A DNA stretch of 64,000 nucleotides. Source: Candidatus Nomurabacteria bacterium (GTDB taxonomy: Bacteria; Patescibacteriota; Minisyncoccia; Phycocordibacterales; UBA9973). Where the stretch lies: positions 9,462 through 73,461 of the forward strand of contig JAHFNO010000005.1 of the NCBI GenBank assembly GCA_023267275.1, read 5' to 3'. The translations under genes and the position numbers were made by a program. The notes beneath the pieces were generated by a model. That model was not told the origin of the DNA and did no database searches. It worked only from the letters and a program-made list of their open reading frames with translations. Below are positions 1-64,000 of the stretch, piece by piece. Each line of letters begins with the position of its first letter. Positions within the stretch are counted from its first letter, which is position 1.

Positions 1-258
1 TTTACAAACGCAATTGAAAAAATACTTATTGAAAAATTTAAAAATGAAACAATAAAGTATCTCGAGCGTTATCAAGCAAGTACAACTGCTAGTATTATAC
101 AAGAAAAATTAACAAGAATGCTTTCTTTTGGAATAAATGAAACAAATGCTCTACAATCAATTTCCGATCTGAAAGATAAATCTGGTAAATATATTAAAAA
201 TTTTTTAAAGAAAGCGGATTCTATTAAAAATATTGATATAATTAAGCGGGTAGAGTAA
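1..258 (+). CDS. 3' end of a Lys-rich hypothetical protein; gene starts upstream of the window
   Basis: Open frame from nt 1 to TAA at 256-258. Lys/Ile/Glu-rich translation typical of this genome's proteins. No recognisable domain. Confidence 0.4.
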   Translation, partial: FTNAIEKILIEKFKNETIKYLERYQASTTASIIQEKLTRMLSFGINETNALQSISDLKDKSGKYIKNFLKKADSIKNIDIIKRVE

Positions 259-559
259 CGCTGATTTCGTGTGAATGGAACTGACAAGGCTTGCCTACTT
301 TGTGTTCAATTGTTCTTGAGTTATTCTAGTTTAAATACTAGAGTGGTTTTACCTAAGTTTTAAACAGGACAGAATCACAATTTTAGAAATGATTTGTGCT
401 TAAGCGCTTGTAAAAATGGCACAGTATTTAGAATTAAAGTTAGTGAATAAGAATTTAAAGTAATATGCGGGTTCGATTCTTGGAGGGGTGCTCGATTTCG
501 AAAGGCCAAAAACCTTACAAAATATGAGACCTCCGCATCGACCTTGGTTGTGGTCACGA

Positions 560-700
560 ATCACTAAGTCTACTCGGGTTATTACACCCTGTGCGGACAA
601 AGTGTTCGCGACCCCACCTCGCCTGTCGCAGGGCGACATGGCTGTGGTCGGCACAAGTACAAAGAAAGACTGAAGCAGTTCAGTCTTTCTCGTCTTGTGC
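560..700. repeat. Structured element A plus nested hairpin, paralogous to element B at 845-980, next to tRNA-Arg
   Basis: About 75% identity to 845-935 with compensatory stem changes (cgggttattacaccc vs cggctgagtacagcc). Followed by the long nested palindrome ggcacaag...agactgaagcagttcagtct...cttgtgcc. Confidence 0.4.
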
Positions 701-769
701 CCTTGCTAGGAATCGAACCTAGAATAGCGGCTTAGAAGTCCGCAGTTATATCCATTTAACTACAAGGGC
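698..769 (-). tRNA. tRNA-Arg (anticodon TCT)
   Basis: Reverse complement folds as a cloverleaf: acceptor GCCCTTG/CAAGGGC, D-stem GTTA/TAAC, anticodon loop CTTCTAA (identical to E. coli argU), T-arm CTAGG-TTCGATT-CCTAG. CCA not encoded. One A:G mismatch at the base of the anticodon stem. Confidence 0.85.
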
Positions 770-844
770 AAAAAAATAAGGGGAACATGTGTAGCATACA
801 AAAATAGCTGGCGAAACGCCAGCTATTTTTGTATGGGCCACAAG

Positions 845-980
845 TCACTAAGTCTACTCGGCTGAGTACAGCCTGTGTGGACTAAGTGCTCTGCGACCCC
901 ACCTCGTGGTCGCAGAGCGACATCACTACGGTTCACAAAAACGAGGAAAACTGCATAAATGCAGTTTTCCTAAATTCACG
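845..980. repeat. Structured element B plus nested hairpin, paralog of A, next to tRNA-Val
   Basis: Shares cactaagtctactcgg...gcgaccccacctcg...gtcgcag.gcgacat with element A. Followed by cacaaaaacg-ggaaaactgcataaatgcagttttcc-cgtttttgtg; the T-run on the minus strand fits an intrinsic terminator for the minus-strand tRNA-Val. Confidence 0.4.
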
Positions 981-986
981 TTTTTG

Positions 987-1059
987 TGCGCGATGCAGGG
1001 CTCGAACCTGCGACCATCCGTGTGTAAAACGGGCGCTCTACCAACTGAGCTAATCGCGC
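987..1059 (-). tRNA. tRNA-Val (anticodon TAC)
   Basis: Reverse complement GCGCGATTAGCTCAGTTGGTAGAGCGCCCGTTTTACACACGGATGGTCGCAGGTTCGAGCCCTGCATCGCGCA. Acceptor GCGCGAT/ATCGCGC, D-arm GCTC..GAGC, anticodon loop TTTACAC, T-arm GCAGG-TTCGAGC-CCTGC. Confidence 0.85.
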
Positions 1060-1145
1060 GTTCATTATTTATACACTAATAGCCTTGCTATATCAAGTTA
1101 ATATTATACTGGTTAATATACCATATTATATGGTATATTCTACTT

Positions 1146-1817
1146 ATGAATTTGGCTGGAAAAGAAAAAGCAAGAATCTTGCGTAAACAGGGAAAGTCCA
1201 TTAATCAAATTGTCGCCGAGTCAGGGCTTTCAAAAGCAAGTGTAAGTGTTTGGGTTCGTGATATTGTTCTCACAAAATCACAAAAAAATAAAATTACTGA
1301 ACGAGGAAGGAGTATGGAATCCATTGAAAAAAGACGCTTAAGTCGTCTTGCAAACGAATATAAAAAAACTAGATCGGTGATGGATAGTGCGAAGAAAGAC
1401 ATTTCAAGCATTTCATTGCACGAGCTTAAAATTATCGGATCAATGCTGTACCTTGGTGAAGGAGGAAAAACAAGAAAAGGCATGGTTCGTTTGGCAAATA
1501 GCGACCCACTCATTATTCAAATGACAATGCGATTTTTTCGAGAAGTTTGTCTTGTCCCTGAAAATAAATTTTATGGACATATTCATACCTTTGATAATGC
1601 TGATGTTGAAAAAACTGAAAAGTATTGGTCAAAGATAACAAAAATTCCTCGAAAGCAATTTTATAAAACGTATGTAAAGCAAAGTACTGCGAGCTTGCAT
1701 AAGCGTAAAACATTGCCATACGGAACTTGCGAGATAGGTGTTTGTGACACAAAACTTTTCCTTACGATTATGGGCTGGATTGAAAAAATAAAAGAGTTAA
1801 CAACAAATGTTCAATAA
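1146..1817 (+). CDS. HTH DNA-binding protein, possibly homing-endonuclease-like (weak LAGLIDADG-like segment)
   Basis: N-terminal resolvase/Hin-type HTH (GKSINQIVAESGLSKASVSVWVRD). Internal IIGSMLYLGEGGK loosely resembles a LAGLIDADG motif. Lies beside the tRNA cluster; likely -10 tatggtatat upstream. Confidence 0.5.
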   Translation: MNLAGKEKARILRKQGKSINQIVAESGLSKASVSVWVRDIVLTKSQKNKITERGRSMESIEKRRLSRLANEYKKTRSVMDSAKKDISSISLHELKIIGSMLYLGEGGKTRKGMVRLANSDPLIIQMTMRFFREVCLVPENKFYGHIHTFDNADVEKTEKYWSKITKIPRKQFYKTYVKQSTASLHKRKTLPYGTCEIGVCDTKLFLTIMGWIEKIKELTTNVQ

Positions 1818-2082
1818 TGCAAAAGACCGCCAATGGCGGTCTTTTGCATTCATTAACTTTTTGCTTCTTCCTTGCGAGCATTCATTTCTTCATTATATTC
1901 TTCTTCGCTCATACTTGCATATGTGCCATCTGGCATTTTTTGCAATGAACGAGGGTTACCTTTTGCATCAACAAGCTCGTTGCTTCCTCCTTGTGGTGTT
2001 ATCGGGGAACGGTTCGGGTTAGTTTCCATGGTCTATTGACAAATTAGATAATAATTGCTATTATACACGCAAATAGACCTAT

Positions 2083-2583
2083 ATGTCAATAGACGAAAAT
2101 GTTATTGTTTTGCAAGGAGATTTTAACGCTCCTATGGTTAAGTTCTTTAAAGAAGCACTGCGAAGGCAACCCAAAAATGAGAGTATTGTATGCAGAATCG
2201 ATTCTCTTGGTGGTAATGGTCATTCGATGAATTTCATGAGTGGTCACATGGCAGTTATGACAAAATATCATAAAAGCCGTTTTATATCACAAATTGTTGT
2301 AGCCGAATCAGCAGCACTGATTTTTGCAGTCAATATGCATGAACGACATGTTACAAAATCAAGTGTTGGCTCCATACATTTGCCTGTGAGAAACATGAAT
2401 GTGATTGTAGGCGCACACGAGCCTAACCTCGAGATAAAAAACAAAAGTGTGATTGATCATTTTGTATCAAGAACGAAGCTTACCGCGAAGGAAGTAATTT
2501 CCCTTGAGGGAAAGTTTTTGTCTGCTGAAGAAATGCTTTATTATGGAATTGCAACTAAATTAGTTGAAAGTTTCCAAATCTAA
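2083..2583 (+). CDS. ClpP-like (S14 family) serine peptidase homolog, short and divergent
   Basis: IDSLGGN (ClpP INSPGG-like), Ser in VAESAALIF, His in SIHLPV, C-terminal LSAEEMLYYGIATKLVE like the ClpP tail. Only 166 aa. Confidence 0.55.
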   Translation: MSIDENVIVLQGDFNAPMVKFFKEALRRQPKNESIVCRIDSLGGNGHSMNFMSGHMAVMTKYHKSRFISQIVVAESAALIFAVNMHERHVTKSSVGSIHLPVRNMNVIVGAHEPNLEIKNKSVIDHFVSRTKLTAKEVISLEGKFLSAEEMLYYGIATKLVESFQI

Positions 2584-2655
2584 TTAACTCACCGTTTGCG
2601 CTATAAGCGTACGCGGTGTTTATTTTTTTATACACAATACGCTATACTCACCATA

Positions 2656-3495
2656 ATGATTAATATTCCCATTCTCTACGAAGACGACAATTGTCTTTTT
2701 ATAAATAAGCCGGCGGGGCTTTCTGTGCATGCAGATGGAAAGTCGGATCAATATACTCTTGCCGACTGGATTTTGGAAAAATACCCAACGCTTCTTGCGG
2801 TGGGTGAGCCAATTAAAATGCAGGTACGTGGAGAAGAAATCAGTATTCCAAAACCAGGCATTGTGCATCGTCTCGACAAAGATACTTCCGGCGTCATGCT
2901 TCTTGCAAAAACACATGAGGCGTACGAATTTTTTAAAAAACAATTTCAAGCTCACGAGATTGCAAAAATATACCACTGTTTCGTGTATGGATGGATCAAG
3001 GAAGACCAACAAACAATAGATAGTCCAATCGGACGCGATGCGGGAAATATTCGTCGTTGGGTCGTGGGCAATCTCGCGCGCGGAATGATGCGTGATGCAG
3101 TGACGCACATTCAGGTGCTCAAACGGTTTGGCGCTCCGATGCAGGGGAGCAAGCGAGTTGTTGTAGCCGAGGCTCCTATCGGCGGGAGTACTGAAAAAGG
3201 TACATATTCTTTTGTAGAAGCTCGTCCTCGAACTGGTCGTACACACCAGATTCGTGTGCATTTGCGTTCGATAAACCACCCAATCGTAAGTGACTCACTC
3301 TATGCTCAAAAGCGCGAACCAGCCCTCGGATTTACTCGCCAAGCGCTCCATGCGCGAGAGCTTCGCCTCGCATTACCAAACGGCGAAACAAAGACAGTCG
3401 TTGCTCCATACCCTGAAGATTTCAAAAGAGCACTAGAACAAGAGAACATTGGATCACTAGAACATAAAAACAATAAACAAGAAAACAAAGGATAA
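2656..3495 (+). CDS. RluA-family pseudouridine synthase
   Basis: HRLDKDTSGVMLLAKT catalytic motif; family-typical PAGL.VH and ARP.TGRTHQIRVH segments. Internal Met at MINIPILYEDD taken as start; the listed ORF begins at 2596. Confidence 0.85.
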   Translation: MINIPILYEDDNCLFINKPAGLSVHADGKSDQYTLADWILEKYPTLLAVGEPIKMQVRGEEISIPKPGIVHRLDKDTSGVMLLAKTHEAYEFFKKQFQAHEIAKIYHCFVYGWIKEDQQTIDSPIGRDAGNIRRWVVGNLARGMMRDAVTHIQVLKRFGAPMQGSKRVVVAEAPIGGSTEKGTYSFVEARPRTGRTHQIRVHLRSINHPIVSDSLYAQKREPALGFTRQALHARELRLALPNGETKTVVAPYPEDFKRALEQENIGSLEHKNNKQENKG

Positions 3496-3649
3496 AAGCA
3501 TGATCGTATGTCTTTGTTTTTGGACTTATTGTTATGGTGATTTTTGTTCTTGTGTTTTTATGTCTTCTATGGTAATGTACCTCAGTATTTATGGAATTGC
3601 GGATTCGAGCTTTCTATAACCTATAACCTAACCCCTAGAACCTATTTAT

Positions 3650-4057
3650 ATGGCATTAACCCTTACACCAGTAAAAAAAGAAGATCGCGCAGCAATTGAT
3701 TTCGCATCAGGCGATACTGTGCGCGTCTGGGTGAAGATTCCTGAAAAAGGAAAGTTTCGCCTCCAGGCATTTGAAGGTCTCGTTCTCGCTCGCAAACACG
3801 GTGCTGAAATCGGTGCAACATTTACTGTCCGCAAGATTGCCAGTGGTGTGGGAGTAGAACGTATTTTCCCATTGTTTTCACCAATGATTGATTCTATTGA
3901 AGTCATCAAAAAATCAGGAGCACGCCGAAGCAAGCTCTATTACGTTCGCGAAAAAGCAGTTCGTGATATCCGTAAGAAAATGAAAAGTGTTCGCGTGATT
4001 GCAGATGCAACTCCAGACGAAGTAGAAGAAGTCGCAGAAGAAAAAGTAGAAGCATAA
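3650..4057 (+). CDS. rplS: 50S ribosomal protein L19
   Basis: [10 protein letters not shown]...RLQAFEGLV...[27 protein letters not shown]...RRSKLYYVR matches L19 throughout. Confidence 0.9.
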
Positions 4058-4143
4058 TACAAAACAAAATCCCTCGCTCGAGGGATTTTGTTTTGAGAAT
4101 AATTGGTAGACGCTATACCCTAGAGGTATGGTATAATCTACAC

Positions 4144-4818
4144 ATGGGGAAGAGAGGACCAAAGCCAAAACGAATTATAAGCGAGAAATGGAATGCCAAT
4201 TTGGCGTATGCAATTGGTTTAATTGCCACAGATGGTTGCTTGTCAAAGGATAATCTCTTGATTGATTTAACCTCCAAAGATAGAGAGCAGTTATTAAATT
4301 TTTCCCAATGCCTTGGAATAAAATTTACGATAGGCAGTAAGTTGAATGGTCATGGAGGTAAAAATTTAAGAATTCAATTTAAAAACAGAATTTTTTACGA
4401 TTTTCTTTTGTCTATTGGTTTAACTCCAAAAAAATCACTAACTATGGGCAAATTGGCAATACCAAAAAAATACTTTTTTGATTTTTTGAGAGGATGTTTT
4501 GATGGGGATGGTAGTTTCTACTCATATTGGGATCCACGTTGGCGTTCCAGTCACATGTTTTACATAGAGTTTGTCTCTGCGAGTTTAGATCATTTGTTGT
4601 GGCTTCAAGAAGAAATACAAAAAGAAGTTGAAGTTAAGGGGCATATCACTGGGAGAAAAAAGAAAGCATTTTTTCAGTTAAAATACGCAAAGAAAGAAGC
4701 ACTGGCAATTATTAAAAAAATGTACTATAATCGTCGAGTCATTTGCCTTTCTCGAAAGAAGATAAAAATTGAGAAAGCGCTTGTGGTAGAGAAGAAGCAA
4801 CAGAAAAAGTATATATAG
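4144..4818 (+). CDS. LAGLIDADG homing endonuclease, two motifs
   Basis: LAYAIGLIATDGCLS and FLRGCFDGDGSF are canonical LAGLIDADG motifs 1 and 2. A tatggtataat -10 precedes the ATG at 4144. Sits directly upstream of tRNA-Leu. Confidence 0.85.
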   Translation: MGKRGPKPKRIISEKWNANLAYAIGLIATDGCLSKDNLLIDLTSKDREQLLNFSQCLGIKFTIGSKLNGHGGKNLRIQFKNRIFYDFLLSIGLTPKKSLTMGKLAIPKKYFFDFLRGCFDGDGSFYSYWDPRWRSSHMFYIEFVSASLDHLLWLQEEIQKEVEVKGHITGRKKKAFFQLKYAKKEALAIIKKMYYNRRVICLSRKKIKIEKALVVEKKQQKKYI

Positions 4819-4900
4819 GCGCGAGTGGCGTAATTGGTAAACGCGCCATCTTGAGGTGGTGGTGCCGCAAGGCGTGGAGGTTCAAGTCCTCTCTCGCGCA
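4819..4900 (+). tRNA. tRNA-Leu (anticodon GAG), class II with long variable arm
   Basis: GCGCGAG/CTCGCGC acceptor, D-stem GCGT/ACGC, anticodon arm CCATC-TTGAGGT-GGTGG, variable arm TGCCGCAAGGCGT, T-arm GGAGG-TTCAAGT-CCTCT. CCA not encoded. Confidence 0.9.
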
Positions 4901-4912
4901 CAAAAAACAAAT

Positions 4913-4946
4913 GAGGCGAACCCATGTGGTTCGCCGATTTTGTTTT
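4913..4946 (+). terminator. Intrinsic terminator after tRNA-Leu
   Basis: aggcgaacc-catgtgg-ttcgcc followed by gattttgtttt. Confidence 0.6.
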
Positions 4947-5184
4947 GTAGTGAGGGAGAGGGCTTGAAAGTCGCAGGTGCGAAGCCGGTCTGAAAGACCG
5001 TTACCGAGGCGGGGTCGAGAAATTTTGATTGTAATCAAGCAGAATATTCGTGATCAAGTTCTCTCTCACAGACAGAAAAAGACCCTTACATTGTAAAGGT
5101 ATTTTTCTATATAACTTTTAGGTTTGAATCTGTTGTGTTTCTTGCAGACTCATTCTTATGAGTATTTTTGCCTAGACAACAAGA

Positions 5185-6051
5185 TTGTGCATACTGTATA
5201 CTTTTTTCATGAGCCTAGAATGGTCTAAAAGTCCCGCCCGAAATGAGGCCGTTGATATCCAAAAGCAAGCCAAGAAAACCAGAGAAGAAATTTATTACGA
5301 CAATGAGCAAGTCCGGAGCGAATCTTTTATTGAAAATCACGATGATAGTGATAATTTTGAATGGCAGAAGGATGGAGATATCTCAAGGGATCAAACGGAG
5401 CGTTTTGTAACAAATGCTGAAAACATAACAGAAAAATCAATTATTGAAAAAGCCCTCCAAGCCTTGATCAAACAGAAAGAGGAACGTCAACGCATTATAG
5501 AAAAATACCCAGAAGCGTATAAGGAATTTCCTCATTATCATACTATTTCTTCGGAAATCTCAAGATTAAGTAATGCGATTAACGCTTTACAAAGAGAAAG
5601 AAGCGAGGTTACAGCTATCGAGAAAGTGCTTAATGGTAAAGAATCATGGTGGGTTGATGACTCAACAGAAAAATATGTTAAAGAAAAATTTCATGAAAAT
5701 GAGCTTTGGCAAGTCGCATTAAAGAAGGCTCGTAGTAGAGACGAGTGGATCGAGCGTATTTCCTCTGGTCGTATTAGTGGAGTATTTGAGAAAATTCTAA
5801 TGAAGGTCGTAGCAAAACAAATCTTGAAACCAAGATACGATGAGTTAGTTGAAAAAATGGAAGATTACAATGAGAAAATAATTACTTTAGAAGAAGAAAA
5901 GAAAAAATATTTAGTACGAATGAAAGCCCTAGAAGACTTTCTGTATAGTTCGGAATGGGGTGAGTTCTCTAAATTGGAGGATCTTGAGAAAGAAATAAAC
6001 AAGAATATAAGAATTGTTAAAACAATTTCCCAGCGCCATACCTTTAATTAA
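5185..6051 (+). CDS. Hypothetical coiled-coil protein, upstream partner of the PARP-like gene
   Basis: Charged, heptad-rich sequence with no recognisable domain. 23-bp gap to the next gene on the same strand. Start may be the internal Met at MSLEWSK. Confidence 0.55.
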   Translation: MCILYTFFMSLEWSKSPARNEAVDIQKQAKKTREEIYYDNEQVRSESFIENHDDSDNFEWQKDGDISRDQTERFVTNAENITEKSIIEKALQALIKQKEERQRIIEKYPEAYKEFPHYHTISSEISRLSNAINALQRERSEVTAIEKVLNGKESWWVDDSTEKYVKEKFHENELWQVALKKARSRDEWIERISSGRISGVFEKILMKVVAKQILKPRYDELVEKMEDYNEKIITLEEEKKKYLVRMKALEDFLYSSEWGEFSKLEDLEKEINKNIRIVKTISQRHTFN

Positions 6052-6074
6052 TAGATAAGTATTATACTGACTTT

Positions 6075-6665
6075 ATGAGTACTGAGGGATTCCCAACATT
6101 TTCTGCGATGCCATCCTCTTCCGAGGAAGAGTCCAATTTTCTTGAAAAGAATATGGCAAGTTTGCAAAAGATTTTTGATATCAATCCTGAGCTTGCTGAA
6201 ATTGGTTCCTTGGATCAATATGCTGCCTATGTCGAGAAAATTTTTCCGAATAGTTTAGTAAAAAATATTGTTTGGCATGGAAGCAAGAAACATTTCAATG
6301 AATTCAAAAGAAAGATATTTAATTTTTTTGGATTAAAACTAAGTCATGGTTTATATTTTGGTGAAAAATATGAACACTCAGAAGTTTTTGCTGGAGAGAA
6401 AGGGAAACTTTTCCCTGCAAAAATTAGTATCGAAAGACCCAATAAGCCAATTATGAAAGTTACAGGTATACCTTTCAATACAAATAAAGGAAATGGTTAT
6501 ATTGGTAAAGATTTTATTGATCGAAATGTAGGGCTTGTTGATGAATATGTGGTATTTGACCCATATCAAATACATATACTTGGCGATAGTAAAGATGCTA
6601 GGGCCTTTAAAGAGTGGACTCTCGGTAATAAAGAGAAATCGTCCTTATTTGAATCCCCTCAGTGA
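6075..6665 (+). CDS. Minimal PARP-like (H-Y-E class) ADP-ribosyltransferase catalytic domain
   Basis: IVWHGSKKHF (PARP1 LLWHGSR), SHGLYFGE (PARP1 GKGIYFAD), VDEYVVFDPYQI (PARP1 YNEYIVYDIAQV, catalytic Glu). Confidence 0.6.
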   Translation: MSTEGFPTFSAMPSSSEEESNFLEKNMASLQKIFDINPELAEIGSLDQYAAYVEKIFPNSLVKNIVWHGSKKHFNEFKRKIFNFFGLKLSHGLYFGEKYEHSEVFAGEKGKLFPAKISIERPNKPIMKVTGIPFNTNKGNGYIGKDFIDRNVGLVDEYVVFDPYQIHILGDSKDARAFKEWTLGNKEKSSLFESPQ

Positions 6666-6717
6666 TTACTGAAAGATTTTTTTCTCTATTCCCATCCAAA
6701 AATACGCAAGGTATACT

Positions 6718-7158
6718 ATGTGTATGAAAAGAACAATCATAACAATTATTGTGCTCGCGGTTACTGTGTTTGTGATGTATCGTGTTTTTTTAAATACTAA
6801 AAATAATGCAACGCCAATTGCGCCGGTTGTTCCTGTATCGCAAACCGAGCAAGCAACAACAGTTCCCGCACAAACTCCTTCGGTAAAAACAGTACAGATT
6901 GAAATAAAAAATTTTGCATTTGCTCCAAAGTCACAAACTATTCAAGTTGGCACTACGGTAACGTGGGTCAATCGCGATAGCGCTCCGCATACGATCGTGT
7001 CTGACACTGGCAACGTTTTGCATTCACCAATGATTGCAAGCGGGGAAACATTTAGTCATACATTTACCGCTACCGACCTTGCAAGCAGTTCAACCACTCT
7101 CAACTATCACTGCAGTATTCATCCAATGATGAAAGGAACTTTGAATTTGATTCAGTAG
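6718..7158 (+). CDS. Membrane-anchored cupredoxin (plastocyanin/amicyanin-like blue copper protein)
   Basis: N-terminal TM helix; type-1 Cu ligands present: His in SAPHT and C-x2-H-x2-M in [11 protein letters not shown]. Confidence 0.75.
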
Positions 7159-7168
7159 TAATTACACT

Positions 7169-7525
7169 ATGAACGAACTCACTCCAGAAGAAAAGCGAGT
7201 CATTATCGACAAGGGAACAGAAGCTCCGTTTACCGGAGAGTATGTAAACAACAAGGCAACAGGCGTATATGTGTGTCGCCAGTGTGGTGCGCCGTTGTAT
7301 AATTCAAAAGACAAATTTGAATCCAATTGTGGCTGGCCAAGTTTTGATGATGAAATTCCTGGAGCGATTCATAAAAGTCTCGATGCAGATGGTATGCGAA
7401 CAGAAATTACTTGCGCAAAATGCGGAGCACACCTCGGTCATGTATTTGTTGGTGAACATTTTACCGATAAAAATATTCGTCACTGTGTGAATTCTATTTC
7501 AATGCGGTTTGTTCCAGGAAAATAA
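7169..7525 (+). CDS. msrB: Peptide-methionine (R)-S-oxide reductase MsrB
   Basis: [43 protein letters not shown]: full MsrB/SelR signature including the Zn-binding CxxC pairs. Confidence 0.9.
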
Positions 7526-7537
7526 GTATTTTGACAA

Positions 7538-7559
7538 GTATACCCCCGAGGGGGTATAC
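7538..7559. promoter_or_regulatory. CsoR-type operator palindrome overlapping a sigma70-like promoter
   Basis: Perfect palindrome GTATACCCCC-GA-GGGGGTATAC, matching the GC-rich TACCC..GGGTA CsoR operator architecture. Sits between TTGACA (7531-7536) and a TATACT -10, just upstream of csoR. Confidence 0.6.
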
Positions 7560-7567
7560 TTTTTTAT

Positions 7568-7831
7568 ATGCATACCGACAAAACAAAACTCATTCGTCGA
7601 CTCAAGATCATTGAAGGGCAAGTGCGTGGACTCCAAGAGCTCATCGAAAAAGATACCTATTGTATTGATGTTATTACGCAAACCTCGGCAATCAAGCAAG
7701 GACTTTCAAACGTTGAAGATCTATTGCTCGAAGGACACCTTGGACATTGTTTGGTAAATCAAATCAAAAAAGGGCAGACGGAGAAGGCTACAAAAGAAAT
7801 TTTAAAAGTCTATGGTCTAAAAAGGAAGTAG
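7568..7831 (+). CDS. csoR: CsoR/RcnR-family copper-sensing repressor
   Basis: RLKIIEGQVRGLQELIEKDTYCIDVITQ...LLLEGHLGHC carries the conserved Cys/His/Cys metal ligands of CsoR. Upstream of copA. Confidence 0.85.
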   Translation: MHTDKTKLIRRLKIIEGQVRGLQELIEKDTYCIDVITQTSAIKQGLSNVEDLLLEGHLGHCLVNQIKKGQTEKATKEILKVYGLKRK

Positions 7832-7864
7832 AAAGCTCAAAGCCTAAAGCTGAAAGTAAAATTT

Positions 7865-10159
7865 ATGCAAAATACAAATACATTTAAAGTTCGCGGGATG
7901 CATTGTGCCTCATGTGCTGCGACTATTGAAAAAACATTTAAAAAAACTGACGGTGTTTCTTTGGCAGAGGCAAATTATGGCACCGAGTCCGTCAAAGTAG
8001 ATTTTGATGCATCAAAAACTTCTCCCGAAGCACTGTCTCAAAAAATCCAACCATTCGGATATGAGCTCATTATTCCAACCGCAGAAGAAATGCATATGTC
8101 GCAGAGTGAGCACGCGACGCATCTGGGACTCAATCAATCAAAGACAGAAAAATTGCAGGAACTTACCAGTTTGAAAATAAAAGTACTCACCGCTATTCCA
8201 CTCGCGATTGTGAGTCTCGTTTTCATGACTTGGGACATTCTCGCAGGATATGTACTCGTTCCCCAAATGAGTACAATGGTAAAAGAAATTTTTCAAATTC
8301 TTCTTCCGCTTTTTGCTACATACATGCTGTTCTACGTAGGGAAGCCATATCTTCTGGGCTTGTACCGATTTTTCCGCTATGGCAATGCAAACATGGATAC
8401 ACTGGTCGGGCTTGGTACTGGAGTGGCGTTTGTATATAGTCTCGCAACCATTTTCTTTCGCAGTGCGCTCGCTCGATACATAAATGTGGATGCAACATAT
8501 TTTGACATCACGATCATCGTCATTACATTTATTACGCTCGGAAAATATCTTGAGACTCGTTCAAAATTGAAAACTGGCGATGCAATTGAAAAACTCCTCA
8601 ACCTTTCTGCGAAGACAGCACTTGTTGCGCGTGATGGTACAGAAATGGAAATTCCAACGAGTGAGGTTGTGGTCGGCGATGTGCTTGTAGTAAAGCCGTC
8701 GGGAAAAATTCCTGTAGATGGCGTGCTTGTCGACGGTCATTCGTATGTTGATGAATCGATGATTACTGGCGAGCCAATGCCTCGCGAAAAAAATACGGGA
8801 GATTCTGTTGTTGCTGGCACAATAAATACGAGTGGTACATTTACGTTTCGCGCAACAAAAGTTGGGTCCGAAACAATGCTCGCACATATCATCAAGATGG
8901 TGGAAGATGCGCAGGGGAGCCGTGCTCCTATTCAGGCACTTGCCGACAAAATTTCTGCAGTGTTTGTGCCCGTCGTACTTGTGCTCGCGTTCCTTACGCT
9001 TGGATTGTGGATTGCTATTGGCACATCGCATCTTGGTTTTTCAAAAGCACTCGCCGATGGACTCACTTCATTTGTCGGTATTCTCGTGATTGCTTGTCCG
9101 TGTGCACTCGGTCTTGCAACACCGACGGCTATCATCGTTGGCGTCGGCAAAGGTGCAAAGGAGGGTATTCTCATCAAAGATGCGGCAACGCTGGAAAAAT
9201 TGCACACGGTGAATGTGGTTGTCTTGGACAAGACTGGTACGGTGACTCATGGCAAACCAGAACTGAGTACACTCAATAATGTTTCGAGCGAGAGTGATGA
9301 AAGAATTATACAATTGCTTGCCACACTCGAATCTCGATCGGAGCATCCGATTGCACGAGCGATTCTTACGCATGCGAAGGAAAAAAATATTTCGGTTCTC
9401 TCAATGAACAATTTTGATGCATTGAAAGGGAAAGGGGTGGGTGCTGAAATTGATGGTGTGCATTATTTTGCCGGCAGTGCTCGACTCGTCGAAGAATTCA
9501 ATATCAATTTTGATACACACTCGTTTGCCTCTCAATTGAGTGAAGGTAAGACACCGGTATTTCTTACAACAAAATCTGCAGTTCTTGCTGTAGTGTTTGT
9601 CTCTGATGCCATAAAGTCTGGAGTACAAGATGCAGTTACGCAATTACACAAGCTTGGTATTCGCGTCGTAATGCTTACCGGCGACACACAAAAAACTGCC
9701 GAATATATTGCACGCTCTGCCGGAATCGATGAGGTTGTGGCCGAAGTTTTGCCGGAAGACAAACTCGCAACGATTGTTGATTTGCAGAAAAAAGGCAATA
9801 CAGTGGCGATGGTAGGAGATGGCGTCAACGATGCACCGGCGCTCGCGCAAGCTGATGTGGGTATTGCGATGGCGACGGGTACTGATGTTGCTATCGAAAG
9901 TGCCGGCATTACTTTGCTTCACGGAGATATTTCAAAACTCGTAAAAGCTATTCGGCTTTCAAAACTCACGATGCGTGGCATCAAACAAAATTTGTTTTGG
10001 GCGTTTGTATATAATATAGTTGGCATTCCACTCGCAGCCGGATTGTTCTATCCGTTGTTTGGTTGGTTGCTCTCTCCGATATTTGCTGGACTTGCGATGG
10101 GACTCTCTAGTGTTTCCGTTGTCGGGAATTCACTGCGATTAAAAACTAAGAAACTCTAA
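7865..10159 (+). CDS. copA: Copper-translocating P1B-type ATPase
   Basis: N-terminal [36 protein letters not shown], eight predicted TM segments. Confidence 0.95.
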
Positions 10160-10220
10160 GGGAACACTTACGTCGATGTAATTCGACGCAAGGGAACACT
10201 TATGCAAAGCTAAAAATTGT

Positions 10221-10844
10221 ATGGAACAGAAAAAAACACAAAAAACATTTTTACTTGTCGTTGTTTGTATCATCGTCGTAGTACTCGTTGTGTTTCTTGG
10301 AAAAACGAATAGCACACCACAAGCTCCGGTATCAGAAAATACAACACTCGGTATACAGGTGACGGCAGCGCCATGGATTGCGGAAATAGCGCATTTGAAA
10401 GAGCGACTCGCGTCTATTGGATTGCCAGCTCTTCCGGAAGAGGGAACTACGCTCCATATACATCAACATCTCGATATTTTTGTGCACGGAAAACCAGTTG
10501 CCGTATCGCCTGGAATTGGAATCAATGAGCAAGATCGTTTTATTGCACCGATTCATACACACGATGCATCAAATGTTATTCACGTTGAATCACCAACAGT
10601 ACAAGATTTTACTCTCGGACAGTTCTTCGACATTTGGGGTGTGCAATTTACAGCGAATGCGATTGGCGGATATACGAGTGATGCAACAAATACGCTCACT
10701 GTGTTTGTAAATGGAAAAGAATTTGCTGGTGACCCAAGAACACTTATTCTTGCTCCGCACCAAGAAATTGTCGTGACATTTGGAACAAAAGCTGAAATTC
10801 CAAATCCTGTGCCATCGTCGTATACATTTTCAGATGGAGAATAA
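10221..10844 (+). CDS. Membrane-anchored His-rich hypothetical protein within the copper cluster
   Basis: Signal-anchor helix, then HIHQHLDIFVHG...IHTHDASNVIHVESP histidine clusters. No known domain. Confidence 0.5.
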   Translation: MEQKKTQKTFLLVVVCIIVVVLVVFLGKTNSTPQAPVSENTTLGIQVTAAPWIAEIAHLKERLASIGLPALPEEGTTLHIHQHLDIFVHGKPVAVSPGIGINEQDRFIAPIHTHDASNVIHVESPTVQDFTLGQFFDIWGVQFTANAIGGYTSDATNTLTVFVNGKEFAGDPRTLILAPHQEIVVTFGTKAEIPNPVPSSYTFSDGE

Positions 10845-10853
10845 TATATTTAT

Positions 10854-11882
10854 ATGAACACACAAAAAACATATACATTTCATGTGCACGGCATGCATTG
10901 CAACTCATGTGTACTCCTTACGGAGAGTGAACTCGCCGAGCTTCCATACATCACGAGTGCAAAGAGTAGTTTACAGAATCGCACGGTTGTTGTTGAAGGA
11001 GACTTTGGTGAGCAAACTGCCGAAGAAATCGCACAAACACTCACGAATGTATTGCAGCCACACGGATATACACTTTCGATTGAAGCAGAACAAAAAGAAA
11101 AAAATCTTTCTGAATTTATGGTCGCAGTTCCGATCGCGATTGGTTTTGCCGCACTCTTTTTGTTGCTCCAAAAATCAGGTATTGTGCACCTGAGTGGATT
11201 TGGAGAGGTGACGTACGGCACGGCATTTGTCATTGGTATCATCGCTTCGCTTTCTTCGTGTATGGCAGTGGTGGGAGGACTCGTACTTTCAATGTCGGCA
11301 ACATTCGCAAAAGAAAGTAGTACTGCTCGTCCACAGATTCTTTTCCATATTGGACGAATCGTTTCGTTTTTTGTACTTGGTGGAGTCGTTGGTCTTTTGG
11401 GAAAAGCATTTGCACTCTCGGCAACAGTGACATTTATACTTGGGCTCATTGTTGGTTTGGTAATGCTTATTCTCGGAATCAATTTGCTCGATGTTTTTCA
11501 TTGGTCAAAACGTTTGCAACCAGGGATGCCAAAAATTCTTTCCAAGCATGCGTTTAACGTTTCAAAAATAAATGGAGCTGTGACACCACTCCTTGTTGGG
11601 GTCGCCACCTTTTTCCTGCCATGTGGATTTACACAATCGATGCAAATTTACACACTTTCAACGGGAAGTTTTTTGAAAGGAGGACTTACCATGCTTGCAT
11701 TCGCACTAGGTACATTTCCTGTGCTCGCCGCACTTTCATTTGGTTCATCGAATATTGCAAAAAGTGCAAAGTCGGGCATATTTTTTAAATCCGCAGGACT
11801 CGTTGTGATTCTTTTTGCAGTATTTAATATTATCAATGCACTAGCAGTGGCAGGAATTATTCCACCAGTATTTAATTTTTAA
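10854..11882 (+). CDS. HMA-domain fused to a DsbD/CcdA/TauE-like transmembrane domain
   Basis: N-terminal GMHCNSC heavy-metal-associated motif; polytopic membrane domain with paired cysteines (SSCMAV, FLPCGF). Confidence 0.65.
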   Translation: MNTQKTYTFHVHGMHCNSCVLLTESELAELPYITSAKSSLQNRTVVVEGDFGEQTAEEIAQTLTNVLQPHGYTLSIEAEQKEKNLSEFMVAVPIAIGFAALFLLLQKSGIVHLSGFGEVTYGTAFVIGIIASLSSCMAVVGGLVLSMSATFAKESSTARPQILFHIGRIVSFFVLGGVVGLLGKAFALSATVTFILGLIVGLVMLILGINLLDVFHWSKRLQPGMPKILSKHAFNVSKINGAVTPLLVGVATFFLPCGFTQSMQIYTLSTGSFLKGGLTMLAFALGTFPVLAALSFGSSNIAKSAKSGIFFKSAGLVVILFAVFNIINALAVAGIIPPVFNF

Positions 11883-11900
11883 TATACGCTACACAAATGG

Positions 11901-11990
11901 CTCATTTCTTCGTTGCCTCACTCGTTTGTTCCCGCGGAGTAGGATTACTACACCTTAGTCACAAGCCTCATTCGCGCCTCGAACTGCATC
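11901..11990 (+). repeat. Copy 1 of a ~90-nt dispersed intergenic element
   Basis: Core ...ctcgtttgttcccgcggagtaggattactacaccttagtcacaagcctcattcgcgcctcgaactgcat, embedded between the 18-bp inverted repeat atatacgctacacaaatgg / ccatttgtgtagcgtata. Copies also at 34412-34503 (inverted) and 42075-42170. Confidence 0.65.
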
Positions 11991-12016
11991 CATTTGTGTA
12001 GCGTATAATAACTTTT

Positions 12017-12406
12017 ATGAAAAAATCAGTATTCATTATTATTTGTAGTCTCGCCGGGATACTCGTACTGTCACTCTTTTTTGTTTCGCCGAAAAAAGTA
12101 CCGGAGATGAGTGTCGATGGTTCAAATGTGTATATGGAAAATGGCGTTCAGATTGTGGCAATTAAAGCTGGTGGGGGATATTCTCCGCAAGTGAGTGTGG
12201 CGAAGGCAGGTATTCCGACAAAAATCCGGTTTGCCACGAGTGGTTCATTTGATTGTTCTTCGTCGGTTCGGATTCCAAGTCTTCATATCTCTCAAATTCT
12301 TCCTCAAAAAGGGAAAGCTGATATCGATATTGGTACACCAAGTGCCGGACCACTCCAGGGAATGTGTGGAATGGGAATGTATCCGTTTAGTGTCACGTTT
12401 CAGTAA
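12017..12406 (+). CDS. Secreted Cys/Met-rich protein, possible copper-binding
   Basis: Signal peptide; C-terminal GMCGMGMY and FDCSSS. Next to the copper genes. No confident domain assignment. Confidence 0.4.
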   Translation: MKKSVFIIICSLAGILVLSLFFVSPKKVPEMSVDGSNVYMENGVQIVAIKAGGGYSPQVSVAKAGIPTKIRFATSGSFDCSSSVRIPSLHISQILPQKGKADIDIGTPSAGPLQGMCGMGMYPFSVTFQ

Positions 12407-12414
12407 CGGCTGGT

Positions 12415-12771
12415 TTGCAGTATACTATTCAAATGCAAAAATTACAGAACAAGCGATGTATTCCGTGTGAGCAAAAGAAGGGGACAGCGCCTCTTTCAAA
12501 AGAAGCTATCGATCAGTTATTTGTTGAGCTTACCGGATGGGAAATCGCAAAGAATTACAAATCAATCGTGAAAGATTTGGTTTTTACAAATTTTGATAAG
12601 GCGATGGATTTTGTAAATGTAGTTGCCGACCTCGCCGAATTTGAAGGACACCACCCCGATATTGATATTCGTTACAATAAAGTAAAGCTTGTACTCTCGA
12701 CACATTCCATAGGTGGTCTTTCAGAAAATGATTTTATTCTTGCAGCAAAAATCGACCGAATTTTTTTGTAA
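12415..12771 (+). CDS. Pterin-4a-carbinolamine dehydratase (PCD/DCoH)
   Basis: LTGWEI...FTNFDKAMDFVNVVADLAEFEGHHPDIDIRYNKVKLVLSTHSIGGLSENDFILAAKID matches the PCD family, including the HHPD motif. Confidence 0.8.
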   Translation: MQYTIQMQKLQNKRCIPCEQKKGTAPLSKEAIDQLFVELTGWEIAKNYKSIVKDLVFTNFDKAMDFVNVVADLAEFEGHHPDIDIRYNKVKLVLSTHSIGGLSENDFILAAKIDRIFL

Positions 12772-12782
12772 AAAATTCGGTC

Positions 12783-12807
12783 GATCCCAAACTTGATTTG
12801 GGATCCA
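12783..12807. repeat. REP-like hairpin, member of the GGATC..GATCC family
   Basis: ggatcccaaa-cttga-tttgggatcc after the PCD stop. Related to the hairpins at 25.8, 45.5, 47.4, 54.5 and 61.3 kb. Confidence 0.5.
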
Positions 12808-12833
12808 GGTTAATAATAATTGAATTATAATTT

Positions 12834-13280
12834 ATGAACTCATTTCTTCTTCATATTTTTATCGCGTGTATTGGTGTGGTTGGTTTTTCGATTGCCACAT
12901 ATATATCCCTCTGTAAAAAGAAAAAAAAGCCGCTCGTGTGTCCACTCCGTACCAGTTGCAATTTTGTGACCACGAGTGACTATTCAAAATTTCTCGGTAT
13001 TCATGTTGAGTATCTCGGTATGGCGTATTACGCATTTGTCACTCTACTCCATTTACTTCTCGCATTCTCACCATACTACGTGAGTGATATGGTCTTTTGG
13101 TTTGGATTGCTTGTCTCAATCGGAGCCTTTCTTTTTTCAGTGTATCTCACAAGTGTGCAGGCGTTTGTCCTCAAACAATGGTGTACCTGGTGTATTTTTT
13201 CAGCAACCCTGTGTGTGATTATCGTCCTTGCCACATATTATTCTTGGGTGACTATTGTTCCACTACCGCTTACTTTATAA
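12834..13280 (+). CDS. VKOR-family thiol oxidoreductase
   Basis: Four or five TM helices with CTWC (CxxC) and a loop Cys pair (CPLRTSC). Size and topology fit the VKOR family. Confidence 0.7.
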   Translation: MNSFLLHIFIACIGVVGFSIATYISLCKKKKKPLVCPLRTSCNFVTTSDYSKFLGIHVEYLGMAYYAFVTLLHLLLAFSPYYVSDMVFWFGLLVSIGAFLFSVYLTSVQAFVLKQWCTWCIFSATLCVIIVLATYYSWVTIVPLPLTL

Positions 13281-13431
13281 GAGAAAAATTCGCTTTTTCA
13301 GCGTTTTTTTGATATAACATATGGGCTTTCTTGTCCACACAGGAAGCAAGGGTATTGGTGTCTAGATGATTTCTGAATTAATCATAAACCATCTTGTTTA
13401 CATAGGTCTTTTTCTTTGATAAAATTGAAGC

Positions 13432-13926
13432 ATGCCAATAGTTGCATGCAAAATTTGTTCAAAAGAATTTTATGCAAAACCATTCTTTTTACGGAATGGG
13501 CATGCAAAGTATTGCTCTGATAAATGTATGCGTCTTGCAAGCAGGACTGGCAAAGTTGTAAATTGTCATGCCTGTCAAAAAGAAGTATATAAAACGAAGA
13601 AGGCATTGCGTATTTCAAAAAGCAAGACATATTTTTGTACAAAGTCTTGCCAAACAAAATGGCGCAATTCAGTTTTTGTTGGTTCGAAGCATGCAAATTG
13701 GAAAGATGGAAGTGCGTCGTATCGAAGTGTAATGCTAAAAAATAAAATCCCTCAAGTCTGTCGTTTATGCATGACTGCGGATTTACGAGTATTGGCAGTA
13801 CATCATATTGATCGAAATAGAAAAAACAGCTCGTTGTCAAACTTGGCTTGGCTGTGCCACAATTGTCATTTCTTGTTACATCATTACAAAGATGTAGAAA
13901 AGAAATTTATGGAGGCATTAGTGTAG
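13432..13926 (+). CDS. HNH homing endonuclease with N-terminal zinc-finger repeats
   Basis: Multiple CxxC pairs; HHIDRNRKNSSLSNLAWLCHNCH is an H-N-H motif. Confidence 0.8.
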   Translation: MPIVACKICSKEFYAKPFFLRNGHAKYCSDKCMRLASRTGKVVNCHACQKEVYKTKKALRISKSKTYFCTKSCQTKWRNSVFVGSKHANWKDGSASYRSVMLKNKIPQVCRLCMTADLRVLAVHHIDRNRKNSSLSNLAWLCHNCHFLLHHYKDVEKKFMEALV

Positions 13927-14014
13927 GAGTAACACAACAGTTTGTGGAACTGTTATCGTGGGTGCAAAGCCCACATGCCTCCCCAAAAGTATAAATATAT
14001 ACATAATTAATTAT

Positions 14015-14425
14015 ATGAAAATCTTATTTGTTTGCCGTGGAAATGTTGGAAGGAGTCAGATGGCCGAAGCACTCTTTAAGAAATACATTAAAGGTGATTA
14101 TTCAATTTCATCTGCGGGAACAAAGTTAAGTGGGGAAGAATGCCCTCTTGTTGATTTACCTTTAGCTGAGAATGTGATTGATGTCATCAAAGAAGAAGGT
14201 ATTGATGTCTCTCAAAATTATAGAAATCAACTGACGGAAGAAATATTCAACAAGGCGGACAAGGTAGTTCTTGTTGTGGATGATGCTGACCCATTACCTG
14301 ATTATGTAATTGGAAGGGATAAAGTCATTCGTTGGTCTGTTCCAGACCCAAAAGGGACTACTCTTGAAAGACATCGCGAGATTTTGAATCAAATCAAAAA
14401 ATTGATATTATTTACCACTTTCTAA
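14015..14425 (+). CDS. Low-molecular-weight protein-tyrosine phosphatase / ArsC-type arsenate reductase family
   Basis: ILFVCRGNVGRSQMAEAL is the CX5R P-loop of the LMW-PTP/ArsC family. Start taken at MKILFVC. Confidence 0.8.
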   Translation: MKILFVCRGNVGRSQMAEALFKKYIKGDYSISSAGTKLSGEECPLVDLPLAENVIDVIKEEGIDVSQNYRNQLTEEIFNKADKVVLVVDDADPLPDYVIGRDKVIRWSVPDPKGTTLERHREILNQIKKLILFTTF

Positions 14426-14458
14426 TATTAATGCAAGAATTCTGATATATTTCTTAGT

Positions 14459-14758
14459 ATGGAATCATCAAAAATAGAATCATACGTTGCGTTTCCTATC
14501 CAAGAAACGGCCAAGGCGCTTGCTGCTCAGGTCGGTTTGGAAAGCGCTCCAAATCTTAAATCCGTTATTGAGGAAATCAGTGATGCGTTTGCTGTAGCAA
14601 TTGCGACAACAGACAAGCAAAAAATACAAGTATCTTTACGGATACTGAAAATGCACGAAGATTATCTCGGAGAAAAATATCGCGATACGCCCGATGATGT
14701 GCGTTATATCAAAACCGTCAATAAGGCAATTGAGTATCTCGAATCACAGATCCAATAG
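14459..14758 (+). CDS. Hypothetical protein
   Basis: 99-aa ORF with coding-like composition and no recognisable domain. Confidence 0.45.
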   Translation: MESSKIESYVAFPIQETAKALAAQVGLESAPNLKSVIEEISDAFAVAIATTDKQKIQVSLRILKMHEDYLGEKYRDTPDDVRYIKTVNKAIEYLESQIQ

Positions 14759-14812
14759 TATTTTATATACGTGGGTGTATAATTGATTCATTACAAATTA
14801 AATCTCCCTTTT

Positions 14813-17398
14813 ATGAATCAAATGAAAAAAGTGTTTTGCTTGCTCGGAGTCGTTCTTTCACTTTTTATTATCGTCGCAATTCCAAACAGAGCTTCGGCTG
14901 CGACGTGGACAGCGAATACCACATTCGGTACTCATTTTTGGTCTCTTGGCGGAATTACTGCATCTGCCGATGGAATGAAGCTGGCTCTTATCGATAAGGC
15001 TGGTACACATACAAACGGTTATATTTATACATCTACCGACGGGGGAATAACATGGACACTGCGTACCTCCGCAGGTTTTCATTCTTGGGAATCCATTGCC
15101 ATGTCTGCTGATGGAATGAAAATTATTGCTGCCGATCTTGGTGGATATCTTTATACATCAACTGATAGTGGGGCAACTTGGATAGCACGCACTACACCTG
15201 GAATGCATAATTGGACGGCGGTTGCGTCATCCGCCGATGGAATGAAACTTGTTGCGGGTGTTTCAGGAGGCATGAGTTATCCAACTGAATCTAATGCCAT
15301 ATACACATCAACTGACGGCGGGGCAACCTGGGTTTTACGAATCACTTCAACGACAGCTCCAAGCAATTATCACTGGAGATCGATTGCGTCTTCTGCTGAC
15401 GGAGTAAAACTGATAGCTGCAGTGCAGGATGGTGGGTATTTGTATACATCAACTGACAGCGGTGCAACATGGACAGCGCGTACATCTGCGGGGATAGATA
15501 ATTGGATAACAGTATCTTCTTCTGCCAATGGAACCAGACTTATTGCAGGATCTGACGAGAATGGTACGAATCGTTTACTTACATCAGCTGACGGTGGAGT
15601 AACATGGACACCTCATGCTTCAGTTACTTCTCATGCGGTTACAGCCTCATCCGCCGATGGAATGAAGCTTTTCTCTGCCGGGAGTGCTTATCTTGCTCAA
15701 AATATTTTTACATCAGTAGACGGTGGTTCTACTTGGACCGCTGAAACAGCCGGAGGCAGTCGTAACTGGTGGGGTCTTGCAATATCAAGCGATGCAACAA
15801 GAATTGTTGGAACTGATATTGGTGGGTACTTATATACTGGAGTGACGACAGTAGCAACTTTAGTACCCGTTGTTGCTACAATCTCGGTATCAGATATTAA
15901 CGCAACCAGCGCGGTATTTCATGGAAATATTGTCTCAACAGGATCATCGACAGCATTTACAGTTACGGATATTGGATTCGATTTTGTAAATGAAATAACA
16001 AATGTCACTCAAAATATTGGTGCAGGCAGTCCCTCAGGTCCATTTCCGGTAGGTTCTTATTCTTTCATGGCAAACCCAATTAGTTGTGGTACCCCGTATC
16101 ATTTTCGTGCAACTGCTACAAATTCTATCGGTACTGGATATGGTTCATACATTAGCTTTACCACACTGCCATGTCCTACAGGTACGATCGTTCCTCCTAC
16201 AGTTACCACGGTTTCCGCAACTGCAGTAACCGCAAATAGTGTAATGCTCAACGGTTTAATCACTTCGCTCGGAGGAACAGCTACATCAGCAACAGTTTCA
16301 AGTGTCGGATTTGATTATGGATTCGGTGGTCTTGTTGGAACTCATTCCGTTACGACAGGATCGTTTGGACTCGGTGCATTTAGTACGTCCATTACTGGAC
16401 TTGGTTGTGGTGTTCCATACACTTTCCATGCAAATGCAACAAATTCTGCCGGCACCGGACAAGGCGTAGATATGACATTCACGACGTTGCCATGTCCTCC
16501 GACTACTTATGGTTCAACAATAGTTGTTACGGTTACAGCTGATCCTCAAACCACACGTGCAACACTTACTGGTAATCTGATTCGAATTCCAGGACCAAAT
16601 AGTTCAACGGTTGTTGGATTTGTATACGGACCAACCTTGGCATATGGAAACATTGTAGCCGCTGGTCCTGCAACAAAAACAACAGGAGTGTATACAAAAT
16701 ATATTATTGGTCTTATACCCAATACGCTCTATCACTACAAAGCATATGCTTCGAACTCATATGGAACAGTCTATGGTGAAGACATGACATTTACTACGAC
16801 TGATGGCCTGGCACCACTTGCGACTGCATCATACGGACAAACAAATTCTGCAGTAACCGCAGTGCAGATGATACTCATTGCAAAAGGATATTTAAGAACA
16901 ACTGCGACTGGATATTTCGGCGGAGCAACAATGAGCGCAATCAAAGCTTTTCAAAAGGCGAATGGTCTTGCGACTACGGGAGGTCTTGGAAAATTGACAC
17001 TCGCACTACTCACTGACATTCGTGATCGAGAGGGTATTGCCACGACGGCCCCAGCTTCTGCAAGTGTTGTTACACCAGCATCATCAAGTCTTGCGCGAGT
17101 TCCAGCAACTGTTTCTACGATAAGTTCTGGTTTGATAACAAAAACAGGAGCAACACTCAATGGTCACCTCGATACGCTTGGTAGCGCGTCAACTGCAACT
17201 GTTGGATTCAGTTATGGAAACACGACTGCATATGGCACAAACACAACTCTTGTTTCTGAAATGACGAGTCCTGCTGGATTCTCATCCCATGTAAATCTTT
17301 CCTGTGGTACGAGTTATCATTTCCGTTCATTTGCACAAACTACCGCTAGTACCGTATATGGATCTGATATGATATTTACCACTCCTTTGTGTAATTAA
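14813..17398 (+). CDS. Secreted BNR-repeat surface protein with Ig/fibronectin-like repeats and a peptidoglycan-binding domain
   Basis: Signal peptide; about nine Y.STDGG.TWT BNR (Asp-box) repeats. Repeated FTTLPCP modules. PG_binding_1-like QMILIAKGYL...YFGGATMSAIKAFQKANGL. Confidence 0.7.
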   Translation: MNQMKKVFCLLGVVLSLFIIVAIPNRASAATWTANTTFGTHFWSLGGITASADGMKLALIDKAGTHTNGYIYTSTDGGITWTLRTSAGFHSWESIAMSADGMKIIAADLGGYLYTSTDSGATWIARTTPGMHNWTAVASSADGMKLVAGVSGGMSYPTESNAIYTSTDGGATWVLRITSTTAPSNYHWRSIASSADGVKLIAAVQDGGYLYTSTDSGATWTARTSAGIDNWITVSSSANGTRLIAGSDENGTNRLLTSADGGVTWTPHASVTSHAVTASSADGMKLFSAGSAYLAQNIFTSVDGGSTWTAETAGGSRNWWGLAISSDATRIVGTDIGGYLYTGVTTVATLVPVVATISVSDINATSAVFHGNIVSTGSSTAFTVTDIGFDFVNEITNVTQNIGAGSPSGPFPVGSYSFMANPISCGTPYHFRATATNSIGTGYGSYISFTTLPCPTGTIVPPTVTTVSATAVTANSVMLNGLITSLGGTATSATVSSVGFDYGFGGLVGTHSVTTGSFGLGAFSTSITGLGCGVPYTFHANATNSAGTGQGVDMTFTTLPCPPTTYGSTIVVTVTADPQTTRATLTGNLIRIPGPNSSTVVGFVYGPTLAYGNIVAAGPATKTTGVYTKYIIGLIPNTLYHYKAYASNSYGTVYGEDMTFTTTDGLAPLATASYGQTNSAVTAVQMILIAKGYLRTTATGYFGGATMSAIKAFQKANGLATTGGLGKLTLALLTDIRDREGIATTAPASASVVTPASSSLARVPATVSTISSGLITKTGATLNGHLDTLGSASTATVGFSYGNTTAYGTNTTLVSEMTSPAGFSSHVNLSCGTSYHFRSFAQTTASTVYGSDMIFTTPLCN

Positions 17399-17413
17399 AT
17401 TACATAATTAGTT

Positions 17414-17929
17414 ATGGTAAATAAAAATAAATCTACCGGTTTTACACTTATTGAACTGCTCGTGGTAATTGCCATTATTGGTATTCTTGCTGTGATTGTG
17501 CTTGCGTCACTTGGAGTTGCGCGTACACGATCTGTTGATGCGAAAATTAAAAGCCAGCTTTCGAGCATGCGTTCAGAGGCACAGTTGTACAACGGAGTAG
17601 GGAATGCAGTGATTCTTTCAGATGGAGCACCGTGTCCAATTCCTGGAGGAGGCTTTGATGCTACGGGAACAATTTTTGACACCGCAAACAACGGTATTGG
17701 AAAATTGTATCCGTTACAAAATGAAACAACACCTGATACGCAATGTGTTGCCACCGCAGGCACACCTGCCTCATCTCAATCAAAATGGGCAGTGGCATGG
17801 CCACTCTCTAATGGTTGGTTTTGTGTAGACAGTGCAAACATCGCACGAAATACGAACACCTCTGGCAATGTGTATGATGGAGCGACGACGGGATTATCTC
17901 CTGCAATCACTACCGATCAGTGCAATTAA
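17414..17929 (+). CDS. Type IV pilin / pseudopilin
   Basis: Prepilin leader and methylation motif KSTGFTLIELLVVIAIIGILA. Confidence 0.85.
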   Translation: MVNKNKSTGFTLIELLVVIAIIGILAVIVLASLGVARTRSVDAKIKSQLSSMRSEAQLYNGVGNAVILSDGAPCPIPGGGFDATGTIFDTANNGIGKLYPLQNETTPDTQCVATAGTPASSQSKWAVAWPLSNGWFCVDSANIARNTNTSGNVYDGATTGLSPAITTDQCN

Positions 17930-17972
17930 ATGTAATTTACGTATTTGATGGAGGGTGGTATAATCCTGGCAT

Positions 17973-18623
17973 ATGGTATTTAATCCTGAAGATCATAATG
18001 AAGAAAAGGAATTTCTCGGTAAAAATAAAAAATCGATGAAATTTGTGCGCGGTGAAAATGCAGTAGATACAAGGCTTGAGCAGGCAATTGATACTGATAC
18101 ATTGCATGAGTTTATTTCTCCAGAAAATGGTGGCGCACAGTTTGAAGAAGGCAAGCAGACTAAGGATGATTACGAGGCAAAAAAGAAACAGTTTGAGGAG
18201 CGAGAGGTCTTGGTAAAAAGGGAAATCGAAAAACAGTATGCGAAGTATTTCCATGAAAACGATGAAAAAGAAAAACCTGAGGCGGTCGCTGAAGAAGATA
18301 CAAATGAGACTACACTCCCCGGACGTGAATCGATAGCCTCTCGGTATAGAGGAGTGAGTCGGAATAAAGTTCTTTTTAGAACAAGAGAAAGACATTCTCG
18401 ACCCAATGGTACAAAAAGTAATAATAACGGTAAAGATAATTTTAAAACTCTACCTGCTTCATTGAAGATAAAATCTTGGAAGGATAAAATTAGAAACTTT
18501 TTTCATTTTCAAGGTCCACATACAGATATAGATCCTTGGGAGGTACACGAAGACCAGTTAGAGGAGCAAGACAAACAAAGAGAAAAAAATATTGAAACAC
18601 TTATGAAAGGTTTCAAAGAATAA
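17973..18623 (+). CDS. Hypothetical acidic/charged protein
   Basis: 216-aa Lys/Glu-rich ORF followed by the terminator aataatccc-aacctc-gggattatttttttt at 18636-18665. Confidence 0.5.
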   Translation: MVFNPEDHNEEKEFLGKNKKSMKFVRGENAVDTRLEQAIDTDTLHEFISPENGGAQFEEGKQTKDDYEAKKKQFEEREVLVKREIEKQYAKYFHENDEKEKPEAVAEEDTNETTLPGRESIASRYRGVSRNKVLFRTRERHSRPNGTKSNNNGKDNFKTLPASLKIKSWKDKIRNFFHFQGPHTDIDPWEVHEDQLEEQDKQREKNIETLMKGFKE

Positions 18624-19110
18624 TAGTGCTAAAAAATAATCCCAACCTCGGGATTATTTTTTTTGTCATATATAAAAATATTTTTTAAATTTCGTTCTCC
18701 ATTTTTCCGCTTCTTTTTTTGAACGCATAAGCGTAATTTTTGTTGGGTCATTTCAGTATTTAGAATCGATTGTCGCAATCAAACACTCGTATGACACAGA
18801 TGCTAGTTTTAAAGAAGCGATTCGCTCTACAACACGAAATGTTTTGCTTCATGCTGGCAAGACAGAAATTACTGATGAATTGATTGATTACGGTGTGCTT
18901 TTTCTCTTACAAGAGCTTGCCTTTATTGCATATGCACCGAGTATTCTCAAAAAAGAAAAAATAGCATACGTATATCATCAAACAATGGATGTACTCAAAA
19001 AAACGCTGAGCGGTATGTATTCATTTCTAGCCAATCCTAATGTCGGATTTGTTACTGTGCAGTAAAAAATTAAAAACTCCCTCATGTGAGGGAGTTTTAT
19101 AATATAAGTA

Positions 19111-19683
19111 CTATCTCTTTCTTCGCATCAATATCACTGCAACCAAGATTACGTTGAGTACAGTGAGGGTGATGGGGAAGAGCCAGGTTTCGAGCGTATA
19201 GGATTCGAGTGCGAAGAATGCGATGAAAAATTTTAGTCCGTTTAATGCGAACGTGACCACGGTTTCTTGTTTTGGATGGAGGTACGCGTTGTGAAGGGTT
19301 GGAATAAATCCGATCGCGTATGTTGTACAGGTCAGCACGATTGCGAGGATTGGATTGTCGGTGCGAAGCCACAGGAAGAGCGTGATGAACGCGCCGGCGA
19401 GTGGAAGCCAGTCATACAGTGTGAAGTGTTCGTCGCATTTGAAAAATGAAACGAGTGCAATCGTAAAACACATGACTGCAGTAAAACCGGTAATCCAAAC
19501 TCCTGATCCACCATGCGCACCACTTTGCACGGAAAATGCGATTGCTGAAAGTACACCCCAGATAAACCAAGAAATTGTTCGAGGAATTGTTCCTCGTTTG
19601 AATATGTTGAAGAAATAATCAGAATAACTGATTACTGCAATACCTATCGGTATGATTCCAAGAATTTCTTTGTACTCGTGCAT
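19111..19683 (-). CDS. Polytopic membrane protein, hypothetical
   Basis: Five or six hydrophobic helices. Bidirectional terminator aaactccctcacatgagggagttt at 19066-19095. Confidence 0.6.
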   Translation of the reverse strand: MHEYKEILGIIPIGIAVISYSDYFFNIFKRGTIPRTISWFIWGVLSAIAFSVQSGAHGGSGVWITGFTAVMCFTIALVSFFKCDEHFTLYDWLPLAGAFITLFLWLRTDNPILAIVLTCTTYAIGFIPTLHNAYLHPKQETVVTFALNGLKFFIAFFALESYTLETWLFPITLTVLNVILVAVILMRRKR

Positions 19684-19814
19684 CCCGTTAGAGATAGGAA
19701 ATTAAAAAATTTCCGTCATGGATTAAACTGATAATTGTATTTTTTATAGATATTTTTACCGTAAAAATTATTCCAGATAGAAACAGGACCGTCTCTAACG
19801 GGATGTATGAGTGA

Positions 19815-20378
19815 CTACGCAACAATATCTTTTCTACCAAATAATTTTCCCCCATGCCATGGAGTGCCGAGGGCGGGAAGTACGAAGAAATCAAATCCAA
19901 CATAGCCCGCAATTTTCCAGGCGAGGATAATTCCAATGCTGAGGGTAAAGAGAATCGGATTTACACTGACAGTGCCCGCAAGAAGGTAGTTGAGATTCAT
20001 AAAGAGTCCAAAGAATGCGGCGATACCAGTGAGAAGTCCAATGATGAGGGCTACACCGACGAGCAATTCACCCCATGCAACGAGATGTGACCAAAAAGCT
20101 GCGTGAGGAAGTACGACGTTTTGTAAAAAAGCTCCATACCAACCAGAAACATCTGGGTGTGCACCATTTATTTTTTGTAATGCACCTTGTACGAAGCCTG
20201 AAACTGCGGGGCCAGCGTTTGGACCAACCCAAACAGGGTTGTGAATCTTCTCCCAACCTGCCATAAGCCATTCGTATCCGACATACACGCGTACAATGAG
20301 CCAGAACCACGCCATTTTTGTATTAGAGAATAAAAATTTTGATACAGGAGACTCTTCGATGATGATATTTTTTGACAT
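19815..20378 (-). CDS. DoxX-family membrane protein
   Basis: RVYVGYEWLMAGWEK and overall DoxX topology. Confidence 0.75.
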   Translation of the reverse strand: MSKNIIIEESPVSKFLFSNTKMAWFWLIVRVYVGYEWLMAGWEKIHNPVWVGPNAGPAVSGFVQGALQKINGAHPDVSGWYGAFLQNVVLPHAAFWSHLVAWGELLVGVALIIGLLTGIAAFFGLFMNLNYLLAGTVSVNPILFTLSIGIILAWKIAGYVGFDFFVLPALGTPWHGGKLFGRKDIVA

Positions 20379-20779
20379 AGAGATAATAAATTAAGAATTA
20401 GGAATTTTTACACAAAACACCCGAATGATGAACCATATTTATTAAAAATAATTACATTTTGACCTTTACAAAAAAATATATTACCAGTGGAATGCTTCGT
20501 ATGAGTATTGCAGTGTAATGCTCTAAAATTACTCAACGAAAAACAAGAGAAAAAATGAGTTATCCACTATTGCTGGTGGTTCGACGGGGGATGTATACTG
20601 TGCAAACAGTTTGAGATTTGTTCATCGATTGGAAGTATACACCCGTGCCGTTTTTTGTGCCAGATTTCTTTCTTGTTTGCGTGAGAAGTTCATTTTCGCT
20701 TATTTGTATAATCACCAATAAGCGTTTTTATCGCCCGTATCCCTATCGAATTCTATTATTAGGTCAGCTGTATAATTGT

Positions 20780-21316
20780 ATGAGAAAAAAGAATTGGTTT
20801 GCATATACCCTTGGGCTTGCACTGTGCTTTTTTGTTCGTCTGATTCCGTTCCGTGCCCCCAATGTAGAACCAATTCTCGCCGCACAAATGCCATTTTCTC
20901 GCGTCTACGGCGCATTCTCTGGCTTTCTCTTCGGTTTTGCGAGTATCGTCTTGTTTGATTTTGTCACACAGCGCGTAGGAATCTGGACACTCATTACAGC
21001 ATTTACATACGGATTTTTGGGTCTTGGTGCAAATCTCTATTTTAAAAACAAAGAAAACAGTGCTCGCTCATACGTCACCTTCGCTATCTTCGCCACACTT
21101 TTCTATGACGCAATTACCGGACTCACTGTGGGACCACTCTTTTTTCATGAATCATTCATGATTGCGCTTGTCGGACAGATACCATTTACTGCACTCCATC
21201 TTTTAGGAAATATTTCCTTCGCATACTTTATTAGTCCGAGTTTGTATCGAGTGCTCACCAGTGAAAGAGAAACAACACGTGCAATTATTAGTAACCCTCT
21301 TATCAAACTTTCATAA
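20780..21316 (+). CDS. Small six-TM membrane protein, possibly an ECF S-component / BtuM-like vitamin transporter
   Basis: About 178 aa with six predicted helices and S-component-like size. Located 6 bp upstream of AdoCbl-dependent nrdJ. Function assigned from context only. Confidence 0.45.
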   Translation: MRKKNWFAYTLGLALCFFVRLIPFRAPNVEPILAAQMPFSRVYGAFSGFLFGFASIVLFDFVTQRVGIWTLITAFTYGFLGLGANLYFKNKENSARSYVTFAIFATLFYDAITGLTVGPLFFHESFMIALVGQIPFTALHLLGNISFAYFISPSLYRVLTSERETTRAIISNPLIKLS

Positions 21317-21321
21317 TATTT

Positions 21322-23649
21322 ATGGCAAAGAAAACAATCAAAAAAGCAAAAGCTTCGGTCGCAAAGAAAAGTGCAAAAGCAGTAAAAGCTTCTAAGGATG
21401 CAAAGATTACTTTGATTCAGAAGCGTGATGGAAACGTAGTTCCATTTTCTATTGAACGAATCGAGCGTGCCGTATTGAAAGCGTTTGGTGCCACAAACGA
21501 AGGAGGGGAGAAGGAAGCAAAAAGTGTTGCTGATAAAGTGGTGCATATCCTTGCGCATCACAAAGAAGAAGCAGGCAAAGGATATGTTCCACACGTTGAA
21601 CGTGTACAAGACTTTGTTGAACAGGCATTGATCGCTCTTTCATTTCCTGTTACTGCCAAGGCATACATTCTCTACCGTGAAGAACGCGCTCAGAAACGAA
21701 AGGCAGGCGTGTTTGTACCTGAAAAAGTAAAGGAGCTCGTAGCACAAAGTAAAAAATATTTCCGCAATCCTTTGGCCGAGCTCGTGTACTATCGTTCGTA
21801 TTCCAATTGGATGAGCGAGGAAGGCCGCCGCGAAACTTGGATTGAAACAGTCGACCGCTACATTTCATTTATGAAAGAAAATCTCGGTTCAAAACTTTCA
21901 AATGCCGAATATGCAGAAGTACGTGAAGCCATCCTCAATCATGAAGCACTTCCATCAATGCGTCTTTTGCAGTTTTCCGGAAAAGCAGCGCATCGTACAA
22001 ATGTGTGTGCATACAACTGTTCATTTATTGCTCCGCAATCATTCCAGGATTTTGCTGAAATTATGTACATCTCCATGTGTGGAACTGGTGTGGGTTGGTC
22101 TGTAGAAAGTCGCAATATTCAAGCGCTTCCTCAGGTACAAATGCAAACAGGCAAAAAACTCCCAACGCATATCGTGGTGGATAGTAAGGAAGGTTGGGCA
22201 GATGCATTCTCTCTTGGAATGAAAACATGGTACGAAGGAAACAATATTGATTTCAATTTCTCGTTGCTTCGTCCAGCCGGTGCTCGTTTGAAAACAATGG
22301 GAGGAAAGAGTTCTGGTCCTGCACCACTTCAAGCACTCCTCGAGTTTACTCGTGAACGTATTCTTCGTCGACAAGGACGTCACCTTACAAACCTCGATGC
22401 GCATGACATCATCTGTAAAATCGGAGACTGTGTTGTGGCTGGAGGAGTTCGTCGTAGCGCGATGATTTCACTTTCTGATCTTGATGATGAAGCAATTCGT
22501 GATTCAAAGAAAGGACAATTTTATCTCAACGAAGGTCAGCGTTCTCTCGCAAACAATTCTGCTGTGTATGAAGCAAAGCCAAGCACGGAAGAATTTTTGG
22601 ATGAATGGGTTTCTCTCGTGAAGTCCGGTTCCGGTGAGCGTGGAATCTTCAATCGTGGCGGTCTTGCAAAGACATTGCCAAAGCGCCGCCTCGATCAATT
22701 CAAAGGTGGTATCTATCCAGCATGGGGAACAAATCCATGTGGAGAAATTATTTTGCAGTCAAAACAATTTTGTAATCTTTCCGAAGTAGTGGCTCGCGCA
22801 GAAGACACAGAAGAGACACTCATGAAGAAGATTCGCATCGCAACAATTCTTGGAACATATCAATCTACACTTACATTCTTCCCATATCTTTCAAAAGAAT
22901 GGAAAAAGAATTGTGACAAGGAGCGATTGCTCGGAGTTTCGATCACTGGTCAGTGGGATAGTAGTACGGCGCGAAAGGCTGATGTTCTTGTTCGACTCAA
23001 GAATGAGGCGATTAAGGTCAACAAAAAGTACGCAGAAAAATTTGGTATCACACAATCTACCTGTATTACTTGTGTGAAGCCTTCAGGAACTGCATCACAG
23101 ACCGTGGATTGTTCAAGTGGAATGCACCCTCGTCATGCTCCATACTATATCCGTCGTATTCGTATTTCTGCGACAGACGCACTCTTCAAAATGCTTCGCG
23201 ACCAAGGTGTGCCGTATTATCCAGAAGTTGGACAGACAATGGAAAATGCATCAACCTTTGTTCTTGAATTTCCCGTAAAAGCTCCAGATGGTGCTATCTG
23301 TAAAGATGACGTCGATGCTATCACTCAACTCGAACACTGGAAGGTAGTAAAAGAAAATTATACTGAACACAATCCTTCTGTAACCGTTTCTGTAGGAGAA
23401 GATGAGTGGATCAAGGTGGGCAACTGGGTATATGAAAACTGGGACATCGTTGGTGGACTTTCATTCTTGCCTCGCAGTAATCACGTGTATCGACTCGCTC
23501 CATATGAAGCCATTACAAAAGAAAAATACGAAGAACTTTTGAAACAAGTAAGTCACATCGATTTCTCAAAGATTGTCACGTACGAGAAAGATGATGAGAC
23601 TGAAATTAAGAAGGAACTTGCTTGTGTTGCTGGTGTGTGTGAAGTGTAA
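21322..23649 (+). CDS. nrdJ: Class II (adenosylcobalamin-dependent) ribonucleotide reductase with N-terminal ATP-cone
   Basis: ATP-cone ITLIQKRDGNVVPFSIERIERAV; WGTNPCGEIILQS active-site motif; overall class II RNR architecture. Confidence 0.9.
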   Translation: MAKKTIKKAKASVAKKSAKAVKASKDAKITLIQKRDGNVVPFSIERIERAVLKAFGATNEGGEKEAKSVADKVVHILAHHKEEAGKGYVPHVERVQDFVEQALIALSFPVTAKAYILYREERAQKRKAGVFVPEKVKELVAQSKKYFRNPLAELVYYRSYSNWMSEEGRRETWIETVDRYISFMKENLGSKLSNAEYAEVREAILNHEALPSMRLLQFSGKAAHRTNVCAYNCSFIAPQSFQDFAEIMYISMCGTGVGWSVESRNIQALPQVQMQTGKKLPTHIVVDSKEGWADAFSLGMKTWYEGNNIDFNFSLLRPAGARLKTMGGKSSGPAPLQALLEFTRERILRRQGRHLTNLDAHDIICKIGDCVVAGGVRRSAMISLSDLDDEAIRDSKKGQFYLNEGQRSLANNSAVYEAKPSTEEFLDEWVSLVKSGSGERGIFNRGGLAKTLPKRRLDQFKGGIYPAWGTNPCGEIILQSKQFCNLSEVVARAEDTEETLMKKIRIATILGTYQSTLTFFPYLSKEWKKNCDKERLLGVSITGQWDSSTARKADVLVRLKNEAIKVNKKYAEKFGITQSTCITCVKPSGTASQTVDCSSGMHPRHAPYYIRRIRISATDALFKMLRDQGVPYYPEVGQTMENASTFVLEFPVKAPDGAICKDDVDAITQLEHWKVVKENYTEHNPSVTVSVGEDEWIKVGNWVYENWDIVGGLSFLPRSNHVYRLAPYEAITKEKYEELLKQVSHIDFSKIVTYEKDDETEIKKELACVAGVCEV

Positions 23650-23800
23650 AAAAGTTGAAAGTTTATAAAGTTCATAAAGTTGAAAGTCATACAAATGGAG
23701 ACACTCAAAGTTTGCATTCTTCTCCCTCTTTACCAAGGGGGAGATTAAGAGGGGGTGCATTTTCTTTATACTTTCAACTTTATACTTTATACTTATTCAT

Positions 23801-24358
23801 ATGCTCTACACTCGAAAAGGCGATAGTGGTACTACAAAAACATTTGGTTGCGATCAACGAGTTTCAAAAAGCTCGGCTATTGCTGAGGCACTCGGCTCGC
23901 TCGATGAAATCAATTCATTCCTTGGACTTTTGAAACTCAAAGCTGGCAGTGCTGTGTGGTCATTGCCAAACCAAGAACTTGCTGTGGCGGAAACTGTCAA
24001 TCGTATTCAACAAGATTTGTTTATCGTGCAGGCCGAACTCGCCGGTGCAGAAAAAACGATTGCTGAAGACAAGGTTAAATGGCTTGAATCCATTATTGAT
24101 GGAATAGAAAAGACACTGCCTCCTATCACCACATTCTTCGTCTCTGGTGGTACAGAACTCGCCGCACTTTCCGATGTTTGTCGCACAATTGTACGCCGTG
24201 CAGAACGCCGTGTGGTGGCCGTACAAGAGGAGGGAACTCGACCAGTGGGTGAATTTACTCGCGCCTACCTCAATCGTCTCTCAAGTGTATTTTACGCCTT
24301 TGCCCGCGAGGCAAATCATGTGACAGGTATAGTCGAAGAATCACCAAAGTATCAATAA
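23801..24358 (+). CDS. PduO-type ATP:cob(I)alamin adenosyltransferase
   Basis: MLYTRKGDSGTT...SAIAEALGSLDEINSFLG matches the PduO/MMAB N-terminal signature MKIYTRTGDKGETSL...EAYGTVDELNS. Confidence 0.85.
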   Translation: MLYTRKGDSGTTKTFGCDQRVSKSSAIAEALGSLDEINSFLGLLKLKAGSAVWSLPNQELAVAETVNRIQQDLFIVQAELAGAEKTIAEDKVKWLESIIDGIEKTLPPITTFFVSGGTELAALSDVCRTIVRRAERRVVAVQEEGTRPVGEFTRAYLNRLSSVFYAFAREANHVTGIVEESPKYQ

Positions 24359-24367
24359 AATTTTTAG

Positions 24368-25003
24368 GTGATGAAAAAAATCTATTTTGTCCGACATGGT
24401 GAGAGTGAGGGAAATGCAGGTCTTATACAACAAGACCGCTCTTCTCCGTTGACTAAAAAAGGCAAGGAGCAAGTTACTTCAGTTGCTCAACGTTTTATAA
24501 AACTTCCAATAGAAATCGTTTTAAGTAGTTCAATGATTCGAGCAAAAGAAACGGCAGAAATTATTTCCGGCACAACAAATGTGTCAATTGAATTCTCTGA
24601 TTTGTTTGCGGAACGTAGAAAGCCATCAATTATGTATGGAAAACGTAAAGACAATCCAGCTTCAGTAGAAGCATACAAAGATGTTGTTATAAATTTTCAT
24701 CTACCCGGATTTCGTCATTCTGATGAAGAAAATTTTGATGATTTAAAAAAACGTGCCCTTAGTGCACTAGCGTATTTATCAAATCGACCTGAAGAACACA
24801 TCGTTGTTGTTACACACGCTTATTTTTTGCGTATACTCATTGCCTGTGTTTTGTTTGGAGATACCCTGACTGGAGAAGAGTGTTCTCGATGTACTCAAAT
24901 TTTTTATGCTGAAAATACAGGGGTTACTATTATTAGTTATGATGCAGAAAAAGAGAATCCTTGGCGAATTTGGGTTTGGAACGACCATGCGCACCTAGAT
25001 TAA
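24368..25003 (+). CDS. Histidine phosphatase (PGAM) family protein; alpha-ribazole phosphatase (CobC)-like role plausible from context
   Basis: YFVRHGESEGN (RHG motif), SSSMIRAKETAEII, VVVTHAYFL. Confidence 0.75.
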   Translation: MMKKIYFVRHGESEGNAGLIQQDRSSPLTKKGKEQVTSVAQRFIKLPIEIVLSSSMIRAKETAEIISGTTNVSIEFSDLFAERRKPSIMYGKRKDNPASVEAYKDVVINFHLPGFRHSDEENFDDLKKRALSALAYLSNRPEEHIVVVTHAYFLRILIACVLFGDTLTGEECSRCTQIFYAENTGVTIISYDAEKENPWRIWVWNDHAHLD

Positions 25004-25064
25004 TGAGTTTTTTATCCCCACTTGCATGATTTTAAGAGAGGTGTACACTGCGAGAGTAGTTAAT

Positions 25065-25240
25065 AAAAAAATAGTTTGTGATTGGGGAAGTGAGGTTTGA
25101 ATCCTCCACAGTGCCGCTACGGTGATACCAAGACTCTCTTGGGAAGTCCGAATGCCAATCATAAATAGTGTGTCCCGAGCAGGAAATGTAGCGCGTGTTA
25201 AGCGCTCGTCTCTACAAAGTCCCTCGGAAGGGATTTTTTT
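25065..25240 (+). ncRNA. Cobalamin riboswitch with intrinsic-terminator expression platform
   Basis: tGGGGAAGTGAGGTTTGAATCCTCC...ACGGTGATAC...GGGAAGTCCGAATGCCAATC parallels the T. tengcongensis AdoCbl aptamer (GUGGGAAAGUGACGUGAAAUUCGUCC...ACGGUUAUACUCCGAAUGCCACC). Ends in the tccct-cgga-aggga hairpin plus T7 at 25220-25240, ~80 bp upstream of the DUF4430 gene. Confidence 0.75.
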
Positions 25241-25263
25241 GTTGTACAAATCTCGGTTTCTCC

Positions 25264-25305
25264 AATATCCGTTTTCACAAGTGGCCACTTGTGAAAACGG
25301 ATATT
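25264..25305. promoter_or_regulatory. Perfect 42-bp palindrome between riboswitch terminator and DUF4430 start
   Basis: aatatccgttttcacaagtgg/ccacttgtgaaaacggatatt with 21-bp arms and no mismatch. Contains TCACA-N10-TGTGA. No flanking T-run, so not a classic terminator. Confidence 0.4.
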
Positions 25306-25321
25306 AGAAAGAAGAAAAAAT

Positions 25322-25837
25322 ATGCATAAAAAATACACAATTTTCTCAGTTATTATTTTTGTTGCGATTCTCGCAGGCTTTTTTGCTATGACAAAAAAGC
25401 CTGCGCAAACACCAGCAGTTACTCCATCTACTCCTCCTGTATCTGTTGTACAAAATATCGGAGCGACAAAAAAAGAAACTCCCGCAACGCCTCCTTCAAC
25501 ACAAATCACAGAGAAAGATTCTGTTGCGAAGCCAACTCTTTCAGTAAGTCCTGACACCACTACAATCAAGCTTATTGTTGGAGACGCAACAACATCTCTT
25601 TCGGCTCCAACAAACAGCTCTTTGTATCAGATGCTCAAGATTGCTCAAATGCAAGGACAAATTACATTTTCTGGAAAACAATATTCAGGACTTGGATTTT
25701 TTGTGACTGCAATCGGTGGTTTGCAAAGCGGGGGAGGAAAGAATTTGTTGTATTACATTAATGGCAAAGAGGCGTCGGTCGGCGTGTCTACCTATATTCC
25801 GCAAAACGGCGACGTTGTGGAGTGGAAATTAGAATAA
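25322..25837 (+). CDS. DUF4430 (transcobalamin-like beta-domain) lipoprotein/surface protein, putative cobalamin binder
   Basis: Signal-anchor then YQMLKIAQ...GLGFFVTAIGGL...LLYYINGKEASVGVSTYIPQNGDVVEWKL matches the DUF4430 pattern. Directly downstream of the cobalamin riboswitch. Confidence 0.6.
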   Translation: MHKKYTIFSVIIFVAILAGFFAMTKKPAQTPAVTPSTPPVSVVQNIGATKKETPATPPSTQITEKDSVAKPTLSVSPDTTTIKLIVGDATTSLSAPTNSSLYQMLKIAQMQGQITFSGKQYSGLGFFVTAIGGLQSGGGKNLLYYINGKEASVGVSTYIPQNGDVVEWKLE

Positions 25838-25840
25838 AAA

Positions 25841-25921
25841 TTTGGTCATTCCCGGCCTGACCGGGAATCCAGGCTAAATGAATTCAACCCTGGATCCTGA
25901 AACAAGTTCAGGATGACCCTA
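25841..25921. repeat. Composite REP-like hairpin pair
   Basis: gtcattcccggcctgaccgggaatccaggc then ggatcctgaaacaagttcaggatgaccc. The same composite recurs at 54453-54535 (gtcattcccggctagaccgggaatccaggc ... ggatcctgaatcaagttcaggatgaccc). Confidence 0.65.
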
Positions 25922-25929
25922 AAAATTTT

Positions 25930-28149
25930 ATGAAAAATAAATATACAAAATTTGGAGTTGGTTTTTTGATTGCAATTGTTTTGTTTGGCGGTGCGATTGT
26001 TCGTGCAGATGATGTGACTCCACCAGCCGATACAACGCCTCCGGTCATAACACTTTTAGGTGATGCATCTGTGACACTTACTGTCGGTGGAACATTTACC
26101 GATGCCGGAGCAACAGCCACAGATGATGTTGATGGAGATATAACTTCACACATTGTTGAGACCGGAACAGTCGATGTAAACACACTAGCCACATATACGC
26201 TTACTTACAATGTGAGTGATACAGCGGGAAATCCTGCGACTCCAGTCACTCGCACTGTTGTGGTCAATCCGCTCCCAGCTCCAACTGAGACAGTCATTGT
26301 TCGCAATGGCGCAACTCTGATTTGGCAGGGAACTGTTCCGCTTGAAACTGCTGGAACAGAATCGATCAATGACAGCACTGGTACAGCTCACACCATAAAC
26401 ACTCGCAGTGTTCTTGCTGTGTTGCACGATGCTGAAACAACGAGCACTGCATTTTCTCTTTCCAATCTTACGTACTACGATTCATTCGGTGCATTTTATC
26501 TGAAATGTGTCACCCCAACAGGGGGAAGTGAGTTGTGTGACAATTGGCAATATGCTGTCGGAACATCTACTCCATGGACGAGTATCGACGCCACAGTTCT
26601 TTCTGGTGGAGAAACTATTGGTATTTATTTTGGCAGTCAGCATCAGGTAGAATTTGATGCAACAACGATTACTGCTGGAAATATATTGACTGCAACAGCT
26701 GAGTCGTACAATTATGCCGACAATACATGGAGTCCGCTTACTGGAGTATCAATCGGCATTACTACACCAAATCCGAGCGATTCTTGGAGTCCAATTGTTG
26801 TCTCAACAAATCCTGTTGGTACAGATGGAAAAGCAACAATCACGATTGCTGATGCTGGCACATACAACGCAGGAATTGCTGAGGATTATTATTTTCCTTC
26901 CTATACGATCACGGTAAATCCTGTCGTGACGAGTGGCGGAGGAAGCGGAGGTACACTTCCGCCGCCAACATTCAGTGTTGCGAATGCGATTGCGTATTTG
27001 CAAAGTATGCAAGCAAGCAACGGCTCTTTCGGTGGTTCAGATTTGTATACTGATTGGGCAGGAATTGCATATAGCGCGGGCGGTGTTGCCGGAAGCGCAC
27101 GCGATTCACTCATTGCATATCTCTCAACACACAATACGACAAGCTCGTTGCTCACCGACAATGAACGCCGATCGATGACACTCCTTGCTCTTGGACAAAA
27201 TCCATACGCATTTCATGGAACAAATTATATCGCTCCAATCGTTGCATCGTTTGATGGAACACAATTCGGCGATGCGTCATTGGTAAATGATGATATCTTT
27301 GCACTTATTCCACTTGCAAAAGCTGGATATTCTGCGAGTGATGAAATGATTACAAAGGATATTGCATTTATTATTTCAAAACAAAATGTAGATGGTTCGT
27401 GGGAAGGAAGTGCAGATCTCACTGCGGCTTCTGTGCAAGCACTTCAGCAATTTAGTGGAGTGACCGGAGTTGCGACGGCACTTACAAAGGAAAGTACGTA
27501 TTTACAAGACTCACAAAATGCAACGGGTGGATGGAATAATGTTTCCACTTCGAGTTGGGTAGGGCAGGCAATGAGTGCACTCGGTGCATCGTGGACAAAT
27601 AGCGGAAAGAGCATCAATGATTATTTTGCCGCACAACAAGTCTCAGATGGTGCCGTGCTTCCCGCAACTGAGACTGCACAAAATCGCATTTGGGCAACGA
27701 GTTATGCGATTCCGGCAGTGCTCGGTAAGCCATGGAGTGCAATCCTTTCATCAGTATCTCGCCCAGATACGGGAGGTTCGAGCGGAACGGGTGGAGGAGG
27801 AAAATCTACTTCTGATACATCAACACAAAATACACAGAAAAAACAAACAACTGAAACAACAGAACATACCGATTTGCAAAAAGATGTCGTTGTTGGACTA
27901 CCTCAAGAAAATGAGCGAAATCAAAATATTCAAAAAAATAATCTCTTAAAAAAGAACGTAAAAACACTCGACACTCACTCAGTAAAAACAGAGCAAACTG
28001 CAACTCAGTTTCAAACAACAAATACACTAGGCGCGAGTGCGATTGGTAGTGGAGTCCATTTTTCTCTTGGCGGATCATTCAAAAAAGTGGCAACCGTTTT
28101 GGGTTCAGGTATTAAAAATGCATTCAAATTCATGTTTGGTATACTGTAA
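25930..28149 (+). CDS. Large secreted surface protein with DUF5011/Ig-like domain and a terpenoid-cyclase/prenyltransferase-like alpha/alpha-toroid repeat region
   Basis: Signal peptide; VITLLGDASVTLTVGGTFTDAGATATDDVDGDIT (DUF5011-like). Later YLQSMQASNGSFGG...WAGIAYSAGG...LIAYL repeats resemble an alpha6/alpha6 toroid. Immediately downstream of DUF4430 in the riboswitch-controlled unit. Confidence 0.6.
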   Translation: MKNKYTKFGVGFLIAIVLFGGAIVRADDVTPPADTTPPVITLLGDASVTLTVGGTFTDAGATATDDVDGDITSHIVETGTVDVNTLATYTLTYNVSDTAGNPATPVTRTVVVNPLPAPTETVIVRNGATLIWQGTVPLETAGTESINDSTGTAHTINTRSVLAVLHDAETTSTAFSLSNLTYYDSFGAFYLKCVTPTGGSELCDNWQYAVGTSTPWTSIDATVLSGGETIGIYFGSQHQVEFDATTITAGNILTATAESYNYADNTWSPLTGVSIGITTPNPSDSWSPIVVSTNPVGTDGKATITIADAGTYNAGIAEDYYFPSYTITVNPVVTSGGGSGGTLPPPTFSVANAIAYLQSMQASNGSFGGSDLYTDWAGIAYSAGGVAGSARDSLIAYLSTHNTTSSLLTDNERRSMTLLALGQNPYAFHGTNYIAPIVASFDGTQFGDASLVNDDIFALIPLAKAGYSASDEMITKDIAFIISKQNVDGSWEGSADLTAASVQALQQFSGVTGVATALTKESTYLQDSQNATGGWNNVSTSSWVGQAMSALGASWTNSGKSINDYFAAQQVSDGAVLPATETAQNRIWATSYAIPAVLGKPWSAILSSVSRPDTGGSSGTGGGGKSTSDTSTQNTQKKQTTETTEHTDLQKDVVVGLPQENERNQNIQKNNLLKKNVKTLDTHSVKTEQTATQFQTTNTLGASAIGSGVHFSLGGSFKKVATVLGSGIKNAFKFMFGIL

Positions 28150-28151
28150 GC

Positions 28152-28610
28152 ATGGAACAAAAACACAACCCTACACCTCTTGCTGAACTCAAAAAAATAC
28201 AGCGAGCAAGAAATGCCAATGTTCTCCACAAAGAACGCTTGAGCAAACTCGACCGTTTAGCTGTTTGGATCACCGACCATATCGGCACGATGGGCTTTTT
28301 TCTGACTATTTTTACCTGGACAGTGCTTTGGCTTGGTTGGAATATTTTTGCACCGAAGCCAATGCAATTTGATCCATTTCCTGCATTTGTACTCTGGCTC
28401 TTTATCTCAAATATGATTCAGATATTTTTGATGCCACTTCTTATGATTGGTCAGAATATTCAAGGACGTCATAGCGAGGCACGAGCTGATGCCGATTTTG
28501 AAACAGATAAAAAAGCGGAAATTGAAATCGAAACAATCTTGGCTCATTTGGAAAATCAAAACGAAGTCATGATGCAGATTCTTAAGCGATTGGATGAGAA
28601 AGGAAAGTGA
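28152..28610 (+). CDS. DUF1003-family membrane protein
   Basis: Two TM helices flanked by KLDRLAVWITDHIGT and a charged C-terminus, typical of DUF1003. Confidence 0.55.
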   Translation: MEQKHNPTPLAELKKIQRARNANVLHKERLSKLDRLAVWITDHIGTMGFFLTIFTWTVLWLGWNIFAPKPMQFDPFPAFVLWLFISNMIQIFLMPLLMIGQNIQGRHSEARADADFETDKKAEIEIETILAHLENQNEVMMQILKRLDEKGK

Positions 28611-28733
28611 ATGACTAATGACTAATGACTAAAAATTAACCCCTTTTTCTCTTGAGATTATTGATTTCATGAATTAATTAGACATTAGATATTAAGATTT
28701 AGAAATTGAATTCATAGTGCTATAATTAGCACT

Positions 28734-29720
28734 ATGAATTATGATCATCCACTCTCTTGGGCAGCGCTCGTACGCATTGTTATCGTAGGTATTATTGTCA
28801 TACTCGGCTGGAAGGCGCTTCCCGCGCTTCCTATTTTACTTGTCGCATTTGTTCTTGCGGCTTCATTCTATCCAATCGTAAAAAAGGTTGAAAAGAAGAC
28901 ACACATGCCGTTTATGTTGTGTATTTTTTTGATTCTTGTAATTCCACTCGTGCTCATACTCTTTTTTGGTTTTAGTTTTTTACCACAGCTCCTTTCTCAA
29001 TTGCCTGATTTGTTTGCAAATCTGCACGTAACACTTAGTCATCTTTCTTTTGGCCCGCAATCATTACGCAATTTTGATGTGATTGCATATTTGCAGTCAC
29101 ATTTTGACTATTCAACCACCACCATCAACATTGCCGTTTCCATTTTTTCAGTAGTAACAACAATCGTTCTTACTTTTTATGTTCTGTATGATTTTGAACG
29201 TTTGCTCGATCTCTTTTTACGAATCATTCCTTCAGGCGAGAAACAAAATGTAAAAGAATTGTTGCAGGAAATTTCAGTAGTTATCGGAAAATATATTCGT
29301 GGTAACGTACTTATTTCAATTATTTGCGCAGTCATTATCTTTTTAGGTCTAACGATTCTCCACGTTCCATTTGCATTACCACTTGCTATCTTTACCGGAA
29401 TTTTTGATTTGCTTCCACTTGTTGGTGCGACACTCGGAGCTATTCCAGCGCTTATTGTGGCACTTGGTATCTCGCCCATTACATTTGTATTCGTACTTAT
29501 TCTCTATGTTGCATATCAAGAAGTAGAAAAATCTATTATTTCTCCGCTTATCTACGATAAGGCGCTCAACTTGTTTCCTTCAATCAGTTTTATTGCCGTG
29601 CTCCTCGGAGGAAGCTTGTTCGGAATTCTTGGAGCTTTCCTTGCCTTGCCAATCGCAGCGAGTCTCCCAGCAGTAATGAATTATCGTCGAAAATACAAAG
29701 AACACACAGTGAACGCGTAA
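28734..29720 (+). CDS. AI-2E family (UPF0118/PerM-like) transporter
   Basis: Eight TM helices with family-typical distribution; LPLVGATLGAIPALIVALG and LALPIAA near the C-terminus. Confidence 0.75.
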   Translation: MNYDHPLSWAALVRIVIVGIIVILGWKALPALPILLVAFVLAASFYPIVKKVEKKTHMPFMLCIFLILVIPLVLILFFGFSFLPQLLSQLPDLFANLHVTLSHLSFGPQSLRNFDVIAYLQSHFDYSTTTINIAVSIFSVVTTIVLTFYVLYDFERLLDLFLRIIPSGEKQNVKELLQEISVVIGKYIRGNVLISIICAVIIFLGLTILHVPFALPLAIFTGIFDLLPLVGATLGAIPALIVALGISPITFVFVLILYVAYQEVEKSIISPLIYDKALNLFPSISFIAVLLGGSLFGILGAFLALPIAASLPAVMNYRRKYKEHTVNA

Positions 29721-29724
29721 GTAT

Positions 29725-30171
29725 ATGAGCTATGATTTTTTAGAAACCGCAGACGATGATGCAATGCAACAAGCCAAAAGAGATTTTGGAGATTTTGTTG
29801 TGGGGATAGAAAATCGCTTGGATCAAGCCGAAACATACGGCAAGGCAGGGGATATACGAATGCTCACTGTCTTGCTCGAGCTTCAGGATGTGCAAAGCGA
29901 CTTGGAAACACTTGCCAAAAATGCACACGAAGAAATGCCGTCAAAAAATTACCATATGGAGGTAACAAAAATAATTCGAACATACATTGCAGGTATTATT
30001 GAAAAAGAATATGAATCTCTACAAAAAAGTATTTCTGAAAAAAGTGAATCTCCACAAAATATCACGAGTCGAATAAATCAGCTACTCCATATCACTTCGT
30101 TTTATCAGGAGCTGTATCCCGAGCTCGAACTTGCACACTGGGGAGAAAAAGTACGGTCGTTGGTACAATAA
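29725..30171 (+). CDS. Hypothetical protein
   Basis: 148-aa acidic helical ORF, translationally coupled to the upstream gene. No domain recognised. Confidence 0.45.
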   Translation: MSYDFLETADDDAMQQAKRDFGDFVVGIENRLDQAETYGKAGDIRMLTVLLELQDVQSDLETLAKNAHEEMPSKNYHMEVTKIIRTYIAGIIEKEYESLQKSISEKSESPQNITSRINQLLHITSFYQELYPELELAHWGEKVRSLVQ

Positions 30172-30204
30172 AAATCATATTTATTAGTTATTAAAAATAA
30201 ATCT

Positions 30205-30960
30205 ATGGAAGAAATTATCGTAGTTACAGAAAAAGAATCACAGCCAGAGGTAAAAAAACAAACAAATATTACACTCGTTCAAGCAGTTCTCTTAAACGCG
30301 GTTATTATTGCTATCGCGATTATTGTTGGAGCATGCATTGTGCACGGTTCGTTTGATTCTTGGGGAAGTGGTTCGAAGACAAACACAGAACAAAAGGTAT
30401 TAGCTCCCGATATTACAAAAATAAATATGGCGGGTGCACCATTTATCGGCAATCCGAATGCAAAGGTGGCAATCGCATACTGGTCTGATTTTCAGTGTCC
30501 ATACTGCAAAAAATTTGAGACTATAGTATTTCCAACTATTTTGAAAAATTATGTGGCGACTGGAAAAGTTGCCGTAGTGTTCAAAGATTATTCTTTCCTC
30601 GGACCAGATTCAGAAACGGCAGCAGTATATGCTCGTGCAGTTTGGAATGTATATCCACAACAATATTTTGCATGGAGGACGGCAATGTTTGATGCACAAG
30701 ACAAAGAAAATGCCGATTTTGGCGACGAGACAAGTATCGTCAAACTCACTGAAACAATTTCCGGAATTGATACCGCAAAGGTGCAAGCCGACGTTGCTAA
30801 AAATAAAAATGCGTATATACAGTCAATTGATGCAGATAAGGCTGAGGCAGAAAAATTTGGTATTCAAGGCACTCCGTCATTTATCACTGGGACACAGCTT
30901 ATTCCTGGGTACAGTGAATTTGCTACATTTGCAAAAGCACTTGATGCACAATTGAAATAA
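30205..30960 (+). CDS. DsbA-family thiol:disulfide oxidoreductase, membrane-anchored
   Basis: TM anchor then AIAYWSDFQCPYCKKFE (CPYC thioredoxin-fold active site) and GTPSFI. Confidence 0.8.
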   Translation: MEEIIVVTEKESQPEVKKQTNITLVQAVLLNAVIIAIAIIVGACIVHGSFDSWGSGSKTNTEQKVLAPDITKINMAGAPFIGNPNAKVAIAYWSDFQCPYCKKFETIVFPTILKNYVATGKVAVVFKDYSFLGPDSETAAVYARAVWNVYPQQYFAWRTAMFDAQDKENADFGDETSIVKLTETISGIDTAKVQADVAKNKNAYIQSIDADKAEAEKFGIQGTPSFITGTQLIPGYSEFATFAKALDAQLK

Positions 30961-31038
30961 TACGTTGCAAAATAAGGATACTACACCCGGCGCACCTTCG
31001 GTGCGCCGGGTGTAGTTGTATTTTTTAGGAGTGATATA

Positions 31039-31284
31039 ATGATAAGTATGGAAAATATGGCACAAGAGCTTCCATTTGAGGAAGCGGCATTACAAAAAGA
31101 AATTCAAGCTATTCGTAAGGAAAATAAAATTCCAGATACGATAAAAGTTGAGAAAAAGGGAAATGTTTTTTATCTCACTTCATCACATGGAGAAGAAACA
31201 CTCGAGGAATGGATTGAAAGAATGAGTGTGTATGAAGACTCAGATGAAAACAAGAACGAAAAATATATGAAGGGGCAATATTAA
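31039..31284 (+). CDS. Hypothetical small acidic protein
   Basis: 81-aa ORF with no recognised domain. Confidence 0.4.
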   Translation: MISMENMAQELPFEEAALQKEIQAIRKENKIPDTIKVEKKGNVFYLTSSHGEETLEEWIERMSVYEDSDENKNEKYMKGQY

Positions 31285-31319
31285 TTGTGTGATTTATTAG
31301 CAGACGGTATACTAATTCT

Positions 31320-31493
31320 ATGAATACACTCAATCATACATATGCAACTGTGCTCGGAGCAATTAATACAATCGGTTATATTCCGTTTGCAGTAATGGTT
31401 ATTGTAAACATTGTATTGTATCGTTTGCATCCAGTACTTGGATTTCTTGGAACGTTGTTTTTGTTTGCTCTACTCACAGGACTTATTCACTAA
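31320..31493 (+). CDS. Possible 57-aa two-helix membrane peptide; below the ORF-track size cutoff
   Basis: ATG at 31320 gives MNTLNHTYATVLGAINTIGYIPFAVMVIVNIVLYRLHPVLGFLGTLFLFALLTGLIH, stop TAA at 31491-31493. Followed by the long hairpin terminator gaaacgccccgatttt...aaaatcggggcgtttc. Confidence 0.3.
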   Translation: MNTLNHTYATVLGAINTIGYIPFAVMVIVNIVLYRLHPVLGFLGTLFLFALLTGLIH

Positions 31494-31499
31494 TTTTTT

Positions 31500-31572
31500 T
31501 GAAACGCCCCGATTTTACTTGAACCCAGTAGGTGATTCTACTGAATCAAAATCGGGGCGTTTCTTTTTCTGT
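31500..31572 (+). terminator. Long-stem intrinsic terminator
   Basis: gaaacgccccgattttacttgaacccagtaggtgattctactgaatcaaaatcggggcgtttc followed by tttttc. Confidence 0.6.
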
Positions 31573-31595
31573 GTGAATACGGTAGGCTATAGCAT

Positions 31596-32462
31596 ATGAT
31601 TTCAATTTTGGAAAAAGAAACTGAATACGAACTTCTAGATTCCGGAGAGGGAATGAAGCTCGAACGATTTGGCGACTATGTTCTTGCACGTCCCGACCCA
31701 GAAGCATTATGGCCGAAAAAAATCACGGAAGAGGTGTGGGTAAAAGCTGATGCCACCTATACACGTCACGGTGCAAACGGCTCTTGGAAAACAACAAAAG
31801 AATTTCCAAAAAATTGGAATATTAATTTTGGAGGTTTGGTATTTGAATTGCGCCCCACATCATTTAAACATGTGGGAATTTTTCCTGAGCAGAAAATTCA
31901 CTGGAATTGGCTGAGTGAAAAGCTAACACCTAACACCAAACACCAAAAACCACGCATTTTGAATTTGTTTGCCTACACTGGTGGAGCAACTCTCTCTGCG
32001 GCAAAAACTGGAGCGGAAGTAACACACGTGGATTCTTCAAAAGTAGCTATTGAATGGGCGCGCAAAAATGCCGAACTTTCTGGTCTTGCCGATGCTCCGA
32101 TTCGCTGGATTGAAGATGATGTATTGAAATTTTTGCGACGCGAGGTAAAACGCGGCAATCGATATGAAGTGGTGATCATGGATCCTCCGGCATTCGGCCA
32201 TGGATCGGGGAGTGAACTTTGGAAAATCGAGAGAGATTTTTACGAATTATTTTCGTTGGTTCAACAAGTGCTTTCCGAAAATCCAATTGCAGTAATTGTA
32301 AATGGATATACTGCCGGTTATTCTCCTATCACGTTGCAGAATAATGTAAAAAAACTTACTGAAACATTTGGTGGCGAAACAGATTTGGGAGAGCTTGCAA
32401 TACCTGAGGAGGGAGGTGATCGACTGCTTCCTGCCGGTGTATTTGCTCGCTGGTGGAAATAG
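31596..32462 (+). CDS. Class I SAM-dependent methyltransferase, RlmI/RlmK-like rRNA methyltransferase
   Basis: FAYTGGATLSAA (SAM motif I), VIMDPPAFG (motif IV D/N-PP-F/Y). Confidence 0.7.
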   Translation: MISILEKETEYELLDSGEGMKLERFGDYVLARPDPEALWPKKITEEVWVKADATYTRHGANGSWKTTKEFPKNWNINFGGLVFELRPTSFKHVGIFPEQKIHWNWLSEKLTPNTKHQKPRILNLFAYTGGATLSAAKTGAEVTHVDSSKVAIEWARKNAELSGLADAPIRWIEDDVLKFLRREVKRGNRYEVVIMDPPAFGHGSGSELWKIERDFYELFSLVQQVLSENPIAVIVNGYTAGYSPITLQNNVKKLTETFGGETDLGELAIPEEGGDRLLPAGVFARWWK

Positions 32463-32612
32463 GAACTTCCCCTTCCTTTACCAAGGAATGCCCGTGGTGA
32501 TTGTGTTCAATCAGGAATGAGGGGTGGTGTATTTTTCTATCATACTTCTATTTCAATATGGTATTATTGAGAGGCAGAAGTCGTAATTTGTTAATTAATT
32601 AAAAATTTTCCT

Positions 32613-33116
32613 ATGAAAAAACATGAAATACTAATCAGTGTGATTGTTATTATTCTTTTTATTGCACTTGTCGTATATCTACAGCGTTCGCATCGTGCCA
32701 TTCCTCCCACATCTGAAACAGCATCAATTACCAATCAACAAACAAACGGAACTATGGCATCTGAAACAACAACAGCAAGCGGTCTCAAAATTACAGTACT
32801 CAAAGAAGGAAGTGGAGTGGCATCGGTGAACGGAGATACAGCTTACTTAAATTACACGGGTACTTTTACTGATGGTAAGGCATTTGATTCAAATGTTGAT
32901 CCAAAATTTGGACACACACAGCCACTTCCAGTAACCCTTGGTGCTCATTCGGTCATTCCTGGATGGGAAGAAGGGGTTCTTGGAATGAAGGTGGGAGAAA
33001 AGCGTCATCTCGTTATTCCCGCAAATCTTGCGTATGGAGCAAATGGATATGGTCCAATCCCGGGTGGAGCTACAATTGAGTTTGACGTCGAACTTGTTTC
33101 TATTAGTCACAAATAA
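32613..33116 (+). CDS. FKBP-type peptidyl-prolyl cis-trans isomerase
   Basis: YTGTFTDGKAFDSN...VIPGWEEGVLGMKVGEKRHLVIPANLAYG...ATIEFDVELV matches FKBP throughout. Confidence 0.85.
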   Translation: MKKHEILISVIVIILFIALVVYLQRSHRAIPPTSETASITNQQTNGTMASETTTASGLKITVLKEGSGVASVNGDTAYLNYTGTFTDGKAFDSNVDPKFGHTQPLPVTLGAHSVIPGWEEGVLGMKVGEKRHLVIPANLAYGANGYGPIPGGATIEFDVELVSISHK

Positions 33117-33437
33117 TCTCGTATACAAACAGATCGTTTATGACCAAAAAAATCGTTACAATTCTCGTTCTTTGTGTTGTTCTTGTTTGTATTGGCTTGG
33201 TGATTCACTCAATGCTAGTACCTTCATCAGAGCATGATAGTTCAAGAAATATCGGTGCAATTATCAATAATAAATAGGACTCACGTAAACAGCGCATTTC
33301 TGAATCAGTAGATTCACTCTTGGAGCTTGTTGAAAACCTCTTTTTGTACTCACCGTACTTCTAGTACGTTTCCGAGCAAAATAAGGTTTTCGCCTCGAAC
33401 TGCATCTGTTTACAAGAGTCCTACCAAATATTTACAT

Positions 33438-34235
33438 ATGAATACATTTTTTGATCAAAAAAACGCCACACGCATGGGCAAGGTTTTATTGTTTATTGGA
33501 ATTTTTGTCGCATTGTTTGCGATGATGAAAGTTCTCAATGAGATGAAGCAGTTTGATGGTGCTTCTATCGACCCGGCAAAAGTAAGTACGATTGATGTTA
33601 CAGGTACGGGAGAAGCATTCGCTATCCCAAATATTGCTACAGAAAGTTTTACCGTTGAGAAAAAAGCAGCGACAATAAAAGATGCACAAGGTGTAGTCAC
33701 TACAAAAATTGCTGACATTCTTTCATTCTTGAAATCTTCTGGTGTTGCTGAAAAAGATATTCAAACTACAAACTATAGTGCAAATCCAGAATATAGTTAC
33801 CCAACTCCATGTTATGGACAAGTATGTCCTGCAAATTCCAGTGCACCAAAATTGCTTGGATATACAGTGTCTGAAACAATCACGGTAAAAATTCGCAACG
33901 CAGATACTGTCGGTACTATCATTGATGGACTTGGATCTCGCGGAGTAACAAATCTCTCTGGTCCAACATTTACTGTCGACGATGTGAGTGCTGTAAATGC
34001 ACAAGCTCGCGCAAAGGCGATTGCAGATGCAAAAGTAAAGGCTACAGTACTTGCACATGATCTTGGTATTGAACTTGGACGAATTGTTCGCTTCTCAGAA
34101 AATACCGGCGGATCATATCCTATGATGTACACTGCAAAAGACATGGCAGTTGGCGCATCAGCACCAACAGCACAATTGCCAGCAGGGGAGAATAAGTACA
34201 CATCAAACGTTACAATTACGTTTGAGATACAATAG
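33438..34235 (+). CDS. SIMPL-domain (DUF541) secreted protein
   Basis: TM anchor then V.G.GEA.A.P..A...F.VE...AT...A...........I...L...GV....IQT..YS..P.Y... pattern characteristic of SIMPL/26-kDa periplasmic proteins. Confidence 0.7.
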   Translation: MNTFFDQKNATRMGKVLLFIGIFVALFAMMKVLNEMKQFDGASIDPAKVSTIDVTGTGEAFAIPNIATESFTVEKKAATIKDAQGVVTTKIADILSFLKSSGVAEKDIQTTNYSANPEYSYPTPCYGQVCPANSSAPKLLGYTVSETITVKIRNADTVGTIIDGLGSRGVTNLSGPTFTVDDVSAVNAQARAKAIADAKVKATVLAHDLGIELGRIVRFSENTGGSYPMMYTAKDMAVGASAPTAQLPAGENKYTSNVTITFEIQ

Positions 34236-34281
34236 ATAAACATACTAATATTCGAATGATACAAATCTACGAATAGCTACG

Positions 34282-34325
34282 AATAAGAGCGGCGAGGGTA
34301 ACCCCTCGCCGCTCTTTACTTTTGC
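34282..34325 (+). terminator. Intrinsic terminator
   Basis: agagcggcgagggg-taa-cccctcgccgctct followed by ttacttttg. Confidence 0.6.
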
Positions 34326-34411
34326 ACCCATCTGCGGTATTATCTACGTATCAGAAAGGCCCCCGCGGGCTTTTTAATTTAGCCATTTAATGAAGTAGAA
34401 TTTATATAAAT

Positions 34412-34503
34412 GAATGCAGTTCGAGGCGCGAGCGAGGCTTGTGACTAAGGTGTAGTAATCCTACTCCGCGGGAGCAAACGAGCGATGCAACAAAGAAATG
34501 CGT
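34412..34503 (-). repeat. Copy 2 of the ~90-nt dispersed element (inverted orientation)
   Basis: gaatgcagttcgaggcgcgagcgaggcttgtgactaaggtgtagtaatcctactccgcgggagcaaacgagcgatgcaacaaagaaatgcgtc is the reverse complement of copies 1 and 3. Flanked by ataaatga / tcatttat. Confidence 0.65.
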
Positions 34504-34527
34504 CATTTATGGAAATTATAAAATTAT

Positions 34528-34710
34528 ATGAGTATTACATCATACGTTAAAGAGACACGCGAAGAATTCAAGCATGTAAACTGGCCAAATCGTAAACAGG
34601 CCATTGTGTATACTATTTCCGTTATCGTTATATCTGTCGCCGTAGCATATCTCCTTGGAGCATTTGATAGTCTTTTCCAGTTTGGACTCGGTAAACTTTT
34701 GGGCTTTTAA
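34528..34710 (+). CDS. secE: Preprotein translocase subunit SecE
   Basis: 60 aa: ...VKETREEFKHVNWPNRKQAIVYTISVIVISVAVAYLLGAFDSLF, the SecE pattern, directly upstream of nusG (conserved secE-nusG synteny). Confidence 0.8.
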   Translation: MSITSYVKETREEFKHVNWPNRKQAIVYTISVIVISVAVAYLLGAFDSLFQFGLGKLLGF

Positions 34711-34913
34711 GAGAAATTAATGAACGAAGTGAGTATAATTTCCTTACCCTGTTAAATCTTTTGTTTACAAAAGAAAATTCACAGGACTGATTATTGGGTA
34801 ATGGAGTACATTCTGAAATTAGTAAATAGTATAGAAATATTTTTATTATCAAGTGAATTTTATTTAACAGGGTGGCGATTTTCAAAGTCGCTTCACTCCT
34901 AAGAAAATCAGCC

Positions 34914-35462
34914 ATGTCAAAACAAGAAATCACACCAGAACGCAGTTGGTACGCGATTCACACATATGCAGGATATGAGAACGCAGTGTTGCGAAATCTC
35001 AAACAGCGTATTGAGTCTCTTGGTATGCAAGACAAAATCTTCAATGTTGTTGTTCCTATGGAAAAGAAGATCAAGATCAAAGCAGGGAAGCGTGTTGAAT
35101 CTGAGGAACGAGTATATCCAGGATATGTTCTTGTTGATATGATCGTGACTGATGACTCTTGGTATGTTGTGCGCAACACTCCACGCGTAACTGGTTTCGT
35201 TGGTGCTGGTGTAAACCCAGTTCCACTCAACAAAGATGAAGTAGCTGCACTCTTTAAGACGATGGACAACACCGAAAGTGCAAAGCATACTATCGATCTT
35301 TCTGTGGGCGATCTTGTCACTATCGCCGATGGACCATTCAAGGAACTCGAAGGTAAGGTGAACGAAGTTGATCATGATCGAGGCAAAGTTCGCGTTCTCG
35401 TAGCAATGTTCGGCCGCGAAACTCCAGTGGAACTCGATTTCCTTCAAGTGAAGAAGATGTAA
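34914..35462 (+). CDS. nusG: Transcription termination/antitermination factor NusG
   Basis: WYAIHTYAGYENAV (NGN domain), PGYVLVDM, KOW motif VGDLVTIADGPFKELEGKV. Start taken at MSKQEIT. Confidence 0.9.
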   Translation: MSKQEITPERSWYAIHTYAGYENAVLRNLKQRIESLGMQDKIFNVVVPMEKKIKIKAGKRVESEERVYPGYVLVDMIVTDDSWYVVRNTPRVTGFVGAGVNPVPLNKDEVAALFKTMDNTESAKHTIDLSVGDLVTIADGPFKELEGKVNEVDHDRGKVRVLVAMFGRETPVELDFLQVKKM

Positions 35463-35503
35463 TTAGATAAGAAAAAAGGCTTCTCATTAGAGAAGCCTTT
35501 TTG

Positions 35504-35845
35504 TTACGATGCCAAATAAATCATACATATTGCAAATAGAATAAAAAAACTTCCTAATGCAATAATCAAACTACCCCCCAAAACGTTGGATTTGAATTTT
35601 TCTGCTGTTTTTTTTACGTAACCCCCTAAAACAAAGAAAAAAATGGCTCCGATAAGGATTATTCCCAACATCCAATGCCTCATGGACAAAACCTCTTCAG
35701 GCGTTGCTGTGAAAGGGATACCGCTTTTGGGTAATCTGCTATAGACCATACCTATCGGCAGAGGCATTGTCAGATACCCGTATATGTATACAACAAGTGA
35801 TATAACAAAACCTATCAATGTGTACTTGTTAAGTAGCTTTTTCAT
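35504..35845 (-). CDS. Small membrane protein, hypothetical
   Basis: 113 aa with three or four TM helices, on the strand opposite to nusG and rplK. Confidence 0.45.
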   Translation of the reverse strand: MKKLLNKYTLIGFVISLVVYIYGYLTMPLPIGMVYSRLPKSGIPFTATPEEVLSMRHWMLGIILIGAIFFFVLGGYVKKTAEKFKSNVLGGSLIIALGSFFILFAICMIYLAS

Positions 35846-36005
35846 AATCTAGTTATTTTATTTATATTATACACCTTTTATATTTATTTGTCAATATACA
35901 ACAAAAGCCTTGATTTAAAGACACATATCTGGTACAGTATTAAAACTGTTTTGGTTTTAGGCTTCTACTTAAACCTTACAGCTTACACCTTAAACCTTTA
36001 AAAAA

Positions 36006-36431
36006 ATGGCAAAGAAAATAACCAAAAAAGTAAAGGTGCAAATTCCCGCAGGGAAGGCGACACCAGCTCCACCACTTGGACCCGCACTCGGTCAGGCTGG
36101 AGTAAACATCGGAGATTTCGTAACAAAATTCAACGCAGCAACTTCTAAGATGATGGGTGACACCGTTGGTGTTATCATCACTGTCTACGAAGATCGCAGT
36201 TATGATTTTGTTATCAAAACTCCTCCAGTAGCCGGACTTCTCTTTAAAGCTGCAGGTATTTCGAAAGGATCAGGGAAGCCAAACACTTCAAAAGCTGGTT
36301 CAATCACAAAAGCTCAGCTCAAAGAAATTGCAGAAAAGAAACTCCCAGATCTCAATGCGAAAGACATTGAAGGTGCGATGAAAATCGTTGCCGGAAGTGC
36401 TCGACAAGCAGGAATTGAAATCAAAGGCTAG
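36006..36431 (+). CDS. rplK: 50S ribosomal protein L11
   Basis: [46 protein letters not shown]...[11 protein letters not shown] is unmistakable L11. Followed by the terminator aaaagccacc-atta-ggtggctttt. Confidence 0.95.
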
Positions 36432-36526
36432 GGTCTCAAAACGCAAATCTTGTATCTCGAATCTCAAACACAAAAGCCACCTAATGGTGGCTTTTGTGTT
36501 GGTAATAAAAAAGGACAACCAATCGG

Positions 36527-36850
36527 TCATCCTGGAAAAATGATGTGCACTGAGTTGTAAAAAGGATTTGGGCAAAGCTGTATAGTTGTTGAAGAAACAA
36601 ATTGATTTCTGACATCGAAGACTGGTATCTGAATAAAAAAATCATGCAGATATTCATTGAATTCAGTCTTAGAATTTAAGCTTCCAGTTTCTGTCCAATT
36701 TTCAGCAAAAAGCGATTCCGGTATACATGAAAGATTGCATTTGTGTTCGCTGTCATATCTTTCCGCAACAAGATTTCCTGCTTTTAATTCATCTATATCA
36801 TGCCACTCCAAAAGTAATTTTAGTACTTTGTTATCAGATGCTATTTTCAT
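36527..36850 (-). CDS. Hypothetical protein
   Basis: 107-aa ORF with an ATG start and no recognised domain. Confidence 0.35.
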   Translation of the reverse strand: MKIASDNKVLKLLLEWHDIDELKAGNLVAERYDSEHKCNLSCIPESLFAENWTETGSLNSKTEFNEYLHDFFIQIPVFDVRNQFVSSTTIQLCPNPFYNSVHIIFPG

Positions 36851-37213
36851 AAGAGGTATTTTTGCTTATTATGCGTTTTAACGAACAAAAGTCAATAAAT
36901 CTCTCGAAAGAGTGGTTTTTTGTTTGTTTCGGTGTAGTATGGAAATGAATATCTGGGTTACGCCATATCCTTGGTTCTCACAAGGGGAGTTAATTCTTGG
37001 GGATGCTGAAAGTTCCTTTTTTGTATCGGTTAAAACTCAAAAAGGTTTTTGTCTAAGGAGCCCGTTAGACGATTTTGTAAAAAAGACGCTTTTTAACTGT
37101 TCGCTTTTTTATTTAGGGTACTGAACTCTATTTCTTTTTAGCGTCACCGTGCTAAATTACAAAAGAAAAATGAGTGAAGCAGATATTTAACAGTCACAAT
37201 TTGTGACTGTTTT

Positions 37214-37750
37214 TTAAAATGAATTCTTCCACATCATTGATTCTTTTGGAAGCGCTTCTTGCTGGCTGTATTTTGCGTTTACTTTTTTGCTGTATACACG
37301 TTCCACTTCACCTTCTACTTTGTAGTAGATGAGTTGTCCTACTGGCATGCCGGCATAAATGCGAACGGGGATAGTGCATGAGAGTTCGAGTGTCCAGAAT
37401 CCGCAGAATCCAACGTCACCTTTTCCAGCAGTGGCATGAATATCGATACCAAGACGTCCGGTAGAAGATTTTCCTTCAAGAAAGGGAACATGCTTGTGTG
37501 TTTCTGTGTATTCGAGTGTTGAACCGAGGTAGAGCTGTCCTGGCTGAAGTACGTAGCCTTCTTCAGGGATTTCGAAGTGACGGATTTGGTTGTGCTTCTT
37601 TGCATCAATCATTCCATCGGTATATTGAGCGAGGTGTTTTGAGATATGCACGTCGTACGAATTGCCGCCCATATTTTTAGGGTCAAAAGGAGTAATAACG
37701 ATTTCGCTCTTTTCGATGCATTCGAGAATTTTTGTGTCAGATAAAATCAT
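37214..37750 (-). CDS. dcd: dCTP deaminase
   Basis: MILSD.KI...I....I.I.PFD......G.SYDV.I...F; SSTGRLGI, ATAGKGDVGFCGFWTLE; overall Dcd/dUTPase fold signature. Confidence 0.9.
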   Translation of the reverse strand: MILSDTKILECIEKSEIVITPFDPKNMGGNSYDVHISKHLAQYTDGMIDAKKHNQIRHFEIPEEGYVLQPGQLYLGSTLEYTETHKHVPFLEGKSSTGRLGIDIHATAGKGDVGFCGFWTLELSCTIPVRIYAGMPVGQLIYYKVEGEVERVYSKKVNAKYSQQEALPKESMMWKNSF

Positions 37751-37832
37751 ATAATTTGGTTGTGCTGAAAGTTTCGCATATTCAATGCGTTTGTCAATTT
37801 TTTTGATGGTGAAAAAGTAATTATATATTTTC

Positions 37833-37866
37833 CAAGCATTCTTGTCCGTACGGACAAGAATGCTTG
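37833..37866. repeat. 34-bp perfect palindrome, copy 1, flanking the wHTH/Cas2-like gene
   Basis: caagcattcttgtccg-tac-ggacaagaatgcttg. A near-identical copy at 38386-38419. Confidence 0.65.
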
Positions 37867-37885
37867 ATGAAATGTGTATTTCAAG

Positions 37886-38410
37886 CTAAACAGAAGTAAA
37901 AAATTTTACAGAATCCTTTATTCCAAGCTTTTGAATGCGACTGAGGCATTCTTTTGGGAGTGGTCCGGGTCCTTTCCAGAGACTTCGCTGGAGCATTGTA
38001 TAGCCAAAGATTTTTAATTGATTCCGTAACCATCTGCGTGCATGTCGTTTTGTTTCTGGAATATCAAATGAGACAATTATATTTTTTGGACTTTCTTTTG
38101 TAAAAGGTGAAGAAATATATTCAAGAGGTGAGTATGGTTTTTTGTAGATTTTTCCTTTTTCTGTCAGAAACCACCCTTTGTTATTTTGGTTAATTAATTG
38201 TTTCTTTTTTAATCTGCTTAATTCTGCATATACACTTCCAGTTTTATATCTTTTAATTCTTTTTTCTCGAAGTATTCTATGAAAAACTCGAGTACTTCGA
38301 GCGCTACTAAGAAATGCAATTATATAATCACCGAGAGTGTTTCCGTCTTCCATGTATATAGTATATATCTGTACATTCCTATTCTCAAGCAATTTTGTCC
38401 ATACGGACAA
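37886..38410 (-). CDS. wHTH plus Cas2-like (ferredoxin-fold) domain protein; PaaX-like regulator architecture
   Basis: N-terminal winged helix (RVFHRILREKRIKRYKTGSVYAELSRLKKKQLI...NKGWFLTEKGK). C-terminal IIVSFDIPETKRHARRWLRNQLKIFGYTMLQRSLWKGP parallels Cas2 (VSYDV..RRLRKV.K..GQRVQNSVFEC). Confidence 0.5.
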   Translation of the reverse strand: MSVWTKLLENRNVQIYTIYMEDGNTLGDYIIAFLSSARSTRVFHRILREKRIKRYKTGSVYAELSRLKKKQLINQNNKGWFLTEKGKIYKKPYSPLEYISSPFTKESPKNIIVSFDIPETKRHARRWLRNQLKIFGYTMLQRSLWKGPGPLPKECLSRIQKLGIKDSVKFFTSV

Positions 38411-38419
38411 GATTGCTTG
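38386..38419. repeat. 34-bp near-perfect palindrome, copy 2, overlapping the start codon of the wHTH/Cas2-like gene
   Basis: caagcaattttgtcc-atac-ggacaagattgcttg, one arm mismatch. Confidence 0.65.
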
Positions 38420-38445
38420 AAAGGTATTAATACAAGATATCTATA

Positions 38446-38862
38446 TTATCCACGAAAATGGTTAATCGCTTGTTGTGACATTTTGGCGATGGGCGAGGGG
38501 AGGTTTGCAAAAGTAAACCAACCAATCTCTGCGCATTTTTCCGGTTCTTGAATTGTTGGTGTGCCAGAAATTATTTTTAAATAAAAAATATTGGTCAGCC
38601 AGTGCTGTTTTTCTTGCGGAACAATATAATCGTATGAAGGAAGTTGTTTTACAATACTCGTTTCAATTCTGAGCTCTTCATGGATTTCTCGCACCACAGT
38701 AGTTTCAAGTGTCTCGCCAAAATCAACCTTGCCTCCGGGAAGAGCCCAAGCACCAGGCTCAGTGGAAACATGTGCTCCGCGCTTCATCATCAAAAATTCA
38801 TTCTTCTCGTTGAAGATGAATGCACCAACACCTACACCAATATAATCTATGCCTGGTTTCAT
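38446..38862 (-). CDS. NUDIX hydrolase (MutT-like)
   Basis: Nudix box GGKVDFGETLETTVVREIHEELRI. Confidence 0.8.
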   Translation of the reverse strand: MKPGIDYIGVGVGAFIFNEKNEFLMMKRGAHVSTEPGAWALPGGKVDFGETLETTVVREIHEELRIETSIVKQLPSYDYIVPQEKQHWLTNIFYLKIISGTPTIQEPEKCAEIGWFTFANLPSPIAKMSQQAINHFRG

Positions 38863-39371
38863 TTTGTATATGTAATAAACGAATACGCGTACTGATTTTT
38901 TTCATCAGCTACATGGTTTTCTTTTGATTTCTCTTTCCAGCTCGATTCTATTTCCGGGAAAAAAGTATCAGCGGGAAGTGTTGCGTGTACTTGAGTGATA
39001 TAGAGTTTGCTTGCTCGGGAAATACTTTCTTTGTAAAGTTCGCCACCACCAATAATAAAGACCTCTGTTTCTTCTTGTTTTTCTTCAAAATGTTTTCCCT
39101 GCTCAAGTGCGGCAAGACGAAGTGCTTCATCAAGTGAATGTACAATAGCAACGCCAGGAGTGAAGTAATTTTTGTCGCGCGTTATCACAATATTTTCTCG
39201 GTCGGGGAGTGGTTTGCCGATAGATTCAAATGTTTTACGCCCCATGATAACAGTGTGTCCGCGAGTGATATCACGAAAATGCTTCATGTCGGCTGGAAGT
39301 TGCCAAAGAAGTTGATTGTCTTTGCCGAGTTCATTTTTTTCACCAATAGCTGCGATGAGCGAGATAATCAT
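38859..39371 (-). CDS. folA: Dihydrofolate reductase
   Basis: MIISLIAAIGEKNELGKDNQLLWQLPADMKHFRDITRGHTVIMGRKTFESIG and GGGELY; adjacent to thyA. Confidence 0.85.
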   Translation of the reverse strand: MIISLIAAIGEKNELGKDNQLLWQLPADMKHFRDITRGHTVIMGRKTFESIGKPLPDRENIVITRDKNYFTPGVAIVHSLDEALRLAALEQGKHFEEKQEETEVFIIGGGELYKESISRASKLYITQVHATLPADTFFPEIESSWKEKSKENHVADEKNQYAYSFITYTK

Positions 39372-39440
39372 AGGTGTACTATAGCAAAATTGGTTAAATA
39401 AAAAATACTGCGACAACACAGAGTGTTGTCGCTTCGCTGT

Positions 39441-40406
39441 TTATACTGCGATAGGTGCCTTGATTGCAGGATGTGGATCATAGCCAATCAATTCAAAATC
39501 TTCAATAGTGAAATCCTCCACATTTTTCTTTTCCGGATTCATTTTGAGTGTTGGAAGTGGGCGAATTTCATTGCGTCGCGCGAGCTGTGTTTTTGCTTGC
39601 TCAAGATGATTGAGATATAAATGCACATCACCTCCGGTCCACACAAATTCTCCAACGGCGAGTCCACAAACTTGCGCGATGATGTGTACGAGGAGGGCAT
39701 ATGAGGCAATGTTGAATGGCACACCAAGAAATGTGTCGCAACTGCGCTGATACAACTGGCAGGAAAGTTTTCCATCGGCGACATAGAATTGGAAGAGACA
39801 GTGACATGGAGGAAGCCCTGCCTTTGCCATTTCTGCAATATCGCCCACGTTCCAAGCAGAGACAATCATTCGACGTGAGTCTGGCGTCTTTTTAATTTGC
39901 TCAATAACTTCGGCAAGTTGATCAATATGTCGTCCGCCTTCAGCTGGCCATGAACGCCATTGATATCCATAGATGGGTCCAAGGTTTCCATACTCTTTTG
40001 CAAACGCTTCATCTGTTTTTATTTTTTCAATAAATTCTGCGAGACCTTTTGACCATTCCTCGCTGTCACTTTTTGGTACAGGAATGTTGTTTCGTGTTAA
40101 ATATGCTTTGTATGGCCATTCATCCCAAATGTGTACGTTGTTGTCGGCAAGATATTTTAGATTTGTATCGCCACGAAGAAACCAAAGCAATTCATGGACG
40201 ATCGCTTTGAAGGGAACTTTCTTTGTAGTGAGAAGAGGAAAGCCGTCTTGTAAATTGAAACGCATTTGATAGCCCAGAACACTTTTTGTGCCGGTACCAG
40301 TACGATCGGTTTTTACATTTCCATTTTGTAATAAGTGCTCGAGCAGGTCGAGGTATGATTCGTCAACATGTTTTCCTAACATGTTATCAGTATACTCGTT
40401 TTGCAT
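39441..40406 (-). CDS. thyA: Thymidylate synthase ThyA
   Basis: [42 protein letters not shown]: the full ThyA signature including the active-site Cys. Confidence 0.95.
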
Positions 40407-40640
40407 AATTTTTAATATTAAATTGGTTAAGAATGATATTTCTGTTACAGATTACCTTTTAACAGAGCGTTTGCAAAGTAAAATGGGGATTTGACATATC
40501 ATTATAAAAGTGCTATTCTTATGGCATCATTCTCACTAAGGACTAAACGAAGTTCTATTTTAATTTTAAGGGAGTGACGATTGTGGAATTCGCCTAGACT
40601 ACTTTGTCGTTGGTTGATCCATGACACACAAGTAATCTAT

Positions 40641-42059
40641 ATGCACACAGGTCATTCTGCGCGTCCCCAGGGCGCGAAACCTGCCCGTACGGGTGGGCGC
40701 TCATTCGGTTCATCACCAGTATCACGTTCTGGCTCAGGCTTTCGTTATACCGGTCCATCACATTCTGCTCCTCGTCCTGCGAGTAGTGGTTCTTCTGCAA
40801 AGCCAGCATTTAAATCTGGTGGTTTTCGTGGACCCGCTCCAGTAGGAGGCTCACGTTTCGGTGGAGCAAAAAAGGGTAGTGGTTTCGGAGGAGGTCGTCG
40901 TAGTACAAGCTTTGCTCGCAATCGCTCTGGTGGTGGCGGTGGAGGCAATCGCTTCGCGCAACGCATCGACTTTGCCAAGTTTGTAAAAAAAGCAGAGAAA
41001 GTCGAAGAAAAGAAATATATTCCAAAGCATGCATTTGCTGATTTTCCATTTGGCGAACAGCTTCAAAAAAATATTGCAAAGAAAGGATTTATATATCCAA
41101 CACCAATTCAAGATCAATCAATCATGACTGTGCTCGAAGGTCGTGACTTCTTCGGACTTGCAAACACTGGTACTGGAAAAACAGGCGCCTTTATTCTTCC
41201 GCTCATCGATCGTGTGAGTCGTGATAAAACACAAAAGGTTCTTATCCTTGCTCCTACACGCGAACTCGCTCAGCAAATTCAAGAAGAGTTCCGTACACTC
41301 TCTGGTTGGTTGCAGATTTTCTCCGCATCAGTTGTGGGAGGAATGCCAGTACATCGCCAGATTTCTGAAATCAAACGCGGAGTACATTTTGTTATCGGAA
41401 CTCCAGGACGTGTTACAGATCTTATTAAACAGAAAGTACTTGATCTCTCAACATACAGCACTGTTGTACTCGATGAGGCAGACCGAATGCTTGATATGGG
41501 ATTCCGTGATGATATGACATTTATCTTGGGTAAATGTTCAGCCAAGCGCCAAACACTTTTCTTCTCCGCAACGCTTTCACCTGAAATCAAAAAGATGACA
41601 GAAATGTATTTGAAGAATCCACTCTTTGTTTCTGTGGTAACAGGAAACACATCAAAGAATGTTGACCAGGATGTTATTCGTGCAAACAAAGATGACAAAC
41701 TCGACAAGCTTCATGATGTGCTTATCAAGGAAGGTTCAAACAAAGTGCTCATCTTCCGCGAAACAAAGCGCAGTGTGGACCAGCTCGAAACTGAACTCAA
41801 AACTCGTGGATTTAAAGTAGGTGCGATTCATGGAGACAAGCGTAACCGTGAACGCATGCGCACACTTGATGCATTTAAAATGAATCAAATCAGTATTCTT
41901 ATTGCGACCGACGTAGCTGCTCGTGGACTCGACATTCCAAATGTTACTCACGTAATCAACTACGATATTCCAAATGATTACGATACATATGTGCACCGCA
42001 TCGGCCGAACAGGAAGAGCAGATAAGAAAGGTATAGCTTTGACATTCATTCCTGCGTAA
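40641..42059 (+). CDS. DEAD-box ATP-dependent RNA helicase with N-terminal Gly/Arg/Ser-rich low-complexity extension
   Basis: Q-motif PTPIQ, GTGKTGAF (motif I), DEAD, SAT, HRIGRTGR. About 130-aa RGG-like N-terminal region. Confidence 0.9.
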   Translation: MHTGHSARPQGAKPARTGGRSFGSSPVSRSGSGFRYTGPSHSAPRPASSGSSAKPAFKSGGFRGPAPVGGSRFGGAKKGSGFGGGRRSTSFARNRSGGGGGGNRFAQRIDFAKFVKKAEKVEEKKYIPKHAFADFPFGEQLQKNIAKKGFIYPTPIQDQSIMTVLEGRDFFGLANTGTGKTGAFILPLIDRVSRDKTQKVLILAPTRELAQQIQEEFRTLSGWLQIFSASVVGGMPVHRQISEIKRGVHFVIGTPGRVTDLIKQKVLDLSTYSTVVLDEADRMLDMGFRDDMTFILGKCSAKRQTLFFSATLSPEIKKMTEMYLKNPLFVSVVTGNTSKNVDQDVIRANKDDKLDKLHDVLIKEGSNKVLIFRETKRSVDQLETELKTRGFKVGAIHGDKRNRERMRTLDAFKMNQISILIATDVAARGLDIPNVTHVINYDIPNDYDTYVHRIGRTGRADKKGIALTFIPA

Positions 42060-42074
42060 TAAATCTTACATACG

Positions 42075-42170
42075 ACGCATTTCTTTGTTGTTTCGCTCGT
42101 TTGCTCCCGCGGAGTAGGATTACTACACCTTGGTCGCAAGCCTCGCTCGCGCCTCGAACTGCATTCGTCT
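42075..42170 (+). repeat. Copy 3 of the ~90-nt dispersed element
   Basis: gcatttctttgttgtttcgctcgtttgctcccgcggagtaggattactacaccttggtcgcaagcctcgctcgcgcctcgaactgcat. Flanked by the 15-bp direct repeat taataaatcttacat on both sides. Followed by the terminator caccccggcgccc-tttaca-gggcgccggggtg. Confidence 0.65.
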
Positions 42171-42315
42171 GTAAAATTTATTAATAAATCTTACATTTTG
42201 CAAAACACCCCGGCGCCCTTTACAGGGCGCCGGGGTGTTGCATTATATATCTTTCGGGTGTAATATCTAAACAAATTTTTTTCACAACATATATTCACTT
42301 CAAAAGCTTTGATTT

Positions 42316-42843
42316 ATGCAAAGAGTATTTCTTGTACTTACAGGTACATCAGTAAGAAGGATTGCAGCATTACTGAATCCAAAATTGAATGGGATAAAAT
42401 CCATCTTTTCTTCAGACGAAGACATTGCCAGGGAAGGCATAACCGCTAGTGCGACAGCGGATGGCATAATTGATTTTATGCATATAAAACCGTCAGAGTA
42501 TTTAACGACTGCTGATCTTTGTTCTGTCGAAAGCGCAGGAACACTTATTTTAACTTCAGCAACCCCAGAAAACTTTGTAGAAAACCTCATTATTGTTGTT
42601 AATGAAGATTGTCATAAGGCTTTACCTGGGTATCTTCAGGGAATAACAGGTTTTAAAAATCTAAGTGAAGAAAAATGTTTGAGTAATCATCCTGACCACA
42701 TCGTAATAATTGATTTTCACAAGAAAACGATCGACTACCTTGGCGCCGGGAAAAAAGTTGCAGAAAAAAATCCGACAGCCACAATCAACGGCGAAGTCAC
42801 AGCAAACGATATTGTGACAGAGCCGGTGCCGGCAACGTGTTAA
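42316..42843 (+). CDS. Hypothetical protein
   Basis: 175-aa ORF ending before the terminator aaagccgttcc-tatt-ggaacggctttttttatt at 42866-42896. Confidence 0.5.
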   Translation: MQRVFLVLTGTSVRRIAALLNPKLNGIKSIFSSDEDIAREGITASATADGIIDFMHIKPSEYLTTADLCSVESAGTLILTSATPENFVENLIIVVNEDCHKALPGYLQGITGFKNLSEEKCLSNHPDHIVIIDFHKKTIDYLGAGKKVAEKNPTATINGEVTANDIVTEPVPATC

Positions 42844-42923
42844 AAAGAGTGTGTTTTTATATATAAAAGCCGTTCCAATAGGAACGGCTTTTTTTATTAC
42901 CCGCTCGGTGCTAGAATCACGCT

Positions 42924-44225
42924 ATGAATACACATCTCGATAATAAAGTGTTTGATGCGATTGCCGGAGAGGCCAAGCGACAAGCGGAGGGTCTCGAGCT
43001 CATTCCTTCTGAAAATTATGTTTCAAAAAATGTGCTTCTTGCCAATGGTTCTATTCTCACCAATAAATATTCCGAAGGGTATCCAGGTCGTCGTTATTAC
43101 GGCGGGCAAGAATTTACTGACAAAATAGAAACACTCGCCATCGAACGCGTCTGCCAGCTTTTCAATTGTAAATTTGCCAATGTGCAACCACATTCAGGTG
43201 CGCCAGCAAACCTCGCGGTCTACTCAGCACTGCTTGAACCAGGCGATACTATTCTTGGAATGGATCTTTCTCACGGCGGACATCTTACGCACGGTCATCC
43301 AATGACACTCCCAGCAAAGATATACAAATTTGTTACCTACAAAATGAAAGATCCTGAAACAGGGGAGATCGATTATGACAATCTTCGCGCGATGGCACTC
43401 GAACACAAACCGAAAATAATTCTTGCGGGATTTTCTGCATACTCACGATCACTCGATTACAAAAAATTTGTAGAGATTGCAAAGGAAGTGGGTGCAATCA
43501 CTGTCGCCGATATGGCGCACATTGCTGGACTCATTGCGGGCAAAGCATTGCGCAATCCATTCGACGATGGTTTCGATGTGATTACGAGTACTACACACAA
43601 AACACTCCGTGGTCCGCGTGGAGGAATTATTCTTACACGCGAGAGTGAAGAGATTGCAAAGAAAATAGACAAGGCAATTTTCCCAGGAATTCAAGGTGGT
43701 CCACACATGCATACTATCGCAGCAAAAGCTGTGGCATTCGGTGAAGCCATGACACCTGCATATCAAGAATACTGTCAGCAAGTTTTGAAAAATGCGAAAG
43801 CAATGGAAGCAGTTTTTCATCGTGAAAAAATTCGCATGATTGGTGGCGGTACTGACAATCATCTTATTCTCGCCGATGTGTTTGGCTCACTTGGCGTGAC
43901 AGGCAAAGAAGCACAGACCGTGCTTGATGAAGTGGGAATTACACTCAACATGAATTCGATTGCAGGGGACACTCGTAAACCGCTTGATCCGTCAGGAATT
44001 CGTTTTGGCACACCAGCAATCACGACGCGTGGATTTAAGGAGGCAGATTGTGCTCGCGTTGCCGAATTGCTCATTGAAACTTTGCGCAATAAAGCTAATT
44101 CGCTGAAAGCGAACGCTCGACCCGACGAGGACGGGTTTAGAGATGACGAAGCAAAGAAAAAAATAATCAAAGCAGAAATTCAAGCACTCGCAGAACAATT
44201 TCCAATACCAGAGAGTTTTGTATAA
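42924..44225 (+). CDS. glyA: Serine hydroxymethyltransferase
   Basis: LIPSENY, GYPGRRYYGG, PLP-lysine motif TTHKTLRGPRGG. Confidence 0.95.
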   Translation: MNTHLDNKVFDAIAGEAKRQAEGLELIPSENYVSKNVLLANGSILTNKYSEGYPGRRYYGGQEFTDKIETLAIERVCQLFNCKFANVQPHSGAPANLAVYSALLEPGDTILGMDLSHGGHLTHGHPMTLPAKIYKFVTYKMKDPETGEIDYDNLRAMALEHKPKIILAGFSAYSRSLDYKKFVEIAKEVGAITVADMAHIAGLIAGKALRNPFDDGFDVITSTTHKTLRGPRGGIILTRESEEIAKKIDKAIFPGIQGGPHMHTIAAKAVAFGEAMTPAYQEYCQQVLKNAKAMEAVFHREKIRMIGGGTDNHLILADVFGSLGVTGKEAQTVLDEVGITLNMNSIAGDTRKPLDPSGIRFGTPAITTRGFKEADCARVAELLIETLRNKANSLKANARPDEDGFRDDEAKKKIIKAEIQALAEQFPIPESFV

Positions 44226-44240
44226 TTAATTTATAAAAAT

Positions 44241-44525
44241 ATGGAAAACCAAGAAAAAACATATCAGTCAAACCTAAAAGAAAAATATGCTTCGAAATTG
44301 GACTCAAATTCGTTTATTAGGGTAGGAGATTTTGCGAATCAGGAATTGGGGAGACAGGCAAAAAATATCGCGAGTTTGCTTGATGGAGAAGAAGGAATGT
44401 CTCCGGATTATAATTTTGGCGAAGGTTTGAGATATACGGGTAAGTCCGGCAACTATACTGATATGAAAATCCATATTGATGATCTTCCAGAATTTATTGC
44501 TCGGGTAAAAAAGCATTATTATTGA
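44241..44525 (+). CDS. Hypothetical protein
   Basis: 94-aa ORF translationally coupled to glyA. No domain recognised. Confidence 0.45.
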   Translation: MENQEKTYQSNLKEKYASKLDSNSFIRVGDFANQELGRQAKNIASLLDGEEGMSPDYNFGEGLRYTGKSGNYTDMKIHIDDLPEFIARVKKHYY

Positions 44526-44572
44526 GAATAAACTCTTGACATAGGTGATACACTTTTGATACACTCAAATAT

Positions 44573-44794
44573 ATGGCTACAATAAAAAAACGTATCAATA
44601 TAACACTTTCAGCAGATATGGAAACGGCTATTACCCAGATAGCCAAACGTGATCGAGTACCTGAGGCGACCAAAGCCGCTGAACTTATTGAAAAGGCACT
44701 GATGATTGAGGAAGATGTAATTTGGGATCGTCTCGCCGAAGCTCGGCTTAAAAATACAAAGAAATGGCTTACCCATAAGCAAGTATGGGGATAA
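44573..44794 (+). CDS. Type II antitoxin, ribbon-helix-helix (RelB/ParD-like)
   Basis: RINITLSADMETAITQIAKRD RHH N-terminus. 3-bp gap to the downstream RelE/ParE toxin. Confidence 0.6.
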   Translation: MATIKKRINITLSADMETAITQIAKRDRVPEATKAAELIEKALMIEEDVIWDRLAEARLKNTKKWLTHKQVWG

Positions 44795-44797
44795 TAT

Positions 44798-45067
44798 ATG
44801 TTTCGGATACAATATCATGACAAAATTCCGAATGATGTATCTCGACTCAGGACTATCGAGCGTAAAAGAGCGCAACGAGCTATTGAAGAAAAACTCATGA
44901 TTGATCCGGTTATGTTTAGTAAGCCTCTTTCGAGTTCACTTCGAGGTTTTCGAAGTCATAGGATTGGAGATCATAGAATTGTATTTTTGATACGAAAAAA
45001 AGAAATTTTTATCGTAATAATTGCACACCACTCTATTGTGTATTCGCTTGCTGAAAAAAGAATATAA
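44798..45067 (+). CDS. RelE/ParE-family type II toxin
   Basis: IGDHRIVFLIRKKEIFIVIIAHHSIVY matches the RelE/ParE C-terminal core (IGDYRIIY..D...V.I..IGHRK.IY). Confidence 0.7.
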   Translation: MFRIQYHDKIPNDVSRLRTIERKRAQRAIEEKLMIDPVMFSKPLSSSLRGFRSHRIGDHRIVFLIRKKEIFIVIIAHHSIVYSLAEKRI

Positions 45068-45070
45068 ACC

Positions 45071-45451
45071 ATGAAAATATTTTTCTCACACAGAATGTTA
45101 CGGAACGAACAATCTACTCACCTATATGAGGAGATTGTTTCGCTGCTTGCTGAATATGGCGAAGTGTTGACTGAAACAACGAATGAAGGAATTGAACTAG
45201 GATACATATATGAACGCGATACCGACTGGGTGCGTGAGGCAGATGTTGTGGTTGCTGAAGTAACTACTCCAAGCCTTGGGGTAGGGTACGAGATTGGGCT
45301 TGCCGAATCACTCGAAAAGCGCATTCTCTGCATTTATCGAGAACAGGAAGACCGACAGCTTTCGGCAATGATTGCAGGCAATCGACATCTTTCTATTGCT
45401 GAATACGAATCGGTGGACGATATCGAGGCAATATTCAAGGATTTCTTTTAA
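45071..45451 (+). CDS. Nucleoside 2-deoxyribosyltransferase-like (PF05014-like) protein
   Basis: ADVVVAEVTTPSLGVGYEIGLAESLEKRIL resembles the d.GTafEiGyA.a.gKPv core of the family. Confidence 0.5.
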   Translation: MKIFFSHRMLRNEQSTHLYEEIVSLLAEYGEVLTETTNEGIELGYIYERDTDWVREADVVVAEVTTPSLGVGYEIGLAESLEKRILCIYREQEDRQLSAMIAGNRHLSIAEYESVDDIEAIFKDFF

Positions 45452-45464
45452 TCCTTTTTCTTTT

Positions 45465-45580
45465 TTGGGTCATCCTGAATTTATTTCAGGATCTACTTTT
45501 TTGTATTAGTTTTTCGTGGATTCCGGATCATGCTCCAAGAGTCATTCTGCTGAATGAAGTTCGGAATGACAATACGGGGA
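45465..45580. repeat. REP-like hairpin cluster
   Basis: gggtcatcctgaa-tttat-ttcaggatc, then ggattccggatc and gtcattctgctgaatgaagttcggaatgac. Confidence 0.55.
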
Positions 45581-45601
45581 ATAACATGCTAAAGTGACAG
45601 A

Positions 45602-46297
45602 ATGAAATCAAAAGGAAAACTCATCGTTGTCGATGGTACCGACGGCTCAGGAAAGGCGACGCAGGTAGCTCTACTTGCAAGTCGCTTGAAAAAAGAAGGA
45701 CACACGGTAAAGACCGTGGATTTTCCTGAATACGAACGCAATTTTTTCGGCAAATTTATTGGCGAGTGTCTTACCGACGAGAAATATAATTTTAAAGATA
45801 CCCATCCAAAAATTATTTCCGCACTCTATGCCGCTGATCGATGGGAATCAAAACAAGAAATAAGTGATTGGCTTGAAAAAGGATATATCGTCATTGCCAA
45901 TCGATATGTTTCCGCAAATCAGATTCACCAAGGCGGAAAAGTTCATTCGGAAAAAGAACGAAAAGATTTTCTTTCTTGGCTCGACACAATGGAATATTCC
46001 GTATTCAAGATTCCTCGACCGAGTGTGGTGATATATCTCAGTCTTCCAATCTCAATTGTGAACAAACTCATCGCCGTACGCGATAGTAAACAAGACCGTG
46101 CATACAAAGGAAAGAAGAAAGATGTGCACGAGAGCGATCCGAAGCATCTCGAAGATGCACGCAAGAGTGCGCTCAAACTTGTGAAAGAATTGAACAACTT
46201 TGTACAGATAGATTGTGCTCCAAAGAAAGAAATGCTTTCGCGTGAAGAAATTCACGAACACGTTTATTCTGCAGTTAAGAAAATTGTAAAAAAATGA
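45602..46297 (+). CDS. tmk: Thymidylate kinase
   Basis: KLIVVDGTDGSGKATQ P-loop, DRY-like ANRYVSANQIHQ. Confidence 0.85.
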   Translation: MKSKGKLIVVDGTDGSGKATQVALLASRLKKEGHTVKTVDFPEYERNFFGKFIGECLTDEKYNFKDTHPKIISALYAADRWESKQEISDWLEKGYIVIANRYVSANQIHQGGKVHSEKERKDFLSWLDTMEYSVFKIPRPSVVIYLSLPISIVNKLIAVRDSKQDRAYKGKKKDVHESDPKHLEDARKSALKLVKELNNFVQIDCAPKKEMLSREEIHEHVYSAVKKIVKK

Positions 46298-46875
46298 TTG
46301 ATGTTGAAATCAAAGGTCCCGTTGCAAAAAAAGAATATGAAAAATTAAAAAAGACTCTCGAGACGGCGGGAGAGAATATTTTTATCGAGGAGCAAGTAAT
46401 TGTTTCGTACACTGACCGCGGATTCAACAATCGCGCTGTTCGTCTTGAACACAAGAATGACAAAGTAGTGCTATTTGTTGAGACAGGGAAGATTGGCGAG
46501 CGTAAAGAAATTGTTGTTCCACTCGCGCGAGAATCTTTTTCTGCCGGTATTGCCATGCTCGCCGAGCTTGGGTATAAGAAGGCGACGGTTTCAAACCAGG
46601 AAGTTTTTTCTGCTGAATACGGCGGAGCACTTTTTTCACTCTTCGATCCAGATGAAGAAACATTTTATTACGAAGCATCAATTTCTGCAGGAAGCCCCGA
46701 TCAGGTAAAAGAGGCAAAGAAAAAATTGGAAAAGCTCGCACGCAATTTTAAACTTCCTATGTGGAGCCCGCTCGACATGCTCGAATTCAATCGAAAATTA
46801 AGCGAAAAAATGAATTTCAAGTATGATTATGATGTGGATGGTGCAGAGTATTTTAGGAACAGATTTATGATATAA
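46294..46875 (+). CDS. CYTH-domain protein (CyaB/thiamine-triphosphatase-like), tentative
   Basis: MIDVEIKGPV start resembles the CYTH EIERKF N-terminus; alternating charged beta-strand pattern. Overlaps tmk stop by 4 nt. Confidence 0.45.
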   Translation: MIDVEIKGPVAKKEYEKLKKTLETAGENIFIEEQVIVSYTDRGFNNRAVRLEHKNDKVVLFVETGKIGERKEIVVPLARESFSAGIAMLAELGYKKATVSNQEVFSAEYGGALFSLFDPDEETFYYEASISAGSPDQVKEAKKKLEKLARNFKLPMWSPLDMLEFNRKLSEKMNFKYDYDVDGAEYFRNRFMI

Positions 46876-46946
46876 GATTTAAGAATCAAGAAAATATGTG
46901 TATAGCACTTTACGACAGCTGTCGTAAAGTGCTATACGAAAAATGC

Positions 46947-47369
46947 ATGAAAATCAAAGTTAAAAAATTGAAAGATGGTGCAAAATTGCCCAAGTATCAC
47001 ATGCCAGGGGATGTGGGTATGGATATGTATGCAATGGAGACCGTGACTATTCCACCGATGGGACACGTACGTTTGTGGCATGGCTTCGCACTTGAATTCG
47101 ATGCTGGTTTTGCGGCTATTGTGAAAGACAAATCAAGTATCTCGAAGGCAGGATTGCATACAATGGGAGGAGTTTTTGATGCCGGGTATCGAGGTGAATA
47201 CAATACACATCTCGTAAATCTGGGAAGCGAGCCATATACCGTAGAAGCTGGAGATAAGGTGGCTCAGCTTATTATCTACCCAGTCGTCATTGCAGATCTT
47301 GAAGAAACTGATACATTGAGTGAGTCGGAGCGAGGAGACAAAGGCTTCGGCTCGACAGGAAAGAAATAA
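46947..47369 (+). CDS. dut: dUTP diphosphatase
   Basis: GDVGMDMYA, GFALEF, GGVFDAGYRGE, ERGDKGFGSTG: the five dUTPase motifs. Confidence 0.9.
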   Translation: MKIKVKKLKDGAKLPKYHMPGDVGMDMYAMETVTIPPMGHVRLWHGFALEFDAGFAAIVKDKSSISKAGLHTMGGVFDAGYRGEYNTHLVNLGSEPYTVEAGDKVAQLIIYPVVIADLEETDTLSESERGDKGFGSTGKK

Positions 47370-47372
47370 CAT

Positions 47373-47445
47373 TTTGTGTCATCCTGAACTTGTTTCAGGA
47401 TCTAGTATCAAACTCGTGGATGCTGAAATAAATTCAGCATGACAC
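47373..47445. repeat. REP-like hairpin pair
   Basis: gtgtcatcctgaa-cttgt-ttcaggatc and gatgctgaa-ataaa-ttcagcatgacacaatac. Confidence 0.55.
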
Positions 47446-47467
47446 AATACGTAATACAAAAATATAA

Positions 47468-49183
47468 ATGAAATCGAAACTCGAAAAAATAATTAAAGAA
47501 TCACTCAAAAATCTTGGCATCGAAGCTGAGACTATTGTGCTTGAACATCCAGCTGAAATCGCCAATGGTGATTATTCTACGAGTGCTGCTTTGTCGCATG
47601 CGAAAGTGATGCAATCAAATCCTCGCGCGCTCGCAGAAAAGATTGTTGCTGAAATTGAAAAAAATAAGCCGGCCGAAATTGAAAAGATTGAAATCGCCGG
47701 ACCCGGATTTATCAACTTCTATCTTTCAAAAGATTTTTTTGCGTCACAAATACAAGCAATCGACTCAAACAACAATTGGGGAAGCAATGCATTATCTGCC
47801 GGCAAAAAAGTGATGGTGGAATACACCGACCCAAATCCATTCAAGCCATTTCATATTGGTCATTTGATGACAAATGCAATCGGCGAATCCGTTGCGCGTA
47901 TTTTTGAATACTCAGGCGCAGAAGTTGTTCGTGCAAACTATCAAGGTGATGTGGGTTTGCATGTGGCAAAGGCTATCTGGGCAATGCTCAAAAATGGAAA
48001 AGGGGATACAACTCTTTCTGTAGAGACACAGGCTGAATATATTGGAAAGTGTTATACCGAAGCATCGGAAGCATACGAAAATGACGAAAATGCAAAAGCA
48101 GAAATCGATGCAATCAATAAAAAAGTATATGAACGCAGTGATAGAGATATAAATGTCATCTATGATTGGGGTAGAGCAGTCACACTCGAAGCCTTTGAAA
48201 CTATTTATAAAACACTCGGTACTAAATTCAATCCAAACTGCTATTTCTTTGAGAGTGTCATGGCGCCAATTGGCAAAAAGATTGTTGAAGAAAATATTGG
48301 CAAAGTATTTACTGAATCCGACGGAGCGATTGTGTTTAAAGCTGAAGAGCTTGATCCGAAATTGCACACTCGCGTATTTATTACCAAGCAAGGATTGCCA
48401 ACATATGAGACTAAAGAGATTGGTCTTACGGTAACAAAGTTTACTCAGGAAAATCCTGATACTTCTATTGTGGTGACAGCTATTGAACAGGGTCCATACA
48501 TGGAAGTAGTACAAAAAGCACTTTCACTTATTCATCCCGAATACGAATCTCGAATGAAGCATGTCACCCACGGCATGATGCGTTTTGCTTCTGGAAAAAT
48601 GAGTTCACGAAAAGGTAATGTCATTACTGGTGAATCGCTTCTCTCTGATGCGTATGCTTTGGTATACGAAAGACTTGCCGAACGCGAACTCAACGACGAA
48701 CAAAAGAAAGTTATCGCACGAGAAATCGGCGTGGCTTCTATCAAGTATGCCATTTTGAAACAAGCACTCGGCGGAAATATTATTTACGATCAAGAAAAAT
48801 CAGTTTCGTTTGAAGGTGATTCCGGTCCATACTTGCAGTACACGGCAGTGCGAGCGCAGTCAGTACTTGAAAAAGCAAAAGCATTTGGACTTTCAACTTT
48901 CAACTTTACACTTTCGACTTCTTTCGAGACTACAGGTCTCGAAAGGTATTTGTACCGATTCCCAGAGGTTGTTGAACATGCACATGAAAAATTGGAACCA
49001 CATCATATTGCGCAATATCTTTTGGAACTTGCCTCGGCATTTAATTCTTTTTACACAATGGGAAAAATTGTTGATGGAAGCGACACAACTTCACCATACA
49101 AACTCGCCCTCACTGAAGCATTTGTAAAAACAATGAAAAATGGTTTGTATTTGCTTGGTATTGAAGTGCCAAACAAGATGTAA
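47468..49183 (+). CDS. argS: Arginine--tRNA ligase
   Basis: N-terminal add-1 domain, PFHIGHLMTNAIG (HIGH), GKMSSRKG (KMSKS-like), C-terminal DALR anticodon-binding region. Confidence 0.95.
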   Translation: MKSKLEKIIKESLKNLGIEAETIVLEHPAEIANGDYSTSAALSHAKVMQSNPRALAEKIVAEIEKNKPAEIEKIEIAGPGFINFYLSKDFFASQIQAIDSNNNWGSNALSAGKKVMVEYTDPNPFKPFHIGHLMTNAIGESVARIFEYSGAEVVRANYQGDVGLHVAKAIWAMLKNGKGDTTLSVETQAEYIGKCYTEASEAYENDENAKAEIDAINKKVYERSDRDINVIYDWGRAVTLEAFETIYKTLGTKFNPNCYFFESVMAPIGKKIVEENIGKVFTESDGAIVFKAEELDPKLHTRVFITKQGLPTYETKEIGLTVTKFTQENPDTSIVVTAIEQGPYMEVVQKALSLIHPEYESRMKHVTHGMMRFASGKMSSRKGNVITGESLLSDAYALVYERLAERELNDEQKKVIAREIGVASIKYAILKQALGGNIIYDQEKSVSFEGDSGPYLQYTAVRAQSVLEKAKAFGLSTFNFTLSTSFETTGLERYLYRFPEVVEHAHEKLEPHHIAQYLLELASAFNSFYTMGKIVDGSDTTSPYKLALTEAFVKTMKNGLYLLGIEVPNKM

Positions 49184-49679
49184 CCTAGCAAGGTTACTCT
49201 TGGAGTATAAATTTAGCAAAATCACCTACTGGGTAGCCATCTTGTAGGTTTTTGCTGTTTGGTTTTAGGTTTTAGGAAATACAAAAAACCGGCCTCCATG
49301 GAAGACCGGTTAATAAAATGAAAGGCAAATCACGCACAATGCCGCGGCGCTAATGTGCGATTGGTGATTTACACTTCCGCGCGTACGATACGATGTTTTT
49401 TGCGATAAAAGCAGCCGTTCGCTCCGCCTTTAAGGAATTAAAGCATCTTGCTTAACATATTAATCACTCTCGTTTGAAAGTCAATCCTTGATAAATAAAA
49501 AATGGGTAAATAAAAAACCGGCTCTTTTGGAACCGGTAAGATGCATAAGGTGGGAATAAAAAAGAAGAATTATGGAAACTTAAAAAATGGTTGCTGAGAG
49601 CATCTTTGGTACAAGGATATTCCTTAATTATTCATCCGTCAAACGCTTTACATAAAATGATAATTTAGTATTATAAACG

Positions 49680-50065
49680 CAGAAGCGATGAAGGGGCCCC
49701 GTCCGAGTAATCTGGGCAGGCATCACCCCTTCGCCCGCCTCACTTTGTGAGTCAGGCAAGCTTTGGGAAGAAATGTTTGACGATAACCTTAAACTTATCA
49801 GTCGGGCACGTAGAGCCCTGTAAATAAGGTGATTTGTATTTTTGAATTTTCTTCCCCTCCTTGACGAGGAGGGGATAAAGGGGAGGTGATTTGAATTCAT
49901 AGTCACCCCTCCTCAATCCTCCCCTCAATAAGGGGAGGAAGAATACAAATACAAACACGAAACAAGGTGGTACCACGATTTCTTGTATAAAAAAGAAACC
50001 CGTCCTTGCAACTATGACTTAACTTGTCGTAGTGCGAGGACGGGATTTTTAATTATTTCACTGGA
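49680..50065 (+). ncRNA. T-box riboswitch leader of ileS, apparent Ile (AUC) specifier
   Basis: AAACAAGGTGGTACCACG matches the T-box consensus AANNNGGGTGGNACCGCG. Followed by the terminator aaacccgtccttgc...gcgaggacggg + ttttt directly upstream of ileS. Candidate specifier ggcAUCAcc in a 5' stem; TTTACA-N17-TATTAT promoter near 49637. Confidence 0.6.
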
Positions 50066-50261
50066 GAATTTTTGATAATTATTTTATAAAACAAAATAAA
50101 TATCGGAGTTGTTAATACGCAAGCAAGCAAAAATTTATTGTTACCACTTATGTTGAGTGTGTTAACAAAAGGTGCAAGCCATTTAATTTCAATAAATACA
50201 AGTAATAATAAACTGAGTCGCATAAAAATAAGTTTTCTTCACATTATCATAAATAAAGTAT

Positions 50262-53200
50262 TTGTCAAATATGGAAAACACAGAACAAAAAAAATCAGCA
50301 TCGGCAGAACGTGAAGAAAAAGTTCTTTCTTTTTGGAAGGAGAACAATGTTTTCGAGGAATCGCTCAAGAAAGAATCACCGAAAGGCGAGTTCGTGTTTT
50401 TTGAAGGTCCGCCAACAGCAAACGGAAAACCCGGCATTCACCATCTTGAAGCGCGCGCATTCAAGGATGCAATTCCTCGTTACAAAACCATGCAGGGATT
50501 TCATGTTCGCCGAAAAGGGGGGTGGGATACACACGGACTTCCTGTGGAGCTTCAAGTAGAAAAAGCACTCGGACTCAATTCGAAAAAGGCGATTGAGGAA
50601 TATGGTATTGAAAAATTCAACGAACAGTGTAAAGAATCTGTCTGGCAATATCTTTCCGTTTGGGAAAAATTCACCGACCGTATCGGATATTGGGTGGATC
50701 AAAAAAATCCGTACGTAACCTATCACAACGATTATATTGAATCTGTTTGGAACGTACTCAAAAAAGTAAATGATCAAGGTCTTGTATACAAAGACTATCG
50801 CATTGTGCCGTGGTGCCCGCGTTGTGGAACTGCGCTTTCTTCACACGAGCTTGCTCAGGGATATCAGGACGACCGTGACTTGTCGGTCACGGCCAAGTTT
50901 AAAGTCATAAAGTCGAAAGTCGAAAGTCCGGAAAATACATACATTCTCGCTTGGACTACTACGCCGTGGACACTGCCGGGGAATGTCGCGCTTGCAGTGA
51001 ATAGCAGTATACAGTATGCGGTATACAGTATTCAGTATGAAAATGGAAACAAAGAAAATCTTATTCTTGCAAAAGATCTTGCTGAAAAAGTTCTTGTCGG
51101 ACAAAAATATGAAGTTGTAAAAGAAATATCGGGCGAAGAATTGGTTGGTATTGAATACGAGCCTTTGTATCCATTTCTTTCTAAACTCCTAGAGCCTAAT
51201 AAACTAGCGCCTGCATTTAAGGTATATGCTGCAGATTTTGTAACCACGACAGATGGAACCGGAGTAGTGCACACCGCTGTCATGTATGGAGCTGACGACT
51301 TCGAACTTGGTACAAAGCTCGGTCTTCCAAAAGTTCATACGGTCAATCCGGACGGAACATTCATGTCGAATATGGATTTTTTGTCGAACCGATTTGTAAA
51401 AGACGAAGATGTAGCTGTCGATATCATTAAAGACCTCGCGCATCGCGGACTTTTGTTTAAGAAAGAAAAATACGAACACTCATATCCTCATTGTTGGCGT
51501 TGTAAAACTCCGCTCATTTATTACGCGCGAGATTCTTGGTATATCCGCATGAGTGATGGAAAAATAAAGGAGCAACTCATCGAAGAAAACAAAAAAATAA
51601 ACTGGGAGCCAAATTATATTCGTGACGGTCGCTTTGGTGAATGGCTCAAAGACATCAAAGATTGGGCGATTTCCCGTGAGCGTTATTGGGGAACACCGCT
51701 ACCTATCTGGATGACGGAATCTGGGAAAATCGAAGTACTCGGTTCTCTCGCAGAAATTCGCGCAAAGACAAAAAAGTCTGGCAACACGTATTATGTTGTT
51801 CGACACGGACAAGCCGACCACAACCTCACCGGCATGGCGAGCTCAAGTCCCGATGAACCAGTACATCTCACTGAGCTCGGTAAACAACAAGTTGCAGCTC
51901 AAATTCCAAAGCTCAAAGAGTCTGGTGTTGATTTGATTATTTCTTCACCGTTTATTCGTACGCGCGAAACCGCAGAAATTCTTCGTGATGGAATCGACGG
52001 CGGTATTGAACTCATGTTTGATGAGCGTCTTCGTGAAATGGATATTGGTGTATACAACAAGGGAACATGGCAAAAATATCACGATGATTTTCCAAAGACC
52101 GTAGAAAATTTTGATAAAGCTCCAGAGGGTGGGGAATCGTATCAGACAGTCAAAAACTGGATGATGGATTTTATGCACGATGTGGAAATAAAATATCAAA
52201 ACAAAAAAATTCTTATTGTGACGCACGGTGGCCCCGCATGGCTTTTGATGGCTGGAATACAAGGACTTGATGCCGAACAATCGCTTGAAATGATTCGCGA
52301 TAAAAAAGATTTTCATTATTTCCAGAATGCCGAAGTGCGTGAAGTACCCTATGTTCCATTTCCTCACAACGAACGTTGGGAGCTCGATGTGCATCGTCCA
52401 TATATCGACCAGATACAGCTTGTATCAGAAACTGGCGAACCAATGACACGTGTGAAAGAAGTGATGGATGTCTGGTTTGATTCAGGTGCGATGCCGTTTG
52501 CACAAGATTATTATCCGTTTGAAAACAAGGCACTTGTTGATGGTGCTGGATATCCTGCCGACTTTATTTGTGAAGCTATCGACCAGACTCGAGGATGGTT
52601 TTATACACTGCACGCAGTGGGAGTGTTGATGGGGCGCGGCCTCGCATACAAAAATGTTATTTGTCTTGGACATATTCTCGACAAGGAAGGAAAGAAGATG
52701 AGTAAGTCACTCGGCAACATTGTCGATCCATGGGAGATGATTGAAAAATATGGTGTAGATACACTTCGTCTTTGGATGTATTCGGTCAATCAGCCAGGTG
52801 AATCAAAAAACTTTGACGAAAAAACAGTCGCTGAATTGCACAACAAAGTATTCAATCTTTTGTATAACGTTTTAGCTTTTTATGAATTGTATCGTGACAC
52901 AAATCTCGAATCTCAAATCTTGAATCACGAATCAAGTGGTACAGGATACAAGATACAAGATTCAAGCAACGTTCTCGATCAATGGATTGTTGCGCGACTC
53001 GGACAACTCACTGCAACAATGACGGAAAATCTTGATGCATATAAATTGCTTGAGCCAGTACGTGCACTTCGAGAATTCATCGACGACCTTTCGACATGGT
53101 ATGTACGCCGCAGTCGCGATCGAATGAAGGCTAATCCGCGAAACGCGGACGCCCGATCTAGCGAAGCTGGATTTAGGGATGGTGATGTTGAAGCAAAGCA

Positions 53201-53804
53201 GACACTGTATTTTGTATTGAAAACAATCGCAAAATTGATGGCACCATTTGCACCATTTGCTGCGGAAGATATCTGGCAGAAATTGAAGAGAGAGGGAGAT
53301 GAGGCAAGTGTGCATTATACAAAGTGGCCGCAGGAACAGGTTCTAGGTTCTAGTGGTAAGGTTCTAGAAGAAATGGAAGTGGTCAGAAAAATCGTTACTC
53401 TTGGTATGGAAGCGCGACAGAAAGCTAAAATCCCAGTACGACAACCACTCAACGAGTTGAAAGTTGAAAGTGGAAAGTTGAAAGAAGAATACATTCAAAT
53501 CTTGAAAGATGAATTGAATGTAAAGAGTATTTCCCAAACACCAAACACCAACCAGCAAGAAGCTAGTGTTGTACTCAACACTGAAATTACTCCCGAGCTT
53601 AAGCGCGAAGGAGAATACCGCGAGCTTGTTCGTGCTATTCAAGATATGCGCAAGAAACAAGGACTTACTCCAAGTGATGTAATCAGCCTTACTCTTCCAG
53701 AAAATACAAAGGAAACGATTGTTGGTTTTGAAGACGAATTGAAAAAAACAGTTCTTGCACAAACGATTGCTTTCAGTGGTGAAGAGATACTTGTACAGAA
53801 ATAA
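50262..53804 (+). CDS. ileS: Isoleucine--tRNA ligase carrying an internal histidine-phosphatase (PGAM-like) domain insertion
   Basis: HIGH-type PTANGKPGIHH, editing domain TTPWTLPGN, KMSKS; about 1180 aa. A ~200-aa insertion with YVVRHGQADHN...SSPFIRTRETAEIL...ILIVTHGG sits between WGTPLPIW and DVWFDSGAMP at ~51780-52330. Confidence 0.9.
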   Translation: MSNMENTEQKKSASAEREEKVLSFWKENNVFEESLKKESPKGEFVFFEGPPTANGKPGIHHLEARAFKDAIPRYKTMQGFHVRRKGGWDTHGLPVELQVEKALGLNSKKAIEEYGIEKFNEQCKESVWQYLSVWEKFTDRIGYWVDQKNPYVTYHNDYIESVWNVLKKVNDQGLVYKDYRIVPWCPRCGTALSSHELAQGYQDDRDLSVTAKFKVIKSKVESPENTYILAWTTTPWTLPGNVALAVNSSIQYAVYSIQYENGNKENLILAKDLAEKVLVGQKYEVVKEISGEELVGIEYEPLYPFLSKLLEPNKLAPAFKVYAADFVTTTDGTGVVHTAVMYGADDFELGTKLGLPKVHTVNPDGTFMSNMDFLSNRFVKDEDVAVDIIKDLAHRGLLFKKEKYEHSYPHCWRCKTPLIYYARDSWYIRMSDGKIKEQLIEENKKINWEPNYIRDGRFGEWLKDIKDWAISRERYWGTPLPIWMTESGKIEVLGSLAEIRAKTKKSGNTYYVVRHGQADHNLTGMASSSPDEPVHLTELGKQQVAAQIPKLKESGVDLIISSPFIRTRETAEILRDGIDGGIELMFDERLREMDIGVYNKGTWQKYHDDFPKTVENFDKAPEGGESYQTVKNWMMDFMHDVEIKYQNKKILIVTHGGPAWLLMAGIQGLDAEQSLEMIRDKKDFHYFQNAEVREVPYVPFPHNERWELDVHRPYIDQIQLVSETGEPMTRVKEVMDVWFDSGAMPFAQDYYPFENKALVDGAGYPADFICEAIDQTRGWFYTLHAVGVLMGRGLAYKNVICLGHILDKEGKKMSKSLGNIVDPWEMIEKYGVDTLRLWMYSVNQPGESKNFDEKTVAELHNKVFNLLYNVLAFYELYRDTNLESQILNHESSGTGYKIQDSSNVLDQWIVARLGQLTATMTENLDAYKLLEPVRALREFIDDLSTWYVRRSRDRMKANPRNADARSSEAGFRDGDVEAKQTLYFVLKTIAKLMAPFAPFAAEDIWQKLKREGDEASVHYTKWPQEQVLGSSGKVLEEMEVVRKIVTLGMEARQKAKIPVRQPLNELKVESGKLKEEYIQILKDELNVKSISQTPNTNQQEASVVLNTEITPELKREGEYRELVRAIQDMRKKQGLTPSDVISLTLPENTKETIVGFEDELKKTVLAQTIAFSGEEILVQK

Positions 53805-53806
53805 CT

Positions 53807-54430
53807 ATGGAAAAGAAAAAATTGGTTATCTTTGATTTTGATGGAGTACTCGTAAATACGACCGATCTCACTTTTGCTCTTCATAAAAAAGCCAATCCCG
53901 GTTTTACAAAAGAAATTTTTCAGTCATTTGAGGAAGGTAATTTTCATGAAAATTACTGGAAGGCAGTAGAGGAAGGAAGACATGTTCATCCAGAAAGATT
54001 TTTTGAAGATTATGGTGATGGAATCATTCATCTTTCAACACACGATGTAATCAATCATCTCATTACCGATCTTTTCCAAAAATATGAATTGATAGTATGT
54101 TCTTCAATGGAAAGCAGATATATCGACAAGAAGCTTACTAGTGAAAATATTCGAAATAATTTTTCTGAAATTCTCGGGATGGATGTACACCGTAGTAAAG
54201 TTGTAAAAATAAACAAAGCATTACATGAACGCGGTATTTTGCCTACCGATGCTATTTTTATTACTGATACCATTGGTGATATTCGTGAAGGGAGAGAATG
54301 CGGAGTATCGTCAATCGGAGTCACTTGGGGAATGCAAAACAGGACAAAGCTCGAAAGCGAGAATCCATTTGCTGTAGTAGACACCGTACAGGATTTAGAG
54401 CAGGCAATAGAACGATTCTTCCTACATTAA
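53807..54430 (+). CDS. HAD-superfamily hydrolase
   Basis: LVIFDFDGVLVNT (motif I DxDG), ITDTIGDIREGRECG (motif IV). Confidence 0.8.
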   Translation: MEKKKLVIFDFDGVLVNTTDLTFALHKKANPGFTKEIFQSFEEGNFHENYWKAVEEGRHVHPERFFEDYGDGIIHLSTHDVINHLITDLFQKYELIVCSSMESRYIDKKLTSENIRNNFSEILGMDVHRSKVVKINKALHERGILPTDAIFITDTIGDIREGRECGVSSIGVTWGMQNRTKLESENPFAVVDTVQDLEQAIERFFLH

Positions 54431-54452
54431 TTTCTCTCCCTCTTTTTTGTGT

Positions 54453-54535
54453 CATTCCCGGCTAGACCGGGAATCCAGGCTAATAAATATAATGAGAACA
54501 TGGATCCTGAATCAAGTTCAGGATGACCCAATACA
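54453..54535. repeat. Composite REP-like hairpin pair, second copy of the 25.85-kb composite
   Basis: gtcattcccggctagaccgggaatccaggc ... ggatcctgaatcaagttcaggatgacccaatac. Confidence 0.65.
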
Positions 54536-54611
54536 GAGTTACTTAAGGGGTGGTGCATTTCCTAGAACCTAGAAACTAGAACCTTTCCCTCACTTCCTTT
54601 ATAATGGATAT

Positions 54612-55193
54612 ATGTTTGATAAACATCAACGTATTCGTATAGGGCAGGAGATTATGCGTGACCATTTTGTGCAGATTGGTGACACCACCGAGATTTTTCT
54701 CGGTGCACTAAAAGGCTTTCGACGCGACCTCGCTCTTTCTTCAAAGGCAACATTCGGAAATATTCGCGGAGAATTTATTGAAACCGCCACGATTATTGCT
54801 GTGCCTCCGCTCTCCGACGGAATGAGTCTTTCCAACTTGAGTGCAATGCTCACACTCTGCACGCAGGCTTTTTTTGGGACAATCGCCATCGATATTCCGG
54901 AGACAATGACAGAAGAGGAAAAGAACTATTTTTTGGAAGAGCTTGATGTCACACATACAAATCTTATGGCTGTATCTGAAACTGCAACACAGTTGTATCA
55001 ATCTATAAAAGAAACTGGTTTTGATTTTGATGTATTCAACACTGAAAATATTGAAAACGAACACACGGAATGCAATATTTTGTTCAATCGTGACGCCCTC
55101 AATCTCGCAATGGAAACCGCGCGAGCGCTTGCCGAACGTGCGGTACGACTCGATATTGATTTAATGGAAAGCCGTGAATCACTAGAACAATAG
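54612..55193 (+). CDS. Hypothetical protein; stop codon lies inside the 8-bp tandem array
   Basis: 193-aa ORF with no recognised domain. Ends ...SLEQ with its TAG at 55191-55193 inside the repeat. Confidence 0.5.
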   Translation: MFDKHQRIRIGQEIMRDHFVQIGDTTEIFLGALKGFRRDLALSSKATFGNIRGEFIETATIIAVPPLSDGMSLSNLSAMLTLCTQAFFGTIAIDIPETMTEEEKNYFLEELDVTHTNLMAVSETATQLYQSIKETGFDFDVFNTENIENEHTECNILFNRDALNLAMETARALAERAVRLDIDLMESRESLEQ

Positions 55194-55322
55194 AACACTA
55201 GAACAATAGAACAATAGAACAATAGAACAATAGAACAATAGAACAATAGAACAATAGAACACTAGAACAATAGAACAATAGAACACTAGAACACTAGAAC
55301 AATAGAACACTAGAACAATAAA
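55181..55322. repeat. Tandem array of about 17 copies of the 8-bp unit (A/C)(A/C)TAGAAC
   Basis: actagaac aatagaac actagaac aatagaac x7 ... read directly from 55181 to ~55322. Lies between the hypothetical gene and the YdeN-like gene. Confidence 0.9.
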
Positions 55323-55334
55323 ACAAAAAAACAT

Positions 55335-55925
55335 ATGAATGACAAAAAAGTATTTATGGTGCACGGATTTCGAGGAGAGCCCAATGGAGGATGGCGTCCT
55401 TGGCTTATGGGTCAGCTCGCAAAAGCGGATGTGTATGCGTGTGCTCTTCCAATGCCAACACCAAGCGATCCAATCAAAGAAGAATGGATTAAAGAAATAC
55501 AGCACGCCATTCCAAACCCCAATGAAGATATTTTTCTCGTTGGACACAGTCTTGGAGTGCCTGCAATTTTAAACTATCTTGAGTCTTTACCAGAAGGGGC
55601 TAAGATTGGCGGAGCAGTGCTTGTTTCTGGACCAATCGAAAAAATTGATACTGAAAATCCTGATTCAAAATTGAGAAAAATCGATCATTTTTTTCACGAT
55701 TTCGATTTTAATAAAATTAAAAATTCTTGTTTACAATTTTCTGTTATTCACGGAGATAATGACCCGAAAGTTGTTTTTGAAAACCACGCGATACCTCTTT
55801 CAGAAAAACTTTCTTGTGAGCTGATTTCTATTCCGAACGGAGGTCATTTAAATGGTAATTCGGGATGGTACGAACTTCCTGAAGCATTTACTGCATTGAT
55901 GCATTTCCTAACACCTAACACCTAA
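55335..55925 (+). CDS. RBBP9/YdeN-family alpha/beta serine hydrolase
   Basis: VFMVHGFRGEP...WRPWL...LVGHSLG (nucleophile elbow), C-terminal His region. Confidence 0.7.
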   Translation: MNDKKVFMVHGFRGEPNGGWRPWLMGQLAKADVYACALPMPTPSDPIKEEWIKEIQHAIPNPNEDIFLVGHSLGVPAILNYLESLPEGAKIGGAVLVSGPIEKIDTENPDSKLRKIDHFFHDFDFNKIKNSCLQFSVIHGDNDPKVVFENHAIPLSEKLSCELISIPNGGHLNGNSGWYELPEAFTALMHFLTPNT

Positions 55926-55944
55926 AACCTAGCACCTGTATTCT

Positions 55945-56523
55945 ATGCATCACATTCATCACAGCGAAGCTTTTGTGCTTGGTTCTCGACCGAAAGGGGA
56001 GGATTCAAAAATACTTATTCTCTATACTCGTGAACTCGGGCTCATTTATGCGCATGCGCAAGGTATCCGAAAAATTTCTTCGAAGCTCCGTTTTGTATTG
56101 CAAGATTTTGCTCGCGTGCAAGTAGATCTGGTTCGCGGAAAAGAAATTTGGCGTCTCACGACGGCGTCGCCGATTGCCTCACACAAAGAAATTTCTCGTT
56201 CACCCAAAGCTGAGCGCATCGTTGCACATATCGCTTCGCTTCTTATTCGACTAGTCACAGGGGAGGAAGCCAACGAAGAAGTTTTTCGCGCAATCACTCG
56301 TGCGTATGATTTACTTGCCTCGTCAAATGACACGACAGATTATCGTGTCATCGAATTGCTTTCCGTAGCACGCATTCTTGTGGCGCTCGGCTATATTTCC
56401 CGTGATGTGCTTGGTGTTGAAGAGGAAGGTACTCACGAGGCACCAAAAGCATTTGCAGATATTGCGTACCAACATCGCCTTATTCGTGATATCAATCAGG
56501 CACTCTCGGCGAGTCAATTGTAG
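55945..56523 (+). CDS. recO: DNA repair protein RecO
   Basis: EAFVLGSRPKGEDSKILILYTRELGLIYAHAQGIRK.SSKLR matches the RecO N-terminal OB-fold signature. Confidence 0.7.
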   Translation: MHHIHHSEAFVLGSRPKGEDSKILILYTRELGLIYAHAQGIRKISSKLRFVLQDFARVQVDLVRGKEIWRLTTASPIASHKEISRSPKAERIVAHIASLLIRLVTGEEANEEVFRAITRAYDLLASSNDTTDYRVIELLSVARILVALGYISRDVLGVEEEGTHEAPKAFADIAYQHRLIRDINQALSASQL

Positions 56524-56605
56524 TTGAAGGTTTATAAAGTCCATAAAGTTTGTAAAGTGAACTCAAATCCAAATAAAGCCTTAACTTGTAAGGGTTTATT
56601 GAGCT

Positions 56606-56640
56606 ATTGACAAAATAGGCATATTGGTGATATAATATAA
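56606..56640 (+). promoter_or_regulatory. Strong sigma70-like promoter upstream of the DGR target gene
   Basis: TTGACA-N18-TATAAT (ttgacaaaataggcatattggtgatataat). Followed by nested inverted repeats gttagaaaaatca...tgatttttctaac. Confidence 0.5.
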
Positions 56641-56778
56641 AAAAAGTAAAAGACTTTGAAAAAAGTTAGAAAAATCAAAGGATTTGATTTTAAAAATTGA
56701 ATTTTTTGATTTTTCTAACCAATAAAACAAGTCCCCGTAAAATAGCTTAAATCATAGCGACGATAGCGAGGCAAAAAC

Positions 56779-57450
56779 ATGAAGCCAACAACACTAGGCC
56801 AAATCGGACAGTTGCTTATGATGATAAGCAACCTATTTGTAACAATGCTTACCGAAAAGAGCAAGAAAATTTCGGAAATTGATGGTGATAAAATTCAGTC
56901 TGCCATTGATATTTCTGATAAAGAAAATTTTCTTTCTGAGTTTATCAAATGGATCAATAATGAATGCAAACTAACCTATCAACTGGTCAACGGCTTCGTG
57001 TTTGGAAATGTATTCAAACATCGCGCTGAAACAGGCGACAAAAGGTTGTACTTCGGTGACAATTACAGAGACTGGTGCGTGATACCAAATCTGAAAAAAT
57101 TTATTTCTATCCGTGAACTTGGTAAACCGAACGAATACAGGTTGCCAAAGAACATGAAGGATAGCGAAATTCAAACAGTCACTGGTAATCCGGGCAATAT
57201 GGATTTTGAAGCATATTCTATTTTGAAATACATACTTATCTTTCAGCCTGAACTCGCCGAGCAATTCTTGGGCGGATATAAGTTGAGCAAAAAAGAATGG
57301 TATGTCATGCACGTAGAACTTCCGGATGGCCGTTTGGTCTCCGTGGACCTGGGCTGGGTTGGCGACGCGTGGGGCTTCGATGCGTTCTCGCTTGGCGGCC
57401 ACACGTGGTTTGAGGGCTACTTGTTCCTCTCTTTCGCTACTAGAAAGTAG
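56779..57450 (+). CDS. DGR target (variable) protein; VR encodes its C-terminal ~32 residues
   Basis: C-terminal DNA 57345-57441 is the adenine-mismatch partner of the TR at 57744-57850. Protein otherwise hypothetical. Confidence 0.7.
   Translation: MKPTTLGQIGQLLMMISNLFVTMLTEKSKKISEIDGDKIQSAIDISDKENFLSEFIKWINNECKLTYQLVNGFVFGNVFKHRAETGDKRLYFGDNYRDWCVIPNLKKFISIRELGKPNEYRLPKNMKDSEIQTVTGNPGNMDFEAYSILKYILIFQPELAEQFLGGYKLSKKEWYVMHVELPDGRLVSVDLGWVGDAWGFDAFSLGGHTWFEGYLFLSFATRK
57345..57441 (+). repeat. DGR variable region (VR)
   Basis: About 105-nt alignment to the TR with 19 mismatches, every one at a TR adenine (AAC->GGC, AAT->GTT/TTT, GAG->GCG, TAC->TTC, GAA->GCT and others). Identical 3' block ttgttcctctctttcg. 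Followed by the hairpin gctact-agaa-agtagc overlapping the stop codon. Confidence 0.85.
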
Positions 57451-57743
57451 CTTTGTTACTGTGTTAAATTATAGAACCTTTGATTCTTTGAATCTTAGGT
57501 TCTTTTTATATATACTCAAGCACGATACTACAAGATTTCTCGGAATCAAATCTTAGAAACGAGTATCAAGGATTTGTATAGTTTAGAATTGTGCTGGAAT
57601 ATTCTTGCATAAGTGCAACATGCAAATTCTCATACATATATTATTCATTAGGTGCGATACTCTCGCGTATTTTATATACGGTATACATATACAGGAATGA
57701 TGTAGTTCATCATCTGGTGGTACAGATGGGGTATCGCACAAGA

Positions 57744-57850
57744 GTGGTCTCCGTGAACCTGAACTGGAATGACGACGAGTGGAACTTCAATGCGTACTCG
57801 CTTGACGACAACACGTGGAATGAGGGCAACTTGTTCCTCTCTTTCGAAAC
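57744..57850 (+). repeat. DGR template repeat (TR)
   Basis: A-rich and AAC-codon-rich cognate of the VR. The ORF-track entry 57591-57872 merely spans it. Immediately followed by a strong hairpin terminator. Confidence 0.85.
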
Positions 57851-57867
57851 TGGAGATATTTTCAAAG

Positions 57868-57905
57868 CATGACCCGCGTTAGCGGGTCATGCTTTGTTTT
57901 TGCCT
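57868..57905. terminator. Bidirectional hairpin terminator after the TR
   Basis: gcatgacccgc-gtta-gcgggtcatgc followed by tttgttttt. Confidence 0.6.
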
Positions 57906-58280
57906 GTCAATTTTTTCATTCGTCTTATTTTTCCAACCACCAAGAATTCTACCCACTTCTTGAATTTTTTCGGATAGTTCGGCGTATGGTTTATCTTTGA
58001 TAAGCTTGTTTTCCCATGCGATTTGGAGAAAGTATTTCAGTAAATCATTTTTGTTTATTGCAGTCACAATGAGAGGACTTTTGTTTTCGAGAGTGGCATA
58101 ATATGCTTGATAGATGACTTCAAGCAAATCTAAAAAATGCGTTTCAATTCTCGCTCCGGTTGTGTATCGGGAAGTCCTTGGCATATGAGGAACGACAGTA
58201 TTCGTCCACAATGCGAATGCTTCCTTGGCTCTCATGACTACACTTGCATTATCGAGAGAGAGAGAGTAAGGTTGCATCAT
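57879..58280 (-). CDS. avd: Avd-like four-helix-bundle protein (23S rRNA IVS-protein family), DGR accessory variability determinant
   Basis: ARIETHFLDLLEVIYQAYYA...LLKYFLQIAWENKLI...YAELSEKIQEVGRILGGW matches the four-helix-bundle IVS/Avd family. Divergent from and abutting the RT gene. Confidence 0.65.
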   Translation of the reverse strand: MMQPYSLSLDNASVVMRAKEAFALWTNTVVPHMPRTSRYTTGARIETHFLDLLEVIYQAYYATLENKSPLIVTAINKNDLLKYFLQIAWENKLIKDKPYAELSEKIQEVGRILGGWKNKTNEKIDRQKQSMTR

Positions 58281-59309
58281 AATTTTGCCAGTATAACATC
58301 TCTTGAAAATATTTTGATTTCATGGAGAGAGTTTTTGTGTGGAAAAAAGAAACGTAAAGATGTGGGTATATTTGCGATGCGACTATCTGATAATCTTATA
58401 TCACTTTCGTTTGAGTTAAAAAATAAAACATATGTTCATCAAGGATATGTCGCATTTAGGATTAATGATCCCAAACCACGGGACATTCATAAGGCGAGTG
58501 TGCGTGATAGGCTTGTACACCATGCGATACATAGAATTTCATACCCATATTTTGACCAGAAATTCGATTTCAATTCTTTTTCTTGCAGAAAATGTAAGGG
58601 TACACACAAAGCACTGTATCGTTTTGAAAAATTCAGTAATATCGTCTCAAAAAACGACACTCGCACCTGTTGGGTATTGAAATGCGACATCAGAAAATTC
58701 TTTGCGAATATCGATCACACAATTTTGAAAGAAATTCTGGCAAAGCATATAGAAGACGTAGACATTCTTTGGTTGTTCGGAGTAGTGATTGATAGCTTCA
58801 ATACAAAATGCACCACCCCACCACTCCTCATTCAGCAGAATGACCCTGGGGGTAAAGTACAGGAGGGGAAAACACAAAGAAAAAAAGGATTGCCACTCGG
58901 CAATCTCACTTCGCAACTTCTTGTGAATATCTATATGAACGAATTTGACCAGTATATGAAGCGAGAATTGAAAGTGAAACATTACATCCGCTATGCTGAT
59001 GATTTTGTAATATTAAGTGAGGATAAAACATATTTAGAAAATTTACTACCACAAATTGCAGAATTTTTGGGAACAAAACTTAAACTCTCACTTCATCCTG
59101 ACAAAGTGTTTATCAAAACACTCGCATCCGGTGTAGATTTTCTCGGTTGGGTACATTTTCCGAATCATCGAGTTCTCCGTACTGCGACCAAACGGAGAAT
59201 GGTGAAGAATATACGGAAAAATACAAAACCAGAAACGCTTGCTTCATACAAGGGAATGCTGAGTCATGGGAATGGGTATAAACTCACGCAACAGATTGAA
59301 AGAATTTAA
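58137..59309 (+). CDS. DGR reverse transcriptase; 5' boundary uncertain
   Basis: RT motifs: LPLGNLTSQLLVNIY ([ILV]GxxxSQ, a DGR-RT signature), YADDFVIL (YxDD); N-terminal ITSLENILISWREFLCGKKKRKDV resembles the bRT N-terminus. The listed ORF start overlaps avd. True start probably an alternative TTG near 58272 or ATG at 58185. Confidence 0.85.
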   Translation: MRFNSRSGCVSGSPWHMRNDSIRPQCECFLGSHDYTCIIERERVRLHHNFASITSLENILISWREFLCGKKKRKDVGIFAMRLSDNLISLSFELKNKTYVHQGYVAFRINDPKPRDIHKASVRDRLVHHAIHRISYPYFDQKFDFNSFSCRKCKGTHKALYRFEKFSNIVSKNDTRTCWVLKCDIRKFFANIDHTILKEILAKHIEDVDILWLFGVVIDSFNTKCTTPPLLIQQNDPGGKVQEGKTQRKKGLPLGNLTSQLLVNIYMNEFDQYMKRELKVKHYIRYADDFVILSEDKTYLENLLPQIAEFLGTKLKLSLHPDKVFIKTLASGVDFLGWVHFPNHRVLRTATKRRMVKNIRKNTKPETLASYKGMLSHGNGYKLTQQIERI

Positions 59310-59350
59310 TTTTGTTCATTGATTTTATGTTCTCGTGATATTATGACTAT

Positions 59351-61279
59351 ATGGGAGATGAGCAAAACGAATGGAATGCCGTGCATAATTTAGATGAAGT
59401 AAACGACCGATTGTATCGGCGTGATTTGGCTGGGCGAGTGGTACCACGAGCCGATGTGTTACATCAAAAACCAGAGCCTACGCCACGTGATTGGAACGAA
59501 GATACTATGAAAAAAAGTAAATTAGGAAATATAAAAATACACCACTCATTCTTCCGCAAATTCTTTTTTGTTTCGCTCGGATTTGCCGGAGTTGCGATTT
59601 TGTTTGCTGTCATCATGTTTTTTACCGGAGGCAATACTGTTTCGAATGCAAACATTGATATCAATGTTTTGGGTAATTCATTTACCGCTGGGGGAGAGGA
59701 ACTTCCACTGCAGGTAGAAGTAGTAAACAAAAATGCGAGCGCGCTCGAACTCTCAGATCTTTTTGTGGAATACGACAAGGGTGGCGATGCAACAAGTGGA
59801 GCAAGTCATGTGCGTGATTTGAATTCACTGGGTACTATCGATGCGGGAAAAACCGCAACCAAAAGTTTTTTTGTGACACTCTATGGTGAACAAGGAAGTA
59901 CAAAAAATGTTGATTTCACTTTGCAATATCGTTTGCATGGATCAAATGCAATTTTCGTAAAGAAGACGAGCTTTGTGGTGACGATAAATTCTGCACCTGT
60001 ATCACTTTCAGTAGATGGCCCAAAAACAATCACACCAAATCAAATGCTCACTTTTACAGTGAAGACGGTTTCAAATAGTAAGAATACACTTTCTGGAATG
60101 TTGCTTCATGTCGACTATCCAACTGGATTCAATTTTCAAAAAGCAGTGCCTGACGCAAACGCATTCAACAATGTGTGGAATCTCGGCGACCTTGCTCCTG
60201 GTGCTGAACGCGATATTGTTATTACTGGTACGGTATACGGACAAGATGGGGAAGATCGTGCATTTCATGTTTACACTGGCGCAGTAAGTGCTGACGATGC
60301 GACAAAGATTGGCGTTACATACAATTCATTGTTGCAAACCGTTTCTCTCGTGAAGCCATTTCTTGCTACACATTTGTCGATCAATGGATCAACAATCGAC
60401 CCAACTCCTGTGGGAAGTGGTAGTAACATAACTGTGGCTGTGACATATGCAAACAATTTGCCGACTCGTGTGACCGATGCATCTATCACTGTGCAGCTTT
60501 CTGGAAATGCATTGAATGCAGATAGTATTACGGTGCCAAAAGGATTTTATGATTCTGCAAAAAATACTATAACGTGGAATAAAACAACCGATGCTGATTT
60601 GGCCTCGATTGAACCTTCGGATCAAGGTGTGCTCAATTTTACATTAAGGACATTGCCACTCTGGTCTGCAGGATCAACACTTTCAAAACCAACAATAAAA
60701 CTCTCAGCAAGTATTACTGGTAAACAACCAGATCAAGGAGGCACAACAAATACCGTGACTGATTTTGAGGAAAAGACAGCGATTGTCGATTCTGATCTTG
60801 GATTTACTGGCGGTGCTTCATATGCGGCTGGACCATTTTCAAACACTGGACCGATTCCTCCAAAAGCAAACCAACCAACAACATACACAATCACCTGGAC
60901 GGTAACCAATTCTGCAAATGCGCTTGCCGACGGTCTTGCAACGGCAACATTGCCTACATATGTGGATTGGGTAGGAACAATCAGCCCAGCAAGCGAATCA
61001 CTTCAATATGATGCAACGACGAGCACGATTCGCTGGAATTTTGGACAGGTTCCAGCAGGAGCGGGAATTTCTGGTGCTTCACGAAGTGTTTCTTTCCAGG
61101 TACGTCTCAATCCATCTACATCTCAAGCGGGAAGTGTTCCAAAACTTGTGCTTGATACGACGGTTTCTGCTCGTGATACCTTTACTGGCACAATATTGAA
61201 TCTCACACGTGGGGCAATCTCAACTCAGTTGCAGAATGATCCTGGTTTTCCAGCCAATGGACAGACTGTGACTAAGTGA
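59351..61279 (+). CDS. Large membrane-anchored beta-rich surface protein, hypothetical
   Basis: Single N-proximal TM helix, then ~560 aa of Thr/Ser/Asn/Gly-rich beta-repeat-like sequence. No VR-like match to the TR. Confidence 0.55.
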   Translation: MGDEQNEWNAVHNLDEVNDRLYRRDLAGRVVPRADVLHQKPEPTPRDWNEDTMKKSKLGNIKIHHSFFRKFFFVSLGFAGVAILFAVIMFFTGGNTVSNANIDINVLGNSFTAGGEELPLQVEVVNKNASALELSDLFVEYDKGGDATSGASHVRDLNSLGTIDAGKTATKSFFVTLYGEQGSTKNVDFTLQYRLHGSNAIFVKKTSFVVTINSAPVSLSVDGPKTITPNQMLTFTVKTVSNSKNTLSGMLLHVDYPTGFNFQKAVPDANAFNNVWNLGDLAPGAERDIVITGTVYGQDGEDRAFHVYTGAVSADDATKIGVTYNSLLQTVSLVKPFLATHLSINGSTIDPTPVGSGSNITVAVTYANNLPTRVTDASITVQLSGNALNADSITVPKGFYDSAKNTITWNKTTDADLASIEPSDQGVLNFTLRTLPLWSAGSTLSKPTIKLSASITGKQPDQGGTTNTVTDFEEKTAIVDSDLGFTGGASYAAGPFSNTGPIPPKANQPTTYTITWTVTNSANALADGLATATLPTYVDWVGTISPASESLQYDATTSTIRWNFGQVPAGAGISGASRSVSFQVRLNPSTSQAGSVPKLVLDTTVSARDTFTGTILNLTRGAISTQLQNDPGFPANGQTVTK

Positions 61280-61282
61280 CAT

Positions 61283-61315
61283 GTACTCATGTCATCCTGA
61301 ATTTATTTCAGGATC
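61283..61315. repeat. REP-like hairpin
   Basis: catgtcatcctgaa-tttat-ttcaggatccatg. Confidence 0.55.
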
Positions 61316-61359
61316 CATGATTTTGGTATAAATTCAAAAAATGGTAGGGTAATAGCAGT

Positions 61360-62757
61360 ATGGAAAATCAATCAGAAAATCTAACAGAAAAAGTGGTTAA
61401 TCTCGCAAAGCGACGAGGCTTTGTTTTTGCTGGCTCTGAAATATATGGTGGGTTTGCCGGCACGTACGATTGGGGTCCACTTGGAGTGGCATTGAAAAAT
61501 AATGTAATCAAAGCCTGGACAGATGCTATGCAGGATCATACGAATATTGTATTCCTTGATTCAAGTATTTTTACTTCTGGAAAAGTATGGGAAGCCTCTG
61601 GTCATGTTTCGGGATTTTCAGATCCGCTCGTTATTTGTAATTCCTGCCACGAAAAAGTCCGCGCAGATCATTTGCTTGAAGGTATCGGGGTTACCGCAGA
61701 TGAAAAATTGAGTGAAGAAGCTATCAATGCATTATTTGATGAAAATCGTTCCAAGCTGAAATGTCCTAAGTGCGGAGCAAATGATTTCGGTCAAGTGCGC
61801 GCAAAAAATCTTCTTGCTACTTCAAATCTCGGTATGTTTGAATCCGACGATGCACAGGTGTATCTTCGTGGAGAAACAGCCCAGGGAATATTCATTAATT
61901 ACAAAAATGTTCTTGATAGTGGTTTTAACAGTATTCCATTCGGTATAGCACAGATCGGAAAAGCTTTTCGCAATGAAATTAGTCCACGACAGTTTCTTTT
62001 TCGAAAGCGCGAATTTGAACAGATGGAAATGCAGTATTTTCTCAAGGAATCCGAAGCTATGGAAGCTTATGAGTCTTGGAAAAATGAGCGTCTGAATTAT
62101 TATTACAAACTCGGAATCAAAAAAGACAAATTGCGATTGAAACCGCATGAAAATCTTGTTTTTTATGCAAAGGCTGCATGCGACATTGAATACGAATATC
62201 CGTTTGGATGGGGCGAGCTTGAAGGCATTCATTATCGTGGCAATTACGATCTCTCACAGCATCAGAAATTTTCTGGCGTCGACATGTCATATTATGACGA
62301 GGAGACAAAAGAGCGATATATTCCGCATGTTATAGAAACGTCAGTTGGTGTTGATCGTACTGTTTTTATGGCACTTTGCGATGCATATACAGAAGACACT
62401 CTCGGGGAAAGTACTCGCATTGTTTTAAAATTGCCACCAAAACTTGCTCCAGTGATATGCGCAGTCTCGCCACTTTTAAAGAATAAGCCCGATCTTGTTG
62501 TAAAAGCGCAAGAAGTATTCCGAGTTCTCAAAAAAGAATTCGGTCGCGTAATGTGGGACGACAACGGCAACATTGGTAAGCGCTATCGCAGACAAGATGA
62601 GATTGGTACGCCATGGTGTATCGTAATCGACTTCGACACACTTGGTGAAGAACATCCTGAACTTAAAGATACAGTTACTGTTCGTAATCGCGATACGGGA
62701 AATCAAGAACGAGTAGCAATCACAGATTTGATTTCAAAAATCAAAGAAAATCTGTAA
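61360..62757 (+). CDS. glyQS: Glycine--tRNA ligase (alpha2 dimeric, archaeal/eukaryal-like type)
   Basis: RRGFVFAGSEIYGGFAGTYDWGPLG, class II motifs, C-terminal anticodon-binding domain. Confidence 0.95.
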   Translation: MENQSENLTEKVVNLAKRRGFVFAGSEIYGGFAGTYDWGPLGVALKNNVIKAWTDAMQDHTNIVFLDSSIFTSGKVWEASGHVSGFSDPLVICNSCHEKVRADHLLEGIGVTADEKLSEEAINALFDENRSKLKCPKCGANDFGQVRAKNLLATSNLGMFESDDAQVYLRGETAQGIFINYKNVLDSGFNSIPFGIAQIGKAFRNEISPRQFLFRKREFEQMEMQYFLKESEAMEAYESWKNERLNYYYKLGIKKDKLRLKPHENLVFYAKAACDIEYEYPFGWGELEGIHYRGNYDLSQHQKFSGVDMSYYDEETKERYIPHVIETSVGVDRTVFMALCDAYTEDTLGESTRIVLKLPPKLAPVICAVSPLLKNKPDLVVKAQEVFRVLKKEFGRVMWDDNGNIGKRYRRQDEIGTPWCIVIDFDTLGEEHPELKDTVTVRNRDTGNQERVAITDLISKIKENL

Positions 62758-62762
62758 ATTCT

Positions 62763-63008
62763 ATGAAAAATATCTTGATTGTTTTTCTAATATTACTTTC
62801 AGTTACACTTGGTTTTTTTACCTATAAATATAATCGGGAAGCGAGAAAATATTCTGTTTCAGAAAATAATTTTTTTAATCAAAGTTTGAAAAACGAAGAT
62901 AATAAAATTTGGCTTAGTTCTTGCTTAAACAAGCTTGATTCCGAAATTATTGCGTTTAATAATCACTCTTTGTCGCAACTTCAAACTAGTTTTGATTTGT
63001 GCAATTAA
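62763..63008 (+). CDS. Small membrane-anchored hypothetical protein
   Basis: 81 aa with an N-terminal TM helix. Confidence 0.4.
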   Translation: MKNILIVFLILLSVTLGFFTYKYNREARKYSVSENNFFNQSLKNEDNKIWLSSCLNKLDSEIIAFNNHSLSQLQTSFDLCN

Positions 63009-63023
63009 TCAACCTTAATTAGT

Positions 63024-64000
63024 ATGCAATACACAAAAACGAAACTTAAAAATGGACTTCGTGTGATTACCGTTCCGATGAAGGACAATCCAACGGTGAC
63101 CGTGCTGGTACTCGTGGAAACTGGTTCAAAATACGAAACAAAGGCCAAAAATGGTATATCTCACTTTCTTGAGCATATGTGCTTTAAAGGTACAGAAATG
63201 CGCCCTTCAGCCCATGCTATCTCTGCCGAGCTCGATGGCTTAGGCAGTCAGTCCAATGCGTTTACCGGACAGGAATATACTGGCTATTATGCGAAAAGTG
63301 ACGCGAAGCATTTCAAACAAATCTTTGATGTTGTTTCCGATATTTATCTCAACTCCACATTTCCAGAAGGAGAAATCGAAAAAGAAAAAGGCGTGATTGT
63401 AGAGGAAATCAATATGTATGAAGATATGCCACAACGCCACGTGCAGGATGTGTTTATGGAATTGCTCTACGGCAATCAACCTGCAGGATGGAATATTGCT
63501 GGTACACGAGAAAATGTTCGTGCGATGACTCGCAAAGATTTTGTCGAATACAAAAAGGCACACTACGTTCCAAAAGCTACAACAGTGATTGTTTCTGGAA
63601 AAGTAAAAGAGGCAGATGTGCAAAAAGAAATTGCACGTGTGTTCGGTGGACTGAAATCTGCAGCAAAATCTTCAAAAGTAATTACAAAAGATATTCAGAA
63701 AAAACCCGCAGTGCTTGTGTCTCACAAAAAATCTGATCAAACACACCTTGTGCTTGGTGTGCGCAGTTTCAATACACATGACAAACGAAATGCCGCGCTC
63801 ACAGTCCTAAGTACTGTTCTCGGTGGGGGAATGAGTTCACGACTTTTCATAAAGCTACGCGAAGAACTCGGTGTAGCATATTATGTTCGAGCAATGAATG
63901 ACACATATTCCGATCATGGAGTATTTCAAATTTCTGCAGGTGTCTCAAACGATCGTGTAAAAGAAGTTGTTCGCGAAATTCTTGCCGAATGTGCTCGATT
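63024..64000 (+). CDS. M16-family zinc peptidase (insulinase/pitrilysin-like), 5' portion; continues past window end
   Basis: ATG at 63024: MQYTKTKLKNGLRVITVPM...GISHFLEHMCFKGT contains the inverted zinc motif HxxEH. Open to nt 64000. Not in the ORF track because no stop lies in the window. Confidence 0.8.
   Translation, partial: MQYTKTKLKNGLRVITVPMKDNPTVTVLVLVETGSKYETKAKNGISHFLEHMCFKGTEMRPSAHAISAELDGLGSQSNAFTGQEYTGYYAKSDAKHFKQIFDVVSDIYLNSTFPEGEIEKEKGVIVEEINMYEDMPQRHVQDVFMELLYGNQPAGWNIAGTRENVRAMTRKDFVEYKKAHYVPKATTVIVSGKVKEADVQKEIARVFGGLKSAAKSSKVITKDIQKKPAVLVSHKKSDQTHLVLGVRSFNTHDKRNAALTVLSTVLGGGMSSRLFIKLREELGVAYYVRAMNDTYSDHGVFQISAGVSNDRVKEVVREILAECAR

Follow-up and report, generated by a model that had tools for sequence, protein, structure and literature searches.

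A conserved folded RNA beside the TR of a diversity-generating retroelement of the CPR/Patescibacteria lineage

Introduction

[quoted passage not shown] 2018, PMC5758913). The CPR/Patescibacteria lineage is the DGR clade 2 described by Roux et al. 2021 (PMC8144416). In the DGR of phage BPP-1, the Sp spacer located 3' of the TR held a 'stop' duplex, an A-rich single strand and an RT-binding stem-loop, and priming took place at an internal adenosine about 56 nt into Sp (10.1101/2023.10.23.563531). Structured RNAs found beside bacterial reverse transcriptase (RT) genes were collected in Rfam as RT-1 to RT-19; RT-10 was the Sp RNA of BPP-1, and at least one RT motif belonged to a DGR (Weinberg et al. 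2017, PMC5737381).

Here, we analysed a DGR cassette within a 64-kb stretch of DNA, the whole of which is called the window below. With high confidence, positions 56607-59309 (2.7 kb) represented a complete chromosomal DGR of the CPR/Patescibacteria lineage, belonging to DGR clade 2 and architecture B3. The element itself was ordinary, being of a type already very common in CPR/Patescibacteria, and the sole novelty was a conserved folded RNA beside its TR.

Results

Layout of the cassette and its relatives

All the hallmarks of a DGR were present in the cassette, namely an adenine-restricted TR/VR pair, a VR at the C-terminal end of a target gene, an RT and an Avd. The genes, the repeats and the upstream region of the target gene were arranged as follows:

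56607..56636, + strand: putative promoter of sigma-70 type for the target gene (TTGACA-18-TATAAT, 12/12 consensus match; TG upstream)
56654..56778, + strand: conserved 5' UTR of the target gene, with an inverted repeat, direct repeats and a GAGG ribosome-binding site
56779..57450, + strand: target gene, 223 aa, whose C-terminal domain (residues ~68-223) carries the VR
57335..57441, + strand: VR, the last ~36 codons of the target gene
57745..57851, + strand: TR, non-coding and intergenic, 410 nt downstream of the VR
57879..58280, - strand: avd (accessory variability determinant), 133 aa, PF22296 bAvd
58272..59309, + strand: DGR reverse transcriptase, ~345 aa from TTG 58272, in a frame open from ATG 58137

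[quoted passage not shown] All three open reading frames (target, avd and RT) were intact. The chromosomal neighbours of the cassette were recO on one side and a DUF11 gene on the other, and its closest relatives occupied different chromosomal sites. The same gene order and strands were found in 85 out of 85 related loci with sufficient upstream DNA, and in each of these 85 loci avd was opposite to the RT gene. The TR and VR of the related loci were spaced by approximately 400-500 nt. A close relative of the RT was encoded in at least 579 species-level genomes, and the RT was 57-77% identical to the RTs of the related loci, which were mostly labelled Patescibacteria/CPR.

The related loci L001 and L011 had a TTGAC(A/T)...TATAAT pair at the same position, and it is from here on that the cassettes were similar. 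Segment 56607-56636 marks the left limit of the cassette, and it may act as a promoter.

Adenine-restricted differences between TR and VR

VR (57335-57441) and TR (57745-57851) aligned without gaps over 107 nt at an offset of 410. The earlier note on this DNA had matched the 3' end of the target ORF to the downstream repeat, which was right, but its coordinates (57345-57441 and 57744-57850) were off by 10 nt and 1 nt, respectively, and implied repeats of unequal length. Its count of 19 mismatches, all on TR adenines, was reproduced when the nucleotide realignment was tabulated per TR base: ten were A->G, six A->T and three A->C. Thus, 19 of the 27 TR adenines were changed in the VR while all 80 non-adenine positions were identical (hypergeometric P ~4e-15 for all 19 mismatches falling on A). 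Read in the target frame, the altered adenines occupied codon positions 1 and 2 of AAC, AAT, GAC, GAG and TAC codons, and the codon examples and the conserved 3' block described earlier all proved correct. An adenine-masked TR pattern matched only the two copies in the 64-kb window and nothing in shuffled sequences, so that the window contained a single VR. A 93-aa ORF covering the TR (57591-57872) was a mechanical shadow of the target reading frame.

Two further elements were recognized at the 3' end of the VR:

57419..57436, + strand: invariant 3' block common to VR and TR, ACTTGTTCCTCTCTTTCG, an IMH-like boundary of mutagenesis
57436..57451, + strand: VR-only hairpin GCTACT-AGAA-AGTAGC, which covers the stop codon

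There were no VR/TR mismatches between 57418 and 57437, and the block was kept in the relatives. By analogy with phage BPP-1 (PMC5758913), it may serve as the IMH. At 57437-57438, the TR had GAAACT where the VR had GCTACT, and the same AA->CT change was found in L001, L007 and L008. Since this change recurred in relatives and built the VR-only hairpin, which the TR sequence GAAACT was unable to form, we read it as a fixed IMH/IMH* difference. Accordingly, the previous attribution of all 19 mismatches to A-to-N mutagenesis would hold for 17 of them but not for the final two. Equivalent small hairpins were present at the VR ends of L001, L002, L008 and L011, suggesting a possible role in target recognition. 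Hence, an IMH, an IMH* and a VR-only hairpin could all be distinguished at the sequence level.

Reverse transcriptase and Avd

Among solved structures, the best match of the RT was Bordetella bRT (PDB 8ub7, E 3.7e-35), whereas the best group II intron RT reached 8e-17. The protein also matched RVT_1 with 83 bits and carried the motifs LPLGNLTSQ and YADD. In the alignment, it retained the equivalents of bRT K29, F66, R74, I76, D138 and D215/216, with I181 replaced by L; thus, the Arg74 equivalent, which is the adenine-mutagenesis residue, was conserved along with the catalytic residues. The similarity to bRT and the genomic context supported the placement of this RT in the DGR lineage. The conserved N-terminus of the family began at approximately 58272, where a TTG but no in-frame ATG or GTG was available, and translation probably starts at this TTG. 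Such a start overlapped the avd start codon on the opposite strand by 9 nt, and the overlap left no intergenic space for divergent promoters.

The Avd protein matched PF22296 (bAvd) with 56.9 bits, above the cut-off of 40, and the NCBIfam DGR Avd model NF033474 with 62 bits, under the cut-off of 80. A sequence search of Avd against PDB returned only chance-level matches (E >=0.25).

These results bear on what the earlier note had proposed from the sequence. It had described a DGR-type RT with LGNLTSQ and YADD motifs, which agreed with bRT being the best solved relative. It had also pointed to an Avd-like ORF, and PF22296 upheld this; the inverted orientation of avd was overlooked, as was the conserved RNA structure beside the TR. 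The view that the DGR was clean and complete was borne out, since each defining part was found and stood up to its test. The remark that the class is not new in CPR-like genomes was equally justified given the agreement with B3 (PMC5758913) and clade 2 (PMC8144416).

Target gene and its protein

The target protein was small and had no recognisable domain or membrane anchor. It had no match in PDB by sequence, and it belonged to one target family in particular (76 clusters at 50% identity). The structure model was confident for the VR domain, for which it predicted a putative, very divergent C-type-lectin/FGE-like fold; the N-terminal helical part had low model confidence. Among known systems, the nearest to this predicted fold would be the C-type-lectin/FGE-fold variable proteins of DGRs, such as Treponema TvpA (PDB 2y3c), with pFGE (1y4j) serving as the fold reference. 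A confident C-type-lectin-like model of a domain-less CPR target would support the expectation of Roux et al. 2021.

Upstream of the target gene, the 5' UTR contained an inverted repeat of 27 nt with imperfect arms (56665-56719); three direct repeats, ATAGC(GA), lay directly 5' of the GAGG ribosome-binding site. This UTR was near-identical in L001 and L011, and its final ~50 nt were retained in L002 despite a target protein that was only 53% identical.

Concerted evolution of VR and TR

Across 67 related loci, 1152 TR/VR mismatches fell on adenines and 25 on other bases, a ratio that is overstated since the scoring favoured A. The orthologous cassettes (the window, L001 and L011) were also compared. 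Between any two of them, the VRs differed at 42-64% of the TR-adenine sites and at 4-8% of the others, and the TRs at 4-8 of 102 sites. Within each of these genomes, the non-adenine positions of VR and TR were identical. Since this identity persisted despite the divergence of the TRs, every non-adenine difference between the VRs corresponded to one between the TRs (Fisher p 4e-4 to 9e-10), and each VR tracked its own TR. The VRs thus evolved in concert with their TRs: they were re-templated after the lineages had split, and homing went on. The element is probably active, perhaps also in the particular population from which the window came. Contig L010 (in SRR14366796), which was 100% identical to the window, began inside the VR; such a start is a weak hint that the VR was heterogeneous in that sample.

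RNA elements around the TR

The non-coding DNA on both sides of the TR contained the following elements:

57474..57516, + strand: hairpin and T-run after the target gene, overlapping the candidate TR-RNA promoter
57488-57516, + strand: candidate TR-RNA promoter TTGAAT-17-TATACT, a 9/12 match that is within the chance count for the region
57625..57749, + strand: three-helix RNA element of ~125 nt directly 5' of the TR, detected by covariation
57652-57663 with 57728-57739, + strand: RNA helix P1 (RNAalifold)
57666-57670 with 57676-57680, + strand: RNA helix P2 (RNAalifold)
57694-57702 with 57708-57715, + strand: RNA helix P3 (RNAalifold)
57863..57901, + strand: perfect hairpin of 15 bp that begins 11 nt beyond the TR, with a GUUA loop and UUUUU behind the stem

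The structure was obtained with RNAalifold from 64 loci in an alignment anchored at the TR start; it replaced an earlier MAFFT alignment of the entire VR-TR spacers, which was too gappy (1219 columns). The helices covaried: 96.2% of cells were paired, where shuffled and slid controls gave 71% and 27-53%, respectively, and double-change cells numbered 344 versus 86. The strands joining the helices were conserved as well, with the consensus ...CUUGGUG, AAAUAAAAUACAG and GCAGUGGnAnAGAUGG. The 3' strand of P1 ended about 5 nt before the TR (5-10 nt across the related loci).

A covariance model of the element, R1, had a single match in the window (81 bits). In 88 related loci it found 78 matches, all on the RT strand and including 13 loci that were not used for training. 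There was one match per locus except in L022, which had two, and wherever the TR was mapped the match lay just 5' of it. No stray matches occurred in 647 kb. The loci matched by R1 were those retaining DNA 5' of the TR. A search of Rfam returned no family in 57300-58400 at E <=10, nor any for the TR region at gathering scores when the whole window was searched. The three-helix RNA is absent from Rfam 15, and we found no description of it in the papers searched.

A hairpin after the TR was present in all 64 loci examined, with a median of 9 bp; it started ~11 nt after the TR, and its stem sequences differed between loci. At least 6 T within the 9 nt after the hairpin were found in 57 of the 64 loci. 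In the window, the avd stop codon fell in the loop of this hairpin on the opposite strand. With its UUUUU tract, the hairpin resembles an intrinsic terminator, and its position would make it the counterpart of the Avd-binding stem-loop of BPP-1 (bioRxiv 10.1101/2023.10.23.563531).

Between the VR and the three-helix element, CCTTTGAYTCTTTG and TATATAC blocks were located 25-45 nt past the VR in many relatives. The hairpin, T-run and candidate TR-RNA promoter at 57474-57516 may be functional; the frequency of promoter-like sites in the region was no higher than in shuffles.

Pairing across the TR was considered in several forms. In 62 loci, the 40 nt upstream of the TR showed no excess pairing over shuffles with the 120 nt downstream, as would be expected of a duplex like avd:Sp in BPP-1; the median z of upstream-downstream complementarity was 0.12, and 6% of the loci were below -2. 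A pairing of J3/1 (GGUGG..GAUGG) with the antisense of the avd 'GGW' codons was set aside because the variant in L007, the locus inspected, breaks it. A primer-template duplex between the U-tract and the CGAAAC that is conserved at the end of the TR was also considered. It remains speculation, because in many relatives this sequence reads CGCAAC and is unable to pair.

Discussion

The most likely way in which the cassette works can be outlined from its parts. A non-coding RNA would be transcribed from the + strand, with the structured element (57625-57749) at its 5' side, the TR (57745-57851) in the middle and the hairpin with the U-tract (57863-57901) at its 3' side. The RT together with the Avd protein would copy the TR into cDNA, misincorporating opposite template adenines, and this cDNA would replace the VR (57335-57441), its guides being the invariant 3' block (57419-57436) and the hairpin unique to the VR (57436-57451). 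As a result, about 14 codons would be rewritten in the predicted C-terminal C-type-lectin-like domain of the 223-aa target protein.

A tentative extension, which we consider possible but doubtful, is that the DGR RNA of this large CPR clade has the parts of the Bordetella DGR RNA in circularly permuted order. The three-helix element 5' of the TR would then supply the counterparts of the BPP-1 Sp elements, represented here by P1 (57652-57663 with 57728-57739), P2, the A-rich joiner and P3, and only the Avd-binding-like or terminator-like stem-loop and the U-tract would follow the TR. If the transcript ends at the U-tract, priming would have to do without an internal adenosine ~56 nt into a spacer and must therefore differ from that of BPP-1. 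In that case, cDNA priming might, for instance, use the 3' end of the RNA itself.

The three-helix RNA might instead be a cis-regulatory leader of the TR transcript (riboswitch-like, an attenuator or a stability element) rather than a scaffold that recruits RT-Avd or stops the cDNA. Its location between the candidate promoter and the TR would suit a leader, and its conserved single-stranded joining regions resemble ligand-binding junctions. We nevertheless regard a leader as rather unlikely. The end of the P1 3' strand matches the site where BPP-1 has both a duplex strand essential for cDNA and the cDNA stop. Moreover, the order of duplex strand, short stem-loop, A-rich single strand and stem-loop mirrors positions 59-139 of the BPP-1 Sp. 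The element is tied to DGRs, occurring once per locus in nearly all relatives (twice in L022) and nowhere else in 647 kb, and the clade has no upstream-downstream complementarity that could supply a duplex of the BPP-1 type (median z 0.12).

It is quite improbable that the whole cassette is a fossil, meaning a formerly active DGR that became inert with its VR frozen. The sequence is a single consensus, translation of the RT would begin at a non-canonical codon that overlaps the start of avd, and the NCBIfam Avd score is under its cut-off, all of which would be compatible with decay. On the other hand, the three ORFs are intact, the catalytic and template-contact residues of the RT are conserved and the RNA elements beside the TR are likewise intact, with a good score (81 bits). 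Decay is also hard to reconcile with zero non-adenine VR/TR mismatches although the orthologue TRs diverged at 4-8 of 102 sites, and with each orthologous VR following its own TR. Almost no credit can be given to the idea that the repeats arose by ordinary partial gene duplication or chance similarity beside an RT derived from a group II intron or a retron. NCBIfam did rank its group II intron RT model first, but with 136.7 bits this match was far below the cut-off of 300, and NCBIfam had no matching DGR RT model. Together with the E-values of 3.7e-35 for bRT and 8e-17 for group II intron RTs, this score ruled out assigning the RT to group II introns or retrons. Rfam detected no RNA family of either kind in the window, Avd adjoins the RT, and the arrangement recurs in 85 loci; adenine-only mismatches (P ~4e-15) speak against duplication or chance.

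The present instance adds one more clean, complete and apparently recently active member to the largest cellular DGR lineage and leaves the concepts unchanged. Specialists in DGRs may find its RNA useful, along with the target model. Since R1 normally gives one match per locus and none astray in 647 kb, it is a practical tool to locate TRs and to annotate CPR DGRs. In addition, the RNA spanning approximately 57524-57901 is a concrete candidate for in vitro reconstitution of a CPR DGR and for the question of priming, that is, how cDNA starts when avd takes the place of the spacer.

Comparison with known systems

In comparison to the B3/clade 2 DGRs of CPR, the cassette had the same gene order and strands, chromosomal location, small target without domain or anchor, RT identity and TR/VR spacing. 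Nothing was substantially different apart from its own target family and its recO/DUF11 site.

The likeness to BPP-1 (mtd-avd-TR-Sp-brt) included adenine-specific transfer from TR to VR, a VR at the C-terminus of the target, an invariant 3' block, a VR-only hairpin, a bRT-homologous RT, an Avd partner and a stem-loop straight after the TR at the site of the Avd-binding stem-loop of BPP-1. However, a DGR RNA of the BPP-1 type (Rfam RT-10/Sp) was not recognized, with no Rfam match and no duplex signal in 62 loci. Instead of Sp, the space 3' of the TR held a hairpin with a terminator-like U-tract and antisense avd, so that the inverted avd filled the place of the 140-nt Sp RNA. The host was cellular rather than a phage, and the target was no tail fibre.

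A further difference lay in the location of the large conserved RNA structure, which was 5' of the TR here and 3' of it in BPP-1. It also set the element apart from the Rfam motifs RT-1 to RT-19, since both the TR and the inverted avd were located between the element and the RT gene.

Template and variable repeats

An exhaustive, ungapped offset scan of the window gave a single outstanding repeat alignment, at offset 410, which covered 107 nt with 19 mismatches. The first copy, the variable repeat (VR), formed the end of a 223-aa ORF, and the second was the template repeat (TR) of a diversity-generating retroelement (DGR) with the following parts:

56607-36, candidate promoter with consensus sequence (TTGACA-18-TATAAT)
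56779-57450, target gene (223 aa)
57335-57441, VR
57745-57851, TR
57863-57896, hairpin after the TR, a perfect 15-bp stem followed by TTTTT
57879-58280, - strand, avd (accessory variability determinant)
58272-59309, + strand, reverse transcriptase (RT)

All 19 mismatches fell on adenines of the TR (10 A to G, 6 A to T and 3 A to C), with a chance probability of about 4e-15. The TR had 27 adenines, and its remaining 80 positions were the same in the VR. In the target frame, the mutated adenines were at codon positions 1 and 2 of AAC, AAT, GAC, GAG and TAC. The earlier note had described such an adenine-only pattern, and no mismatch at a non-adenine TR position was found in the 107-nt ungapped alignment. 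Its substitution examples and invariant 3' block were also correct, with coordinates slightly shifted (the VR start by 10 nt and the TR by 1 nt). The adenine-masked TR pattern matched two copies only in the 64-kb window; therefore, the window contained one target.

The final two mismatches, at 57437-57438 (TR GAAACT, VR GCTACT), required a separate reading. The same AA to CT change was present at the VR end in three related loci (L001, L007 and L008, contigs from other genomes or samples), and comparable fixed differences were found in other relatives. The change created a hairpin (GCTACT-AGAA-AGTAGC, 57436-57451) at the VR end only. Both a VR-side hairpin and a distinction between the VR-end (IMH) and TR-end (IMH*) boundaries are known from the Bordetella element (PMC5758913). 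From the sequence comparison, we read the AA to CT change as this fixed distinction, with its hairpin, rather than as random mutagenesis. Thus, the proposed A-to-N pattern held in that every mismatch was at a TR adenine, but only 17 mismatches were left as mutagenic.

Since the reading frame of the target is repeated in the TR, an ORF of 83-93 aa ran over it in the window (57591-57872, + strand), in L001 (3546-3809) and in L011 (1418-1669), and gene callers annotated it as a protein in the latter two. It was probably an annotation artefact common to the clade.

Proteins of the cassette

The RT matched RVT_1, and its closest solved structure was bRT, the RT of Bordetella phage BPP-1 (8ub7, E 3.7e-35, versus 8e-17 for the best group II intron RT). 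In the alignment with bRT, LPLGNLTSQ corresponded to IPIGSLTSQ and YADD to YMDD, which confirmed the DGR-type motifs noticed earlier. Equivalents of bRT K29, F66, R74, I76 and D138 were retained, with Leu at I181. NCBIfam had no matching DGR-RT model, and its top model for this protein was a group II intron model with a score far under the cut-off. The RT frame was open from ATG 58137, and the conserved family N-terminus (..H.Y..IIS.ENLL.AW.EF) began at about 58275; judging from the sequence, TTG 58272 was the only plausible start there. On an identical contig (L010) the RT was called from a downstream ATG, so that about 35 conserved residues were missing.

The suspected Avd-like ORF passed the Pfam bAvd profile (56.9 bits, cut-off 40) and, with 62 bits, fell short of the cut-off of 80 set by the stricter NCBIfam equivalog. 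The avd and RT starts overlapped by about 9 nt, head to head.

The target protein had no sequence match in Pfam, NCBIfam or PDB, and an exhaustive HMMER search placed it in a modest family (76 clusters at 50% identity, most members about 150-240 aa). In the AlphaFold2 model, built from a 33-sequence alignment, residues 1-69 were helical with low confidence and residues 70-222 had high confidence; the C-terminal domain modelled alone reached pLDDT 93.9 and pTM 0.88. The top Foldseek matches of this domain were C-type-lectin-like domains (CTLDs) at E ~0.3, and fold comparison named PorK, PvdO, CalU17 and the CD72 CTLD, as well as EgtB, SenA and many animal CTLDs. Modelling for a C-type-lectin or Ig-like fold had been proposed for this region, and the model pointed weakly but consistently to a very divergent C-type-lectin-like fold. 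The protein was probably soluble since its N-terminal helix was not hydrophobic in homologues.

The target 5' UTR (56654-56778; 2590-2715 in L001; about 820-876 in L002) was more conserved than the target coding sequence and contained a 27-nt imperfect inverted repeat. Its block AAACAAGTCCCCGTAAAATAGCTT..ATAGCGA..ATAGCGAGG was nearly unchanged even in L002, where the target protein was 53% identical. It may act as an operator or in the control of translation. Elsewhere in the window, the 8-nt unit TAGAACAA was repeated 18 times in tandem (55183-55326, 93% matches) in an intergenic gap with a + strand gene on each side, some 1.3 kb before the DGR, and an AdoCbl-II (cobalamin) riboswitch match at 25075-25165 (+ strand) was barely at threshold (37.0 bits, Rfam gathering score 36.5).

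Relatives and chromosomal sites

The cassette was a complete CPR-type (Patescibacteria) DGR, one more example of a kind already known and very abundant, in keeping with the earlier note. RT relatives at 60-77% identity numbered thousands and were labelled Nomurabacteria, Paceibacterota or other CPR groups, and a scan with one genome per species gave at least 579 loci. The avd gene was opposite to the RT in all 85 fetched loci that had upstream DNA, and in nearly all of them the TR adjoined the avd 3' end and the VR, on the same strand as the RT, lay 370-590 nt upstream. Among 67 non-redundant loci, 1152 TR/VR mismatches fell on A versus 25 on the other bases, a ratio overstated by the A-favouring scoring. 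The element represented a well-described lineage in typical form. One related locus, L020, kept the RT (2437-3408) and inverted avd (2445-2095) and had no detectable TR/VR pair or RNA-model match, with ~2 kb of DNA available upstream; decay or rearrangement of the element may explain this.

Six close homologues of the target protein were found, and in their contigs the four parts recurred with unchanged orientation among unrelated neighbours. Namely, the cassette lay between recO and a DUF11 protein in the window, between an Asp/Glu racemase and a Mur ligase in L001, and was inserted between rpsG and fusA in L002-L004. Similarity to L001 and L011 started at the candidate promoter (the blastn match itself from about 56654-56659) and stopped at the RT stop codon, 59309, in agreement with the span proposed earlier. 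Comparison of window 55945-61279 with L001, L002-L004, L005 and L008 likewise showed close cassettes between unrelated housekeeping genes. Since no integrase or terminal repeats were found in the cassette, the whole 2.7-kb unit would move by another route. In L007 (1-11095, RT 68-72% identical), the neighbours were a serine recombinase, a terminase large subunit, a ParB-methylase and SduA_C; because of such phage-like or mobile genes, CPR phages or prophages may carry part of this 'cellular' clade.

Signs of activity

DNA identity among the window, L001 and L011 cassettes was about 82-84%, and their TRs differed at 4-8 of 102 positions. At non-A sites, each VR was identical throughout to the TR of the same genome; thus, each VR had followed its own TR. 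The VRs differed from each other at 42-64% of shared TR-A sites versus 4-8% of other sites (Fisher p 4e-4 to 9e-10). Together, these observations indicated that homing and mutagenesis went on after the lineages split, and that the element was probably recently active. Positions 1-2727 of L010 (from another run, SRR14366796) matched window 57414-60140 at 100% identity, and this contig started inside the VR, 4 nt before the last variable site. Such a start may hint at an assembly break from VR heterogeneity.

A conserved three-helix RNA before the template repeat

The main interest of this clean instance was the clade-wide RNA architecture that it exposed. About 125 nt 5' of the TR were conserved across the clade, and a 64-locus alignment folded into a pair of hairpins, P2 and P3, enclosed by a 12-bp closing helix (P1); the strands that join the helices were conserved. 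Standard pairs were formed in 96.2% of cells, compared with 71% in shuffles and 27-53% with partners slid; both sides were changed in 344 cells (86 in the control), and 17 of 19 pairs had compensatory changes. The RNA was assigned to the TR strand because G-U pairs were frequent. When the window sequence was folded by itself (z -5.6), P1, P2 and the 3' hairpin were recovered.

From the 64-locus alignment a covariance model was derived, which had one match in the window (57625-57749, 81 bits). In the 647 kb of 88 related loci it had 78 matches, every one on the RT strand, and these included 13 loci outside the training set. There was one match per locus except in L022, and it lay just 5' of the TR wherever the TR was mapped. 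L022 (Berkelbacteria) had two copies (2989-3120 at 39 bits and 3283-3416 at 49 bits), and its VR and TR were unusually far apart, at 824 nt; it may hold a duplicated or degenerate TR unit. No Rfam 15 family matched the TR region, nor did any of the motifs RT-1 to RT-19 that Weinberg et al. described (PMC5737381), and no description of the three-helix RNA was found in the literature searched. The analysis of Handa et al. covered just 40 nt upstream of the TR (10.1101/2023.10.23.563531).

On the other side of the TR, a hairpin (median 9 bp, 5 G-C pairs) started about 11 nt past the end of TR/VR homology in 64 of 64 related loci. Its stem sequences varied among loci, and at least 6 T in the 9 nt behind it were found in 57 of the 64. 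In the window it was the region's top terminator-like site, with the avd stop codon in the loop.

Comparison with the Bordetella RNA

In BPP-1, the strand just 5' of the TR pairs with positions 59-70 of Sp, the spacer RNA 3' of the TR; this duplex is needed for cDNA synthesis and is the place where it stops (10.1101/2023.10.23.563531). The Sp strand continues with a short stem-loop, A-minor adenosines, a single-stranded 'thumb ring' and an RT-binding stem-loop (10.1101/2023.10.23.563531). In the CPR RNA, the strand just 5' of the TR was the 3' arm of P1, and the 5' arm led in the same order to P2, an A-rich single strand and P3, with the whole assembly 5' of the TR. By this analogy, the 5' element would be the counterpart of the stop, thumb-ring and RT-binding elements, and we proposed that the CPR DGR RNA is in effect a permuted BPP-1 RNA. 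A purely regulatory leader is a rival explanation of the three-helix RNA. In BPP-1, priming uses an internal branch at Sp A56; with a transcript of the proposed permuted RNA that ended at the U-tract, priming would have to follow another route. The hairpin after the TR was the positional counterpart of the Avd-binding stem-loop, which has been seen in BPP-1 and predicted downstream of the TR in 207 of 278 DGRs (Handa et al., 10.1101/2023.10.23.563531).

Follow-up and report, generated by a model that had tools for sequence, protein, structure and literature searches.

The window, a 64,000-nucleotide stretch of a Candidatus Nomurabacteria contig (GenBank assembly GCA_023267275.1, contig JAHFNO010000005.1), contains a diversity-generating retroelement (DGR), and all of the parts that an earlier note on this sequence had named are present, some of them at corrected coordinates (Table 1). 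The cassette runs in the order target gene, template repeat (TR), avd and reverse transcriptase (RT), with avd alone on the minus strand, and its genomic context is cellular, with IleRS, RecO and GlyRS. The TR and the variable repeat (VR) form a single direct repeat with an offset of 410 nt, the ends of which were set by following the alignment out to its end. Seventeen mismatches lie in the core of the repeat and two more at TR positions 57847 and 57848, and all 19 coincide with adenines of the TR. The VR is in frame at the 3' end of the target ORF, where 19/19 mismatches fall at codon position 1 or 2; the target gene itself has no Pfam domain at E ≤ 0.1. An identical 17-nt stretch shared by both repeats, CTTGTTCCTCTCTTTCG, precedes the end of the TR/VR homology; it is free of adenine and IMH-like in its position, and is not GC-rich. 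The only other copy of the window sequence (L001) is identical. Among relatives, the end of the VR differs between eight assemblies that encode an identical RT, and these differences were counted as support for DGR activity in the relatives.

Table 1. Features of the DGR cassette, in coordinates of the window
Feature	Positions	Strand	Evidence and remarks
Target-gene promoter-like site, TTGACA-18-TATAAT with TG	56607-56636	+	12/12 consensus match; predicted function
DGR target gene, 223 aa	56779-57450	+	ORF; VR at 3' end
VR	57335-57441	+	Repeat search, adenine-specific mismatches; ends from alignment
Small hairpin GCUACU-AGAA-AGUAGC over target stop codon	57436-57451	+	-7.4 kcal/mol, z about -2
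CTTTG/CTTAG repeats after VR (57451, 57478, 57486, 57494)	57451-57498	+	Last three spaced by 8 nt
Hairpin and U-run after target gene, probable target terminator	57473-57509	+	-14.1 kcal/mol, z -5.3
TR RNA promoter-like site, -35 TTGAAT, 17-nt spacer, -10 TATACT (57511-57516)	57488-57516	+	Scan match
TR RNA structured leader	57523-57744	+	Six covarying helices, profile match; start predicted from -10 box
TR	57745-57851	+	107 nt; 27 adenines, 19 substituted in VR
Hairpin with loop GUUA and UUUUU, intrinsic-terminator-like end of TR RNA and candidate Avd-binding stem-loop	57863-57901	+	Folding, conservation
avd, 133 aa	57879-58280	-	Pfam bAvd PF22296, 56.9 bits
Simple-sequence repeat (SSR), (GA)6.5	58254-58266		Inside 5' end of avd ORF, encodes SLSL
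DGR RT	58272-59309	+	RVT_1, 83 bits; start taken as TTG 58272

Genes and gene order

The minus-strand frame upstream of the RT gene, which had been proposed as avd, was confirmed as such by a bAvd match well above the cut-off of 40 bits, and its N-terminus, MMQPY(SL)2DNAS, fits the pattern M-x-[KRQ]-P..(SL)n..DNASIL of its relatives. The RT possesses the [LIV]GxxxSQ motif and YxDD box of DGR-type RTs, as LGNLTSQ and YADD, which are invariant in a 33-sequence family alignment, has at least 8000 homologues at E ≤ 1e-20, and exhibits 57-82% identity with named RTs of Nomurabacteria, Paceibacterota and Parcubacteria. Its reading frame also remains open upstream, as far as ATG 58185 and ATG 58137. 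With an avd start at ATG 58280 or 58277, avd overlaps the likeliest RT start by 6-9 nt, in keeping with the earlier proposal that avd abuts or overlaps the start of the RT. An internal avd start at ATG 58235, which would leave an intergenic gap, was rejected after alignment of Avd N-termini and a codon check, given that most relatives have no start codon in the stretch from the repeat to the conserved core and that relatives share M-x-[KRQ]-P upstream of this core. No promoter was identified for either avd or the RT, the sole promoter-like match (58285-58313) lying downstream of the likely RT start.

The earlier note rightly placed the TR between the target gene and a minus-strand avd, but its view of this layout as atypical did not survive comparison with catalogued architectures. 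In the window the TR precedes an RT of the same strand, with a reverse-strand avd between the two, which is architecture B3, TR-(avd)-RT, found in 90% of CPR DGRs (Wu et al. 2018, NAR 46:11, PMC5758913). The layout is the same across relatives: avd is a minus-strand gene immediately upstream of the RT in 74/74 genome loci with an Avd match and in 53/55 metagenome loci, and the TR is on the plus strand and ends 0-40 nt from the 3' end of avd in 60 related genome loci and in 33/33 metagenome loci. CPR B3 DGRs (PMC5758913; DGR clade 2, Patescibacteria, Roux et al. 2021, PMC8144416) share with the window the order and orientation of TR, avd and RT, a target gene directly upstream and a cellular context, with no architectural difference. 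The architecture of the cassette is thus the published norm for CPR bacteria and in itself adds nothing new, whereas no description of the TR promoter, the 220-nt leader, the universal terminator, the CTTTG repeats or the junction repeat was found in the accessible CPR DGR literature.

The TR RNA and its transcription

Judged from sequence, the TR looks like an RNA gene of its own of approximately 380 nt, made up of leader, TR and terminator, with a predicted promoter, start site and point of termination. The leader is a structured RNA, as its covariation demonstrates. Compensatory changes occur in 37 of the 42 predicted pairs, and 94.6% of cells in the helices are paired, compared with 39-47.5% when partners are slid; the covariation score is 0.82 versus 0.14-0.19, and 606 cells are changed on both sides versus 103-147. 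A leader profile built without the window matches the window at 57651-57746 (E 5.9e-5) and matches 50/53 metagenome loci, all on the plus strand, while the 5' half of the window's leader is too diverged for convincing alignment. The clearest helix in the window is P3, in which 57652-57663 pairs with 57728-57739 over 12 bp and encloses two small hairpins, P4 and P5, and the fold of the whole TR RNA has a z-score of -5.8. An A-rich strand of the leader can also pair with a U-rich strand following the TR, and cognate strands pair more stably than non-cognate strands across loci (mean -6.2 versus -3.9 kcal/mol, permutation p < 1/5000), with a weak and ambiguous duplex in the window itself (-2.9 to -4.6 kcal/mol). 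A search of Rfam with window positions 56400-59500 returned nothing relevant at E ≤ 1, and 12 related loci gave no match at the gathering score. The leader and TR flanks likewise match no Rfam family, including the RT-1 to RT-19 RNA motifs reportedly described by Weinberg et al. in 2017.

The earlier note's strong terminator-like hairpin capping the TR is borne out by folding and is larger than claimed, with a perfect stem of 15 bp rather than 11 bp (57863-57896, 9 GC pairs, no bulges), followed at once by UUUUU (57897-57901). It starts 11 nt beyond the end of the TR/VR homology and folds at approximately -30 kcal/mol (z = -7.2), a stability reached by 0/200 shuffled sequences. A GC-rich stem-loop directly followed by a U-run is in sequence an intrinsic terminator, termination itself being predicted. 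RNAalifold on a plain MAFFT alignment of the TR 3' flanks returned no base pairs, the stems being out of register in the alignment, and the flanks were therefore scored by a rule-based search for a hairpin and U-run with controls. An equivalent hairpin and U-run is present on the plus strand in 60/61 genome loci and 30/33 metagenome loci, against a background of 9.7% per random window, with a median 8-bp stem and 6-nt loop across the clade. In most loci the U-run also codes for lysines at the C-terminus of Avd, and so part of its conservation could be at the protein level; in L023, the U-run is kept although it lies outside the avd ORF.

The hairpin could instead serve mainly to bind Avd, with the RNA continuing through approximately 370 nt of antisense avd, as a spacer-like segment, into the RT. 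In every locus the TR and RT share a strand, a separate RT promoter was not found, and, given that no promoters for avd and RT were identified, a transcript reading through from TR to RT is a possible source of the RT message. In the phage element, moreover, an essential 140-nt spacer follows the TR and begins with the Avd-binding stem-loop (10.1101/2023.10.23.563531), and some subfamilies have extra possible pairings beyond the U-run. However, a U-run placed directly after the hairpin, on the plus strand only, in nearly every locus is a signature of termination that protein binding does not need, the conserved covarying RNA precedes the TR, and the sequence beyond the U-run showed no consistent structure, and so co-transcription of TR and RT is considered unlikely.

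The earlier note had proposed that transcripts from the target promoter read through into the TR and end at the strong hairpin, the TR having no separate promoter. The target gene and TR are indeed on the same strand with 294 nt between them, the target promoter matches the consensus perfectly, and the hairpin that follows the target gene is AU-rich and, at -14 kcal/mol, could leak. Against this reading, that hairpin and its U-run come after the target stop codon and are followed by a -10 box that is present at the aligned position in 58/61 loci, compared with a chance background of 2.9%, and that lies at a fixed distance from the TR (median 231 nt, IQR 227-241, in 61 loci). The -10 box carries a TG extension in 35 loci; in the window it does not, and the -35 is weak (9/12 overall) and overlapped by the 3' arm of the post-target hairpin. 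A hairpin and U-run occurs no more than 85 nt upstream of the -10 box in 36/61 loci. Furthermore, promoter, leader and TR are kept as a unit in five loci where the target is elsewhere or on the opposite strand (L022, L024, L031, L033 and L039). Read-through from the target promoter is accordingly given somewhat less weight still than co-transcription with the RT. That the post-TR hairpin is the terminator of the convergent avd, or a bidirectional terminator unrelated to the TR, is very improbable: it overlaps the avd stop codon (57879-57881) and folds at -28.6 kcal/mol on the minus strand, but on that strand it is followed by GAAAAUAUCUCC and no U-run, and the terminator rule is satisfied on the minus strand in 0/61 genome loci and 0/33 metagenome loci.

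The explanation that is likely to be correct is that the cassette is an intact, cellular B3 DGR of the CPR/Patescibacteria type, in which a stand-alone TR RNA of approximately 380 nt is used in trans by RT and Avd. Transcription would start from the -10 promoter just behind the terminator-like hairpin of the target gene, run through a structured leader of approximately 220 nt and then the TR, and end at the 15-bp hairpin and U-run. Avd and RT, produced from the neighbouring divergent gene pair, would bind this RNA in trans and copy the TR into cDNA with misincorporation opposite adenines, and the cDNA would replace the VR at the 3' end of the target gene. The 3' hairpin may double as the Avd-binding stem-loop known from the Bordetella phage DGR. 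P3, which directly precedes the TR, may play the part of the cDNA-stop duplex of that phage element, and the template:primer duplex of the latter may have its counterpart in the pairing of the A-rich leader strand with the U-rich post-TR strand. The use of a TR RNA in trans, separate from the RT mRNA, had also been part of the earlier note, and the signature of promoter and terminator makes it probable.

The avd/RT junction and the Bordetella phage element

The SSR at the avd/RT junction lies 5 nt upstream of the RT TTG, and avd is currently in frame in the window. An SSR is present at this junction in 66/70 and 60/65 related loci, with unit type and length varying between relatives. In one group of four assemblies of relatives, a (GT)n tract differs by 0, -4 or -6 nt, placing Avd in, out of and in frame, respectively, and among eight assemblies of relatives the junction tract is either G11 or G12. 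The junction tract is the only indel between near-identical assemblies of relatives. The start of avd is in frame in only 19/43 (GA)n loci. In the single other copy of the window sequence the tract is likewise (GA)6.5, and four assemblies of one relative (P0006) are identical throughout, with no repeat polymorphism. The RT frame is open through the repeat in 55/66 loci, but this count carries no information, as stop codons cannot occur in any frame of poly-G or (GA)n. SSR contingency loci are known, for example, as poly-G or dinucleotide tracts within the 5' part of ORFs in Neisseria, Haemophilus and Campylobacter. As in those loci, the tract here lies in the 5' end of an ORF, varies between relatives and shows a scattered relation of start to ORF frame; contingency loci, however, control surface or restriction genes, whereas the CPR case concerns the cofactor of a mutagenic retroelement in CPR hosts, with polymorphism seen in relatives only. 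On these patterns, the junction repeat may switch the DGR on and off.

The RNA of the DGR of Bordetella phage BPP-1, reportedly described by Handa et al. in 2018, comes from a cassette with the order mtd-avd-TR-brt. Both elements have adenine-specific transfer from TR to VR with an RT and Avd, a stem-loop directly 3' of the TR, and a duplex between sequences upstream and downstream of the TR. The conserved structured RNA, however, comprises approximately 220 nt 5' of the TR in the window and a 140-nt spacer 3' of the TR in BPP-1, and the window's RNA, unlike that of BPP-1, seems to stop directly behind its first stem-loop. The window also differs in that its IMH-like stretch is not GC-rich and in that no conserved GC-rich hairpin follows the VR. 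RNA flanking the TR is essential, and 207/278 DGRs have an Avd-binding stem-loop shortly after the TR, commonly with approximately 9 bp, a tetraloop and flipped-out bases (Handa et al. 2024 preprint, 10.1101/2023.10.23.563531). The window's post-TR hairpin fits this form in its position, 11 nt after the TR, and its tetraloop, GUUA, but not in its stem of 15 bp without bulges.

Taken together, it is tentatively suggested that CPR DGRs differ from the Bordetella phage model in two respects at once. First, the DGR RNA, as the product of a gene of its own, may be permuted: its structured scaffold, a primer-like strand rich in A and P3 as the cDNA-stop helix would all precede the TR, and the RNA would terminate directly behind a single stem-loop. 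Second, targeted hypermutation may be phase-variable through a hypermutable SSR at the divergent avd/RT junction, in the 5' end of avd. Both features are represented in the window, by the leader (57523-57744) and by the (GA)6.5 (58254-58266). The promoter-to-terminator RNA is a candidate minimal DGR RNA for the most numerous known DGR clade, to judge by the number of RT homologues; with its structured part on the opposite side of the template from that of the only studied model, it would provide a concrete construct for reconstitution and engineering. The polymorphism of the avd repeat between samples of relatives suggests that these bacteria with reduced genomes gate hypermutation by slippage, which, if true, would be relevant to the control of the cost that a mutagenic retroelement imposes.

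Sequences at the end of the VR

A hairpin at the target stop codon had been likened in the earlier note to the VR-flanking stem-loops required for homing. The hairpin is present and its 3' arm contains the stop codon TAG (57448-57450), but its loop is AGAA and not a GNRA loop, and alone it is marginal, since 4-10 of 200 shuffled sequences fold as well. The closest relative, L082, has a 5-bp form with a 7-nt loop and without compensatory changes. Across 61 loci, the 45 nt around the VR end exhibit no excess folding (mean z +0.14, only 2/61 below -2), and a conserved homing element in the form of a VR-flank hairpin was rejected on this basis. GC-rich inverted repeats after the VR are found in only 34% of DGRs (Wu et al. 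2018, PMC5758913), and an inverted repeat at this position is therefore no strict DGR requirement.

For the CTTTG repeats, a part in the TR promoter was rejected: where the VR is remote from the TR, they still stand after the VR. They occur after the VR throughout the clade, at 2.64 per 100 nt compared with a background of 0.21, and are strand-specific, with spacing peaks at 8 and 16 nt.

Cassette layout in the window and in related loci

The element in the window is a CPR diversity-generating retroelement (DGR) of architecture B3, and the features that an earlier note had observed from the sequence are present, with coordinates corrected as listed in the table. The variable repeat (VR) and template repeat (TR) differ at 19 positions, all of them TR adenines (19/27, replaced by G, T or C) and exclusively at codon positions 1 and 2 (19/19). 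The reverse transcriptase (RT) carries the motifs LGNLTSQ and YADD, which are invariant in an alignment with its relatives. The neighbours of the cassette are housekeeping genes (IleRS, HAD hydrolase, RecO, a DUF11 protein and GlyRS), so the DGR is a cellular element. In translation, the IleRS-like ORF (1180 aa) appears to carry an insertion that includes an RHG motif like that of histidine phosphatases (..YYVVRHGQADHN..). The target gene has in its 5' untranslated region, shortly 3' of a perfect TTGACA-18-TATAAT promoter, an inverted repeat with 27-nt arms that are 85% complementary and separated by 1 nt, which may form a regulatory hairpin.

Features of the DGR cassette and its surroundings (window coordinates)
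Feature	Position	Strand	Remarks
IleRS-like ORF	50262-53804		
Predicted target-gene promoter	56607-56636		TTGACA-18-TATAAT
Inverted repeat	56665-56719		
Target ORF	56779-57450	+	carries VR at 3' end
VR	57335-57441	+	107 nt
VR-end hairpin	57436-57451		GCUACU-AGAA-AGUAGC
CTTTG/CTTAG pentamers (57451-57498)	57451, 57478, 57486, 57494	+	
Hairpin and U-run	57473-57509		predicted target-gene terminator
Promoter-like site	57488-57516		TTGAAT-17-TATACT
Leader	57523-57744		conserved structured RNA
93-aa ORF	57591-57872		
Leader profile match	57651-57746		E 5.9e-5
P3 (leader helix)	57652-57663 with 57728-57739		12 bp
TR	57745-57851	+	410 nt downstream of VR, same strand
Post-TR hairpin	57863-57896		putative terminator
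avd	57879-58280	-	Pfam bAvd, 56.9 bits
Junction repeat	58254-58266		(GA)6.5
RT ORF	ends 59309	+	RVT_1, 83 bits

At least 8000 RT homologues were found at E <= 1e-20, those with names coming from Nomurabacteria, Paceibacterota, Parcubacteria and other CPR lineages, and 80 loci from species-representative genomes and 80 from metagenomes were compared. In all 74 genome loci with an Avd homologue, and in 53 of the 55 evaluable metagenome loci, avd immediately precedes the RT gene and is on the minus strand. A TR whose mismatches are biased towards adenines is present in 60 related genome loci and in 33 from metagenomes; in each case it shares the strand of the RT and has its end 0-40 nt from the avd 3' end. 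The VR usually lies ~400-550 nt upstream, and is located elsewhere, on the opposite strand, in five loci (L022, L024, L031, L033 and L039). This layout, termed B3 or "TR-(avd)-RT", was defined by Wu et al. 2018 (PMC5758913) and makes up 90% of their CPR set, so that an architecture initially taken to be atypical is the norm of the group. The closest related cassette (L082, of L082-L085) encodes a 226-aa target, shares 81% nucleotide identity across the target end, leader and TR, and adjoins genes for ribosomal proteins S8, L6 and L18; an interleaving with ribosomal protein genes has been noted for some CPR DGRs (Wu et al., PMC5758913).

The architecture itself is already explained by the literature on B3 and CPR. 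No description was found in the literature consulted of three further elements, namely a structured leader, CTTTG repeats and a repeat at the avd/RT junction, which comparison of the loci indicates are clade-wide features and which merit experimental follow-up.

Predicted promoter, leader and putative terminator of the TR RNA

A DGR whose components are split between the two strands needs at least two transcription units (Wu et al. 2018, PMC5758913). The 294 nt that separate the TR from the target stop codon are not a passive spacer. A hairpin and U-run that follow the stop codon (z -5.3) are predicted to terminate the target gene, and a promoter-like site overlaps the 3' arm of this hairpin. 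The -10 hexamer occurs at one aligned column in 58/61 loci against a chance of 2.9% per position, has a TG extension in 35 of the 58, and lies a median of 231 nt (IQR 227-241) upstream of the TR; a hairpin and U-run are found shortly upstream of it in 36/61 loci. The promoter box and leader are kept in loci with a remote target gene, and therefore the TR unit is probably independent of the target promoter. This comparative evidence contradicts the proposal of the earlier note that the TR RNA is made by read-through from the target promoter. The use of the RNA in trans, which that note also proposed, is probably right for another reason, namely that the RNA would have its own promoter and terminator.

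Between the -10 box and the TR, the ~220-nt leader is, as judged by covariation, a conserved structured RNA with six predicted helices, in which 37 of the 42 pairs show compensatory changes (RNAalifold, 50 sequences). The helices contain 94.6% paired cells, compared with 39-47.5% after a shift of the partners by 1-3 columns, and have a covariation score of 0.82, compared with 0.14-0.19; the observed values were reached by 0/500 shuffles. A leader profile built without the window has a single match in it, and matches 50/53 metagenome loci, on the RT strand in all of them. The 5' half of the leader has diverged in the window, where the clearest helix is P3, directly 5' of the TR, which covaries between the window (GUGCGAUAC/GUAUCGCAC) and L082 (GUUCUGUAU/AUACAGAAU). 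The complete 385-nt RNA of the window folds with a z of -5.8, and neither the stretch 56400-59500 nor 12 related loci have a relevant match in Rfam 15. Handa et al. 2024 (preprint, 10.1101/2023.10.23.563531) restricted their analysis to 40 nt of upstream and 100 nt of downstream TR flank, a span in which a 220-nt leader would have gone unseen.

The 93-aa ORF across part of the leader and the TR, annotated by a gene caller in the ENA copy, is most likely an artefact that arises because the TR copies the target's reading frame; the leader helices change by compensatory base changes rather than by protein-like evolution.

The strong terminator-type hairpin reported after the TR stands, with the 11-bp stem and T-run given for 57868-57905 corrected to a perfect 15-bp stem with a GUUA loop followed by UUUUU; it has a folding energy of ~-30 kcal/mol (z -7.2) and overlaps the avd stop codon. 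A stem of >=5 bp with >=3 GC pairs and an immediate U-run, within ~15 nt of the TR end, is present on the plus strand in 60/61 genome and 30/33 metagenome loci, and on the minus strand in 0/61 and 0/33, against a background of 9.7% of random windows. The stems vary widely in sequence (CUCUCC.., CCGCG.., CUCCUC.., CAAAGACCCC..), which shows that the structure is under selection. The U-run usually also encodes lysines at the C-terminus of Avd, and it is retained in one locus (L023) where it falls beyond the avd ORF. The best reading of the hairpin and U-run is a putative intrinsic terminator ending a stand-alone TR RNA. Avd-binding stem-loops just downstream of the TR have been reported in 207/278 DGRs, including CPR examples (Handa et al. 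2024, preprint), and by analogy the hairpin may double as a candidate Avd-binding site.

A possible primer and stop arrangement, and candidate homing signals after the VR

In most loci, an A-rich strand just 5' of P3 is complementary to the U-rich strand that links the TR to the terminator, with matched changes (AAAUGAAG/CUUCAUUU, AACGAAGC/GCUUCGUU, AAAUGAGG/CCUUAUUU and AAAGAAAA/UUUUCUUU). Cognate duplexes average -6.2 kcal/mol and non-cognate ones -3.9 kcal/mol, with a permutation p < 1/5000 that is inflated by relatedness among loci. The duplex is weak in the window (-2.9 to -4.6 kcal/mol) and has 9/10 bp in L082. Its geometry would place the leader strand like a primer beside the template 3' end, and P3 would abut the TR 5' end like a stop, a primer and stop arrangement that we put forward as a hypothesis. 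In the Bordetella phage DGR RNA a spacer follows the TR, and the CPR arrangement, with its structured part 5' of the TR, resembles a permuted version.

At the VR end, the small hairpin that the earlier note likened to homing stem-loops does exist and contains the target stop codon, but it is weak alone (-7.4 kcal/mol, z ~-2) and is not conserved as such in the clade: when the 45-nt stretch at the VR end was folded in 61 loci, it was no more stable than its shuffled versions (mean z +0.14, 2/61 below -2, t-test p 0.24). L082 has a related 5-bp hairpin without compensatory change, and inverted repeats after the IMH, the 3'-end element of the VR, occur in only 34% of DGRs (Wu et al., PMC5758913). 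The conserved feature after the VR is a series of CTT[TA]G motifs in coding-strand orientation, with a clade-wide density of 2.64 per 100 nt against 0.21 in the background (~12-fold) and 0.13 for the reverse complement, and with spacing peaks at 8 and 16 nt. The motifs also follow VRs remote from the TR, and the obvious candidate for their role is a target-side homing signal.

The avd/RT junction repeat

A simple-sequence repeat lies at the divergent avd/RT junction in 66/70 genome loci (background 16%) and 60/65 metagenome loci (~93%), in the form of poly-G (8-12), (GA)n (10-43 nt), (GT)n, or units of 4 and 7 nt. The Avd N-terminus in (GA)n loci reads M-x-[KRQ]-P..(SL)n..DNASIL, and in most loci no start codon separates the repeat from the conserved Avd core, which places the repeat within the avd ORF, at its 5' end. 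Only in 19/43 (GA)n loci does the upstream ATG share the frame of the core; of the remaining 24, 22 have an open ATG in a different frame.

In two relatives, near-identical assemblies show no indel other than a change in repeat length, which alters the avd frame. Among four assemblies encoding one identical RT (P0002), the (GT)n length differs by 0, -4 or -6 nt, with Avd in frame at 0 and -6 nt and out of frame at -4 nt; otherwise they differ by only a few substitutions, nearly all in L174 and outside the VR. Eight assemblies encoding another (P0038; L166-L173) show a single indel, G11 versus G12. These observations fit, and suggest, slipped-strand phase variation of avd, which would entail phase variation of DGR activity; no link between DGRs and repeat-mediated phase variation was found among the 15 top-ranked literature matches. 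In the window, avd is in frame, and the single other copy is identical. The VR ends differ among L166-L173 (in the first 20 nt of each locus) between otherwise identical flanks, a pattern indicating ongoing diversification in this relative. In L174, five T-to-G differences from L175-L177 fall within ~70 nt, ~370-430 nt upstream of the RT start, in a cluster around the terminator loop and the 3' ends of the TR and avd; on the avd strand they correspond to A-to-C.
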